NCBI GenBank assembly: GCA_001938485.1
Contig: MQRK01220018.1
Location: forward strand, 1-62,102
DNA length: 62,102 bases
Source of the DNA: Girardia tigrina
Taxonomy: Eukaryota
Direction: 5' to 3'
Shown here: piece after piece, positions 1 through 62,102 of the stretch
Layout: every line of letters starts with the position of its first letter
Position numbering within the stretch: position 1 is the stretch's first letter
Notes under the pieces: model-generated
What the model saw: the letters and a program-made list of their open reading frames with translations, nothing else
What the model was told of the DNA's origin: nothing
The model's database searches: none
Program-made: the position numbers and the translations under genes

Positions 1-298
1 ACAACCGCCTTGGATCACTGTATCCGTTGCTAATGAGAAACGTCCCTTGGTTACCGTCACTATGGTAACCATGACCTTGGTTACCGTCACCCAAAAAAAA
101 AAATTGAAAAAAAATTTTTAAAAAAACCGTTGCCATGGTAACCGCGACTGTTGCTAAGGTGATCGCGACCGTTGCCATGGTAACCGCGACCGTTGCTAAG
201 GTGATCGCGACCGTTGCCATGGTAACCACGATAACCTATACCGTTGCCATGGTAACGGCTGGGGGGGGTGTAGGCCGAATGCCCATTTTCCCCCTACT
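1..298. mobile_element. Terminal repeat of an AGTAG/CTACT-ended element (candidate Polinton/Maverick-type TIR or derived MITE) with a 21-bp tandem array of GTTGCCATGGTAAC palindromes; cut by the window start
   Basis: Ends ...GCCCATTTTCCCCCTACT at 298. Its reverse complement aligns with 61962-62102 (AGTAGTGTAAAAATGGGCATT...). Palindrome units start at 129, 150, 171, 192, 213 and 243. The superfamily is inferred only from the AG...CT termini. Confidence 0.6.
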
Positions 299-552
299 CT
301 CATTTTATACATGAGTTACTCAATTAGTATATAAAGGCTCATAAATGTCATGCACATACTTTTAGCTAGTTATATGTGAATATATTAGGTTATATAAGCG
401 CACACCTTTATTGTCTTGTTTGCTGGTGCATTTATATATGTCTACGCATGGTCAGTCAGTTATATTCGAATTGTATGTACGTCTCTACAACTGCATAAAT
501 TAGCATTTTCATTGTTTTCAAATCGTTTTATAAATTTTAAATTTTTTTGAAT

Positions 553-1976
553 ATGCAACGTCCAACTAGAATAGCTGCAATTGAGGCGAATAGACACATA
601 GCAATTGGTGATGATATTTTTGAAGGTTTTATTTTGAGTTATCTTTTATAACATATAATCATTTTTTACTTGACCAGATGATGAAGAAAAGAAGAAGATT
701 TTTCAGAAGATGATGAAGTTATTTCACATCCAAGAGAGCAAGGAAGTAGTGACGATGAATTAGAAGTGGTAAATAATGATAAGCAAGGCGTTATGATATC
801 TTGAAATGGCATTGACATTTTTGCAACAAAGTGCCGATCAAGTTATAAGCCCGGAGCAGTTGCCACAGTTGATGAGCAATTGATAAAGTTTCGTGGACGT
901 TGCCAATTCAAAATGTTTATTCCAAGTAAGCCGGGTAAATATGGTATGAAATTTTGGGTTGCAGCGGATGCAGGGAATTCATATTGTGTCAACCTTCAAG
1001 TTTACACTGGTCGACGTGGTAGTGAACGTGAGGTGGGACAAGGTACCAGAGTTGTACTTGAATTAACTGAGCATCCGACAAACACAGGTAGACACGTCGT
1101 TGGCAATAACTTCTTTACAAATATTGTGCTTGTTCGCGCTCTATTGGCATGTTGCTCGACTTACCTAGGGACTGTTCGTAAAAATAAAGGTGAACTGCCT
1201 ATGCAAATGTTACCCACGCGACAACGACAGGTTTTGTCACGTACCTTTGGATTTCAACGGGACTGCACAATTGTTTCATACGTACCAAAGCCAGGAAAAG
1301 CTGTAGTGCTTATGTCATCATTGTACCATGATGACTTGTGTGAGGAAGATGTTCCTTACAAACCCCACATGATTCTGGAATACAACTCACAGAAAGGTGG
1401 GGTTGATATTCTCGATCAAAATGTGCGGTGCTACTCATCAAAACGAAAAACGAATAGATGGCCATTTGCATTGTTTTGTAATTTATTGGATATTGGCGCG
1501 TACAATGCTTTCGTGCTCTATACAGCTGTACATCCAAATTTTGCAAATAGATTTAGTCATCGTCGACGCATGTTTCTATTACAACTAGCGACCGAATTGG
1601 TGAAAGTTGATAATCCACCAATGTTGCCTAACCCAGGTGGACAAATTCGTCCCAACCAAAAGCGACGATGCCATTTGTGCCCCGAAAAAATGATCGAAAG
1701 TCTAGCCAACAATGTGACATTTGTTATCAAGCAGTTTGCTTTGAGCACTCAATTCGTCGTTATAATAAATGTCAATAGAACTTTTCATATTCTTGTCATT
1801 GTTTTATAAATAAATAAATTTGTATATTTTAATACTCTTAACTTATTAGTGTGATGTTAGAGACTAATAAAATTAATTTGTTGATAATAGTAACCGTAAA
1901 AATATAGATTCTGTACTGGGGTCCAGCAGACCCCATTTGGTACTCAACGTGATTTTTTTTCTTGATCGTTTAAGGG
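553..1976 (+). mobile_element. piggyBac transposon, defective (internal deletion, stop and frameshifts); right end intact
   Basis: ORF 880-1809 plus upstream codons give TVDEQLIKFRGRC..FIPSKPGKYG, (D>N)NFFT, GTVRKNK, YNSQKGGVD, KRKTNRWP and a Cys-rich tail (RRCHLCP). The right end is AGGG|TTAA at 1973-1980, with a subterminal palindrome TGGGGTC-cagca-GACCCCA at 1917-1935. An acidic N-terminus starts at ATG 553. Confidence 0.93.
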
Positions 1977-1989
1977 TTAATATTAAATT

Positions 1990-3180
1990 TACTACATCTT
2001 GGTAGAGAAATCAATCGTATTACGATTGTTACTAGGTCACTCGAGATATAGATATACGCAGAATATTTACGAATTAAAGCCAGTTTCCATCCCTATAATC
2101 GCTCCGAACAATTCTACCATCTATTTACTAACTCCCTTTAATAATATTGATCGTTTCTTATTTACAATATTTACAACTACCATCTAACTTCTTACACAAG
2201 ACTTTTCCACTCTGCTCCCGTCATCCCTGACTGTCTTAACTACTCCTCGTTAAGCCCATGCCTAACCGGCCTTTAGGGATCGACCCTTCGCTACTACCCG
2301 CTACATTTAACTACTATCGACAAATGAAAATGACGAATTAAATAAATAAAACCAACAAAAGACGATGATAAAATATATTGTATAAAACGAACTACTCAAG
2401 TAAAATATTTATTAATGTATCATTAATAAAATATAACCCAGTATATGAAATAATAAAATGAAAATTCAACGAGATTCGTACTTCTTTCAGTTAAATGAAG
2501 GAGTTGTTCCAACTATCGCAGAATAATGTAGAATAATGTCAGACTTGTTTCAATGTAAAGTGTATATCAACTTGTGCGTAATCGTGTGCCGGCTATTTAT
2601 ACCCGATTGGGTAATTGCGTTAACCGACATATTCGGGTATTCATTATTACTGCGAGACAGGATATGAGCGGGGGGGGGGCGATTGCAGTTATTGCTATTA
2701 TTAATTTAATTATTTTAGGTTATCGGCGACTATGTTGCTGCCCTGCCGGATGCCGGTCAATCACTGACTGATGATTATCGTTCGTTGGTAATCGAAATAA
2801 ACGACAGTTATCCCGAGAGAGGATGTGAGGAGGGAAAACAATTGCAACTATCTGCAATGTTTATCATGTGTTTGGAAAATCATGCGACAGTAACTTTTAA
2901 TTAATTAATTAAGGTTTGTTAATTTTTCTAATTTTAAAGGGTTTCAAGAAGCTTTTGAACGGTCGGTTTCGAATGGAAAGGGATGGATCGAAGCCTAGGG
3001 AGCTCTTCTCACGTCTGGGGCCCTGTATGCTCGGGACAAATTTACATAAAACGGGGATAGTCGAGTTTGACTATCCCACAAACTCTCACTAACGGTTTCG
3101 GGTGTAGTGGGCGCTGGATGAGAAGAAGGGTTTCCTTCAGGTTATTTATTCGAGTCGTGTCGTACCAAAAGGAAAGATAA
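1990..3180. repeat. GC-enriched LTR-like relic(s), boundaries uncertain
   Basis: CCCGCTACA at 2298-2306 and TGTAGTGGG at about 3102 resemble LTR inverted termini. There is an imperfect ~45-bp direct repeat (about 2652 and 2813) and a hairpin GGGATAGTC/GACTATCCC at 3054-3077. No TSD found. Confidence 0.3.
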
Positions 3181-3823
3181 AACAGGAGGTCATATCATTG
3201 TATTAACACATCTGTTTTAATTTTTGAGTTTTACAAAAACAGCTATAAACATGATAAAAGTCTATCTTGAAATCGTTATTAACTTTAAAGTTATTATTTC
3301 ATAATACAAATATTTTTTAACCAAATTATAATAATATAATTAATATGAAATATTCGTTGTGATGTAAATATAAAAATATAGTTTATAAGGTTTAAAATAA
3401 GTTTTTTATTATATATTTGTAATATTTATTTAATGAGACGGTAAAAGTCAAAGAAAATTGAATAAATAAAAAATATATTAAATGATTATTTATATTTGAT
3501 CTATCAATTAAATAGCTATTTTTTCAAAAGGAACTTTTAAAAAGTAAATAAAACGTTTTAAATTTGTATATCAGCAATGAAAAAAATATTTGTCTCCAAC
3601 GAAACACAAATTTGATTAACAGAATATTTAGAAATATTTTATAAAAACAATATTAATTAATAAACTAATAATAAATCGTCAAATTATATTTCTAGTTTTT
3701 GTTAATTTAATTTTCTCTCACTATTAATGAAAATAAATCTTTTTCTTTCAAAATTTGTTTTTAATGCTCACGAAAAATAAAAATAAATTGTTTAATTAAA
3801 ATTTTGATTTTTTGTATTAATTT

Positions 3824-4174
3824 TTAAGTGATTGGTGGTTGAAGCAGAGCACGCACAGCGTAACTGTGATGCTCCGGTGCTGGTGATCTGGAGACTCTGG
3901 GTCGTGTGTGTGTTGAAAATGTATTGATCTCACCCGGGAATAGAGGATAAATAAATCCTTGTCCATGTTTTTCATCTTGAATGGTGATTTCATCCTGATC
4001 CGACTTTTTATCGTTACTTGTGCTATTTGAAGAACAGAAATGATCTGGCGATTTTCCTCTATTCACTGAACTGGAAACAACTCCCGATAACGGTTCATAA
4101 GAGGAATTAGAGAAATTTGCGCTGGGAAGTGTTGTTAGATTTCGAATTTGAATACCATGAAAGGTCTCAGTTTG
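3824..4174 (-). pseudogene. Possible C-terminal tail of an LTR-retrotransposon pol (post-integrase low-complexity region)
   Basis: The frame stays open upstream of the listed ORF: TFHGIQIRNL...Ser-rich...RPRVSRSPAPEHHSYAVR*. This resembles the HxxQLR / RPxR / YxLR pattern seen at the end of Gypsy pol. Resemblance only. Confidence 0.3.
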
Positions 4175-4281
4175 TTAAGATCGAACTTTTTCAATTTACT
4201 CAAAAAAATTGTTTCCTCTTTTATTTTCTCTTTAATAAACTATTGATTGACTATAAATAGATTTCTTGGAAATGATATTCC

Positions 4282-5509
4282 ATGAAGCGTTTTTATATTT
4301 CTCTATTATTCACTATATTGCGAAGCATGGCATTACGAAAGGAGCTTACGGACTTTGAGAAGGGGATCATCTATGGCTGCCATCTGTGCAAAAAATCTCA
4401 GAGTGAAATTGCACGGCTAACTGGTTACCGCAAATCAACAATCGATTCATTTTTCCGAAAGTATCGCAGCACGTACAGTCATGTGAACAAAGAACGATCT
4501 GGCCGACTAAAATGTTCGGGTAATCGTGACCAACGACAACTTGTTCGAATTGTGAAGCAGAACCGGTGCATGCCCTTGATGCCGATCACTGCTGAGTACA
4601 ACGCAGGCCACACACAGGCAAGCATGTCTACAGTTCGCCGAAATCTGCATTCCTTGAGTTTCTACGAGAGAGTAAGTGCAAGAAAACCATTTATTTCAGA
4701 AGCCATTCGCATGCGGTTTCTTCATTTGTGCAATGCCAGACGTATCTGGACTCCTGCTGATTGGCAGAAAATTATATGGAGCAATGTGTCCCGTTTTACT
4801 CTGTTTTATTCCGATGGACGACAATTTGCATGGCGGCGCAGTGATGAGCGTTTCCATTCTAATTGTATTCTTCAAACAGTTACGTATGGCGGCTGCTCCA
4901 TAAAGTTTTGGAGTTACTTCCCAGTCAATGGTACTGGCCCATTGGTCAAATGTACTAACAACATGAATTCCATGGAGTACCGAGCAATCCTTGAACATGA
5001 ACTACTTCCATTCCTCCCAGAAATTGCCGATATGCTCTTCCAGTACGATATGGCACTAATCCATACGTCGCACCTCATTAAGAATTTCTTCGAAACAAGT
5101 GGCATAAATGTACTGGAATGGATGCAACAAAGCCTCGATTTGAACCCAATCGAATTCATTTGAGATGAGGTAGACCGATGCGTTCATAAAACGCAGGTGC
5201 TTCCACGGAATGCCACTTAATTGGAGCTTCAGCTGCGGAAAGGATGGGCAAATATTCCTCCTCAGCTCCTGAAAATATTGGTTGATTCTACGCCAAACCG
5301 GGAAAGAGCAGTCATAAGAGCTATAGGAAACTTTACTAAATACTAATTTTTCCATTGCCTCACTTGTCTTCTGCATTCTATTTGGGTTTAAATGTTATAG
5401 AATTCATTGTGACTAGTTTAATTTAATTTAATTTAATCGCACCGCTTAGGTGAAGTTAAATCAAAGTATGAAAAAGCTACTGACCGAGGACTTTTGATCG
5501 GGCAGGGTA
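4282..5509 (+). mobile_element. Tc1-family transposon, decayed transposase, right TIR present
   Basis: ELTDFEKGIIYG HTH, RSGR, ARKPFIS, WQKIIWS(D>N)(E>V)SRF, FQYDMALIH, W..QSLDLNPIE. The frame continues past a stop to GNFTKY* at about 5346. TIR-like GACTTTTGATCGGGCAGGGTA ends at 5509. Confidence 0.92.
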
Positions 5510-6247
5510 TTTATATTCATTTAAATTTCATCTAATTGAATCAGTGAATTATCATGATATAATTTTGATTTGAATCGTCTTTGGGCAAGAAGAGAGACAT
5601 CTTTTCCGGTATAAATAATGATAACGACATATTATTAATAATAAAAATTTATTTCAAAATACCCACTTTTACAATACATTGATATAAAATGCCAATAATT
5701 CAATTTTTAACCATCTCTACTAAATGGTAAAGGGTGTCTCCTTTCTTAACTATTCAGAAAATATGCCAAAGCTTTGAAATTGTGAGTCATTATAACATCA
5801 CAATTTTCCACATTAAATACTCTAGATTTATGATATTATGTGAGAATTAATAAATCTTAGAACCCGAATTACTCGTTTTGTTTTAAATGGATAACAATCA
5901 CATTAAAAGTTATTGATATTCTTTTATTAGACTATAATGATCTCGAAATATTATTCTTTTTATCAATCCATTGAGTTTTAGGATGACTTTTCTGCAAATA
6001 TAATGTAAAAATACTCGACGTTTCTAATCTTTCAGATCAGTGTTGAAGCAATCAAGAAACTACCAAAAGAAGTAATTATTTCAATAATTGATCCTCTATA
6101 GACATATTGAATATAATTATTATTCCATGTGGATGTTCGTTTCTGAGATTAGATTTAGAATTCAATTTAAAACTGAAAAATTACTTTATATTAATAATTA
6201 ATTAATAATTCAAATACTATTTTGTACAAAATTTAAATATTATATAA

Positions 6248-7070
6248 TAGGGTGCGGCCAGTGGCGGATTTAGATTTTGGTGCGTGGGGGGGGCGAGAAA
6301 ACTTTCAGGGGCACCAAAAAGGATAAAGGTAGTACTAGCCCTACTAATTTTAATATTTAGTAAATACTATAATATACACGATTTGTACGCTGCCCGCTAT
6401 CTTGTTCCAGTGGTAGGTAGCACCAAAAAATAAATAACTGATGTACAATCACTTATGTACAAACACTGATACTGCAAGCTACAGCTTACAACTAAGTGCC
6501 GATATGCCCTAGATATATTTAATATTAATAAATGGCTGTAGTGTAGAGTGGTAACTGGAGTGTATTAACCCCGGTTGAACTTTATAGACAGACAAAACTT
6601 GTACAAGCAGTAAGTGGAAAGTGAAATCTTAAGTCTCAGTAGTATTCTCCACTGCCCCAAAATATTATGCCTGCTAGCCTACTGCATCATCTATGTTTAA
6701 CAACACGACATGGTAATATTACAAATAGCAAAGCATCAGCAGCAATATGTTGCATTGTATACGTTAATAATACATACCAAACCAATCCATTTAGTTCTTC
6801 TGCATCACAGATCTTGTATCAAAGTTATGGATGAAACTTAATCATAATGCAGCTAATTCTTGTACACAAAACTACATATTTATAAAAGTCATCTTGGGGG
6901 CGCCATTTAGAGTCCAACAGGTGCGTGGGGTGGGCAGTCTGCCCCCCCCCAGTCCTATAGCTAAATCCGCCACTGGGTGCAGCCCGTGCCCGTTACCCGT
7001 AACATTTTGTCCGTCCGTGCCAGTGTCCGTGTCCGTATTTTGAGGTCCGTGTCCGTACTGATATGGACCT
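6248..7070. mobile_element. End of an older TAGGG-type (hAT-like) element with TCCGTG subterminal repeats, interrupted by the 6259-6975 MITE
   Basis: Removing the MITE restores TAGGGTGCGGCCCGTGCCCGTTACCCGT...GTCCGTCCGTGCCAGTGTCCGTGTCCGT. Confidence 0.5.
6259..6975. mobile_element. hAT-type MITE (non-autonomous)
   Basis: Perfect 15-bp TIR CAGTGGCGGATTTAG / CTAAATCCGCCACTG. The 8-bp TSD is GGTGCGGC (6251-6258) / GGTGCAGC (6976-6983). Confidence 0.92.
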
Positions 7071-9039
7071 TACTAAATAACTTATTAAGCAGTTCATTTT
7101 AAAATTCTAATAAAATTAATATTTTTTATCAATAATATATAATTTATATAATTTTTATATAATAACTACACTGTTTTGAATAAATTAATTTCATATTTCA
7201 TATTAAAATTTGAAGAAAACTTTTAAACCTATGTTAAAAATAATTATTTTTGTTTCTTCTAGTTATAAGAATTTCAAAATTTTCTTTGTCATATATTTTA
7301 ATAATTGCAAAATAATGTTTTCTTATGTGTAAAACAACAGTAAAAATATTATTTTTTTATTTAGGTATTTAATAATTGAAGATTTACCGTTTCATTATTA
7401 TATAAATAATCATTCAACATTTTTCGAATTTTATATAAGTGTTTTAAAATCGGAAAATTGTTATATAATGATAAAATTGTAATTAATTTTAAATAAAAAT
7501 GTTTTATTTGAAACATAAAAATCAATTCTATCTATGAGAACTGATAATATATTCTTTTTGAAGAGATTAATAATAATTTCATTCCACTCATTTAAAATTT
7601 GTTTAAAAGATTGCAGTACATCTGTACGTCGTGTACGTTATTTAGTTCATGCGTCGGACGTCATATTTGTCCATAATTTGAAACTACTGAGTATAAATAA
7701 AATATTATTAAAATATTATTTTACAAAAAAACAAATTTTCTTTTGAAATATGTTTCTTTACGTTTATCAGTTATGCTAATATTTACTCCAGTAGGGAAGC
7801 ATAAGCTTATAAACATTTTATTTACCAAATTTCCCAATGCAGTCTCTCCTTAGTAAATTATTTATTTCAATAAATAATTCTTTTTTTCTCATTTCATTTA
7901 TTATTTGCTAATAAATTTCGAAAGATTTTATGCAAAATATATAAAAGATTGCTGTCAAAATTTTTATTCAATATTTAATTATATTTTTCAATGTATATTT
8001 TTTCTATTTTTCTATATAAAATTCTAATGAAAATGAAAATATTTATGAAATTAATGGCGTAAAAATGATTTATTATAGTGAGTGGTTTGCCTGATAATTA
8101 TTGTATGTTGATTAAAATATGTTGAGTGTGTTCTCTCCTGTTTAATGTAATTATTTGTATGACGGTTTTAATAAATATTATTTAATGATTCAATGAATAT
8201 ATGATAAATAAATGTGTTTGATTTAATATTTAGTTTTTATGGCGTGGATAGATTTAATTTGTTGTCATATTGTATTGTTTTCCAATAAATGATTTTTCAA
8301 GAAGAGTCTTACGTTTTTCATAAGCAGCCATAAATATGCGGAGTAATTAACATGGCTACAATGAGTCTTACAATCATAATGTTGGGTATTAAATTATCTT
8401 TAATTTAAATATTATTTTTTAAATATAAATATTTATTCTTTAATCTGAAATCTGACTCCAATTAATCAGAAAGGACTTCCAACATAAATATATAAATGAA
8501 TGAACACAAAATTCTTTTTCCAAATACTTCATTTTTCAATAACACAAAATAGCACACAGCTTTATATTGTTCAATTCAATAGTATCAATAGACGTATTCA
8601 CAAACGGGTATTCGAGTTTATCAGATCACAGCTTGTTTATTTTAAAACTCTAAATCTTCTAAACGAACGATAACCGGAAACAATTGAAAGTTATAATGAT
8701 ATACTTCTCCTATACAGGATACTATCGATCAGTACTTTCAATAGAGGAATATTAATCGAATAAATAAAAAAAATAAAAATAAACTTAACGATTCTTACTT
8801 CTTGTAGTTTTAGATTAGAAATTTTTTGGGCAAACTAAACTAAATTTGCTGCTGTTTATATAGTGTTTTTCATCGGCCTTGAAAATTGATAGAATAAAAC
8901 AAAGACTAAAATATTTTTAATTTTCAATTCAAAATTTTGATAAACTAAATATTATTTTGTTTGAAATTAATAATTTTATCAAAAGAATTATTTAAAATTT
9001 TTTTTACATAAAATTTTATCAAAAGTGTTCATAAGTATT

Positions 9040-12000
9040 TTTCGAAACCCTAACAATAAGACCAGATAATTTTGATGGGGATAATGCTCTTTTGGAAATA
9101 TTTACCAATGCTTTTGGGCGAGATTCCCAATTTATTGAGATAGCTGACACAAGCATGATTTTTGAATAAAGTTATTTATGACGCATATATGGGTAAACCT
9201 TTGTTGAAAGAATCATAGCAGCCTTCACCTGAAAGAAAAATATTTTGGATACAATGTTAAATTTATCAATCTGAAAATTTGAGTGAAGGCCTAGAAAAGA
9301 TGTTCAAAATTATTGATGAATTAATCAACCAATAGTCACCAAAAAATTAATAAAGTACGAGCTCTCAAATCTGGTTTTTTTAAATATGATTGACAACTAA
9401 GATATGAAAAAAAGATTTTATACTTTCAGAAAATTTTGAAGCTTTAGATATCAAGAAAATCTTTTGTAAAATGAAAAAAATTAAAGAAAATTGAAGAAAT
9501 GCTTCCATTTACAAATTGTAATGCTCCAAAAACCTTAAAATGTCAATAATCAAGAAAACTGGAAGACTGTAGAATACTAAAATAAACAAAATGTATCTCA
9601 ATATCAATAATAAGACCAAACAATAAACATTAGAAAAGAAAGTATGCAACAAACAGTTTAGAAAAACTCCTATAACAGATATCAAAATTTTAAAAAGCTG
9701 GTTTTTATATGCTGGTATTATATGGAAGAAGGATACATATGGTTACACTATCCAAAGATAAGATGTTCATTTTGTTACTGGATGGGCCACCACTGGACAC
9801 AATCCTAGAAAAATGATCAAATATTCAAGAAAAGACAGAAATATGTTGGAACTAATATTAAATGACGGAGATTTCATGAAGTGAATGAAGGTTGTTAGAG
9901 CTTGAAAGAAGTTGAATATTCAGTAAACAGCGAAAAAACATATATCAGGGAAAAGAAGATTGAAGAAGACTTGATAAACTAACACTTACAGTAACTGAAA
10001 GAAGTGATCAATGTGTTCAATTAATACTCATGAAAAATCGGCGTGTTTGTAATAATATGCTGAAATGTTTCTAAATGTGAATGTATTTGTGTGTTTGAAA
10101 GTATCCCCTTGATGTGTATATGTTAGGATCGTAGAATGTTTATAAAACGAATATTCATTGTATGTTTGTAAATTTAAATTTTGAGAACAAGATAGTAGAA
10201 GAAGAAAAGGATATACTATTGTAAAAATTAAAAATCTGTTATGATAAGATGTATGAAATACCAAGTGAAGTGTATCTTTAAAGTGCATCTCTAAATAACA
10301 TAGGGAAGGAGATACGGGTAATGAAAAACTTGACCATTATCGGTGGCATGCCATCGTGGGCTTGGTCTTTAAAGAGGTTGCCACTGCCTCTGTTGATTGA
10401 AGTGGACGACACTCAACGAATCACTGATATAGTCAAAACGACGGTCGATTCGGGCGCCGAATGATGGGATTGAATCGAATGATTGATTAATCCCACGCGG
10501 CCGTGGAGTGCAGATACGCGGCTTCCATATTCAGTCCATCGGAGTGATTGGAACGCCACAATTCGGTAGGAATGGCTTGAGTGAGAGTGATCTCGTCTTG
10601 TTGTGCTGAACCGTGCAGATCTGTGTCGGTGCATCGTTGATATTTTTTTTCGGTTACCATTATTATGAGGGTGAAACTCAACGGATAATTCCGGAGTTCA
10701 ATTTCATTAAAAATAAAAGAAAATTGAACTTTGAGAAAGAATTTATTTTTATATCAAATTTTTCACCAAATAATAAGTAATTCGAATAAAGAAATTGTTT
10801 TTTACAACTCTGGATTTCGTGTAATAGTTTTTTTATAAATAATAATGTATGATTTTAGTATATAAATATATTTATAAATATTAATATTTAATTTTTGGTC
10901 ACTACGCCAAGTTTTTTTAATAAATGGTCAGTGTCAATTGATGGTCAATGTAATAAAGAAAGAATTAAACAAAATAAAGAAAACATAGAAAAAATTCAAA
11001 TGAAGCAAAGAATCATGTGTATCAATGATTCAGAATCGTATAATCATGGAGTTTTGAAACTTGGAATCATAATAGAAAATTTACATAAAGTACTGGAATT
11101 TTATGTAGCTGAAGATTTAAATACTAAGATATTGTAGGTGTACATTTTTTAAATGGCTTAGGATAAAGTTAGGGAAAACGTAACTGATTTTTTCAAATCA
11201 AATACTCTCTTTTAGAGAAAATCCATCTTATAGTGAGGGATCAAACAAAATTAAGGAAAGGTTTTTCTGGAAAAATTGATCATGAAATATTTAAAATATT
11301 TAAGTGTTACGAATCGATTTTTATGGTCGATAAATGGGATGTTGGTAACACAACTTGGATTCAACAAAAGACCGATTTAATTGGATCGCCTCTTCTTTTA
11401 AAACCATGGAGACAGCCAAAGCACTTAGAATCAAAACTGGAAGATATGATTTAAAATCTTGCAGAGAATGGAATAGTTGAAAAATGTAAATATCCATGAA
11501 ATTTCTCATTTAATATTTGTCTGAATGAAAGACAAGGAAGAAATTAGATTATTTGTTTATTTTCGGCAATGAAATAAAATAACATGGACCCGCTTTTCCA
11601 ATACCTAATATTGATGATAGGCTGAATATTCTTAGTGGTTCACAATATTTCCGTACAATTGATCTTGGGAATACGTATTATCAAGTAGAATTAAACGAAG
11701 AATAGAAACTAAAAACAGATACACACGTTATAAATGCAAATACTAAAATGGTATTTTCGAGTTCATATCAATGCAGTGCCTATAGAATCATCGAGAGACA
11801 ATGTAAGTATATATAGGATGCAATTAATATTCGTTTTAAAGACGGTATTCATAAAGACTTGGTTTAAATTTTGTTTAAAATCAAATTTTTGTTAAATACA
11901 AATGTTCAAATGATTGCTGGAGGTCTTTAAAAAAAGTCCTTTAAAAAGTCCCCGGAGGTGAAAATGTTTCACACGTAGCTAAGCCATTGATGGAAAAGTA

Positions 12001-12431
12001 CTGAAAATTCCATAAGCAAAACAAAAGCAATAAAAACAGATCATGAGACAAAGAGAACTTTTGCAACTAGTGAGAAAGTTCGAATTAAAATAAATTACCC
12101 AACGAAAGATGCTTCCAGATTCATGTAACCAGTAAAATTACTAAATCAGAGAATCGAAGGAATTTACAAAATTCAATTAAAATATGTTAGGGTTCTTAAT
12201 AGGAAAGTAGAGTGTCTAAAGTCGTCTAAATCGAAAGGGATATGAAAGGTTAGTCTGATAATTATGGTATTTTTTTGAAATTTGTTGAATATGTTCTCTA
12301 CCGTTTATTGTAAATATTTGTACGACGATTTTAATTTAAAATATATAATATAATATGAAAATATGACAAAGAAATGTGTTTGTTTAAATATTCAGTTTGA
12401 ATAGTGTGAATAAATTAAATTCGTCATCACA
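9040..12431 (+). mobile_element. Heavily decayed Ty3/Gypsy LTR-retrotransposon remnant(s), probably more than one fragment
   Basis: Protease-like TTVDSGAE at about 10440. PBS-like TGGTCACTACG at about 10896. RT segment FPIPNIDDRLNILSGSQYFRTIDLGNTYYQVEL at about 11595-11700. Purine tract GAAAGGGA at 12233-12240 is followed by a TG...AATAAA...TCACA putative LTR at 12243-12431. Confidence 0.7.
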
Positions 12432-13310
12432 TTTTATTGTTTATAAATAAATGATTTTGCACAGTCTTACTTTTTTGATAAGTAGACAGAAAAGTGTGGA
12501 GTAATTAACAAATATTTTATAACTTTTAGTCATCACATTTTCAATAAATATAAAAACACTACATGAAATTTTTATTTTCAAAAAACATACAAAAACAAAA
12601 TTAACTTTTTGACTGAAAAATAGATTTATTAAAGTCATTTTTGGAAAATGAATATTTTAAATGATGTTTTTATTTTTTTATTGTATATTAATTAAAATGT
12701 GAAAATTTAACTTTTATTTTAAATTATTTTTTTTCTCAATTATTTCATTAACTTAATTTTAAACTTTTAGGTAATTATAAATTATCGAATTACATTTTAC
12801 TCAAACAATTATTTAATAAAAGCAAGTAACAAAGAAATGGAATTTAAAAATTAAATTCTTTGAATTTATTCGTAATTTTATACAGAGAAATTGTTTTCAA
12901 TCACAATATCCAAAAATTAAATATGAAAAACAAAAGAAAACAATTAAAATCAAATATCAAATTTTAATTAAAAAAATTTTAAAAATAAAAATGTTTTTCA
13001 ATTTTACTGAAATAAATTCTTAAAAGAATAAATTCTGAATAATTATATCAAACACAAACATAAATTTTAGCAAAAATGTTTTTTAAATCAAAATATAAAA
13101 TGAATTTTGTTTCATTATTATAAAAATCTCAAACTTTCGCAACATTTTTCTCGTCGCATTTTATTTTGTTTCATATTATTAAATTATTCACATTTTACCA
13201 CGTTTTTATTAGCTTGCTTTCTTGTCTGTTTGTCTGTTTGTCTGGAACAAATCTTGCGATTGATTTTTCGACCACTTTCAGTCATCCAATTGAGCTGAAT
13301 TTTTTTATAC

Positions 13311-13597
13311 AGGCTTGCTTCCGATGACAATACAATATTATAAAAAAAATTTTGAAAAAAAATAATTTTTTCTAATTTGTTTTGCAAAAAAACACTTACG
13401 ATTATCTACAAATTTATACACTGTATTAAATAGCAATCTTTTCATTTATTTTCATGAATGAAGTTTTATATAGGCTTTCTTCCGATGACAATACAATGTG
13501 ATAAAAGAAATTTTGAAAAAAAATAATTTTTTCTATTTTTTTTTGCAAAAAACCACTTACGATTATCTACAAATTTATACACTGTATTAAATAGCAA
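13311..13597. repeat. ~161-bp-period tandem duplication abutting the N-gap at 13598-13723
   Basis: AGGCTT..CTTCCGATGACAATACAAT...CACTTACGATTATCTACAAATTTATACACTGTATTAAATAGCAA occurs at about 13311 and about 13472. Confidence 0.8.
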
Positions 13598-13986
13598 NNN
13601 NNNNNNNNNNNNNNNNNNNNNNNNNNNNNNNNNNNNNNNNNNNNNNNNNNNNNNNNNNNNNNNNNNNNNNNNNNNNNNNNNNNNNNNNNNNNNNNNNNNN
13701 NNNNNNNNNNNNNNNNNNNNNNNCGATTGTTACTAAAAAGCAGTAAAGAGGAAATAGCAGTTACTAATAGCAGTAATTCAGAAATCCACCCCACGTTTTT
13801 GGTTAGGTATAAAATTTCTCACATGTCTAGAAAAAAATTATTATCCTCTTTTTAGTGCATTGGTAATGCTTGAAAAACGTGGTTGTTTTTATAAAAAAAA
13901 TTTTTTATTAATAATATTATTTTCTTTACATTTTTAATCGCCGTATGTTTGAATTGTTCATCATAATCTAAACATTATTTTCAATA

Positions 13987-14139
13987 TGTGAAGAATGTTT
14001 TGAATTATGTGTTGATATTGTGCAGTAGAATGTTGATTCGGATTGTGCCTCTCCTACACAGATGGATGATTGATATTTTCTTTGATTCATACTAATTAAA
14101 AATAATTTAATTTTAAAGTAAAAAGATTTTTAAATAATT
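13987..14139. repeat. Dispersed repeat; inverted copy at 51511-51668, degenerate copies near 8110, 17340, 52210 and 52870
   Basis: TGTTGATTCGGATTGTGCCTCTCCTACACAGATGGATGATTGATATTTTCTTTGATTC is matched on the opposite strand at about 51565-51625. Confidence 0.8.
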
Positions 14140-14717
14140 ATTGCATGTGTTATATATTTTTTAATGTAATTAAAAATTTTAATATATTAATTTAATATGT
14201 TCTATTTTTTAAAAAAAAATGTTTAGATTTAATTTTAACCAATTAGATTCTTTATAATTAATAATTGCTATTAACAGATTTTCATTTATTGAATTTAATT
14301 AGTTTGAAGGCAGAAAAAAATATTGATATCAAATAGTGAATGCGCTTGTAATATTAATAAATGTTGTAAACCTCACATTGATGTTGTTAATACAATAAAA
14401 AGTATTAATGAAGTTAGTCAACAAATTAATTCTGATAGAGCTGAGATTATTATTCCTGAAATTAACAAGCAGCTGTTCTAGCCTAATATTTATATAGTAA
14501 AAGTTAGTTGTTGGTGAAAAGTCTTTGAAGATGTACAACTAGCATAATATTATGCATAACATTATCATGGAACAAGACAATAAAAAATCACTTAAAAAGA
14601 ATAAAGGCCAAAATATACGAAAGAGGAAGACTCAGGCTATCCTCCCATGTTTCTTATATGTCAAACTATGTTAAAAGTTTACAACATTTTAAATCAATCT
14701 CTTCTTTCAATACCATT

Positions 14718-15154
14718 TGTTGCGCTCTGCTACTACAACCAAACAAAAGAAAAGACAATTCAATCAGAAAATAGACAATTGAATCAATCAACAAACAATT
14801 CAGTCTGTCAACAATCACACCAAATCAGAAAAAAATTTTCTTGTTTGACAAAAACATTTTTTTACTTTAAACAAAAAAATGTAATAATCTCAATGTCAAA
14901 TTGTTTAATTAAAAATAATTTTAATAGCTTAATGGGTTATTTTTGAATTCCAAAAAACAGAACCAATTTTCTTTAACTTTTAACCAACGAAATTATTTTT
15001 GTTGTTTGCACAATGAGCAAAGCCAACAGACCGACCTAGTGGTCTCGCACCGAATTACGCCTCCGCGAGACGAATAAACCCGGGAATGGACAGGTTGACT
15101 TTAATTTCACTACGGTCTACCCGCTTCGTCTTTCAGGAAGACCTGTAACCAACA
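14718..15154. mobile_element. Solo LTR (437 bp)
   Basis: TGTTG...CAACA termini with a 5-bp TSD CCATT/CCATC. A homologous copy lies at 29429-29825. Confidence 0.8.
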
Positions 15155-16343
15155 CCATCCTTTTTACAATTTATTTCTTGCAATAATATAATTCATTTAA
15201 ATAATCAGAATAAAGGTTGGTATTTTTCTATCAAATTTTTAAACTAATTTAATTTTAGTGTTTAGTAATGTAAATATTGTTTGGAAATTTTGTAAATATT
15301 GTTTAAAATAAAATAAATTAATTAAAAATAATAGAGGATTTCTATTATAATTTACTTTATAAAAATTAAATATTATGTATTATTTATATTTTATTAATAT
15401 TATTTATGAAATGAACTTTAAAATTAAAGTCCATTAAAATTAATTAAATTTAAAAGTGCAAGGCCTAGAGGCCAGAGTTCAAGATAGAATGATTTTTATC
15501 TTGATATGTATTGTATTGCAGTCAAAATAAAGTCCATTCTTAGTAAATAAGCGCTTAAAAAATAAAACTTGATTAATTTTTAAATCTGCTTGGTATGATT
15601 TTTATTTTTTTTATAAACTTGATAAAATTTTAAATCTGCTAGAAAGAAAGAATAAATTTTTAAAGGAATCTACATAGAAAGAAGAATAAATTTTAAAGAT
15701 CGAATTAAGAGATTACGAAGAGGAAGATTGTGCTATCGAGTTCGAGATCGAGAATTTAAATTGAATAAATGAATTTTTTTGCGGGAAAAATTTATATCGA
15801 GAAAATTATTCGAGGACGCGAAGCATTGTGAACGAAGAAAGAAATGGAACTGATCGATTGGAGAATTTAACGGATTTATTTAACGAGTGATTATAATCGT
15901 ATAATTAATATTTAAATTTCTTTAAATTTAAATTCAAATAAAATTATATTTTAAGCACCATAAAATTATTGTAAAATTGAAATTACTAATTGGAGATATC
16001 TGGTTAGTAAAGAATCAAATAAAATAGGAAAATTCTCATTTTTATTTATTCATATTTTTATTTCTGTAAAAATTGTATTAAAGAAATAAATCTTGTTTGA
16101 AAACAATTCTGTTGGTTTTTGATAATTGAAATTAATTTGAAGTAAAATTTTGTTGAATAATTAAACTTCTACGATCAAATTTTAGTTTTAAGCACCAGTT
16201 AATCTTAAATCTAAAGACCTTACCTTTCTCGGAACACCACCAAGAAAGGCGAACCAGAGAGAAATAAAAATAATTTTTGTTTGGTTTCCGAAAGTTTAAC
16301 ATTCTTCTCCGGAGACCCAACATTAGTGTACATGCTCAAAATC

Positions 16344-16344
<1 letters not shown>

Positions 16345-16389
<45 letters not shown>
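16345..16389. repeat. (TA)n microsatellite; others at about 39066-39117, 41650-41691, 49260-49283, 51779-51826, 51888-51921, 54000-54039 and 60981-61011; (TTA)n at about 54297-54325
   Basis: Read directly from the sequence. Confidence 0.95.
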
Positions 16390-16390
<1 letters not shown>

Positions 16391-16391
<1 letters not shown>

Positions 16392-16764
16392 GTTATGTTG
16401 GCCTGATGGTTGGCTGAGGACCGAAACCGAGTATCCCAGCCTGTGGTTACGAAGGACGGATCCTGCAACACGACGGAGACAAAGACAAAAGTCATCGAGT
16501 ACCGGAAATCTTCATGAGATATTTCGAGATTTCCGGTACTCGATGGCTTTCGAGATGTAACATGTGGGCCGCTTTCTTGCCACCTCGCTACTTCATACCG
16601 CGGTCCGACAACGAGGACAACCTTGACTGGCGGTTTTCTATGTGGTACCTTCGCTTCGGTTTGACTCCGTACGGATCTAATAGTTCTAATAGATCTAATA
16701 GATCTAATAAAAACATTCGATTCTTCTATTTCATGATAATTCTTGCGGTCATCGTAATTAACAA
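16391..16764 (+). mobile_element. LTR-like element with an internal long hairpin, adjacent to (TA)n
   Basis: TGTTATGTT start, AATAAA at about 16706, TTAACAACA end, GC-enriched body. Inverted repeat at 16493-16545. No TSD seen. Confidence 0.5.
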
Positions 16765-19039
16765 CAGTTTTAGAGCGACTCATACGCTATGTGAAATAAC
16801 GAAGAAGAGACATTTCAATATCGAGTAAAACCTCAAAAAACAGAAATTATATCACTAAGACGCTATTTCAAATTGTTGATAGCAAAAAATTTATTTACTT
16901 CAACTAAACACAAATTGTGTCCCAAATTTTTTATTTGTTCTATTGCTTTTCGGTTCATTTTCCCACTTCTTTTGTCGATTTTTCTTTTTATAATTGATAA
17001 TAAAGTTTTGTTATTGAAACGCTAAAAATTTTTTTAACAATGAAAAAGTTTTACTGATTTCAAGAAATTTAACAAAATGTGAAAAATTGATTAACATTAA
17101 AACTTTTTAATTTTGGATTTAATAATTTTTCTTTTGTGAATTAATTTTTTTTGAGAAAATTTTAACATAACGGTTATGTGTTATTTAGTGGTTCTTACAA
17201 CATCAAAATGTGTTATTCAGAATTGATATCATTGATTTTATGGATTATGGGGTAACATTTAAATGTATATTGTGAGGAATATTTTAAATTTGGTATGTTG
17301 AAATTGGTTTGTTGAATTTTGTATGTTGAGTTTAGTATTATGAAATGTGTTTCTCCCACCCATATAGAAAATTGATATTTTAGATGTTCACGATAGATAA
17401 TTATTCGAGTATAATTTACATTTTAAAGTACAGCATAAGATATTTAAAAAACATTAAAAATATTAAATCGTTTCAAATTTTCATATTAATATTTAAATAA
17501 AATAAATAGTTTTAACTAAGTTTTGAATTAAATAAATGTTCTTTCCTTCCATAAAATAATTTTTAAATAAAATTAATATGTAAATAAAATTAATACTAAA
17601 ATTACAAAATTTGAACTTTAAAAATAAAATCTGAAAATAATGAAAAATTTGTTCGAATAATTGTTTATTAAAAAACATTAACTAAAAGTTATCAATTTAG
17701 AACGATGTCGAATTACGAGAGTTTTGCTGAGAGTTGTCCAAAAGACAATTCTGACTGTATTGAAAATAAAAGTTCGAAAACCCATGTTGGTGTTCTTAAT
17801 ATATATAAACCAACCATGTTAGTAAGATAAGGCTGACAATTAAAATTTATATAATGGAACGTTCGCACTCATCAACATAATCTACAATCAAGTGACTGAT
17901 CTAATAGTAATTTCTACAATTGAAATGGTTATCCGTTAAAAGGGGTTGTAAATCGTTTTAAATAGTAATTTAAGTTATGATGTCAAACTATCTAAATAAG
18001 ATGGCTTTAATTCTTAAATTTTCGTAAAAAATATATTTTTCTTTTAGAGCGTAGACTAGAATCGTTATTTTTCTCTATATTTTATTCTTTTTTGTATATT
18101 TTCCTTTTGTAAATATAAAAATCAATATGATATGTTATTAAATTCATAAATACATTTGATTTATTTAAATTAAAAATTAGATAATTAAATTACAATATAT
18201 ACAATGTATGTCATACATATTATTTGTTATTTCGCAGTTAGTATATTTAATTTTCATATGATGCAAGGCTATTAATTTAATCACGATATTTTTTAAAAAC
18301 TTTAGTAAACATTTCATTTAACTTTTTCAACTTTTTAAATATTTACATTAAGTCACCAAACTAAAATGCATTAAATATTAATTTTAAAAAACAAAATTGT
18401 ACCAATGAAAATCAAAAATTTATGTTTTAAAAATAAAAAGCATATACAATCAAAATTTTATGCAAATTAAATTTTGAAAGACCGTAAATAAAGTTAATCG
18501 GTCAAAGGTTCAATTTCTTTTAATACATCAAATAACGTCATTACAAGCGGTCAACAGTTTGAGTTAATTTACAGAAATTTTCTGGTATTTATATATTTCT
18601 AATTTTCAATTTCATTTACGAAATGATTTAAACGATTTTTAGTTACATTTATTTAAAATAATTTCTTTTTAAAATTTAGTGAGATAATATTCACATTTCG
18701 ATAAAAACGTGAAATCAAAGATCGATTATTGATTCAAACAGAAAGTAATCGATTGTGATATCTGATGAGAGCCGTTTGTTCAAGAAACTGATTAAAAGAA
18801 GTTAATTATCTTCATATATTTATGTAGTAAAACATATCAATTTATTTATTCCCACTTTCGGAGGGTCAGATAAAAATAATATTAAAAATATGTTTGAAAG
18901 TAGGGTACATGTAGACTCGAAAACTATCGCGCTGATTAATTAAACAACGATTTACATCATTATACCTTAATCTTACATTATAATTGCTTACTTCTGAAAA
19001 TGGGAAATCCGGATTTGAACGACAAATATTGATTCATTC

Positions 19040-20105
19040 CGTGACCAGATTTTGGATCTCACTCTTTTTAGGTTAGGAAACGGATAATAATCACTGGGAG
19101 CCAAATCTGGTGAATACGGTGGATGATCAAGCAATTGGTACTTCAATTTATTCAATTTAGCCATCGTCAAACCACTTTTGCAAGCAGTTGCATTGTCTTG
19201 ATGAATAATGATTTTTTTTCTTGACCAAACCCTGTCTTTTATTACGAATTATTGTATCCAGTTGATCCAAAAATCTTGAGTAATATTCTAAGTTGACTGT
19301 TTTCCTTTTCTCAAGATAATCGATTAATAAAACACCTTTGTAATCCCAAAAAAAATGTTGCCATAACCTTCCCGGCTGATTGAACTGTTTTGCCTTCTTT
19401 GGTGCACTTCCACCAGCTTTAATCCATTGTTTTGACTGTTGTTTTGTTTCTGATGTATAATGGTGAATCTATGTTTTATCAACAGTTATGAAACTACGTT
19501 TAAAATCCACTTTATTTGTCTAAAATGATCCAAACAAGCTTGAGAATTTCTCATTTGAAAGTGTTTTTGACCGATTGTTAACAAATGTGGCACCAATCTT
19601 TCCCAAAGATTTTTCATATGTAATTCTTCATACAAAATAAATCCAACTAGATTTTTGAAATGTCCATGGCATCAGCTATTTCACGTACTTTGACACGCCG
19701 ATCATCTTACACCATATCATGAATTTCACGAACGATTTCTGGTGTTGTTCACTACATGGTTCATTTTCAATGCTTTTACGATCATGTTTAAATTCCGAAT
19801 TCCATTTTTTTACTGTGGTATACAAAATAGCACTTTCACGTTACATTACACATTCACCATATCAGTATGAATTTCTTCTCATATTAATCCTTTCATAAAT
19901 AAATATTCAAATATCACTCGATTCTTGAATTTATCCATTACTAAAAAATTCAATACCAAGTAAATTTTAAATGGCTTTTAACAAAGAAGGAAGTGACACA
20001 ATGAAATTTAACATGTGTTCATATGACATATGACATTCTAACATATCTATCATTTTGCAGTTTAAAGCGCCATATCTGTTTTAGGCTAAGAAATTTTCGG
20101 ACAGT
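19040..20105 (-). mobile_element. mariner transposon, decayed, 3'-truncated
   Basis: Minus-strand LLDHPPYSPDLAPSDYYPFPNLKR and IHQDNA. Upstream frameshifted segments resemble the WVPH / ITVD(E)T / SAGKVMA..FWD mariner motifs. The putative 5' end is at about 20105. Confidence 0.88.
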
Positions 20106-20727
20106 ATAATTTGTAATATAAGTTTTCTGAAACAGAAATTATGAAGTAAATAAATTACACAAGAAAACATAATTACTTATGTATTAAAGTACTAAAAGAA
20201 TGTAATGATAAAACAAAAGATTTAGAAGAAAAGTAAAAAAAATGAAACATTGAATCAGATAGGTTTAAAGGAAAAGGATTTTGAGTAATCGATTAATTAT
20301 TCTGATTAGGGAAAGCATCTTTTGCTATGACATTATTGTTTTTAAGAAGTAGAGATTAAAATGGATTGTTTTAATGGATAATGAAAATCATTGTTTTTAA
20401 TCAGAATAAATAAATTCTAATATTTTTTATTATTAATTTTAGTTTATATTTATTTTTTTTCTCATAATACTTATAATTTCTCATAATACTATCTTCATAA
20501 TTCTATATTTTTATATCAGAGTTCATTTGTTTAATCTTATAAAATAAGAATAATTGATTTAATAAAAAAATACGAAATAAGTGTTCATAGAGAAAAATAT
20601 AAAATATGCGACTATCCGAATGTCAGCTTTAAAAACATTTACATTATAATAAGCATAATTTTTAATGCAATTTCGGAAACCAAGCAGCCAGAAAACCGAA
20701 ACGGCCTGAATTCGGTTTGTAGCACTC

Positions 20728-21151
20728 CAGGCGCGTAGCCAGGGGGGGGTGATTGGGTGGATTTCCACCCCCTGATAAAATGCCCTAAAAATTGTTTAGA
20801 AAAATCATTACGAAAAACAAAACTTAGAGGAACGGGACCTCTCGTTTTCCCCCCAATTAAAATCCAATTGGGCGTTCCCATTTTAATCCACGTTTTCGGC
20901 CCTACTGGCGAGGCTGAAAACAAAGATTAATATAGAAAACCTTGATTGGATTTTAATCGGAAAGAAAAAAGCAGGTCCGAGGAACGTTTAAGGAGCTTAA
21001 GGATCGTTTAAGTTTAGAGGGTTAAAATCGGGAGACACCCCCACCCCTGAAAAAATTAAAACATAATTAGCCACCCCAATTATATTTAAGATTGCTAGAT
21101 CTTTCAGGAATTTTTTTCCACCCCCCCTCTGCAATCCTGGCTACGCCGCTG
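20728..21151. mobile_element. hAT-type MITE
   Basis: TIR CAGGCGCGTAGCCAGG / CCTGGCTACGCCGCTG with a perfect 8-bp TSD TAGCACTC (20720-20727 and 21152-21159). Confidence 0.92.
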
Positions 21152-21344
21152 TAGCACTCCAATCCTTAAAATTTTGTTATATGATAATCAAATAACATTT
21201 TTATTTTTTGATTTCAATAAAGTGTTAAAATAATTTTTTAATAAGCATTCTACATATAAATGGCGGAATTTATTGAATGTTTGGAATTTAAAATAAATTT
21301 TTAATAAATGATGGAAAATTATCTTTATTTATATCAAATAAGCT

Positions 21345-22400
21345 TCCTATGACTGAATGGATAACTGAGTATTGTAGAGACTACAGTACCAGCATTGGTG
21401 TACAGGGTAGTGAGTCATAGACTCTGTATCGCGTAGAAATCAAAAATAGACAATACAGAGCCTACTGACTTTTTCGCACGGCTTTAGATGCAAGATTGCG
21501 AGCTTTCAGTGCACGGGCACGCTTCGGTTTCACAGTCAGAAAGTACCAATCATGATCCCTCGTACCATGATGCTGTAGAGCTTTGACTATGTAAACACGT
21601 TTCGTACAATGAGTAAAGGGACTCCGAAATATCCCCACATCATTTGTATTACTTAACTGAAAGTCGAGAACCACCCTTGGAATCACTCCTGGATTCGTCT
21701 CCGCGGTACCGTCGATGGGCACTGACACATCATGCATCGTGATTTAGTTCGAAGATTTTGTACATCCTTCATCTGCATTATTTTGTAAATCACTAGTACC
21801 ACTGGTACTCCATTGGGTTCGGTGATCTATCAATAAATGTCTCTTTAACCATCCATCCGTTTGATATGTCTTGTGACAATTTTCCATGGGACATCTGAAA
21901 GGTTTGTCACCAATTTGACGCTGCGGCGTCGTGACCGTATGCACGTTTTTGATGTGTCTTCTTAGTTCCTTTTGTTCCACAAAAGCTTTGAAACAAGAAG
22001 GATACGTGCATTGCACTCTTTTGATACGCGATTGGAGCCTTTTCGGGTACTCTTTGCCTTGTTCAATCACTTCTGTCAGTTTTTCAGACACAGTTCATTT
22101 AATCAGGTGTTTGAATTTCTCGTAAGTGTCGATAATTCCTCTCTCATTCAAGTATTCCTGGTACTCGACCAGATCTTCTTGTCCGTCAAATATCCAGAGC
22201 ATATCGCGAGTGATACGCTCTTTCATCAACTGCTTTTACGGCTGCTGACTTTTCTATTTCCTGAGGTCATTTCAGAGTTTAATACTCTTTTAACCTCACA
22301 TACACCTTTTCGTTTATTGTACTCAAAGAATACAATACGCCGTTTCACCAGTACCACACGCACCTCGGGCAAACCAATTGACATATCCGTATTACGTATT
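21345..22400 (-). mobile_element. 5'-truncated RTE-like LINE: post-RT region plus C2H2 zinc-finger tail
   Basis: PEVRVVLVKRR..KRVLNSE..GNRK (RTE-like tail), followed by CTYPSCFKAFVEQKELRRHIKNVH, GDKPFRCPMENCHKTYQTDGWLKRHLLIDH and FRSPFTHCTKR..ALQHHGTRDH. Homologous to 45460-46000 and 41200-41649. Confidence 0.78.
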
Positions 22401-22799
22401 CTGTCAAATGAAATATCAAATATTTATATCAAATGAAATCTTTTTCTCTATCTCAAAATCGTTATTTACAATTTTGTATCAGCGTGAAATTTTTTTTATT
22501 GATATGTTATAAAAAATAAAATAAAATAAGGTATATAGATAATATGTAAAAAATTGTTCGATTGTATATTAATTAAAAAAATTACTAAATCTAAACTCGA
22601 AACGATTTGTTTAAATATGATGAGTGTTTGTAATTTTTTTTATTTGAATTGAATATATTTGAAATACAATTTTTTTGTCTCATCATTAAATCTGTATCTT
22701 TCTTTCTGAATTTGATTTTTCAAATCATTGGCAAAAAGTGTTGATTTTGACAAAAGAAAAAATAGATGATAAAATAGAATGCTTTAAGAAATTAATCGA

Positions 22800-23545
22800 C
22801 ATTTATAATAAAAAAAACAGAATTTCTAGAAAAATTGCTTTGGAGAAAAATGGTTAAACAGTCAACTGTATTGTTTTGAATATTTGTGTGAAAAGATTTG
22901 CTGAAGATATTTTCGCATGTGACGGTCAAATTCAAATTCACCATCAACGTATGAACTTAAATGAATATATTATGGGACTCAATCGACAGAATAATTATAT
23001 AATTCTTGAACTGATGAAAAACCGAGTTGATAATCCGTACTTGTCGGATGAAATCGAATGATCGACTGATATCGATAAATTTATTCAAAATGGCGAACCA
23101 ATGTTTCAATTGGCAACACCAAAAGAATCTACTGCGTAACCCTGCTGCTTCCGTCCGATTCTCGGAGCAACCTGACGGTCAGGCGGAACAACTCAAAGAC
23201 AAATACGTCATTCAAAAATAAAATTTTTCTACCGTGAAAATTCATACTATACAAACAAAATACAAACCAAAATACAATTGTAGCAAGTATAATGAAGAAA
23301 GTAGACGATCATATCGTAGATCGAAAAAATGTTATGGCAAGGTACAACAAGCGCCATAATGAAAACTTCGTAAAAGTCCATCCAAACCTTGTTTGTTTCT
23401 TGCCTGTTATCAAATCCCAATTCATTTGTTATTCAGGAAGACTTCGGTCTCTTATAGAAAACCAATCATCAATCAATATCACACAAGGATTTAAGCGCTC
23501 TACGATTCCCTTAGAATATATCGTATGGAAAATTGACAATTAACT
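22800..23545 (+). pseudogene. Possible MULE/Mutator-like transposase remnant
   Basis: KNVMARYNKRHNENFVKVHPNLVCFLPVIK resembles the NN..E.YN..LN..F...HPNL..F...IK C-terminal motif. Fragmented. Confidence 0.4.
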
Positions 23546-26500
23546 TTATGACCATATCATTATTAGTATGTTTACGATGCAAATGTACGAAAGTTTTGAC
23601 AAAGATTGTCTTGAGGACAATCAAAGTTGTTGTTTAAATAAAAATATAAAAAGTCAAATTGGTGTTCTTAATATTGAATATAATGCAAATAATATAAATA
23701 ATAAAAAGGAACAAGTATAGAATAAAATTATGAATGTTAAATTTTCTTTATCAATGACTGATTGGAAAATTACTTAGTATTGCGAACAAATAATTTTATC
23801 ATGTATTTCACAAACTGTTTCTTTAAAATTTTATTTCTAATCACATTTTATGTATAAAATATGAATTAACAAAAATATTTATAAAATAAAATCTAAAATA
23901 AAAAATAAAAAAAAATTAAAAATAAAAATTTATAAAATAAAATCTCACATTGACTAGAAATATTAATTTGAGTAATTTTATTCTTAGCATGACTCTTATT
24001 CTCTATCATTATATCATCTTGTAAATCTGGTAGTTATAGTTTCAGAATAATTATTTCTTCTAAAGAATTATGTGGTTCCCCGAATTTATTCGTCTCCTCA
24101 ACTTATTAATCTACCTTAAATAATTGAATAAGTAGCTCAGTTACCTGATCTTAAATTCTAGATTAATTTTAAGTGAAATTCAAAAAATAAGAATAAAATT
24201 CGTACCCCTACAAACGAATTTGTAAGTCGCGTTTATGTCATTGTCGTTATTTGGCATTTCGAAATCCAAAATTAAATTATCAATTTATTAAATTTTCTCT
24301 AAATTTAATTTATAAAATTTGTATTACAATTGTAAAATTTATTTATAAAATTTCATTATACAACTATTAAATTTTAATTTACAATAAGCTTTTTATTTTC
24401 AAAATTATTTCTTAAAAATATTATAAATTTTAATCCGTTTATTATTTATTTTTTAATTCTTATTTTAAAACTTTTATTAATCAGTTTCTTATTAACATAT
24501 ATCGATTTTAAATAATGTTAACTTATTTTTGGTTTTATATAATTATTTACTTTTTTTGGTTTTTTTTAAATAATTTTTATCTTTTTTAAATTTTATAAAC
24601 TTTATATATTTTTTATGTATTTATCTGATTTTTAAAAATTTTAAATTAAACAAAATCTATAAATTATTTGGTGAATTGAAAATTTAAACTAACTCATAAA
24701 ATGATTCTAGAAAAATGCTTGTCTTTTATTTGTCTTAATTCTTTATTTTTTTAATTTCATCCAAAAATTCTCTCTTAAAATTTGTTTTTTATAATATAAG
24801 GTTTTTGGTAATAAAATGATTTATTCATTTATGTGAAAAGAAAAAAAAATATCTTCCCTTTGAGAAGGTCATGGAAGATTATGAGGAAGATTTAAAAGAA
24901 AAATACTAAGTCCTTTTATGAGAGAAAAGTATTAACCTGAAAATCGTTATATTCAAATTTACAGGAACTTTTAAAGAACTATGTAATAACATCACAGAAC
25001 ACATACCGTATTTTTGGTGATTCTAGTAGTCTTGTATTTGGTTACGTTTAAGTGCTTTGTCTTTTTTGTGACATGTTATTTTGTCTTATGTCAAAATTTT
25101 GTTGTTGACAGTTTATTTTATTTTTTTTGTGTGACCTCTTTCTATTGGCGCGAGTATACGTGAGTTGTACATATTTTGTAAGCATGTATTGGCGTTTTGA
25201 ATGGCTCTCTGATATTTTTAGTTATGTAATTTCTTGATTTTTTATTTTTATTTTTACTTTTGGATAAACTGCTATTATAAAGATTTAAAAAGATTTATTT
25301 TATTTGTTTATTTAATTTTTATTTTTGATAATCCGTTGTTGCAAAGGTTTGTTTTTTTATTTACTTTATTTATTTTTTATGTTATTTTATTTAATAATTG
25401 CCATATGCAATTATGAATTTAAAAAATCAATTATCAATTGATTTTTAATTCATAGTTATTTAACTATTTACTTACCTCAAATGGCATTTCCGATTTATTT
25501 TGTCGAATAAAAAGAAAAAACAGATTCCGTCCAATTCTTTCTCTAAAGAATACTAACAAATTAGATCACTATCGACCTCTAATCCGGTTTCGAACTATTA
25601 GTATCAAAAGTTCGCTCATCTTGGTTATTTTTGACATTTTTATTAAAGCGAAGTATTTGCTAATTTGGTTTATCATTACGTTATTTGTTAAATATTCTCG
25701 AATGACTGTGAATTTTTTTTGTTGTTAAAAAAGAAATAAATTTTTCTCGTTAAAAGACAGTGGTTTAAACGTCTCGTTTTTAGCCCTGTACTAAATTCAC
25801 TCAATCAAGAGATCATTATTATCGTTAAAACCTCCAATTTGTATCTTAGATCAATGGACAAATTTGGGGTTTTACAAACTACTTTAAAGAAATATATATG
25901 TACAAATATCAAGACATCAATAGTACCAATAATGATTTAGTATTATAATAATAAAAAAATAATTAAGAAACTTATAATACTGAATTCTTATTGGCTATTA
26001 ATATGAGTTTTATTATTTTTATTAACCAATAATTGTTTTGTATTTCACAATCATTAAATAGAAGTCATTAGCATTTTATATTTTCACTAAAATTTGGACT
26101 TTTAAAGATTGGTTGTCTTTGAGTTTGGAATCTTTAAAATTTTATTTATCTTTGGATTAACTTTGAAGACGCCGGTAAAGTAAAATCCTATTGGTTTTTA
26201 ATTTATATTCTGAGTTATTAAAATTGTATTAATAATAAAAAGAACAAATGTTATTTATATATTTTTATCTTCATATTTTGAAAATATTAAAAAATTATTA
26301 ATATAGATAAAAATTTTAAATTGTTTATAAGAATTGTACTTTATTCTTCAATACATTTATCTCTTTCAAGATGTTTTTTTCGAAACTGAATTCAATATTG
26401 TTTTTATCTTCTAAGTTCGATTTTCCATTGTTTCATTTAAATGTTCAACTAAAATTTGAAAATGTTTCTCCAAGTTTCATTTTTAAAATTCAAAATGTTC

Positions 26501-26702
26501 TTTAGACTAACTCAAACGTTAGGATTAATTTTATTTATCTTTTACGATAAATATTTCCTCATCAAACTTGTAATATTTAAATAACATTTAAAACAATGTA
26601 CTCAATGTTTATTTTAAACAGAATTTTATTATTTTATCTTATTAGGATCCCTTAAATGTTTATAGCTTTAAGATTGCTTTATATGTTTATTAATTATTTA
26701 TT

Positions 26703-26760
26703 TACTAGCGCGCTCGGCCCGCTTCGCGGCCCTCTCTTGCCGGGGGTTCAATGTTATTAG
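26703..26760. mobile_element. Helitron/Helentron-like terminal hairpin region
   Basis: An isolated GC island, TACTAGCGCGCTCGGCCCGCTTCGCGGCCC: CTAG next to a short GC hairpin in AT-rich DNA. Confidence 0.4.
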
Positions 26761-28010
26761 ATCACGCGACTTTTTTCTGAAAGCATTTTTATTGAAAATT
26801 TCAGTGTTTCGAGTATAAAAAATCGTATAATAAAAATTTTTATTTCTGTTTAATGCAAAGTTTGAAAATCATATCTCGAGACAAAATGATATTTAAGAAA
26901 TTACGGTTACAAAAATCGCATTCATTCTAATATCAGTCTAATATTTATTTATTAATATACAATCATTTCTTTATTGATTATAAAATCATTTCAAAAATTT
27001 ACCTTACAGCGTTAGTGAGGCAGTGAGGCAGGCAGACTTGGGCTTTTATAAGATAAGATTGAAACTTCATTAATTGACAATTCAGTTGTGAACAAGCGCT
27101 AAATAATATTATTTGTTTCATTTTGTATAATATCTTATTTAAATAAATATAATTAAGTGTAATCCATATTATTAATGTTTGTCTATATAAAACACAAAAT
27201 AACAAGTAAGCTAAAATAGAATAGATTTAATTTCACTATAAGATTCTTGAGCTTACTTATTACCGATAAAAATAAAAATAAATAATTATAATAATGAACA
27301 ACTTCACTAAATAAGTTATTAAATATTAAAACTAGAACTAACAACGGGAAAGTAAAGGTAAAGAATTAATCACATAGAATAAAGAGTTAGTTAATAATCT
27401 AAGGTCATCCATCTACTAAGATTACTTTGTAACAGGGTTTGTAAGAGAATTTGCAAATTACACGCTATAATCAAAATGGAACGACAACTTGGACTCAGAT
27501 CTTGAATGACCGTTAAATAATTTAGTGACTGATTTGATGGAACGATCTCTTTACGCAATATTTTCCAGTAAATTTTCTCCCTTTGAAATCTCTTGAATCA
27601 TCAATATGTTTGGTACCAATTTACCGTTGTATACAAATTGTCAAGTTGCGTGAGTTGCATGGTAATACTTTATTGTCATTGATTTTTTTTAACATCGATA
27701 TTTTTATTTTTTTATATTGATAATTTTAATGTTTGATGCAAGGGAGAAATTTTCTTTTGATAATATTCTTTATTTTCGTTCGTTTTCTTTTCTTTTTCTT
27801 TCATAATTTAAACGACACAAAATAATAAAAAATAATAATAATACTCCGACATAAATACACCAAGTAGTTTTTACAACGGAAGACTTTACGCATATCTCGA
27901 AACATATAAGGATAACATCTCTTGTTAACATCTCAAAATGATCTTATCGTTAAAATGTTTTGGAATGTAATTAAGTTTTAGATAACCACGAAATTTTAAG
28001 TATAAATATA

Positions 28011-29428
28011 CAGTGTCACTCAAATTAATCCGTCAGTACTTGTTTACATATTATTTAAACTTTAACATAATTAACCAAAGAAAATATCGATAAATTTTAC
28101 AGGTAAGTGACCTGAACTTTGAGTAAACTCAGTAAAAGAATATCTAATTAAAAATAAAAATAGAATTTTCTATGTAAGATTTGCAGAAAAAAATTGATCG
28201 ATCAAATTAATCTACCATAACAATAAAATGTAAAATAAATTTAAAAAATAATAGCAATTTTTTTAAAAAACAAAAGATACGCCAATTCAAAGTATATTAT
28301 CACAAAAATATATTTTAAAATGGCGTATCTTTTGTATTTTAGTAATGAAATTTTAAAATATACTTATAAAATTCTTTAAAAAACAAAAGCAATGAAAACG
28401 TTAAAATATAGAAAATCTAAGACTAATTAATATTTTATAGGTTCTCCTTTTGCATCAATACCATTAAACCTTGACAAGCATTCTTAATATCAGAATAATT
28501 GCTGCATATGTATTCTTTTGTGTTTATGAGTTCTTCTTTGGTTTTAATGTGCAATGTGGAATCTGTTGCAGAGAGATCTGGGCTAAATGGTTGCCACTTT
28601 AAAACAATAATGTTTTGACTCTATAAATGAGATAACTTGCTTTAATTTATAACATTGATCATCATCTTGCTGAAAAATATCTATCCCAGATGAATGTCAT
28701 TCAAACATTAAAGATAATAAGTTATTTTGAAATATATTAATGTACATTTTGGATTCATACAGGGTTTTTAAGATTTACAGCTGGGTGTAACCTAAGAAAA
28801 TGTGATTGTACAGTATATCATATTTATTTTTACTAAAAAATTGTTACTTCGCACATGCACACTGGATTTAAAGGAACAAAAGAATATCTTATACTTATTA
28901 AATACAATAATAAATGACCATGTGTAGAAGCGTGTATGTGCGAGAGGGAGAGAGAGTTGGTGGAATAGCAGTATGTGTATTTTTAATGAACACATGCTTT
29001 ACTTATAAATAGCCAAATTTTTGGGTGTACATCTACAAAAGCTGGGTGTACATTGTACACCAAAAATGGCCTTAAAAATCCTGATTCATGGTTCCTTCAA
29101 CTATTTTAAAGGCTCATGTTGCAATGTATGAAAATCAGCCCTATACCATTTCTTTTTTATGATAATTTTGATGTTGTCTTCAATGTTCATTTAGAAATGA
29201 CTGCTTTGTTAGTTTTTCTATATATTGTGCTCATGGAGGACATATACCAGAAGCATATTCTTTAGAAAAAAAATAGCTTAAACTTTTACGAAAAATATTG
29301 TTATGTAATATATAAATTATTTAAACTACCCTCTTCCAAAGAGACAAAACCGAGTTTTCGTATAATTTATACCATTTATATTACACGTCTTTATGACGTT
29401 TAGACAGTGAAGGTGATATTAATGGTCG
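28011..29428 (-). mobile_element. Tc1-family relic interrupted by a hAT MITE and ending at an LTR
   Basis: TA|CAGTGTCACTCAAATTAATCCG TIR at 28009-28032. Minus-strand KWQPFSPDLS and IDAKGEPIKY*. The motif VEGTMN|..MYINI is split by the 28760-29083 insertion. Confidence 0.75.
28760..29083. mobile_element. hAT-type MITE nested in the Tc1 transposase
   Basis: TIR CAGGGTTTTTAAG / CTTAAAAATCCTG, duplicated target GATTCAT(A/G), GGGTGTAC subterminal repeats. Confidence 0.8.
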
Positions 29429-29825
29429 TGTTGCGTTTATCATCATAATTCCACAACAAATTTAATCGACCAGAAAATCAGTCAATCAACAAAAAAAGAA
29501 AAAAAGAATTCAATCAATCAACATCAAATCAAAATCAAGAAAAACTCAAATAAAATTCAATATATTTAAAAAAATCTTTTTTTAATATTAAATTAAACTT
29601 ATGTGATAACTTTGACGTCAAATTATTTTAATAAATAAAATGTTTATATCTTAGTGTTCGAATTTTGAATGTTAACAAATATGGAACTCATTTTTTCTAT
29701 AAGACAGACCGACCCGGCGGTCTCACACTGAATTATATCTCCGCGAGGGGGTAAAGCCCGGGCGTGAATAGTTCGTTTTTAATCCCGTCACAGTCGATCC
29801 ACGTTGTTTTTCCTGACGACCCCAT
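29429..29825. mobile_element. LTR, same family as 14718-15154
   Basis: TGTTGCG start. Shared block ACAGACCGACC..GGTCTC..GAATTA..CTCCGCGAG..CCCGGG at 29705-29763 matches 15028-15085. Confidence 0.72.
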
Positions 29826-30254
29826 CAAGATCAAATCAAGCACAATAGATTGGTATGATGATAAATCACTCCTTATTAATAACCTTTTTGATGGTATTAA
29901 GTCTCAGATCCAAGGTATGCAAACTATCATCCGTTTGTATTGTCCTTGGAGTTTCTTTAGATTTTAAGAAAACTTACTCAATTCTATCAAGCAATTTTCT
30001 TTTTATACAACATTTTCCTTTTTATGATACATTTTGACCGGTTTCTTTGTATCCTTTGCTGATATCCAATATTGTTGAGCAAACAGATATTCATATCCGA
30101 CGAAATTTGAATCTGTCTTTTTTTCGTGATATTTTTAATAACTATATCACGAATGGTGTATTCATTATTTTGGAATTAGACTAAATTCTATTAATTAAAC
30201 TGCTTTTTTAACACTTGAAAATTTTAGATGGTGGAATATCCCGAGTCCAGAAAA

Positions 30255-32100
30255 TCAATACTTTTTTTCAAAATTTTTTTCAATATATTTTCGGCTCATA
30301 TCCATATTCCAATGACCTCGTACTGGATTTGAATTACTAATACGATCCATCACTTCATGAATAAAATTAATAGACTCTTCATTCACCTGTTCATTCCATT
30401 GTAATCTATTACACGACCGTTTTATGTAGCTACATACTAAACGCAACAAATTTCCTATCGGGTAAAGACCAATTAATTTTCCACAAATCAAATATAAACC
30501 TCTTATAGTGATCTTATCAGGGACGTTCAAGGACATGGGAGTACTCCTCGACCAGTTTAATACCCCATCACAGAGAGACAATTGAAGACCAAGAACTCTA
30601 GCTCCGTTTAGTTCCTCTGGATCTTTACATTGTAAACCGTATTTCGATAAATTATTCAGCACTTTTCTACGCTCACTTTGTCTTCATTTACAATGATATC
30701 ATCTACATAATGACGAGTTCCACGGCGAACTTTTTCATCAATAGACAAAACCCTTCCTAAAACCATGGACATTATTTTCGGAGCGATACTAAACCAAATC
30801 CTAATCTTGTAAGCTCGTCAAATTCACCATTAATTCGCACTCTCTGATACTTCCATAAAGTTGAATCTACTCCGATTTGTAAATAGGCATTTTTTAAGTC
30901 GATAACTTTGTAATTCTTTGGCATACTTCTCCACTTGCGAAGTTCGTCATCCACTGATACTGCATCTAATGTATGAGAACTAATAAACTGATTTAACTGT
31001 CGATAATCTATGACATTCCTTAATTATATCACATTCATTAATAATATCACATTAGAATCTGATTCAATCTCTATCTCACACTCTCCAAGCACAGCTACTT
31101 CATTTCCATCAACTACTTTAACACACACATTAGACTCAATCATCTTCTCTCTATTTAATTCATATCTTACATTACTCACATCACTCCCACTATCAATAAG
31201 AGCATTAATCCACTTCCCGTTCAACTTCACCATCATCTGCATAGGCACCTTTCTCTGCGCACAAGAATAGGCGGTGCCAACTATTCTTGGTTTAAGTTTA
31301 AATTTGTTCTTACATTTGTTCGCCTTGTAGCCTCCTTCTCCGCAGATAAAAGATTTAATTTTATTACTTGATATACACTCCTTTGCTATATGACCGGACT
31401 TCCTACACGAAAAACACTTCAACATAGAGGTTTTTTGGCGCCTCTCATTCGTCATTGGGCTTTTGCGACATTTTATAAGAATCACCCCGTCACGAGTTAA
31501 TTCCATCGCACCCTGATAAAGCTCTATAACTCGCACATACAGAAACTTTGCTTCTCATCCCGTTGATTATGACCCTGGCCTTTTCCACTAACTTACTTTG
31601 CGTTATCTCGTCTAATTCTATTAATGTTTTCAATTTGATTCGCACATCATCGGGTAAACAGCTTAAGAAAAAACATTTAAATATTTATTCATTAATCGGA
31701 AACTGTGATAATCTGAATAATCGCCTAATATCTTCGGCTAAATATTCAACTGTTTCATCTTTCTGTAACTTATTCGACCGCAACTCTAAAAAGGAATCGA
31801 CATCATCCTTCTCAAAGACTTTTAAGACGGCAGCCTCGACCTTCTCCATATCATTTTGATTGTCTTTGGATAAATTTTGCCACACTCTAAATGCTAACCC
31901 GTCGAAATGCATCGACCAAATTTTCGCCAGTCTTTTCTGCAATGATCTTCGCTCTCTCGAACCATCTATGCACATCTTCGTCGCCTTTGAATATCTTGAT
32001 CATCTTCAATAAAGTCTTCATCACGCGATAGCTTGTGGTTTTCACCAGAAATAGAACACTACTAAACATCAACAAAGTTTATTTAAGTACAACACAAAAA
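30255..32100 (-). mobile_element. LTR retrotransposon gag-protease-RT fragment (Ty3/Gypsy-like domain order), frameshifted
   Basis: CFSCRKSGHIAKEC plus a second degenerate knuckle, ALIDSGSD protease, RT VIDLKNAYLQI...LTRLGFGLVS(AP) and YVDDII at about 30690-30710, then VLGL...CGKLIGLYP. Confidence 0.88.
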
Positions 32101-32545
32101 ATCAAATTCTGTTTTCATGCTTTTTATCACGTATTTAAACAAATTTAATATCGAATATTTAACAACATTATTACATTATCTACTTATTATACGTACTGAA
32201 AATGTAAATTAAAAAAATATTTTGATCATGTTTTTTTTTGACAACAAAAATTATCAAGTCTTGTTTATGACCAATAAAAAAATATTAAAATTTAAAAAAA
32301 TAAAATAAAATAAAAAAATATTTTATTACAAATCCTGTAATTCTTGGTTGTACAAATATAATTTGTCAAACAGATGAAAGTTTGTGTAGGTACAAACCTA
32401 AATATCATAGACAAAGAGATGATGACTATAAAATTTGCTCGTTTGGAATAGCTTACACATCTTATAAACCAGCGAAAGTATTTTAAGGCACAGTTACTTA
32501 ACGATCATCGTCAGTGTTTCTTCCAATAAAATATAGTCATATTAA

Positions 32546-32774
32546 CCCTTACAGGACTATAAGATGTCTATGATATTAGTTCAGCCCGCGAATGTTTTCG
32601 TTTTGGCGCCATAAAGTTTGACAGTTCTTTTTTTAATCGTTCAGAAACACATTTGCCGCCTTGGACATACGTTTTATTTTGACATTCAGTAAAAAAATTT
32701 CGATTCAATAATAATTGAACAATTGATAACGATTTTTATAGACGGGAAAATTATTTCCCTTGTGCGTGAAAGGG
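32546..32774. mobile_element. Non-autonomous piggyBac-type MITE
   Basis: TTAA|CCCTT ... AAGGG|TTAA (TSDs at 32542-32545 and 32775-32778). Confidence 0.75.
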
Positions 32775-32819
32775 TTAAAAGTGAGTCTATTATTATGTTT
32801 GGTGAATGGACAGCTTGTA

Positions 32820-35075
32820 TTGGGTTGGCCAAAAAGTCATTGCGTTTTTGAGTACGTCCTAATAAAAAGCTTGAAAATATAAAACGATGTGATAAAGTTT
32901 AAATTCAATTATATATTCTGAAACCTTAACTTTCACACTATGTTTATGCAAAATATTAATTGATTTTGTTTTAATTTATTACTTTACCGTCAATTGGAAA
33001 TGGAAAATCAAAATGAGCATATTCGTCATGTTTTGTTGAATTATTTTCACAAAGGGAAAGCCACTGTGCAAGCTCATAAGATGATATGTTTTGTATATGG
33101 TAGTGACTCCTTAAAACTTCGACAGTGTCAATACTGGTTTCCTGAATTTCGTTCTGAAAAATTTCATCTGAAAGATGCACCACGCTCCGGTCGACCAGTT
33201 GAAGTTGATGGCGACAAAATAACAGCACTGATCAAATCTAATCAACATATGACGACAAGAGAAGTTGCAGAGACTCTGGAAATATCAAAATAAAGTGTTG
33301 GAAGTCATTTAAGGAAACTTGGATTCGTCAGTAAACTCGATATGTGGTTACCACATGAACTGTAAGAAATTCATTTGGTGAAACGTATAGACATTTGAAA
33401 TTTCCTTTGTGCGAGAACAAAGTGATCCATTTTTGAAGTGCTTGATTACGGGTGACGAAAAATGGATTGTTTACAACAATGTGGACACCGACGATCATGG
33501 ACAAAACGTGTGATCCTGCCAAAACGATCCCAAAAGCAGAAATTCACCAAAAGAAGGTTATGCTTTCCGTCTTGTGGGATTTTAAAGGAATTGTGTTTTT
33601 TGAACTCCTTCCGAGGAATGAAACCATCAATTCAGACAGATATTGTGGTCAGCTGGAGAAATTGGCTCATTCAATTCAACAGGAACGTCCTGAATTGGCA
33701 AATCGAAAAGGAGCTGTAATTCAGCATGATAACGCAAGACGGCATACAAGTTTGACCACTCGCCAGAAACTCTTATCACTGGGTTGGAAGGTTTTACCAC
33801 ACCAACCGTATTCTCCAGACTTAGCCCCATCGGATTTTCACTTATTTAGATCACTGCAGAATTCCTTAAACAGAAAAACATTCGCCAGTGATGATGACAT
33901 CTGTTGGGTTCTTGATCAAGATTATAATTCATTAACACCAAAAATTTATTAATAACACAATTAACAATTATTCAAACAATTTTTAGTTAACAATTTTTTT
34001 TAATAAAAAAATGTTTGTCGAGAAACTTTTCTTCGTTTTCTTTTTGACCAGATTTTTTATATAAAAACCTGAAATTATAAATATAAATAAATTGATAAGT
34101 TATTTTAAAATTGAAAAATTTTTATTTTGAAAATTTACATTCCACTATTTTTAAATTAAAACCAACATATATTTACTAAATATATTTATATATTCATATT
34201 TTTACTAAATTAATCATAATGATTTTTTATTATTTTAGAATTAGTTTAATGTTATTTCTTTCTTTTGTGAAACATTAATAAAGATTTTAATGCTTTTTTA
34301 TTATCAATATTTCAGTTTAAAAGCATTTTTTACCTACAATTATTTTTAATACCATACAAATTTTAAATACGATTTAAATACAACAAAATAATTTACAATA
34401 TTCAAATTTTTATTATTATTACGATACATTAATGATAAAAGTCTTAATATTTATTTCTATTTACGAAAACTGTTTATTTGTTAAATCTTTAATTTGTAGA
34501 ATATCAAACTGATTTTAAAATTTAAAATTATCTGTTTTTTTAACTTTACAACTCTGGAAACAAAGTTTCTTATTTTATTTTTTAGAATAACTTTTAAAAT
34601 TAGTACAACATAATTATCCTTGTCTTTATATATTTCTTTTAAATCAATTATTTAAAAATCCATTATTTCCGAATTAATTTCACTTTAAGTTTTTACTCTA
34701 CAATTAAAATTTGATTATTTTCGAAAATAACTTTATTTAATTAATTAAGATTTATATATTTTTTTACTTAAAATTGCTTTAAAAACTTTTGATTTTAAAT
34801 ATTTAATTATTTTAGAAATTCTTTATAAAAATTTATTGCTTCAAAAATTTTGAAATTGAGCCCGTCCTTCACAACATCAAATCGTTCCTAGACGGCTTTT
34901 TTGCTGACAAAGGCAAATGTTTTTATGAATCATGAATAATGAAGCTACCGGAAAGGTGGAAGAAAGTGATTGAAAATAATGGACAGTATATCGTGTAAAA
35001 ATATTTGTGTATCCATGTCATTTTTTGATAATAACTATTTTAGTAAAAAACGCAATGACTTTTTGGCCAACCCAA
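32820..35075 (+). mobile_element. Full-length mariner (defective), interrupted by a solo LTR
   Basis: Matching TIRs TTGGGTTGGCCAAAAAGTCATTGCGTTTTT at both ends with TA TSDs. Motifs DAPRSGRP, WLPHEL, ITGDEKW, HQKKVML, QHDNARRH, PYSPDLAPSDFHLF. The C-terminus KLPERWKKVIENNGQYIV* resumes after 34878. Confidence 0.96.
33902..34873. mobile_element. Solo LTR (972 bp, extremely AT-rich) inserted in the mariner transposase
   Basis: TG...CA termini with a perfect 5-bp TSD ACATC (33897-33901 and 34874-34878). Excision restores DDIKSFLDGFF. Confidence 0.88.
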
Positions 35076-35748
35076 TATAAGCAACTTGCTAAGGATGAGA
35101 ATTATACATTCTTATACATCTCAGCTAATGTATAATGTAATGAATCATATTGGGCTAAATTTAAATATAGAGTTAAATAAAAAAGTTGTTTGTAGTGATT
35201 TAATTCGGAATATTTACAAGAATTTATGTTTAAGTATAATGTTGCTCCTAGAATTTTTTAAAAAATTTTTAATTATTTTTTTTTAATTTTTTTATGATTT
35301 TATAACCATGTTTATTTTTGACCACAAAAATTAACAAGTCTTTTTTACCACTTTAGTGAAACAAACATGATCTAAATATTTATTAAAACTTCTAGAAAAT
35401 AAATTTAAAACGTTTTTTATATCATAACTATATCAAAGATTCTCTAATTTAACGTAAATTGTAAAAGAACAATCAGTGTCACAAAAAGTTTTTACATAGT
35501 TAAAATTATGCAAAACTTTTGATATTTGTTTTCACATATTTCTTCTCATAAATAGTCAAGAAGTTCCATCCAGGGCGACTCTCAAATTTCAAGCAAACGG
35601 AAGACGGGAACAATAGACCATTTATATCCAATGGATAAAAATATCAAAGTTTAGCTAATTAACTAATTGAAGATTTTTAAGAGGATATATATAAATGGGG
35701 ATTCTTCGTAAACTTTGTTACAAAAAATATTAAAGTAACATTTCAATG

Positions 35749-38523
35749 CAGAGCTGTGCAGTCGTATGAAAATTGATTAGCTCCGGCTCCGGCCTCTATC
35801 ATATATTGTCTTTAATTCCAAACCTTCTTCATACCCAGTTTACAGTTTACTTAAAGTTTTTTTCCGAAAAACATTATGTACCACAGAAGAAAATTCATTC
35901 AAAAAATTAGATTGCAGTATTGTCAAACTGTTGAAAAATTACTTTTTCATAATTCTGGATACAACAAAATAGAAATAGTTATTTCATTATTTAATTAAAA
36001 AAATTCCGGGTTTAAAAAGGACGATATCGGTATCCTTTCTCAAACCACCACTTTTATAAAAGCACCTTTGAAGTTCACTGCTGCAATTATCACAGTAATT
36101 TTATTATTCGTGAAGAATTTAGATAATCATGTTTCATATCCGCTTTATTTACGTTATCTAGATAGATAATAATCATCTTAACTTTTAAGGTGAGCATTTA
36201 TATTTACAAAAACAATAAATAAGTATAAAATGACGGTTTCATATTTTAATTTTATTGTTACAATAAAAAATATCATCATTTTTAAGATATACTTTTCACT
36301 ACTGAATTTATAATAAAAGTAGTCGATATTTTATTTCATGTTTATATGTAATAGGTAATATGTAATATTAACTATTTAAAAATTATTTTTAGATACTATC
36401 AGTAAATTTACATATTAAGAACACTAATATTATTTAAATCACAACTCGAATTGTCTCCAGAACGATTCTCCACAAAAATTTCGTTGTCAAATATCACTAT
36501 TGATCGATAAATTTAAATTCTATTTCTAATCTTCTAATTAGTTAAACAAATTGAAATTACAATTCTTTACTTAAATATTTTAAAATTATTTTCAAAAATA
36601 TTTAACTCATTTTACATACTTTATTTATGATAAAATAAATCTTTACGTTACAATCCACTATTGAAATATTTTAAAATCACTTTCAAATATATTTAAAATA
36701 TTTTGATTAAAATATTATTATATATATTATATATTAATTTAATTTTAAAGTTGTTATTTACATTTTAAAAGTTACCGAATATTCAGACTGTTCAAAACAT
36801 TCAGAATTTCAATTTTTCAATTGTTGGAAAAAGACAATCATTAAAACAACATACCAAATACAACATACAATAAATAACCATTCGAAATTATTCCTCACTG
36901 CAAAATTTAAAAAACGTATCTAAAGGGAATCACTGCTATTGGTGCGGTTGGTATGGTTGTGTACCTTACAACTTTTATTTCAGCATCTGTCGCAGTCAGC
37001 GCTCGATTTAATGATTTTGTGAGGATGAGACAGCTGCTTGGATACCAGGGGTAAATATTTCTTCTGACACAAGCAAATCGCTGGGAAGGTATCTCTTGTA
37101 GCTTTTGAAGAACTAGTGGTACTTGCTCTCTTTGACTTCTAGTCTTTGACTTCTCTCTTTGAGTCCTAGATGAAAGCAAAAAGCTGATTCTTGTTGCTAT
37201 GGATAACTCAGCAGCTGATTATTCACCTTAAAAAAAATAGAAACTTGAACGTATCGTCAAATGTCTATTTTTTATAAATAAAAATTTTTTAACAAAATTG
37301 ATAACTTCTAATAAAAATATCGCATTTACAGTTTTAATAAAGAATAAAAAAAAGACAACCGTTTTCGTTGATACAATTTTATTGAAGATCAAAAAATTCA
37401 GCGCAACAAATAATTAAAATCATTTAACGTCTGCTACTAAGTCACTTCTATCGCGATAAGTCATTTAATTCTGTTTCCAATCTTCGTTTTAATCTGTTTA
37501 AACAACAACATTAAATTTTCCTTTAATTCGATATTTATTTTTCGTTCTCCAAAATAAAGGATTTTTCAATAAAGCTATTTGGTGTAATTTATTTAAATCG
37601 TTTAATTCAACCGAAAATAATCTCGAACAATATAGATTATTATTATTAACGGTCTTATAATAAACACGTTCTTCTCTAATGACGCTTTTTTCAAATCAAA
37701 TATCTTTAGAAAATATTCAATTATATTATTTTTACTTGATTTTCGGTAAATCGTTGGAAAGAACACTGAGCCGTGCTCGTTATAATACAACAAAATTAAA
37801 CTTTTTATATTATATATATTATATGATTTTTTATCGGTTCGATAATAAAATATCCAAACTATGTTCGCGGCAATTTTCAATGGTTTCCATTGTATTTACC
37901 GTCGAAAATTGTAAATAGTTTTCACAGGGATCATTTGATTTGAAAGACGTCGCGCAGTACGTTCCAAGAATCAATATCACAACTATAGCCACTAGACGTC
38001 GACGTTTACCAAAATGGAAATAGATCACTGAAAAATTGAGACTGGAACAATAATTATTGTGCATTTTCGTTTTTGTTTGTTTTCACTTTGAGGTAGATCG
38101 AATAAACTGAATCCGACAGTAATTATTCAGAGTCGTAAATGCAATTTACTTATTGATATTTCAATAAATCAATAAAAAAATTTATAATTCTTTCAAATTC
38201 TTTCAAAAACATAAAAAAAATCTTTCTTGTAATTACATAAACAATCATGCAAAATATATGATAAAAAAAATAAAATAAAATAAATAAACACACTGCAGAT
38301 CACCTAAATAAAAATCGCGTACCAAAAAAAAATTTCTAAATTCTTAATTCCGAATTAAGTGAATCAAAATCACATACACAAACCAAAAATGTACATTAGA
38401 AAAAATACTCACTTAACACACCTAAATGTTCACATGTAGAAATATGATTTTTCCAGAATCTTGTTTTTCCTCCATCCATTCATAATTTTTAATCTAGGCT
38501 CCAGCTCTTGCTCCAAAGCGCTA
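35749..38523. mobile_element. Possible old hAT element with GGCTCC subterminal repeats
   Basis: Left end CAGAGCTGTGCAGTCG...GCTCCGGCTCCGGC, right end GGCTCCAGCTCTTGCTCCAAAGCGCTA. The TSD is not convincing. The coding-like island at 36907-37230 is unassigned. Confidence 0.35.
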
Positions 38524-39064
38524 TTAAAAAGCGCCTTTTATATGATTATATACATCTATCCATGATAGTTGTTAATCTTGTATTAATATCATACTAGAAG
38601 AAAATTTGTTATATTTCTTAGAAACAAGTTTAAATTGATTTATTCAATAAATTCAATTAATATCACGACATTAAAATATCTTACAGAAATTTTTAGGAAA
38701 CAAACATTTATCAGTCGATTTAAACAAAAAAATCAAATCAGCTTCTGAGTAACATCAAAGATTGTGTTTAGATTTTCTTTCTTCTTGTTTTTTGCCATTT
38801 ATTGAGATCTGTTATTGTCAGTTGTTTGATAAATGCGTGAAAGAAATTTATTTCATTTCTCATTTTCCCCTTTGAAGATTGGGACAAATAAATAGTTGTT
38901 TCCTAAGAAACTTATTTGTTTTATAAATATCAGGATAAAAAATACTCCTGTTTTTTTTATTAATTGATTATTAAATAAATTAATTTTCTTACATTTGCTT
39001 CCCAAACTGAGTATTAGTAATAACTAGTGTTTTAAATATTCCCTCTCTAAATATATACATGCAC

Positions 39065-39117
<53 letters not shown>

Positions 39118-39120
<3 letters not shown>

Positions 39121-39505
39121 TCAGGTGCAAAGGTTTGTGAATGCTTGTTTGTAAATTGTCTTTTGAACCCAACTGCAATTATATTGACAAATGCACACCA
39201 AAATATTTTTTTACAATAGTCTGGTGACACTTTTTGAGTTCAAACAGTTTCCACTGCTTTGATCATGTCCTGCAGGGAATTTGGGTGCATGGCAACAACC
39301 TGTTTCTTCACCTGGGTCCAGGCATTCTCAATCGGATTGAGATACGGTGAGTTGCCTGGCCAAGGACCAAGAATTTGGAAGCCTAACTGCGCTAATCATT
39401 CTCGAACAGCCTTGACATTGTGGCAAGGTGCTCCATCATACTGAAAGAAGATCGTTCTGTGTAACTCCAGTAGTGTAAAAAGCAGTATAGAAACAAGCGT
39501 TCACA
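39118..39505 (-). mobile_element. Internally deleted Tc1 element (same family as 57063-57642), inserted at (TA)n
   Basis: TIR CAGTCAGGTGCAAAGGTTTGTGAATGCTTG. Minus-strand FQYDGAPCH..WPGNSPYLNPIENAW. The other end, AAACAAGCGTTCACA, is truncated. Confidence 0.88.
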
Positions 39506-39509
39506 CATA

Positions 39510-40025
39510 TATGTGTTATGCCGTATTTGTTTAATTACCGAATTAACGAACTCGGCAAATATTTTTTAAATTAATTATTAAATTAATATTAAAAATTCTG
39601 CATTTAATATGAACAAATCTCATTTTAATAAGAAAAAAATTTAAAAAATATATACGTTTGCAATTCAGCTGGCCATCCATAAATAAATTATTACATGAAT
39701 AAAATTTTACATTTCGAATGTATTTTTTATGCTAAATTGCAATTTTTTTCAAATTAAATTTATATTTTTACATATTAAATTGATAATTTTTTTTATTAAA
39801 TAAATTTTTTCAAATTATATGCAGGATTTTTAATATTAATTTTAGAAGTTTTCATATTAAATACAGAATTTTTCATATTAAATTGATATTTTTCATTTTA
39901 CATTATACATTTATCATATTAAATTGAAAATCTTTCATATAGTTAGTTGACCATAAAATTTTGCAAAAATTGAATTCATAAATTCGGCAAGTCGGTTGTC
40001 GAATACACGAATTTGGTATAACATA
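39510..40025. mobile_element. Possible MITE with imperfect TIRs
   Basis: TGTTATGCCGTATTTG..CGAA repeats at the left and ..CGAATTTGGTATAACA at the right, with an AT-rich interior. Confidence 0.35.
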
Positions 40026-41199
40026 TATCCGGGATAACCAAAACGTTTAACCCGATTTTATATAATATAACAAATATAGATTTGCAATAAATAAGAACTG
40101 CAATTATAATTTAATCATAGAAACCACTGACGCACTACTAACATGATTGTTGAATACGTGATGAACATCGCTGATTGTCTGTTTGCCGCCTACCGGTCAA
40201 GTGTGTGTTGAAATCATTGTAGTTTTCGATCCTGGAATGTTCCTGTAAGACTTCATCAAAATCAAAGAATCGCTGCTCTTCGATATTATTAGCAGCGTTT
40301 CTCAAATGCAACTATGGTACCATCGACTTTGTTTAGAATTTAGTAATCATGCTGCTCAAGGTAGGACATCAAGTCACTCGTCAGCAAATTCGAAACAATC
40401 GACCAAATAAACGATACAATCAGATGAGCATAGTCAACTGCAGCAACATCTAATGAAAAATGAGAACAGCTATCTGATAGTTTTTTAAACAGTCTGAAAA
40501 ACATCTATTCGATTGCTTTTCTATGAAATTGAAATCAGTGGCAGAAGTGATCAAAATTTACTGTGAAATGAATTTGAAACCTTTTATTCTTCATCTGTTT
40601 GATGCTTTGCATGATGGAGTTGCTGACCAGGGTGTTGAGGTTTCAAAGATGTTCCTTGACTCGATTCGAGGTAACAAAAAATTTGAAATATTAATAATAA
40701 GATGGTTTTCGTGAAAATTGGCTTTGTTAGGATTAAAATACAATAAAAACAAATTACTATTTTCTTCTTACTTTTATTCTTGATATTATATTTATTCTTT
40801 GCATTATTAAAAATGCTAGGCAGAAACATAAGATGTCTGGTAAAAATAAATATGTAAATCTCTTATACAAAAAGATTAATTAATTGTCATTGTTTTCATT
40901 TAATATTACAGTTTATTTAAAATATTTACTAGTTAGTGAAGTGTCTCAGAAGCTATTTTATTCTTATAAAATGTACTAAAATTCTTTCATTTTATGTCGT
41001 CTCATTTTACGTGACTCTTTTTTCCTGGTCGCTTTTTGTCCGGCCTCCATACAAAACAACTGAAGATTTTATATTTAGAACAAAATATGTCGTAAAAATA
41101 ATTGCAGTTGTATTTAATTATTATAAATCAAATTAAATTCAATAAAATGTGATTTAATTTAATAACAAAAAACTACATCTTTAAATATATATATAATAC

Positions 41200-41646
41200 G
41201 ATATTCTGTAAAAGTGCACAGGGTAGTAAATTATAAACTCTGTAATGGGTGTAAACCTCAAAACATACAAGAGCTTCTGATATTGTCATACGGTTTTAGA
41301 TGCCTGAGTGAAAGCCTTCAGTGCCGGGTACATTTCAGTTTGCCTCTAAAAATGACCAATCATAATAACTCGTCCCGTGGTTTTAAGGTTTTGACTGTAT
41401 AATGGCACTTACTGCAACGGTGAAAGGGATATTTGAATATCCATCTTTCCATTATATTATACTTCGAATCCAATTGTAAATATTAATGTGCCAGTGTCTG
41501 TTAATACTGGTAACAAGAGCGATCAAGGAATGATCACGAACGTGGTTTTGGTACTTCCTTACCACGTTCGGCATCACTCCTGGATTGCTCTCGTCAGCAG
41601 TATCGACAGAGACTGGCACATTAATATTTACAATGGGATTCAAGGT

Positions 41647-41649
<3 letters not shown>
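41200..41649 (-). mobile_element. 3' fragment of the zinc-finger-tailed RTE-like LINE containing a fold-back duplication
   Basis: VPVSVDTADESNPGVMPNVV matches VSVPIDGTAETNPGVIPRVV in the 21-kb copy. IFKYPFHRCSK matches IFRSPFTHCTK. Shared 3' motif TACAGAGT.TAT.A.T.ACTACCCTGT.CAC. Confidence 0.8.
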
Positions 41650-41694
<45 letters not shown>

Positions 41695-43179
41695 ATGTGA
41701 GATACTTCGTACATTTACGGTATTATTAGTATCATTAACATATATTTGATAATCAAATAAGAGATGTCTTCGCGACCAACCTTTTATTTTATAACTTTTG
41801 TAACAATGGTCAATGGGCATATATTAGAACCAACCATGCTCAGCCAGTTTCTTATAGCAAGAAAGGAATGCACAGCTTACTCTATTGATACACATTTACA
41901 ACATTTTCGAATATTCATTTCTTTGTTTTACAGTCTCTTTCAGTTTTCGCTTACAGTGGCTTTAAACAGGTGTTGAAATTCATCAGTGTTTTCAAGGACC
42001 CTATGGAATTGAAGCATTCTCTATATTCTAACAAGCCATTTTCATTGCCAAAGATCCATATCATGTCATTATGATTATAAAATTATATATTTCAACGCAA
42101 ATTAAATAAAAAATTATTTTTGATAAATTAAAACAAAATAAAGAATATCAGAATTCAAAATTTATAGAAAAATCGATTTTCAATACTTAAGTAAAAATTA
42201 ATTAAAAATTAAATATCGAATCAATTCTCAAAAAATTTTATTTTTATATTTTTTCAATGTTCAGAAAATTACAATTTTATTTTACTTTTATCTTTTTTAA
42301 TAAATGTATTTTCAAAAAAAAATATTTTTTTTGATTATAATAAATGTAACATTTTCATTTAATTATTAACTGTCTGAATTTCTTATTTTTTATTTTTCTT
42401 TCATATTTTGAGTTTAATTTTAAATTTCAATTTTTGAGATGGAAATTTATTTTTAATTAAAATTTATATTTTTTTTCTTTTTTTTGTTAGATTAAATCAA
42501 TAAACTATTTTTATTACATATATGTATATTTGTTTTATATGTTTATTAAATATGTTTTTTCTTTATTTTCACAATCAATAAAAGTGGGAGTTTTAATAGC
42601 TAAAAAATAAAACTCGCAAATACAAGAAAATGATATTTTATATTTTTAGAGTAATTTTTTAGCTGTTTTTATTTATGTTTTTTTTAATTAATAGAATATA
42701 TCAGATTAATTTATTGAAGTATGTTTTAGGGGTTTCATCTTATTTTGATTGATTTATTTAAAAATATTAACATTAAAGAAAACAATATTAAAAAAATTCA
42801 AACAAAAAACTGAAATAATTATATATTTAATCTCTAAAAAATAGTAAAAAATGTCTCTTGTTATTTAAATAATTTTTTTAATTTATTAATATATAATTAA
42901 AAATAAATTATTAATATTGAATACCAAAAAAACAATTTTAGAAACAATTTTTATAACAAATTAAAGTAAATGATTAAAAAAAAATAATCTCGGAAAGCCA
43001 CTGCAAATACAAAGATTTTATGGAAATACCAAAAAGTCTAGGAAACACTTTTGTAAATGAATGGTACTTTGTGGAATATTCACGAAGGGAGCTCAGGTAA
43101 ACAATGATTGTTTAATCATTGTGTCACGAATTTAGGAGTATTATTGATTAAATAATTTTATTTTTAATGAATCAATCTT

Positions 43180-46100
43180 GATGAGCGGTGTTGCGATGAA
43201 GTCGGTTAGCCAGTGGAGCAGAAGCATGTCAATCCTTGCATGATGGGGATTGCTTTTTGAGTATCATCAGCGTCCCAGAACTTCAAAAAAGACAATAAGC
43301 TTAATACCTGAAAGAAGGAGCAAAGTTCACATCGGAGAGAAAAAAGAAACGGTAATCGAAACATTTTCACGTGTTCAATTACCAGGTACCGATTGGAAGT
43401 CTAATGATCAAGCAATCTGCGATGTGATCTGGGTAGCAATCACAAGGCCGAGGCGAACTCCTTCAAATCAAAAGTGGTTACATGGCCACCTAGAGCAGTT
43501 AAATACTCATTGGAGAAATATGGGCGAGACGCACTGAGTTTGTAAGGAATAGAAACAATGACACTTTTTATAGATGGAATTCCAACAGAATACTTCTCCA
43601 GAAGAATATCAGAAGATGGAAACTTAAATGAGTCTAGATTCTATACGACCAAATCGAGAAAATATTGAACAATGATGGAGAAGGAAAACTGAAGGAGCTC
43701 ACGATGGACTACGTACCCTCTGTAAATCACAATTAAAGGAAAATACGCTGTGTTCTCCTTGGAATGCTATTGGGAACAAGGAGCCGATTCACCATTTCAA
43801 TAATCTTTCTAAGGCCTAACTGGAGCACAAGGAACGAACTAATGTCGCTGTAGACACTTTGAATCTCGAGAATTTGAATTCTCCTCCGACGCGAGAGGAA
43901 TTAAGAGGCAGTGAAGCAGCTGAAGAGTGGGACAACCGCTAGATCTGGTGGATTGATCCCAGAAATCTATAAGTTAGGGTGTGTGAAAATACTTACCATA
44001 CTGGAGGTGTGCTTTAGGAACATATGGAATGGACTAGAGGCATTCCTACCAAATTGGAGAGAGGCCGAAGTGTTGATTTTCTTCAAAGGCTCTTGAAAAA
44101 GTCCAAATAACTACCCAGGTATTTTTCTTTTAAATGTAGGAGGAAAGATTCTAGCCAGAATCATCGTGAATCGAATCACTGGGATCACCGAAGTGACACT
44201 GAATGAGTGGCAGTATGGATTCCGACCAGGAAGAGGAACTCAGTTGGCAATAATTATCTTAAGGAAATTGCAGGAGGAAGTGCGATAACAATATGTATGT
44301 CATCTTTATCGACATAGATTTCGACATCTTTATTCGACAGTGTACCCTAATCTATTTAAAGAGACTAGGGATAAAGGGGAGAATGTTAGATATCATCAAA
44401 GATTTCCATGAGGGATTCGAAGGTTCTATAGGGTATGAAACATTTAACATGGATAAAGGAGTTCGTCAAGATTTTGTTTTAGGGCACTCATGTTTAATAT
44501 TGTATTCGATACGGTAGTGAAAAGAGCAATATTGAACGGTCTCGCTGATTGATGAAAAAAAAGTGATGATGAAAAATGAAGATGGAAGCTTCCTTGAGAT
44601 AAACAGATTAGCCTATTCTTACGATTCCTGTCTCATCGACACGGACTGGAACAACCTGATAAATAATTTGATCATTTTAAATGCATCTTTTTTAGATTTA
44701 AGTCTCAAAATTAACATCGGTAAAACCAAAGTTTTGAAGCTAAACGGAGATACTCGGATCCTTATTTCTGGGCACCAGCTTGAGTTAGGTATTGAGTGGA
44801 TCTCTAACTTTAGTTACCTAGGATCCACGATCTCTTCAGCAGGAAACGGGGAGGCGGAAGTGAAAGAAAGAACCAATAAAGAAATCCAGAACATCAGGGA
44901 CCGAAGACCAGTGCTGAAGAGCTCCAAATTGAGTATAATGAATAAGAAGAAAGTTATCAACGCATGCATATTCTTCGTAGTCTACTACGGCGGTGAAGGC
45001 TGAAGAACTGCAACAAGAACATTAAGAAGTTTCATACCCTTCAAAACCTATGAACTAGTATAGTTAGGAAGAAACAAAAGATTGAAAGGATCCATATGGA
45101 CACCCTGGACATTGGACTCCCACATCTCGTGGATAGTTTTGCGAGTAAAATGCTTAATTTACACAGTAAGACGGGAACTTCAGAGGAGTACAAGACCATC
45201 ACACGAATCTAGAGGGAATAAATACTGATGGGGCAAAAGTTCAGTGGGAGAAAGAAGCAATCAATCTTGGAGTACCTTCAAGTGGACATACATTGGCTTT
45301 TTGGGTATGATGTGGTCAATGGAGATTTCGTTAACTACATCATTTACAGAGACCCTACTGTATCGAGGAAAACATACACAAACCCTTTAATTCGATCAGG
45401 AAGACTAAATAGGACAAGAACAACTGTACTGAAGTTAATCAACGAGAGAGAGAAGTGCAACTAATGTTCGGTTGAAAGATGCTACAAGGAGTTTACCGAA
45501 AAGAAGGAGCTGAACAGACACATCAAATGGACCTGTCGGTTTCCCCGTCCGCTAATCCTGATCTGCTCAAAGAGTCGCAACAACAACAATTACCATTCCC
45601 GTGTACACTATGTAAAAAGTCTTATAAAACGAAGAGGTGGCTGACCAGACACCTCAACCTGGATTATAAATTGGAGAACACAGAAGAAATTGGAGAACCG
45701 ACAATGATACGAGCGCAAACCAGTGTAACAAATAACACAGAAGAAAGAGTCGTAGAAAACCTCAACATTACAGGTAATCAGATTCAATCCGTGACAAACC
45801 CCCGACAATCTCGACAGCGCTAGAGGAAGCAGTAGGTACTGAAGAAACATATCTGACTTTTAGGATTGCAGATTTTACTACAAGGGAAGAGTTCAGATGT
45901 CCCTTTGCGGCTGCACGAAGTCCACAAATACAGCCAAAGGTATGCATAACCATGGATATACAATCCTTGGGTGGTTGTTTTTTTATAAGGAAGCCGAATG
46001 GATCTTGTAGACCGAAACTATCTGACCCTGTAGTAGGTCTACGGGGAGGCTGCTAGTGACATTTTAGTTTGGATAAACTCTTTAACGAACCTAAAGGCTC

Positions 46101-46326
46101 AATTCTATTCGAAAGAGATGTGAGACACACATATCGGAGAGACAAATCGTCATCTCAAAGCCTGAATTAGCGAGCATTCGCAAATGAGTCGGTCGAGTAA
46201 GGTTCTTGATCATTGGTTATGTTGTAAGGATAGAACCTCATCCATTTCAAAAGATGAGTTTCTGTTCTACAAAAGAGATTCGATTCCCATTACGTACAGC
46301 AGTTTTGGGAATTTCTAATAATAATA
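43180..46326 (+). mobile_element. RTE-like non-LTR retrotransposon, decayed, 5'-truncated, with a C2H2 tail and (TAA)n end
   Basis: LKSG...GLIPEIYK, NNYPGIFLLNVGGKILARII, WQYGFRPGRG, GVRQ, LAY(AD)D-like LAYSYDSCL, LKINIGKTK, FSYLGS. These are followed by CSVERCYKEFTEKKELNRHIK, FPCTLCKKSYKTKRWLTRHL and FRCPF..; TAATAATAAT at about 46316-46325. Confidence 0.9.
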
Positions 46327-48139
46327 CACTACAACCCATCAATTAACATTCAGAATGGGCAAACTAAGACCATTTCAATACTTAAAATTTTAATCAAAAT
46401 ATTTTTTACCATTATTTTCCAATAATATTTTAATAAATTATAATATTAACGTTAATTTTTACCATTTAAAATTAATAAAAAAGTGAAATAATAATATTTA
46501 ATAAAAACAAAAATTTAAGTATTAAAATTTTCAAATATTGTTGATGATGAACTATAAAACTTCGAAACATGTTTAATAATTATATCAAAGAAGCTTTAAT
46601 TAAATTATATTTTCAAAATATTAAACTTATGTTTTTGTTCAATAAACTGATTTAATGAATATAAAAAATACTAAAATTCATTTTAAATATTATTATTAAA
46701 TTATTATAAATTTTAAATGTTTATTTATGTTGTGTAAAATGAAAAAAATTAATAACAATTATTTTAATTTTTATGATTATGGTGAAATTTAATTTTTTAA
46801 TTACTATAATTTCTTAAATGACAAAGTTATTTATTTTTGATATTTTTATATTATTAAAGACATGTATGTGAAATATTTATAAAAGTTCTAACTTAATTTA
46901 TTTAATACTTTATTATTAATTTTAATTATGAAAATTTCTGTCATTCAAAAAAAATTATTTATTCGTAGTTTTATGTGAAAAATTTTGAATACGTATTAAA
47001 TGGTTTATTTCGTTACTTAATTCGAAGATAGAGTCCCTCCAAGTCCGCTTGATTGTTGTACTTAATTGTTGTATGAAAATGTATCAATAGACCAAGTTTA
47101 CTTTAGATAACCTTACCGAATATCATATTTAAGTCTAGATGTAAATAGATTTTTAATTTATGTTTAGTTAATAACCTCACAAACAATAAAACTGTCTCTA
47201 CTTTCAATTTGGCACGAACATTTGTTCGCAAGTGAATAATTAATTATTAAATTCAACTGAAATATAATTTGATAATTTGAAAATATTAAAACTTTCGATC
47301 ATTTACAAGTAAATTCGATTAAAAACTGCTTTGGTCGTATGTTTAATTACAGAACGTTTCTCCATCCATAATTTAAATTATAAAACAATATTTCGTTTGT
47401 TTCATGTCTTTTTTTGTGAATAATAACGTGTTTTATTAAAAATAACTAATTAATTAATTAGTCAATCTTTTAATTGATTCATTTGTTTTGATTTTAATTA
47501 TGTTACTGTGCGAAATTTCAGTTCAATAGTACCACCGGAAGTAGGTGGAAGTTTACAAGATTTTTACCAAATACACAAACATACAACATACGAATCTACA
47601 GTGGGTTCCCATTTCTCGGGACAATATTCTCAAATTTTGTCTCGTTTATTTTGCTTTTCCCGTTATATAATTTTTAATTACACGGACTAAATAAATTAAA
47701 CTTTGAAAATATTATACTTAAAATTTATATTTTTCATCAAAAACACAAGATATTTTTAAAAATTATAAACTGAAAATATACCAAAAGTTAATTATTTAAT
47801 TACATTAAAAATTAATTTTTGATTTTTAGGAGTTTACTGTTGATTAATAAATTAAAACAACTTAAATAATAAATTAACATGAAGTTTTTTGTTTTATATT
47901 TAATAACAAAAATAATTCGATTATGATTAAACTTGTAAATAAATCAGCATTTTGATATGATTGAAATAAAAACAAACTATTTTTTAACAAAATATACATA
48001 AAATATTTTTTTAATATTTGTCCCGTTTATTCTATATCAAATATATACTATTTATTATTTTAAATTTTGGCTTTCAAAAAATTATCCCATTAATTTTGGT
48101 TGTCCTGACTTCATTATACTACTAGTTAATACAGAGTTA

Positions 48140-48402
48140 ATTTTTAGAAAGCCAGAACATTGCTGTCTTAAAATGGCCTACATATAGCCCATATCTCTCT
48201 CCAATAGAGAATTTATGGGCTTTTGTCAAAAGAAAAGTTCATATTGTCCATATAAATACCAAAGAAGAACTCATAAATACAATAAAAGATATATGGAGCA
48301 ATGATCTGGACATTAAGGCTGCTTTTCATGGTCTCATCGATGGTAATGCCTCGACGAATTCAAGCTTTTATTGATGTAAAAGGAGGACTCATAAAATATT
48401 AA
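48140..48402 (+). pseudogene. Tc1 transposase C-terminal fragment
   Basis: LKWPTYSPYLSPIENLWAFVKRKV...MPRRIQAFIDVKGGLIKY*. Confidence 0.85.
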
Positions 48403-49069
48403 TAACCGTTATTCGGTCTGTCTTTTTCTAAAAAAAATTTATTAGGATTTTCATTGTCTTGGTGTCTTAAACAATAATGTAATTATAATTTAATAAATTT
48501 TTACAGAAAATCATTCATTTGCTATAGATAGAGAATAAAATACTTTTAGATAGCATTTTATTTATCTGAGATTGCTACATTTTTTACATTTACAAAAACA
48601 GGAAAAACATTGAAAGCTTAAAAATAAAACATATTTAAGTGAAGAACAATCATTAAATGTTATATCGCTGGAGAAACGAGTTTATTTCATTAAATTCCAT
48701 CATCGTAAATTTTAAACCAAGGATCTGATAAATCTTTAAAAGGATTATGATAATAAGCTTTTGAAATTCTTATCTGCAAAAAAGAATTTCAAAAACTATG
48801 AAAAACGTATCTTTAAAGCTAACCTAGAAAAATGTACCAAAAACGTAATAAATATTTAAAATACTTTTACGTAATGTCGATTTTTATTGTCATAAATTAA
48901 CATACTCATTATCATAAAACAAAAACTAGTAAATTTAAAAACTTTAATTTTTTATATCCATTCTTTCTGCATACAGAATTCTACTTTGCCAACAAAGTTT
49001 TTAAAATATAAAAAAATTAATTAAAAAAACACATTAAAAATTAATATAAACTACGTATAGTTTATAAGT

Positions 49070-49315
49070 AGATATCTTGCAATTAATATTGTTCGGAAAC
49101 TCCGATTCTTTCCCATTTTGGGTTTTTAAAAATTTTTTTTGATCAAATATTTGCATAATCATTTATTGTCATCCAGAATGAGTAAGTGTGCAAAGTTTGA
49201 AGAAAATTAATTCAGTTAAAAGCCTTCAAAAACAGGTTGCTAAATTCCATGGATACATTTATATATATATATATATATATATAGAATGTAAGCTAAGAAA
49301 AAGAATGGAAAAACT
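49070..49315. mobile_element. Possible Helentron-associated (DINE-1-like) short element
   Basis: A GTGTGCAAAGTTTGAAGAAAAT core, then a microsatellite, then AAGCTAAGAAAAAG. The layout is reminiscent only. Confidence 0.3.
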
Positions 49316-49371
49316 AATAATTAGAAATATATAATAACTCAGATATAAATTATTTACTTGTTTTCCGTATA

Positions 49372-49694
49372 CAGGGTGGATCAAAACCTACTTTACAAAC
49401 TTAAATTATGACTTTTATCAATTTTGATAATTTTAACATTATAATGTACAATTCTAGGGAAATCCTTTTCCATTTATTTAATTCTATTTTACTTTCTATG
49501 TAACTTTTCTTTATGATACTTTGCCAAAGGGTCATTTTTATCATTCAAATTTAAAAACGAATATCTTCTTTACGGCGCAATAAATTTAGAGCTTATTAAC
49601 TAACATTCACTACTATCACAATTTCCAAAAAGTTTCAATTCAAAATTCACCTTTTCAACTTCAGGAACTGTTCAGTAAATTTTGATTCACCATG
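49372..49694. mobile_element. Tc1/mariner-type MITE just upstream of the PMCA exon
   Basis: TA|CAGGGTGGATCAAAA ... TTTTGATTCACCATG imperfect TIR. Confidence 0.6.
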
Positions 49695-49767
49695 TTAAAT
49701 ATATGTTTTTAAGAGAATATAGTTTTAAAAAACTAAAATTATTTAGTTTCTGAATACCTCTCTCGCA

Positions 49768-49897
49768 ATGTCTTGTGATGTACAGAATCTCCAATCTTTA
49801 ATGAAGTTTCGAGGCTTGGAAGCTGTTTCAAAGTTACAAGAATCGTATGGAGGGATCCATAAGTTATTAAGTCTTCTTGGAAGCACACAAAATAATG
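49768..49897 (+). CDS. PMCA: Plasma-membrane Ca2+-transporting ATPase (PMCA/ATP2B-like), first visible coding exon (acceptor at 49746, in frame with ATG 49768)
   Basis: MSCDVQNLQSLMKFRGLEAVSKLQESYGGIHKLLSLLGSTQNNG resembles the PMCA N-terminal L..LM..R.......QESYG motif. Donor GTAAG at 49898, phase 1. Confidence 0.85.
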
Positions 49898-50978
49898 GTA
49901 AGACATAATTTACGTTTTATAAAAACAATTTTCATTTTAATAATATTTAAGAAATGTTTACTCGTGCATTATATTTTTGTATGGATTTCTAATATTATGG
50001 TTTTAATCAGATTTCCTTCTTATTTTGAGAAAATTTTACATTTTTAATTAATAATTATTAATAAAACACGAGAAAATGAACAAATTGTTTTGTATAAACA
50101 GAGTTATAAAAAGAATATAATTTTTAATCAGCAACAAAAATGAAGACTAAAAGAATAGTCAAAATCTCTCGTAGTATCACACGTAATCTGGATCGGAATT
50201 CTGATCAGGAACTTTCATTTTAGAGACATTAAGTAATGTCAATGTTGTCTGAATCGATGTGGCCGTCGTGGGTTTGGGTTTTACTTGCATGGTTTAATTC
50301 CGATTAAATTTTCAATTGAAAATTTTTGTCCGGTAATCAGATCAAAATCACTAGTGGTGAGATATTAATGGTTTTTCGCAAACCTCACTCGATATCCGAT
50401 TTACTATTGGATATTTTAGTTCCTTAATCGTGAGTACAGCAATTCTAAGACTCAAAAAGTCTCCAATACATTACTGAATGTTCATCTATTAATAAAATTT
50501 TGAGTCTTTACAACACAGATTTTTCGATATGAACCCTTTCATTTCTGAAATTTTAATTTCAAAATTTGACGATTGATTGGTCATGTACTTAAAAAAAATT
50601 TTGAGTTCAAATAAAAACCCGAAGAGAAATTATTATTTTTCCTAAACACACAAATTTCGAAGTAAATATTTAAGAAAACAAAACTAAAATAAAAAACAAA
50701 TAGTAATTTAGAGAAGAGAAAACATTTTTTACAAAAAATTTCAGCATTTATAAAATAAAAAAATTTTTGTTTATAATTTTAATTTAATTTTAATTTTTTA
50801 AAAATTTTTTTTCTTAAAACTTTTTCATATAAAAACTTAATCAGAACAAGAAATATAATTTTTTCTCAATTATTGGATGTTTTTTTAAATTGAAACCATT
50901 ATTTGATTTTATTCATGAAAGACATTGATTACTTATTAGTAAACTGTATTTAAAAAAACATTTAGATATTTTATTTAG

Positions 50979-51152
50979 GTATTAAATCGGAAGAACTAAA
51001 TGAAAGAAGGTGTAAATACGGATCCAATTATATAGCTCCTAAACCTCCAAAGTCTATCATGCGTTTAATGTTAGAAGCCGTGAATGATTTTACTTTGATA
51101 GCATTGATCCTATCAGCAGTATTATCAGTGGGGTTATCCCTCTATATTTCAT
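50979..51152 (+). CDS. PMCA: PMCA exon (cation-ATPase N domain and TM1)
   Basis: tttag|GT ATT..: IKSEELNERRCKYGSNYIAPKPPKSIMRLMLEAVNDFTLIALILSAVLSVGLSLYIS. Donor GTAAG at 51153. Phases are compatible on both sides. Confidence 0.92.
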
Positions 51153-51774
51153 GTAAGAAATTATTATTTTGTTTTATCCATTTTGTCCATAGATAATGTG
51201 ATTTTTTATGTACATAAATTTTCTTATTTTAATTTAAATATCTATTTCAACATGACTATTAACAACATCAATATGAGTTTTACAACATTTATTAATATCA
51301 CAAGCACATTCACTATTTGACATCTCTCTTGATCAATATATTTCTGAGTTCAAACTAATTATTTTCAATAAATGANNNNNNNNNNNNNNNNNNNNNNNNN
51401 NNNNNNNNNNNNNNNNNNNNNNNNNNNNNNNNNNNNNNNNNNNNNNNNNNNNNNNNNNNNNNNNNNNNNNNNNNNNNNNNNNNNNNNNNNNNNNNNNNNN
51501 NNNNNNCAAAAATTATTTTAAATCTTTTTACTTTAAAATTAAATTAAATTATTTTTAATTAGTAAGAATCAAAGAAAATATCAATCATCCATCTGTGCAG
51601 GAGAGGCACAATCCGAATCAACATAAAACATGCACAATATCAAGACACAATTTAAAACATTCCTCACAATGACTAAATGAAAAAAAACTTACAATAGTAT
51701 AATATAAATTTTGAAAATTAATTATAACTAAAATAACAGAGATTCGTAAAATTGTTTAAAAAATGTTTGATTGT

Positions 51775-51828
<54 letters not shown>

Positions 51829-51887
51829 TACTATTGANNNNNNNNNNNNNNNNNNNNNNNNNNNNNNNNNNNNNNNNNNNNNNNNNN

Positions 51888-51923
<36 letters not shown>

Positions 51924-53996
51924 TACTATTGACACTTTATATCCTGTGTAACTTAAAAAACACCCTGTATAAATCTTGATTTAATTTTTTTTAAAAAAGA
52001 GAAATAAACTTTTTTAAATAAATAAAATTTTTATTTATTTTTTTTAAAAAAATGATAGGTTTTAATTTGTAGCTGAATTATATTTTTATTTACATTAAAT
52101 TAGAATTCTGGTCACTTTCTGTGTTTTGATAGACTACCCATTTTTGTGAAGAACATTGAGACTGTGAATAATACTTTGAGGGTTTGATGTTTGGTGTTTG
52201 AATGTTGTATATTGATTTGGAATTGTGTCTCCTACCTAGATAACTGATTAATATTTTAATTATTATTATCTGAAAATATATAATGTTTAAATTTATTTTT
52301 AATTCAAAATAATTGTAAATTTAATTAATGTTATTTACAATTTTTAAATAAATTAATGAAATTAATATTTTTTAAATAATTAATAATCATTTAAATTTTA
52401 ACCAATAAAATTTTGAATAAATATTTTAACAATTTATGTAATTCAAAATTTGCTCAGATAATAAGATGAAAGTAATTAATCAATTAGTTAGAATGCAATC
52501 GTACGAAAGCTTTTGACAATCAAACTTGTTATGCTAATAAAAATATTAAAAGTCAAATTAGTGTTCTTAATAGAGATAATTTTAATTAGAATTTTTATTG
52601 TTATCACATTTAGATTCATCACAACTCTTGGAAGATCGTTCACTGTTTGACAAAATCATAATTAAACCATTTCTTTATAAAACTCAAAATAATAAAAAAT
52701 TTATAAAATTGTTAAAAATGAATTTAATTTAAATCTACTGAAATGCTTTTTTTTAAAAAAATATATTAAACTAAATTTTAATTGTTAATTTGAAAGATAT
52801 AAACTTGTCATGCTATTATTTTAATTATGTTCAAATAGTCAATCACTGTAAATATAAAAAATACCAATTTCCATCTGGGTGGAAGAATCATCATTCTAAG
52901 TTAAGCATACTCAAATCAACATTCAATATCAACACATTCACACATTCATACAATTTAAAATATTTCTCACATTTTTAATGTTTAAAATTTGTTCTTACAA
53001 TAGGAACCACCTAATGATGTTCTGTTAAGAACGGAATATGCCGTGACTTTTACTGATATAATAAACTGTTATTAAAAATTCGTGTATATTGTTTGATGTT
53101 CATTCAGCATGTTAGTCTTTCATATTTAATTTAAATAATATCAAAATAATTTTTAATAATATAATTATTTGATATTACGAATACTTTACAAATTAATGTG
53201 TATTCAAATTATTATTATTCATTAAATAATTAGAAAACTTGTCAAAAATCATTTGATTATATACATAAAGTGAATGTAAAGAAAACTCAATGCTTCTAAT
53301 TACATTGACAAGTAAAATGATACTTGGAAAGTTATTGCCGCTTATATTTGCATCTGTCTCGATACTTGATGTTTTGTCCTATTGTCTGGAGAACAAGTCA
53401 CGGAACTGATACTTTTTCCATGAAATTATTATTTATTATTTAATTTATGTATATCATTCGTAATTTTGTTTTTTTCTGTATAAATATAAAAAATTAAAAA
53501 ACAGAAGCAAAATATTAAAATAAAATGTCTGAAAAGAAAAATAGTTTTCTTTATATTATAAAAACAGAATTAATCTAAATAATTGAAAAGAAATTATTCG
53601 ATAATATGTGTTTTGGCTCTTATAAGATTCTTTACTAATGAAATAAATGATAAAATGAATCAATTAAATAGCTATGAGAAATTATTTTTTATAATATTTA
53701 TATTTGAAAGTGAAATTAAAATGAATTTGCATAATATTAATAATTAAGTTTAAAATATATTGTTTTTTTGGAAAAATATATTTCAGAATATTAAATAATT
53801 AATGTTTGTGTTTTTAAATTTTGTTAATATTAAAATAATTTGTTAATTAATATTATTAATATGAATTCTCAATATTTATCATCATTTCGCTTAAAATTAT
53901 AATTTTATATTATTGAGTCTTATGGTCGCTGATTTTATAGATTCCAAAGCATGAACAATAATCAATTTCTTTAAAAAGCTTTAACAAAAATATATT

Positions 53997-54043
<47 letters not shown>

Positions 54044-55182
54044 AAGAAAACTGTAAAATTATCTATAATGATTTCCCAGCTTTCTTTAACTTAGTAAATA
54101 AAAAAATAATAACTTAATTATTAGATTAATAGAATTTATTTCAACCACAACAGAAGGAGTGAAAGAATGATTATATCTATTAGCAACATCACAATTTGCG
54201 TGAACACATTTGTTTACAACACAAACAGTATCATTCTCAGTAGTACTTTTTGCGGGAAGCATATATTCAGACCTTTGATTAATGAATGTGATTTTATAAT
54301 TATTATTATTATTATTATTATTATTATTTAATTGAATAAAAATGCAATAAGTTAATTTTAAAATAAACATTAGTTTTTAAATCATAATATATTCAATAAG
54401 TTAAATCGTTTATTAAAACATTTATTAAATTTATAATTACAAAACTTTTAATTAATTAGTATTTAAAACATTATTTCCATATAATTATTTTTATTGTTTT
54501 ACATTTTTTATTATATCAACAAGTTGCTCAGTATCGTTTGGAGAGAGATTTATTAATCTACTACCACCAAACGGTTGACCCCGAATCAATCGAACGTGAA
54601 TAAAAATAAATAAAAAAATAAAAATTAGAAAAAAATATTAATACGTAGTAATAATAATTTGAATTTAAAAATCAGTGTAAATTTAAATTCAACTCACAAC
54701 TATCTAATATTATTTATAAACTTACTTACTGGCCACTGCTCTTCACAATCGGAAAAAAAACTACAATTTCTGACTACCTCCTTCAAATACCAAATTGAAA
54801 GTAATTGTTCCGGATACTTCAGACGATAATAGAATTATACAATCACCTGTTGTTTTCGAGCAAATATCGAATTATTTACTCCAAAAACAAATAGTTTATA
54901 AAGTGCCTACAAATCATTATTTATATTATAAAAATCTTAAATAATATATTAATATTAAATTACCATATAATTATTTATTTTAACTATTTTTTTAACAAGA
55001 CAATTTTTTAAAAAGCTATCAGTTTTCTGATTTTTTTTATGTATGAAAGTGAATCTATAGCCGTCAATTATGCCATTTTCGAAAAAAAATCATAAAGAAA
55101 GAAAGAAATTTATTTTTATTATTGTTTTTATTTTTATGTAATAAAAATTCATAATTGTATTTCTCTATAGTAATATCGATTA

Positions 55183-56010
55183 TGGGCTGTTCATAAATTA
55201 TTTCACACGAAAAAATGACTTTTTAACCCCCTTCCTCTTCTGTCACAAAATCTCTACCACCAACCCTGCTTGTTACGTCACAAAAAATCATTTAATTTTT
55301 TTTATAAAGAAAAAATACTATAATTCACATTTTTTAAATATCATTTTTCTTCATAATTCCGTGTATTTTTCAAGTGTGTTTCAATATTAATCAAAAGAAT
55401 GTTTCCATCGAGAATGCATAGATCAGCTCCAATTACTTGAGCATCGAGATGTTCTTCATTTATCCATTAGACATCTTCATCAATTTAAATCAAGATTTCT
55501 TTCTTTCGCTTTGCTATTAGTTTTTTTGACTTCTTTTTAGTGTTGATAATACGATTATGGATGCTCTTACGATGAATTTTTAACATTTCTAAAGAAGTTC
55601 AATATAAATTACAGCCTACACAGACTCGACTTGAAGCAATTTGGCTGATAGAAGGACAATATGTATCGTAAAAAATATTCTGACTGGAAAATGCCTGATT
55701 TTGAAATAAATTCAGATAAATAATTTTTGAAATAAATAAAATTTTTAAATAAATAAAATTTGCACCACTATCTTTATATACACTTAATATAAACTTTATA
55801 CACTAATTTAGTCAAAAATAATAAAGAATAAAATTATTATAAACTCTTACTTCAGATTTTATCATTGATTACTTAAATATTTTAAAATTTGATACCATTG
55901 ATTTTTATCTTAGAAAATCTTTGAGACGTCACAAAATATTATAACCCCATCCTCCTGTCACAAACTTCTAGACCCCCTCCCCCTAAAAGTGTGACATAAT
56001 TTATGCCCCT
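55183..56010. mobile_element. PIF/Harbinger-type MITE
   Basis: TTA|(T)GGGCTGTTCATAAATTATTTCACAC ... GTGTGACATAATTTATGCCCC, with GTCACAAAA subterminal repeats and C-runs. Confidence 0.7.
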
Positions 56011-56155
56011 TTCGAAATTGCTATAATATTGACAATTATTTCATAAATTTTAAAAATTAATTTTTTGAGACATTCAAACAATTTTCTTAAAACATAGTTT
56101 TAAGCGGTGTTCATTTATTTATTTTCGAAGTTTGTTTTATTTGAGATAAATTAAT

Positions 56156-57047
56156 TGTTCCGGGCAATCCCCAGGTCGATGTTGGCAGCGGAGTGCAAGG
56201 AATTATATAAAAGCTCAAACTCAGTGTGCTGGGCCCATTGTATTATTATAAATTTCATCGTTTTTCTTTTTCAATATTCACATTCAAAATAAAGTGACTC
56301 AATTTTAAAGCTTTATTTTTATTTAAGAAAATAACAAACTTTTCGTCACTTTTTAAATAAAATAACTCAGACGATTTCGCTACTTTCAATTCAGCTAGTG
56401 ACAAATTTTTGACTCTTCAATAAAAAAACATAATTTCGAAAACTTTTAATAAAAAAATAGTTCATCATCAAAAAACTTTGTCGTCAACATTTAGACATGT
56501 TTGAAAACCAAATAAATTTGTGCCGTCCAAAAATAGGTACGTTTAAAAATTCAAAAACAAAATCTTTTTCATCAAATCAATTAATCACCTTTTTTCGAAA
56601 ATTTCGAATCAAAATCAAGTCGACACTTTTGAAGACAAATCAGTTATCAAAGACACTTATCATAATTCGCATTCGCTCAAAAAAAATAAAAATTAAAAAG
56701 TATGAGAAATTCTCTCACTCCCGATTCGCTCTGATTAGATGAGTAACGACAACTCAGAGCGAGCCATTTTTATTACAACACTCTCTCTCACTATTTCATT
56801 TGCACACCAGCTACACACTGGATCACAAAGAAAGACTAACTAACTAAAGGCAAATGAAATTCAATAACAAACAGAGTCACATGACTCTAAGAAATAATTC
56901 AAAATAAAACTTAGTACAACTCAGTTTCTGAATTAAAATTTTAATTCTCTTTGTTCGTTATTAACGAATGTTAATCAAAACTCCATATTCCATCAATTAT
57001 TATTTTTTTTTAATTTTCATTTAAATTCCGATTCAATCACATTTACA
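56156..57047 (-). mobile_element. LTR-like unit with a tRNA-iMet-fragment primer-binding site (PBS 56226-56238)
   Basis: The minus strand reads ...TACA|ATGGGCCCAGCAC, complementary to GUGCUGGGCCCAU of initiator tRNA-Met. The far LTR end (TACA at 57047) is tentative. Confidence 0.6.
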
Positions 57048-57062
57048 GGTGCAAAAAAATTA

Positions 57063-57642
57063 CAGTCAGGTGCAAAAGTTTGTGAACGCTTGTTTCTTTA
57101 CTGCTTTTTATTGTTGTGCTACTTGTTTGTGTATTCCTTGTTAAGTATATATAAACCATTTAAATGATTAAATGCATATTTTATTTTTATTACTTTTCAA
57201 GTTATAAATTGTCATTATTTATTTTAGAATCATGCCTGTCCGCGGTAAGGAGTTTACAACAGAACAGCGTGCAGCAGTTTTGGCATTGCAGAAGCATGGC
57301 GTTTCTCATTGAAAAATAACAACAACTCAATGTTTATCTGGGAGTTGGGTGTCAGACGTTCAGAGAAATAGGGAGACTGGTTCCTTATGTTCAAGATCTC
57401 GATCTGGTCTTCCAAGGTAAACCAGTCAAAGAGACTGGTTGAAATATTAATATACAAAATACTAAATATACACTGGTTTTTCGTGGTTTATGTGCCAATT
57501 ATGACAAGTTTTGATAAATTTGTGTCTTATCATAATATTCTAATAAAATCTTTGTATTTTGGTGTGCTTTTGCCAATATAATTGCAGTTGGGTGCAAAAG
57601 ACAATTTAACAACAAGCGTTCACAAACTTTTGCACCTGACTG
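57063..57642 (+). mobile_element. Internally deleted Tc1 element (MITE) with both TIRs
   Basis: TA|CAGTCAGGTGCAAAAGTTTGTGAACGCTTGTT ... AACAAGCGTTCACAAACTTTTGCACCTGACTG|TA. N-terminal transposase remnant MPVRGKEFTTEQRAAVLALQK. Confidence 0.93.
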
Positions 57643-57972
57643 TACATATTAATATGTATATAAGAAATCACAACAAATTGAATTGACAGAGATTGTCATT
57701 CAATGACCACAAAGTCGCTTTGAATTTGACTGTCCGAGAGAATTCAATATGAGGATTCGAAATTATAAATAATTATAATAGTACATATTAATGATACGTA
57801 TTGAGTTCCGAACGTTATTAATTTTTCTCTTAATTGATCTAGTCAATAATACCATCGCCAATTTTTTCTTTTTCTTGGTGATACATTTCAGATACTCCAT
57901 ACAATCAGTCAAACATCAAACATTTTGTGATCAAAGTTTCGATTAACTATACCATAGTATTTTGATTTCTTC

Positions 57973-58930
57973 TGTTCCACCCGAACCTCAGGTTGCCCCG
58001 AGAATCGGATGGAGTTAGCCTCATTGCGTAGCGGTGGAGAATTTTCTCTTTCAGAGTTCTGGGCCCATTGTAGTTAGGATTTCTTTGAAATAATCATTCT
58101 TATGTCGTAAATTTTCAAATAATCCGAGGATGGTTTCCTGTCGTTCCACGAATAAGAATCATTCTAAAGCACACAATCGAATTGATCGATCATCGAATAA
58201 TTTGGCTGATAGTCTTGCACTTCGTTTTCAAATGACAAAGAAATAACGTTCATTTTTGACTAAAACTTTTGTCTCAATTTTCTCAATTGTACAAATTTCA
58301 AATTCAATCCTGGTTGGTAAAGATTGGGTAGATTATCAATCCGTTTGACTTTTTTTCACGAGGGGCTACTTTGTCCAAATGTCGATAACTGAAAGATGTT
58401 TCAAGATTTGGTAAAGACATTTCGTTTTTCAAATAAAGAATGGTTCTTCAGAGTAAATAAAGAAATTCTAAGTACTTTTCAATCACCAGTGTATTTTCCT
58501 TTTTATCAAGCATTCCGACAATAAACAAAATTCGAATTTCAAAAAATATTCTTAATCAAAAAGAAATTATAATTTTCCAATAATACACAAGATGATCCAC
58601 TCAAAATCCAATTCAAGAAAAAATAATAAAAGGTGAACTCACTTTACAACCAATGCAAAAGGTAAATATTGCAATTCAAATCAAAAACGTAAGATATCAA
58701 ACAATCCAATTCAACACAAAATAAAACAGTGTTCCAATTCAATAATCGATGTTTCAATAATCCAAATTTCAGTATCATCACAAAGTTCAACTTCGATCGA
58801 TCATCACAAAAAACTACACATTTAAAAAAAAGTATCACATTTTTGTACTTGGTGTCGTGTGCAACCAATCCGACCTCTGGCACAAAATTTCTCTTTATGA
58901 AATGAATACATTTTTATTTTGTTAATTACA
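57973..58930 (-). mobile_element. Second LTR-like unit with a tRNA-iMet-fragment PBS (58059-58068)
   Basis: The minus strand reads CTACA|ATGGGCCCAG. The LTR termini TGTAGTTAG (58069) and TTAATTACA (58930) are imperfect inverted repeats. Confidence 0.6.
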
Positions 58931-59152
58931 CGGCGTGAATTGACCTGATTATGGGATTTTTATCTCGAAACGTGACATCTCATTTTTATCTTGTAAATAT
59001 ATACACATATATATATATAGAGAGAGAGAGTCTTATGAACACAAATTCAATATTATTAAAAAATTATTTACTTAAAAAACATTTTTGAAGAAATAATCAT
59101 ATTTTGATATTTAATTCTAATTATTCAGTAAACAAAATATTGCTAATAATGA

Positions 59153-60125
59153 TCAAGAAACCATCAAAACATGTTCAATGATCCTAAATGGTGATGCGAG
59201 AGCGAGCGCAGCTTTGTGGCCGCGGCGTGATGGCGATGGTGGGTGGGTTACGGGACGCGGGGGGTTTAAATTATTAACCTCACTGGTCTGTGATTGTATG
59301 GCTTTTTGATAGAGATATATTTTCTGATAGGATTCACGATAATTAGGTAGTAAATCTCGTTTAAGATTTTTATCATTTGTTGAACTTATTGCTTTGAAAA
59401 AACCCATCATGATAGCCCTCTCAATCATGGATCTATTTCGAAAACTCATAATTGCCATTTCTGTCATCTTTATTGGAATAAGGAGACGAAGCATTTTCAA
59501 AATCATCAGCATCCCGATTTGGATGTTTCAAACGATTAATTTGATTTTCGATAAATTTAATTTTTAATTTGGATTTCTCATATAATCGTTTCGTTTTTCG
59601 CTTTTCCTTTGTGTAGATTTATTAACTTTTCTGCTCCATTTTTTNNNNNNNNNNNNNNNNNNNNNNNNNNNNNNNNNNNNNNNNNNNNNNNNNNTTTTTT
59701 ACTTTAATCTCAATTTCCAATCGGTGTTGGAGATTGCGTAAGCATTTCTCATAATTAGAGTCCGTCTGGTTTGTTTTCCCTGTTTCAGGATTCTCGAATT
59801 GTTGAAGCGACAAAATATTATCCTCCAAATCATCAATTTTATATTTCAGATCATTGATCTCGTTATTGAGCGTCTTGATCAATGGCGGCGCGTTGTTATT
59901 CGCTGCGCCGTTTGTGTTCGCCTGAGACATTTTCTGCACCGCCGCTTTCGTTTTATATCGAATATTAAGCTCATTTCGATAATCGCTCACTTTATTCTTC
60001 AAAATTTCAATCACTTCTCTGTATGATTTATCGCCGGAAATTTTCTACTTTTCGAAAATATCGACTGATTTTTCCATAAAAATTGTAAGACCGTTTGCGG
60101 CCAAATCTTCATCCACACTCAGCAA
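59153..60125 (-). pseudogene. Unassigned coiled-coil coding remnant (probably TE- or virus-derived), spanning an N-gap
   Basis: The ORF contains heptad-like LIKTLNNEINDLKYKIDDLEDNILSLQ. The frame extends upstream through one stop. It is antisense within the PMCA intron. Confidence 0.35.
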
Positions 60126-60439
60126 AAATCAAATTCGCGCTATTTAAAATTTATTTATTTATTCAATTTAAACAAATCGAAAAAATCTTTTTTCAACGAA
60201 TCTTCAACAAGCAACATCAATATTTCATTTAGCGCAAACTTTTCACAGTACAAAAATATAAAACATTGTTATAAATTAACTATATTAGTGATTGATATCA
60301 TTTTTAATATAAATCTTCAATTTTTTACATAAACACTGAATTTGTGAAAGCACATTGTTTTAACATAGAAATACGTAATCAATTTTTATGTAACATTTAA
60401 TAAATCATTCATAATATCATCTAATTCAAAATTACAAAG

Positions 60440-60752
60440 TGGAGAGTTGACCAAAGTCAATCGAAGGACTTCCATGATTTGCTTCTTTATTTAAATTGAA
60501 TTGATTTATTCTTTCTATTCGAAACGATTTGTTTCAAATTGACTTTCGATTTCGATTTTTCATTGATCGATAATTTTGAACTAGATTTTTTTTATATCTT
60601 TGTAGAGTTTGGTTGATTTTTGGCTTTGATTTCTGCGTTTTAGTCTCAATTACTTTCGGAGTTAAATCAGCCCCATCATTTAAAAGATTTTTTTTCCAAA
60701 TATTATTTTTGGGGTTAACTTCCATATGGGCCCCCCGAATGAGAATCGAACA
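60440..60752 (+). mobile_element. Short LTR-like unit (60440-60724) followed by a tRNA-iMet-type PBS TATGGGCCC
   Basis: Inverted termini TGGAGAGTTGACC / GGTTAACTTCCA, with TATGGGCCC immediately after the CA. Confidence 0.5.
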
Positions 60753-60978
60753 CTAAACATTAATTAATATTTTTAAAATCAGTACATAATTATATAAAAA
60801 ATTTTCGTGTAAATAAAATCGAAAATTATGTATTGACATTTGACATGTCAATATTAATCCTACAAATAATACCAAATTATTGCTTTTTTATAACTCAATA
60901 TTTTGTACATTCATATACTTACTCGGAAATATTCTCATGAAAATATAAAAAAGTAAATTCAATCGATTATTTTTTTTC

Positions 60979-61014
<36 letters not shown>

Positions 61015-61423
61015 TATGGATGACAATTCTCGAAATAAATAATTGATCGTACTCAATCATGAACCAATTTATTTTATGATAATTAAAACACAAATTGGGT
61101 ATATAAAGTGCTCTTTGACGTTGCTGAAGTTTTATATATCTTTTTATTTTTTTTCGACAATAAAGAATAAAAAGAGATTAAAAAACCATTAAAATATTTT
61201 ACAAAAAAAGAATAAAATTTACAAATATTATTTGTTGGGTATTTGGTAAAATCATAATTAATAGAAGACAAACAAAATTTAGATATTAAATGATAAACAA
61301 GAAGACTGTTTTCAAAATCTGAAAAGATTATTCTCCTTTCGTGTCTGTCGTATGTCTCCGGATAAATATAGCTCAACTTACATTGATTAGTGTTTTGTTA
61401 TAAGTTTTTTTATTTTATCATAG

Positions 61424-61678
61424 ATATGGGTCATACAATTATCACTGGAGACGAAACGGAAGCTAGTTCCGGTTGGATTGAAGGTTTAGCAATTTTATTT
61501 GCCGTTGTTCTTGTGGTTCTTGTGTCTGCTATTAATGATTACCAAAAGGAAAAGCAATTCCGCGGCTTGAAAGCCCGAATTACGGAAACAAATCACGTTG
61601 CTGTAGTGCGTGATGGTTGGATTACAGATGTAGCAATATCAGATCTGGTCGTAGGCGACATTTGTCAAATAAAATATG
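61424..61678 (+). CDS. PMCA: PMCA exon (TM2 and start of the actuator domain); the gene continues beyond the window
   Basis: catag|AT ATG..: GWIEGLAILFAVVLVVLVSAINDYQKEKQFRGL...VVRDG...DLVVGDICQIKYG are diagnostic PMCA motifs. A phase-1 acceptor joins the previous exon. Donor GT at 61679. Confidence 0.96.
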
Positions 61679-61961
61679 GTTAATTTACTATTTTTAATGA
61701 TTAATGTTTAAAGTTGATTTATTAATTGTATTATTGATTATTAATTGTAACTGTAAAAGTAATAAAATGATTATTTTATACAATGTATTATATTTTTATT
61801 GTCATTATTGTTGTTAAGAGCACTGACAAAATTGTTAGAAAAACTTTTGTTAATATCACATTTAGATTCATCACAACTTTTGAAAGATCTTTCAAAGTTT
61901 GAAATTCTAATTGATTTTTTATTTTATTTAATTATTCAAACAATTTTTCTTTATCTTTTTA

Positions 61962-62102
61962 AGTAGTGTAAAAATGGGCATTATCCCTCACCCCCCCCCT
62001 AGCCGTAACCATAGCAACGATATGGGTTATCGTGGTTACCATGGCAACCGACCCGATTACCATAGCAACGGTCGCGGTTACCATGGCAACGGTCGCGGTT
62101 AC
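61962..62102. mobile_element. Start of a second copy of the AGTAG-terminated X-box-array element, inside a PMCA intron; cut by the window end
   Basis: AGTAGTGTAAAAATGGGCATT..C-run..GCCGTAACCATAGCAAC. GTTACCATGGCAAC-type units start at 62035, 62056, 62077 and 62098. Confidence 0.65.

Follow-up and report, generated by a model that had tools for sequence, protein, structure and literature searches.

Maverick/Polinton elements end in terminal inverted repeats whose outermost letters follow a short motif and whose inner part can carry tandem repeats (PMC8097293, PMC8969392, PMC6431247). The commonest end motif of vertebrate Mavericks is (AGT)2, and end motifs of this kind are thought to serve protein-primed copying (PMC8097293). 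Full Mavericks are mostly low in copy number, with a median of 8 (PMC8097293), and non-autonomous Mavericks are not reported from the anole. Protein-primed copying is presumed for Polintons. In the adenovirus inverted terminal repeat, a terminal short repeat is followed by a core and then, tens of bases in, by sites for the host factors NFI and Oct-1, which bind there and join the replication complex (PMC6141750). RFX proteins also bind viral DNA: RFX1 and RFX3 recognise the D sequence of the AAV terminal repeat and increase the expression that it drives (PMC5760533), and RFX1 sites lie in the hepatitis B and polyomavirus enhancers (PMC5760533; PMC7077322). As a monomer RFX recognises GTTRCY, as a dimer the X-box, and this specificity is retained across animals and fungi (PMC10530576).

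Here we describe an element end in a stretch of 62,102 nucleotides from Girardia tigrina (assembly GCA_001938485.1, contig MQRK01220018.1, positions 1 to 62,102, forward strand), which we call the window. The locus resembles Maverick/Polinton ends in its (AGT)2 terminus, exact in one of two copies, in its inner tandem repeats, and in sharing the design of an end joined to a protein-primed polymerase (pPolB) gene in another animal. It differs in abundance, since full Mavericks are usually far rarer, and in its X-box array, for which we found no earlier description. The adenovirus repeat has the same order of terminal short repeat, core and inner sites, but its host factors are NFI and Oct-1, whereas the window ends carry up to six or seven putative sites in a row. 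The AAV, hepatitis B and polyomavirus cases share an RFX site within a viral terminal repeat or enhancer; in AAV it is a single site with a demonstrated effect on transcription, whereas the window holds an array of putative sites in an integrated invertebrate element. X-box promoters of ciliary genes share the exact match to GTNRCC(N0-3)RGYAAC, but as single sites near the transcription starts of host genes (PMC10530576), not as arrays in a repeat.

Element ends and the X-box array in the window

The window is AT-rich animal DNA, rich in transposon remains. Its features are as follows.

1 to 298, minus strand: visible mobile-element end, read inwards from 298 and cut by the window start
24 to 91, no strand assigned: degenerate inner units, with a half-site at 26, a box with 3 mismatches at 56-69 and a 15-bp repeat at 45-91
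93 to 126, no strand assigned: A/T tract on the inner side of the array, recognised by sequence
126 to 231, no strand assigned: 21/42-bp array, with full X-boxes at 129, 171 and 213 and half-site units at 150 and 192
243 to 256, no strand assigned: outermost X-box, nt 43-56 counted from the terminus
261 to 268, plus strand: run of eight G (G8) between terminal core and first box, recognised by sequence
278 to 298, minus strand: terminal 21 bp, a candidate core origin and integrase site; 18 of 21 positions common to the second end
293 to 298, minus strand: AGTAGG, the outermost six letters, agreeing with the Maverick (AGT)2 motif at 5 of 6
299 to 1976, plus strand: piggyBac copy, the insertion target; left end removed by the insertion, TTAA at 1977-1980 after the right end
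49774 to 61680, plus strand: plasma-membrane calcium ATPase exons (49774-49899, 50978-51145, 61414-61680), by protein similarity, best hits 59%, which places the host among animals
61962 to 62102, plus strand: another end belonging to this family (the second end), which opens with AGTAGT and has boxes at 62005, 62035, 62056 and 62077; cut by the window end

The preliminary description proposed that a mobile element terminates at 298. This is borne out: the same terminus occurs at two unrelated flanks, and the junction lies at exactly 298/299. Intact piggyBac contigs from two public runs (2,402 and 2,164 bp) match the window from exactly 299 and continue past that point for 237 and 30 letters unlike 1-298, and X-box family contigs in two runs end at 298. 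Since the two sets of contigs meet at this point, 298/299 is a true insertion junction. The target retains a frame (805-1806) that matches PF13843 with an E value of 3e-44. This piggyBac copy is without about 440 bp at 803-815 that the intact contigs have; the sides of the gap overlap by 13 bp, resembling a deletion through a short repeat.

The second end, which like the target piggyBac is missing from the preliminary description, matches the first at 87% identity over 136 bp on the opposite strand. Both ends face out of the contig, so they represent two insertions, and the assembly broke inside both element copies. The second end begins about 280 bp beyond the last visible exon of the calcium pump, which places it in an intron of that gene. 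The flanks at the two termini are CTCATT and TTTTTA; one flank per insertion is visible, here as in the related DNA treated below, and the search yielded no complete element. A search of 96 frames for Polinton genes gave 0 hits in the window; the interiors of the elements lie outside it. Elsewhere in the window, the set 4276-5163, 33446-33952, 31024-31999 and 44536-45003 comprises Tc1-like and mariner transposase remains together with frames that, by eye, are gag-protease-like and reverse-transcriptase-like.

The array itself is present as first described. The 14-mer GTTGCCATGGTAAC is found at 129, 171, 213 and 243 and GTTGCTAAGGTGATC at 150 and 192, and the G-run and CTACT terminus reported to follow lie at 261-268 and 294-298. 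A seventh, degenerate X-box at 56-69 was absent from the first list. The 21-bp period of the first five units is exact, from 129 to 213, and Tandem Repeats Finder resolves 126-231 into five units of 21 bp or, with 96% matches, into a 42-bp dimer present 2.5 times; the step from 213 to 243 is 30 bp and off the period. The X-box consensus fits the 14-mer at its four sites. The two units at 150 and 192 do not match it strictly on either strand and have the strong half-site alone.

The X-box array is far beyond chance. Positions 1-298 contain four strict matches, whereas 5,000 first-order resamples had 0.0098 on average and never more than 2; the window interior of 61.7 kb holds one strict match and, at 2 mismatches or fewer, none to the 14-mer. 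The strict consensus is matched by 4 of the 6 units in the left end and 3 of the 4 in the right, and the rest retain the strong half-site. Read inwards, the half-site GCAAC is invariant in all 10 units of both window ends, and the other half varies; the invariant half is the RFX monomer site GTTRCY (PMC10530576).

The family reaches far beyond the window. The sequencing runs that we used come from relatives of the window source, none containing half of the words of 1-2300. X-box ends are present in three of the four runs examined; the fourth, X22, has zero reads on 1-600. The summed depth over 201-300 relative to piggyBac depth is 427 in X1, 2,271 in X3 and 29 in X5, ratios that are not copy numbers, and 176,793 contigs matched in X1. 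There is little doubt that the family is very large. Depth peaks over the array, and array length and make-up vary among loose ends; spacers that differ in sequence but are again 7 bp long occur in 3 of 24 loose-end rows among the matches listed. Loose ends also carry CCAAT-like motifs further inwards, and one joint is readable as an end inserted into another copy. Because full Mavericks are mostly rare per genome, we infer that the family is non-autonomous; it probably lacks genes of its own and depends on a full element for its movement.

Related ends in another animal

A genome scan for two boxes 3-33 bases apart yielded 73 loci, mostly bacterial operators or coding repeats. One of them, L254, lies in a bacterial bin (G001) yet looks like animal DNA. 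The bin gives 7 matches to the pPolB family. A G001 integrase that carries a chromodomain has 17 related loci, 16 of them in G001. Dozens of animal Polinton contigs lie in this bin (L254, L448-L464, L485-L501, L538, L539).

On its small contigs, an X-box lies within 300 bp at 6 of 24 AGTAGT sites examined and is absent at the other 18; the six were found through the motif, so the ratio is not a frequency, and three of the 18 show less than 200 bp. As background, 63,428 bp of G001 Polinton gene contigs contain 0 box matches at 2 mismatches or fewer. Over the whole of G001 the pattern AGTAGT...GGGC has 33 matches against 39 for the control, and in view of this lack of enrichment we do not count it as a motif.

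Two of the boxed AGTAGT ends, C44 and C203, have one box each, at nt 38 and 37 from the terminus; the first box of the window ends lies at nt 43-44. On C44, a 490-aa frame 1.13 kb inwards of the end is 45% identical to a G001 pPolB (E 5e-106). Its 10 database hits are proteins of 947-1321 aa, 8 of which have the Pfam families of the G001 polymerases. In at least one animal, then, a Polinton does have an X-box-bearing AGTAGT end.

The other four ends (C62, C422, C433 and C143) form a group, family A, with three boxes each at steps of 21 and 21 bp. Box orientation is that of the window, and the first box lies at nt 113 (C62), 114 (C422), 84 (C433) and 102 (C143); the spacers are unlike those of the window. 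The preliminary description had made its reading depend on palindromes being better conserved than spacers. In family A, variable columns number 10 of 42 in boxes versus 8 of 14 in spacers (Fisher p = 0.044, from four related copies picked by motif), and pairwise differences are 33 of 252 in box columns and 27 of 84 in spacers. Between the two window copies, 4 of 56 box positions and 5 of 37 spacer positions differ, changes too few to tell.

Terminal sequence links the window ends to these groups to different degrees. At nt 7-36, only 0-13 of 2000 shuffles match C62 and C433 as well as the window ends do; C143 is not similar. The comparison with C44 gives 38-40 of 2000 shuffles for nt 7-60 and is not significant for nt 7-36 (32 comparisons in all). 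The window ends are thus closer to family A than to the pPolB-linked C44, and they show no resemblance to the box-less AGTAGT ends of G001, family B. On the contigs seen, family A is never joined to genes. A path by way of C476 and C424 that would have connected family A with pPolB was rejected: it consists of 48 bp of repeat in an inconsistent direction.

Smaller likenesses and peculiarities accompany these ends. A C-run in G001 ends takes a position similar to that of the window's G8 run, and an A/T tract inside the array of C422 is 81% identical over 27 bp to the window tract. Long inverted repeats lie inside C44, C203 and the family A ends. In C143, a family B end is inserted within a family A end. 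In L254 (1843-2100), the X-boxes are accompanied by a long inverted repeat, by three CACGTG motifs and by YY1-like repeats, four in number, at a 15-bp step. At L551 (1056-1390, on G001:C90), AGTAGT is followed by about 15 units of 20 bp, mostly with the half-site GTTGCT, behind a long hairpin.

The nature of the element and the reader of the boxes

The window holds ends of two separate insertions of one family, which we consider likely, judging by sequence, to be of the Polinton/Maverick type. Against the Polinton end motifs (AGT)2 or (AG)3, the right copy reads an exact AGTAGT and the left copy matches 5 of 6 letters. The Polinton-type end of the preliminary description gains from this agreement with the Maverick motif and from the X-box AGTAGT end joined to pPolB in another animal.

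Granted an element of this kind, we find it rather probable, by analogy with NFI and Oct-1 on the adenovirus repeat and RFX1/3 on the AAV repeat, that the boxes are kept because a host RFX factor binds them. The end would be built like a protein-primed origin with helper sites: a terminus of AGT repeats, followed by about 20 bp of conserved core and, from nt 43 inwards, by X-boxes. Host RFX, if it sits on the boxes, could open the end and assist either in loading the polymerase of the element or in transcribing its first gene. Dependence on RFX would tie the activity of the element to RFX-rich cells. Multiplication of the boxes next to the end in a very abundant derivative fits a role in movement, insofar as the derivative is non-autonomous. 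The reading as a whole, a Polinton-type end whose boxes recruit host RFX beside a terminal origin, we hold to be evenly balanced between right and wrong.

Helical phasing at two turns is plausible but falls short of proof, because the outermost step is 30 bp, tandem duplication of a 21-bp unit by itself yields the period, and the pPolB-linked end has a single box. Spacing by two turns occurs in two families; since C44 manages with that one box, phasing may only add strength.

The boxes could instead be read by the element's own protein, be it an integrase, a terminal protein or some accessory protein that binds DNA, or they could serve as hairpins once their strand is displaced; the likeness to X-boxes would then be incidental. 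Subterminal repeats of DNA transposons are often bound by the element's own enzyme, and arrays of a like palindrome exist in bacteria. Of 200 shuffles, 199 fold less well than the strand itself (z -2.7), and long inverted repeats mark C44, C203 and the family A ends; the folding score, however, is explained by the palindromes themselves. The motif agrees with the RFX consensus at all 14 of its positions, with a pattern of strong plus weak half-sites, and it also occurs in ends of unrelated element types beside E-box-like, YY1-like and CCAAT-like motifs, which points to host factors. A search for RFX-like domains in four bins gave 0 hits with controls equally silent, and so weighs little against a reader encoded by the element. 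Overall, we regard this alternative to a host RFX factor as improbable.

Similarly improbable, in our judgement, is that one box or none matters and that the array is a neutral minisatellite, made by 21-bp slippage and phased by accident. Such an origin would suit the 42-bp dimer repeated at 96%, the variation in length and make-up between copies, the 30-bp outermost step, the lone box of the pPolB-linked end, and an AGTAGT site in G001 with half-sites at a 20-bp period. It sits less well with family A, a distantly related family in another animal that keeps steps of 21 and 21 bp with different spacers while its distance to the terminus varies by 30 bp; the pattern by which family A was found permitted 3-33 bases between boxes.

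Other rivals concern the kind of element. The family could be a short non-autonomous cut-and-paste transposon or a rolling-circle derivative of another superfamily, with an AGTAG end by chance. Elements of these kinds typically reach very high abundance, and X-boxes are known here from a TTAA-flanked element of 660-670 bp as well as from further invertebrate repeats. In addition, one of the 6 motif letters is missing in the left copy, and the first 11 nt of the window end differ at 3 places from the pPolB-linked end of C44, which comes from another host. Under the Repbase rule, a gene-less element is assigned by first 11 nt with at most 1 mismatch to a member and by the same duplication length (PMC4455052). 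The site of insertion speaks against this rival, as the flanks CTCATT and TTTTTA offer no TA, TTAA or T/T target, and the junction at 298 rules out shorter TAG- or TA-based ends. Tc1/mariner-pogo, piggyBac and Kolobok elements have a TA or TTAA target site. These three were rejected by the flanks and by the intact piggyBac, which matches only from 299. Helitrons and Helentrons are marked by TC...CTRR ends at an A/T site or by a 5'-T end inserted before T (PMC8969392); they were rejected too, the window end reading CTACT then C or T, with neither the CTRR nor the 5'-T marks. We judge an origin from another superfamily quite improbable.

A plain satellite with no defined end, the alternative named in the preliminary description, agrees with the break of both contig ends within the repeat and with the highest depth over the array, but it is largely refuted and was rejected as very improbable, since two copies end at the same base against unrelated flanks and one of them splits a piggyBac at a junction that intact copies confirm.

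The question of how animal Polintons are copied, and in what cells, gains a candidate host factor from a recurring, exact X-box module beside a terminus. If the boxes are bound by RFX, this abundant family is a large reservoir of sites for a master regulator of cilia genes; if they are not, it is an ordinary transposon end carrying a tidy minisatellite. A bolder extension of the RFX reading, which we consider doubtful, is that RFX plays in one Polinton branch the part of adenovirus NFI and Oct-1. A host factor bound in phased rows just within a protein-primed origin would couple copying to cells rich in RFX, ciliated or sperm-forming ones. A gene-less derivative that amplified such a row would have spread X-box clusters by the many thousands through this genome, in numbers sufficient for competition with the ciliary gene programme or for its rewiring.

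Our full-text literature search, which covered mainly open papers, returned no description linking Polintons with RFX beyond an unrelated mention, and no host factor named for Polinton ends. Judged by title and the start of the abstract, none of the papers found for the 14-mers deals with mobile elements; a C. elegans Polinton preprint mentions putative factor sites in its repeat. The X-box array lies in a real element end and offers a lead to a host factor, and, as far as we found in these papers, it is undescribed.

X-boxes and similar palindromes elsewhere

X-boxes are not a constant feature of Polinton-like ends. In G002, elements of about 20 kb with integrase and short pPolB-like frames have no X-box in their 600-bp inverted repeats. 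These elements (L401-L420, L465-L484) occur in many copies and have inner tandem repeats, and their ends are TGTTGTAG-like rather than AGTAGT, which makes them an imperfect control for Polintons. A 23.5-kb linear element in G005 (C284, L540-L541) has short inverted ends, pPolB, an A32-like ATPase and a family 18 glycoside hydrolase frame; its ends have no X-box. The family B ends of G001 have none either.

X-boxes are also carried by other invertebrate repeats. The TTAA-flanked element of G002 (L377, L390) has one X-box 141-151 bp inside each end, and X-boxes are therefore not specific to Polinton ends.

Searches for the window's own pattern were largely negative. Exact 19-mer scans gave 1 viral and 22 metagenome loci, none with the array or the window terminus, and the exact two-unit pattern gave 0 matches in genomes and 0 in viruses. 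Among viral contigs, none of the 120 loci that match the terminus pattern belonged to the best hits obtained with the window ends; AGTAGT plus a box had 75 loci, none with a cluster of three boxes; and an integrase query returned 0 of 7 candidates. Pairs of the YY1-like motif occur at 26 and 56 loci, with a nearby box at L254 and L306 only.

Palindromes of a similar build occur in bacteria. Two Bacteroidota bins (L502 2875-3081, L506 2230-2480) have 20-21-bp tandem arrays of a CCATGG-centred palindrome; these were found with a pattern of fixed spacer, and RFX is not expected in bacteria. At L222 (5001-5044) and many other Acidobacteria loci, paired GTTGCTAAGGCAAC palindromes stand upstream of a gene; they are probably a bacterial operator, unrelated to the window array.

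RFX controls nucleotide genes in yeast. An arrangement that recalls this occurs on a 40-kb viral contig, where an X-box and a CCAAT-like motif lie between dUTPase/ribonucleotide reductase and ThyX genes (L018 8116); on the same contig, two boxes 43 bp apart precede another frame (L144 10001-10057).
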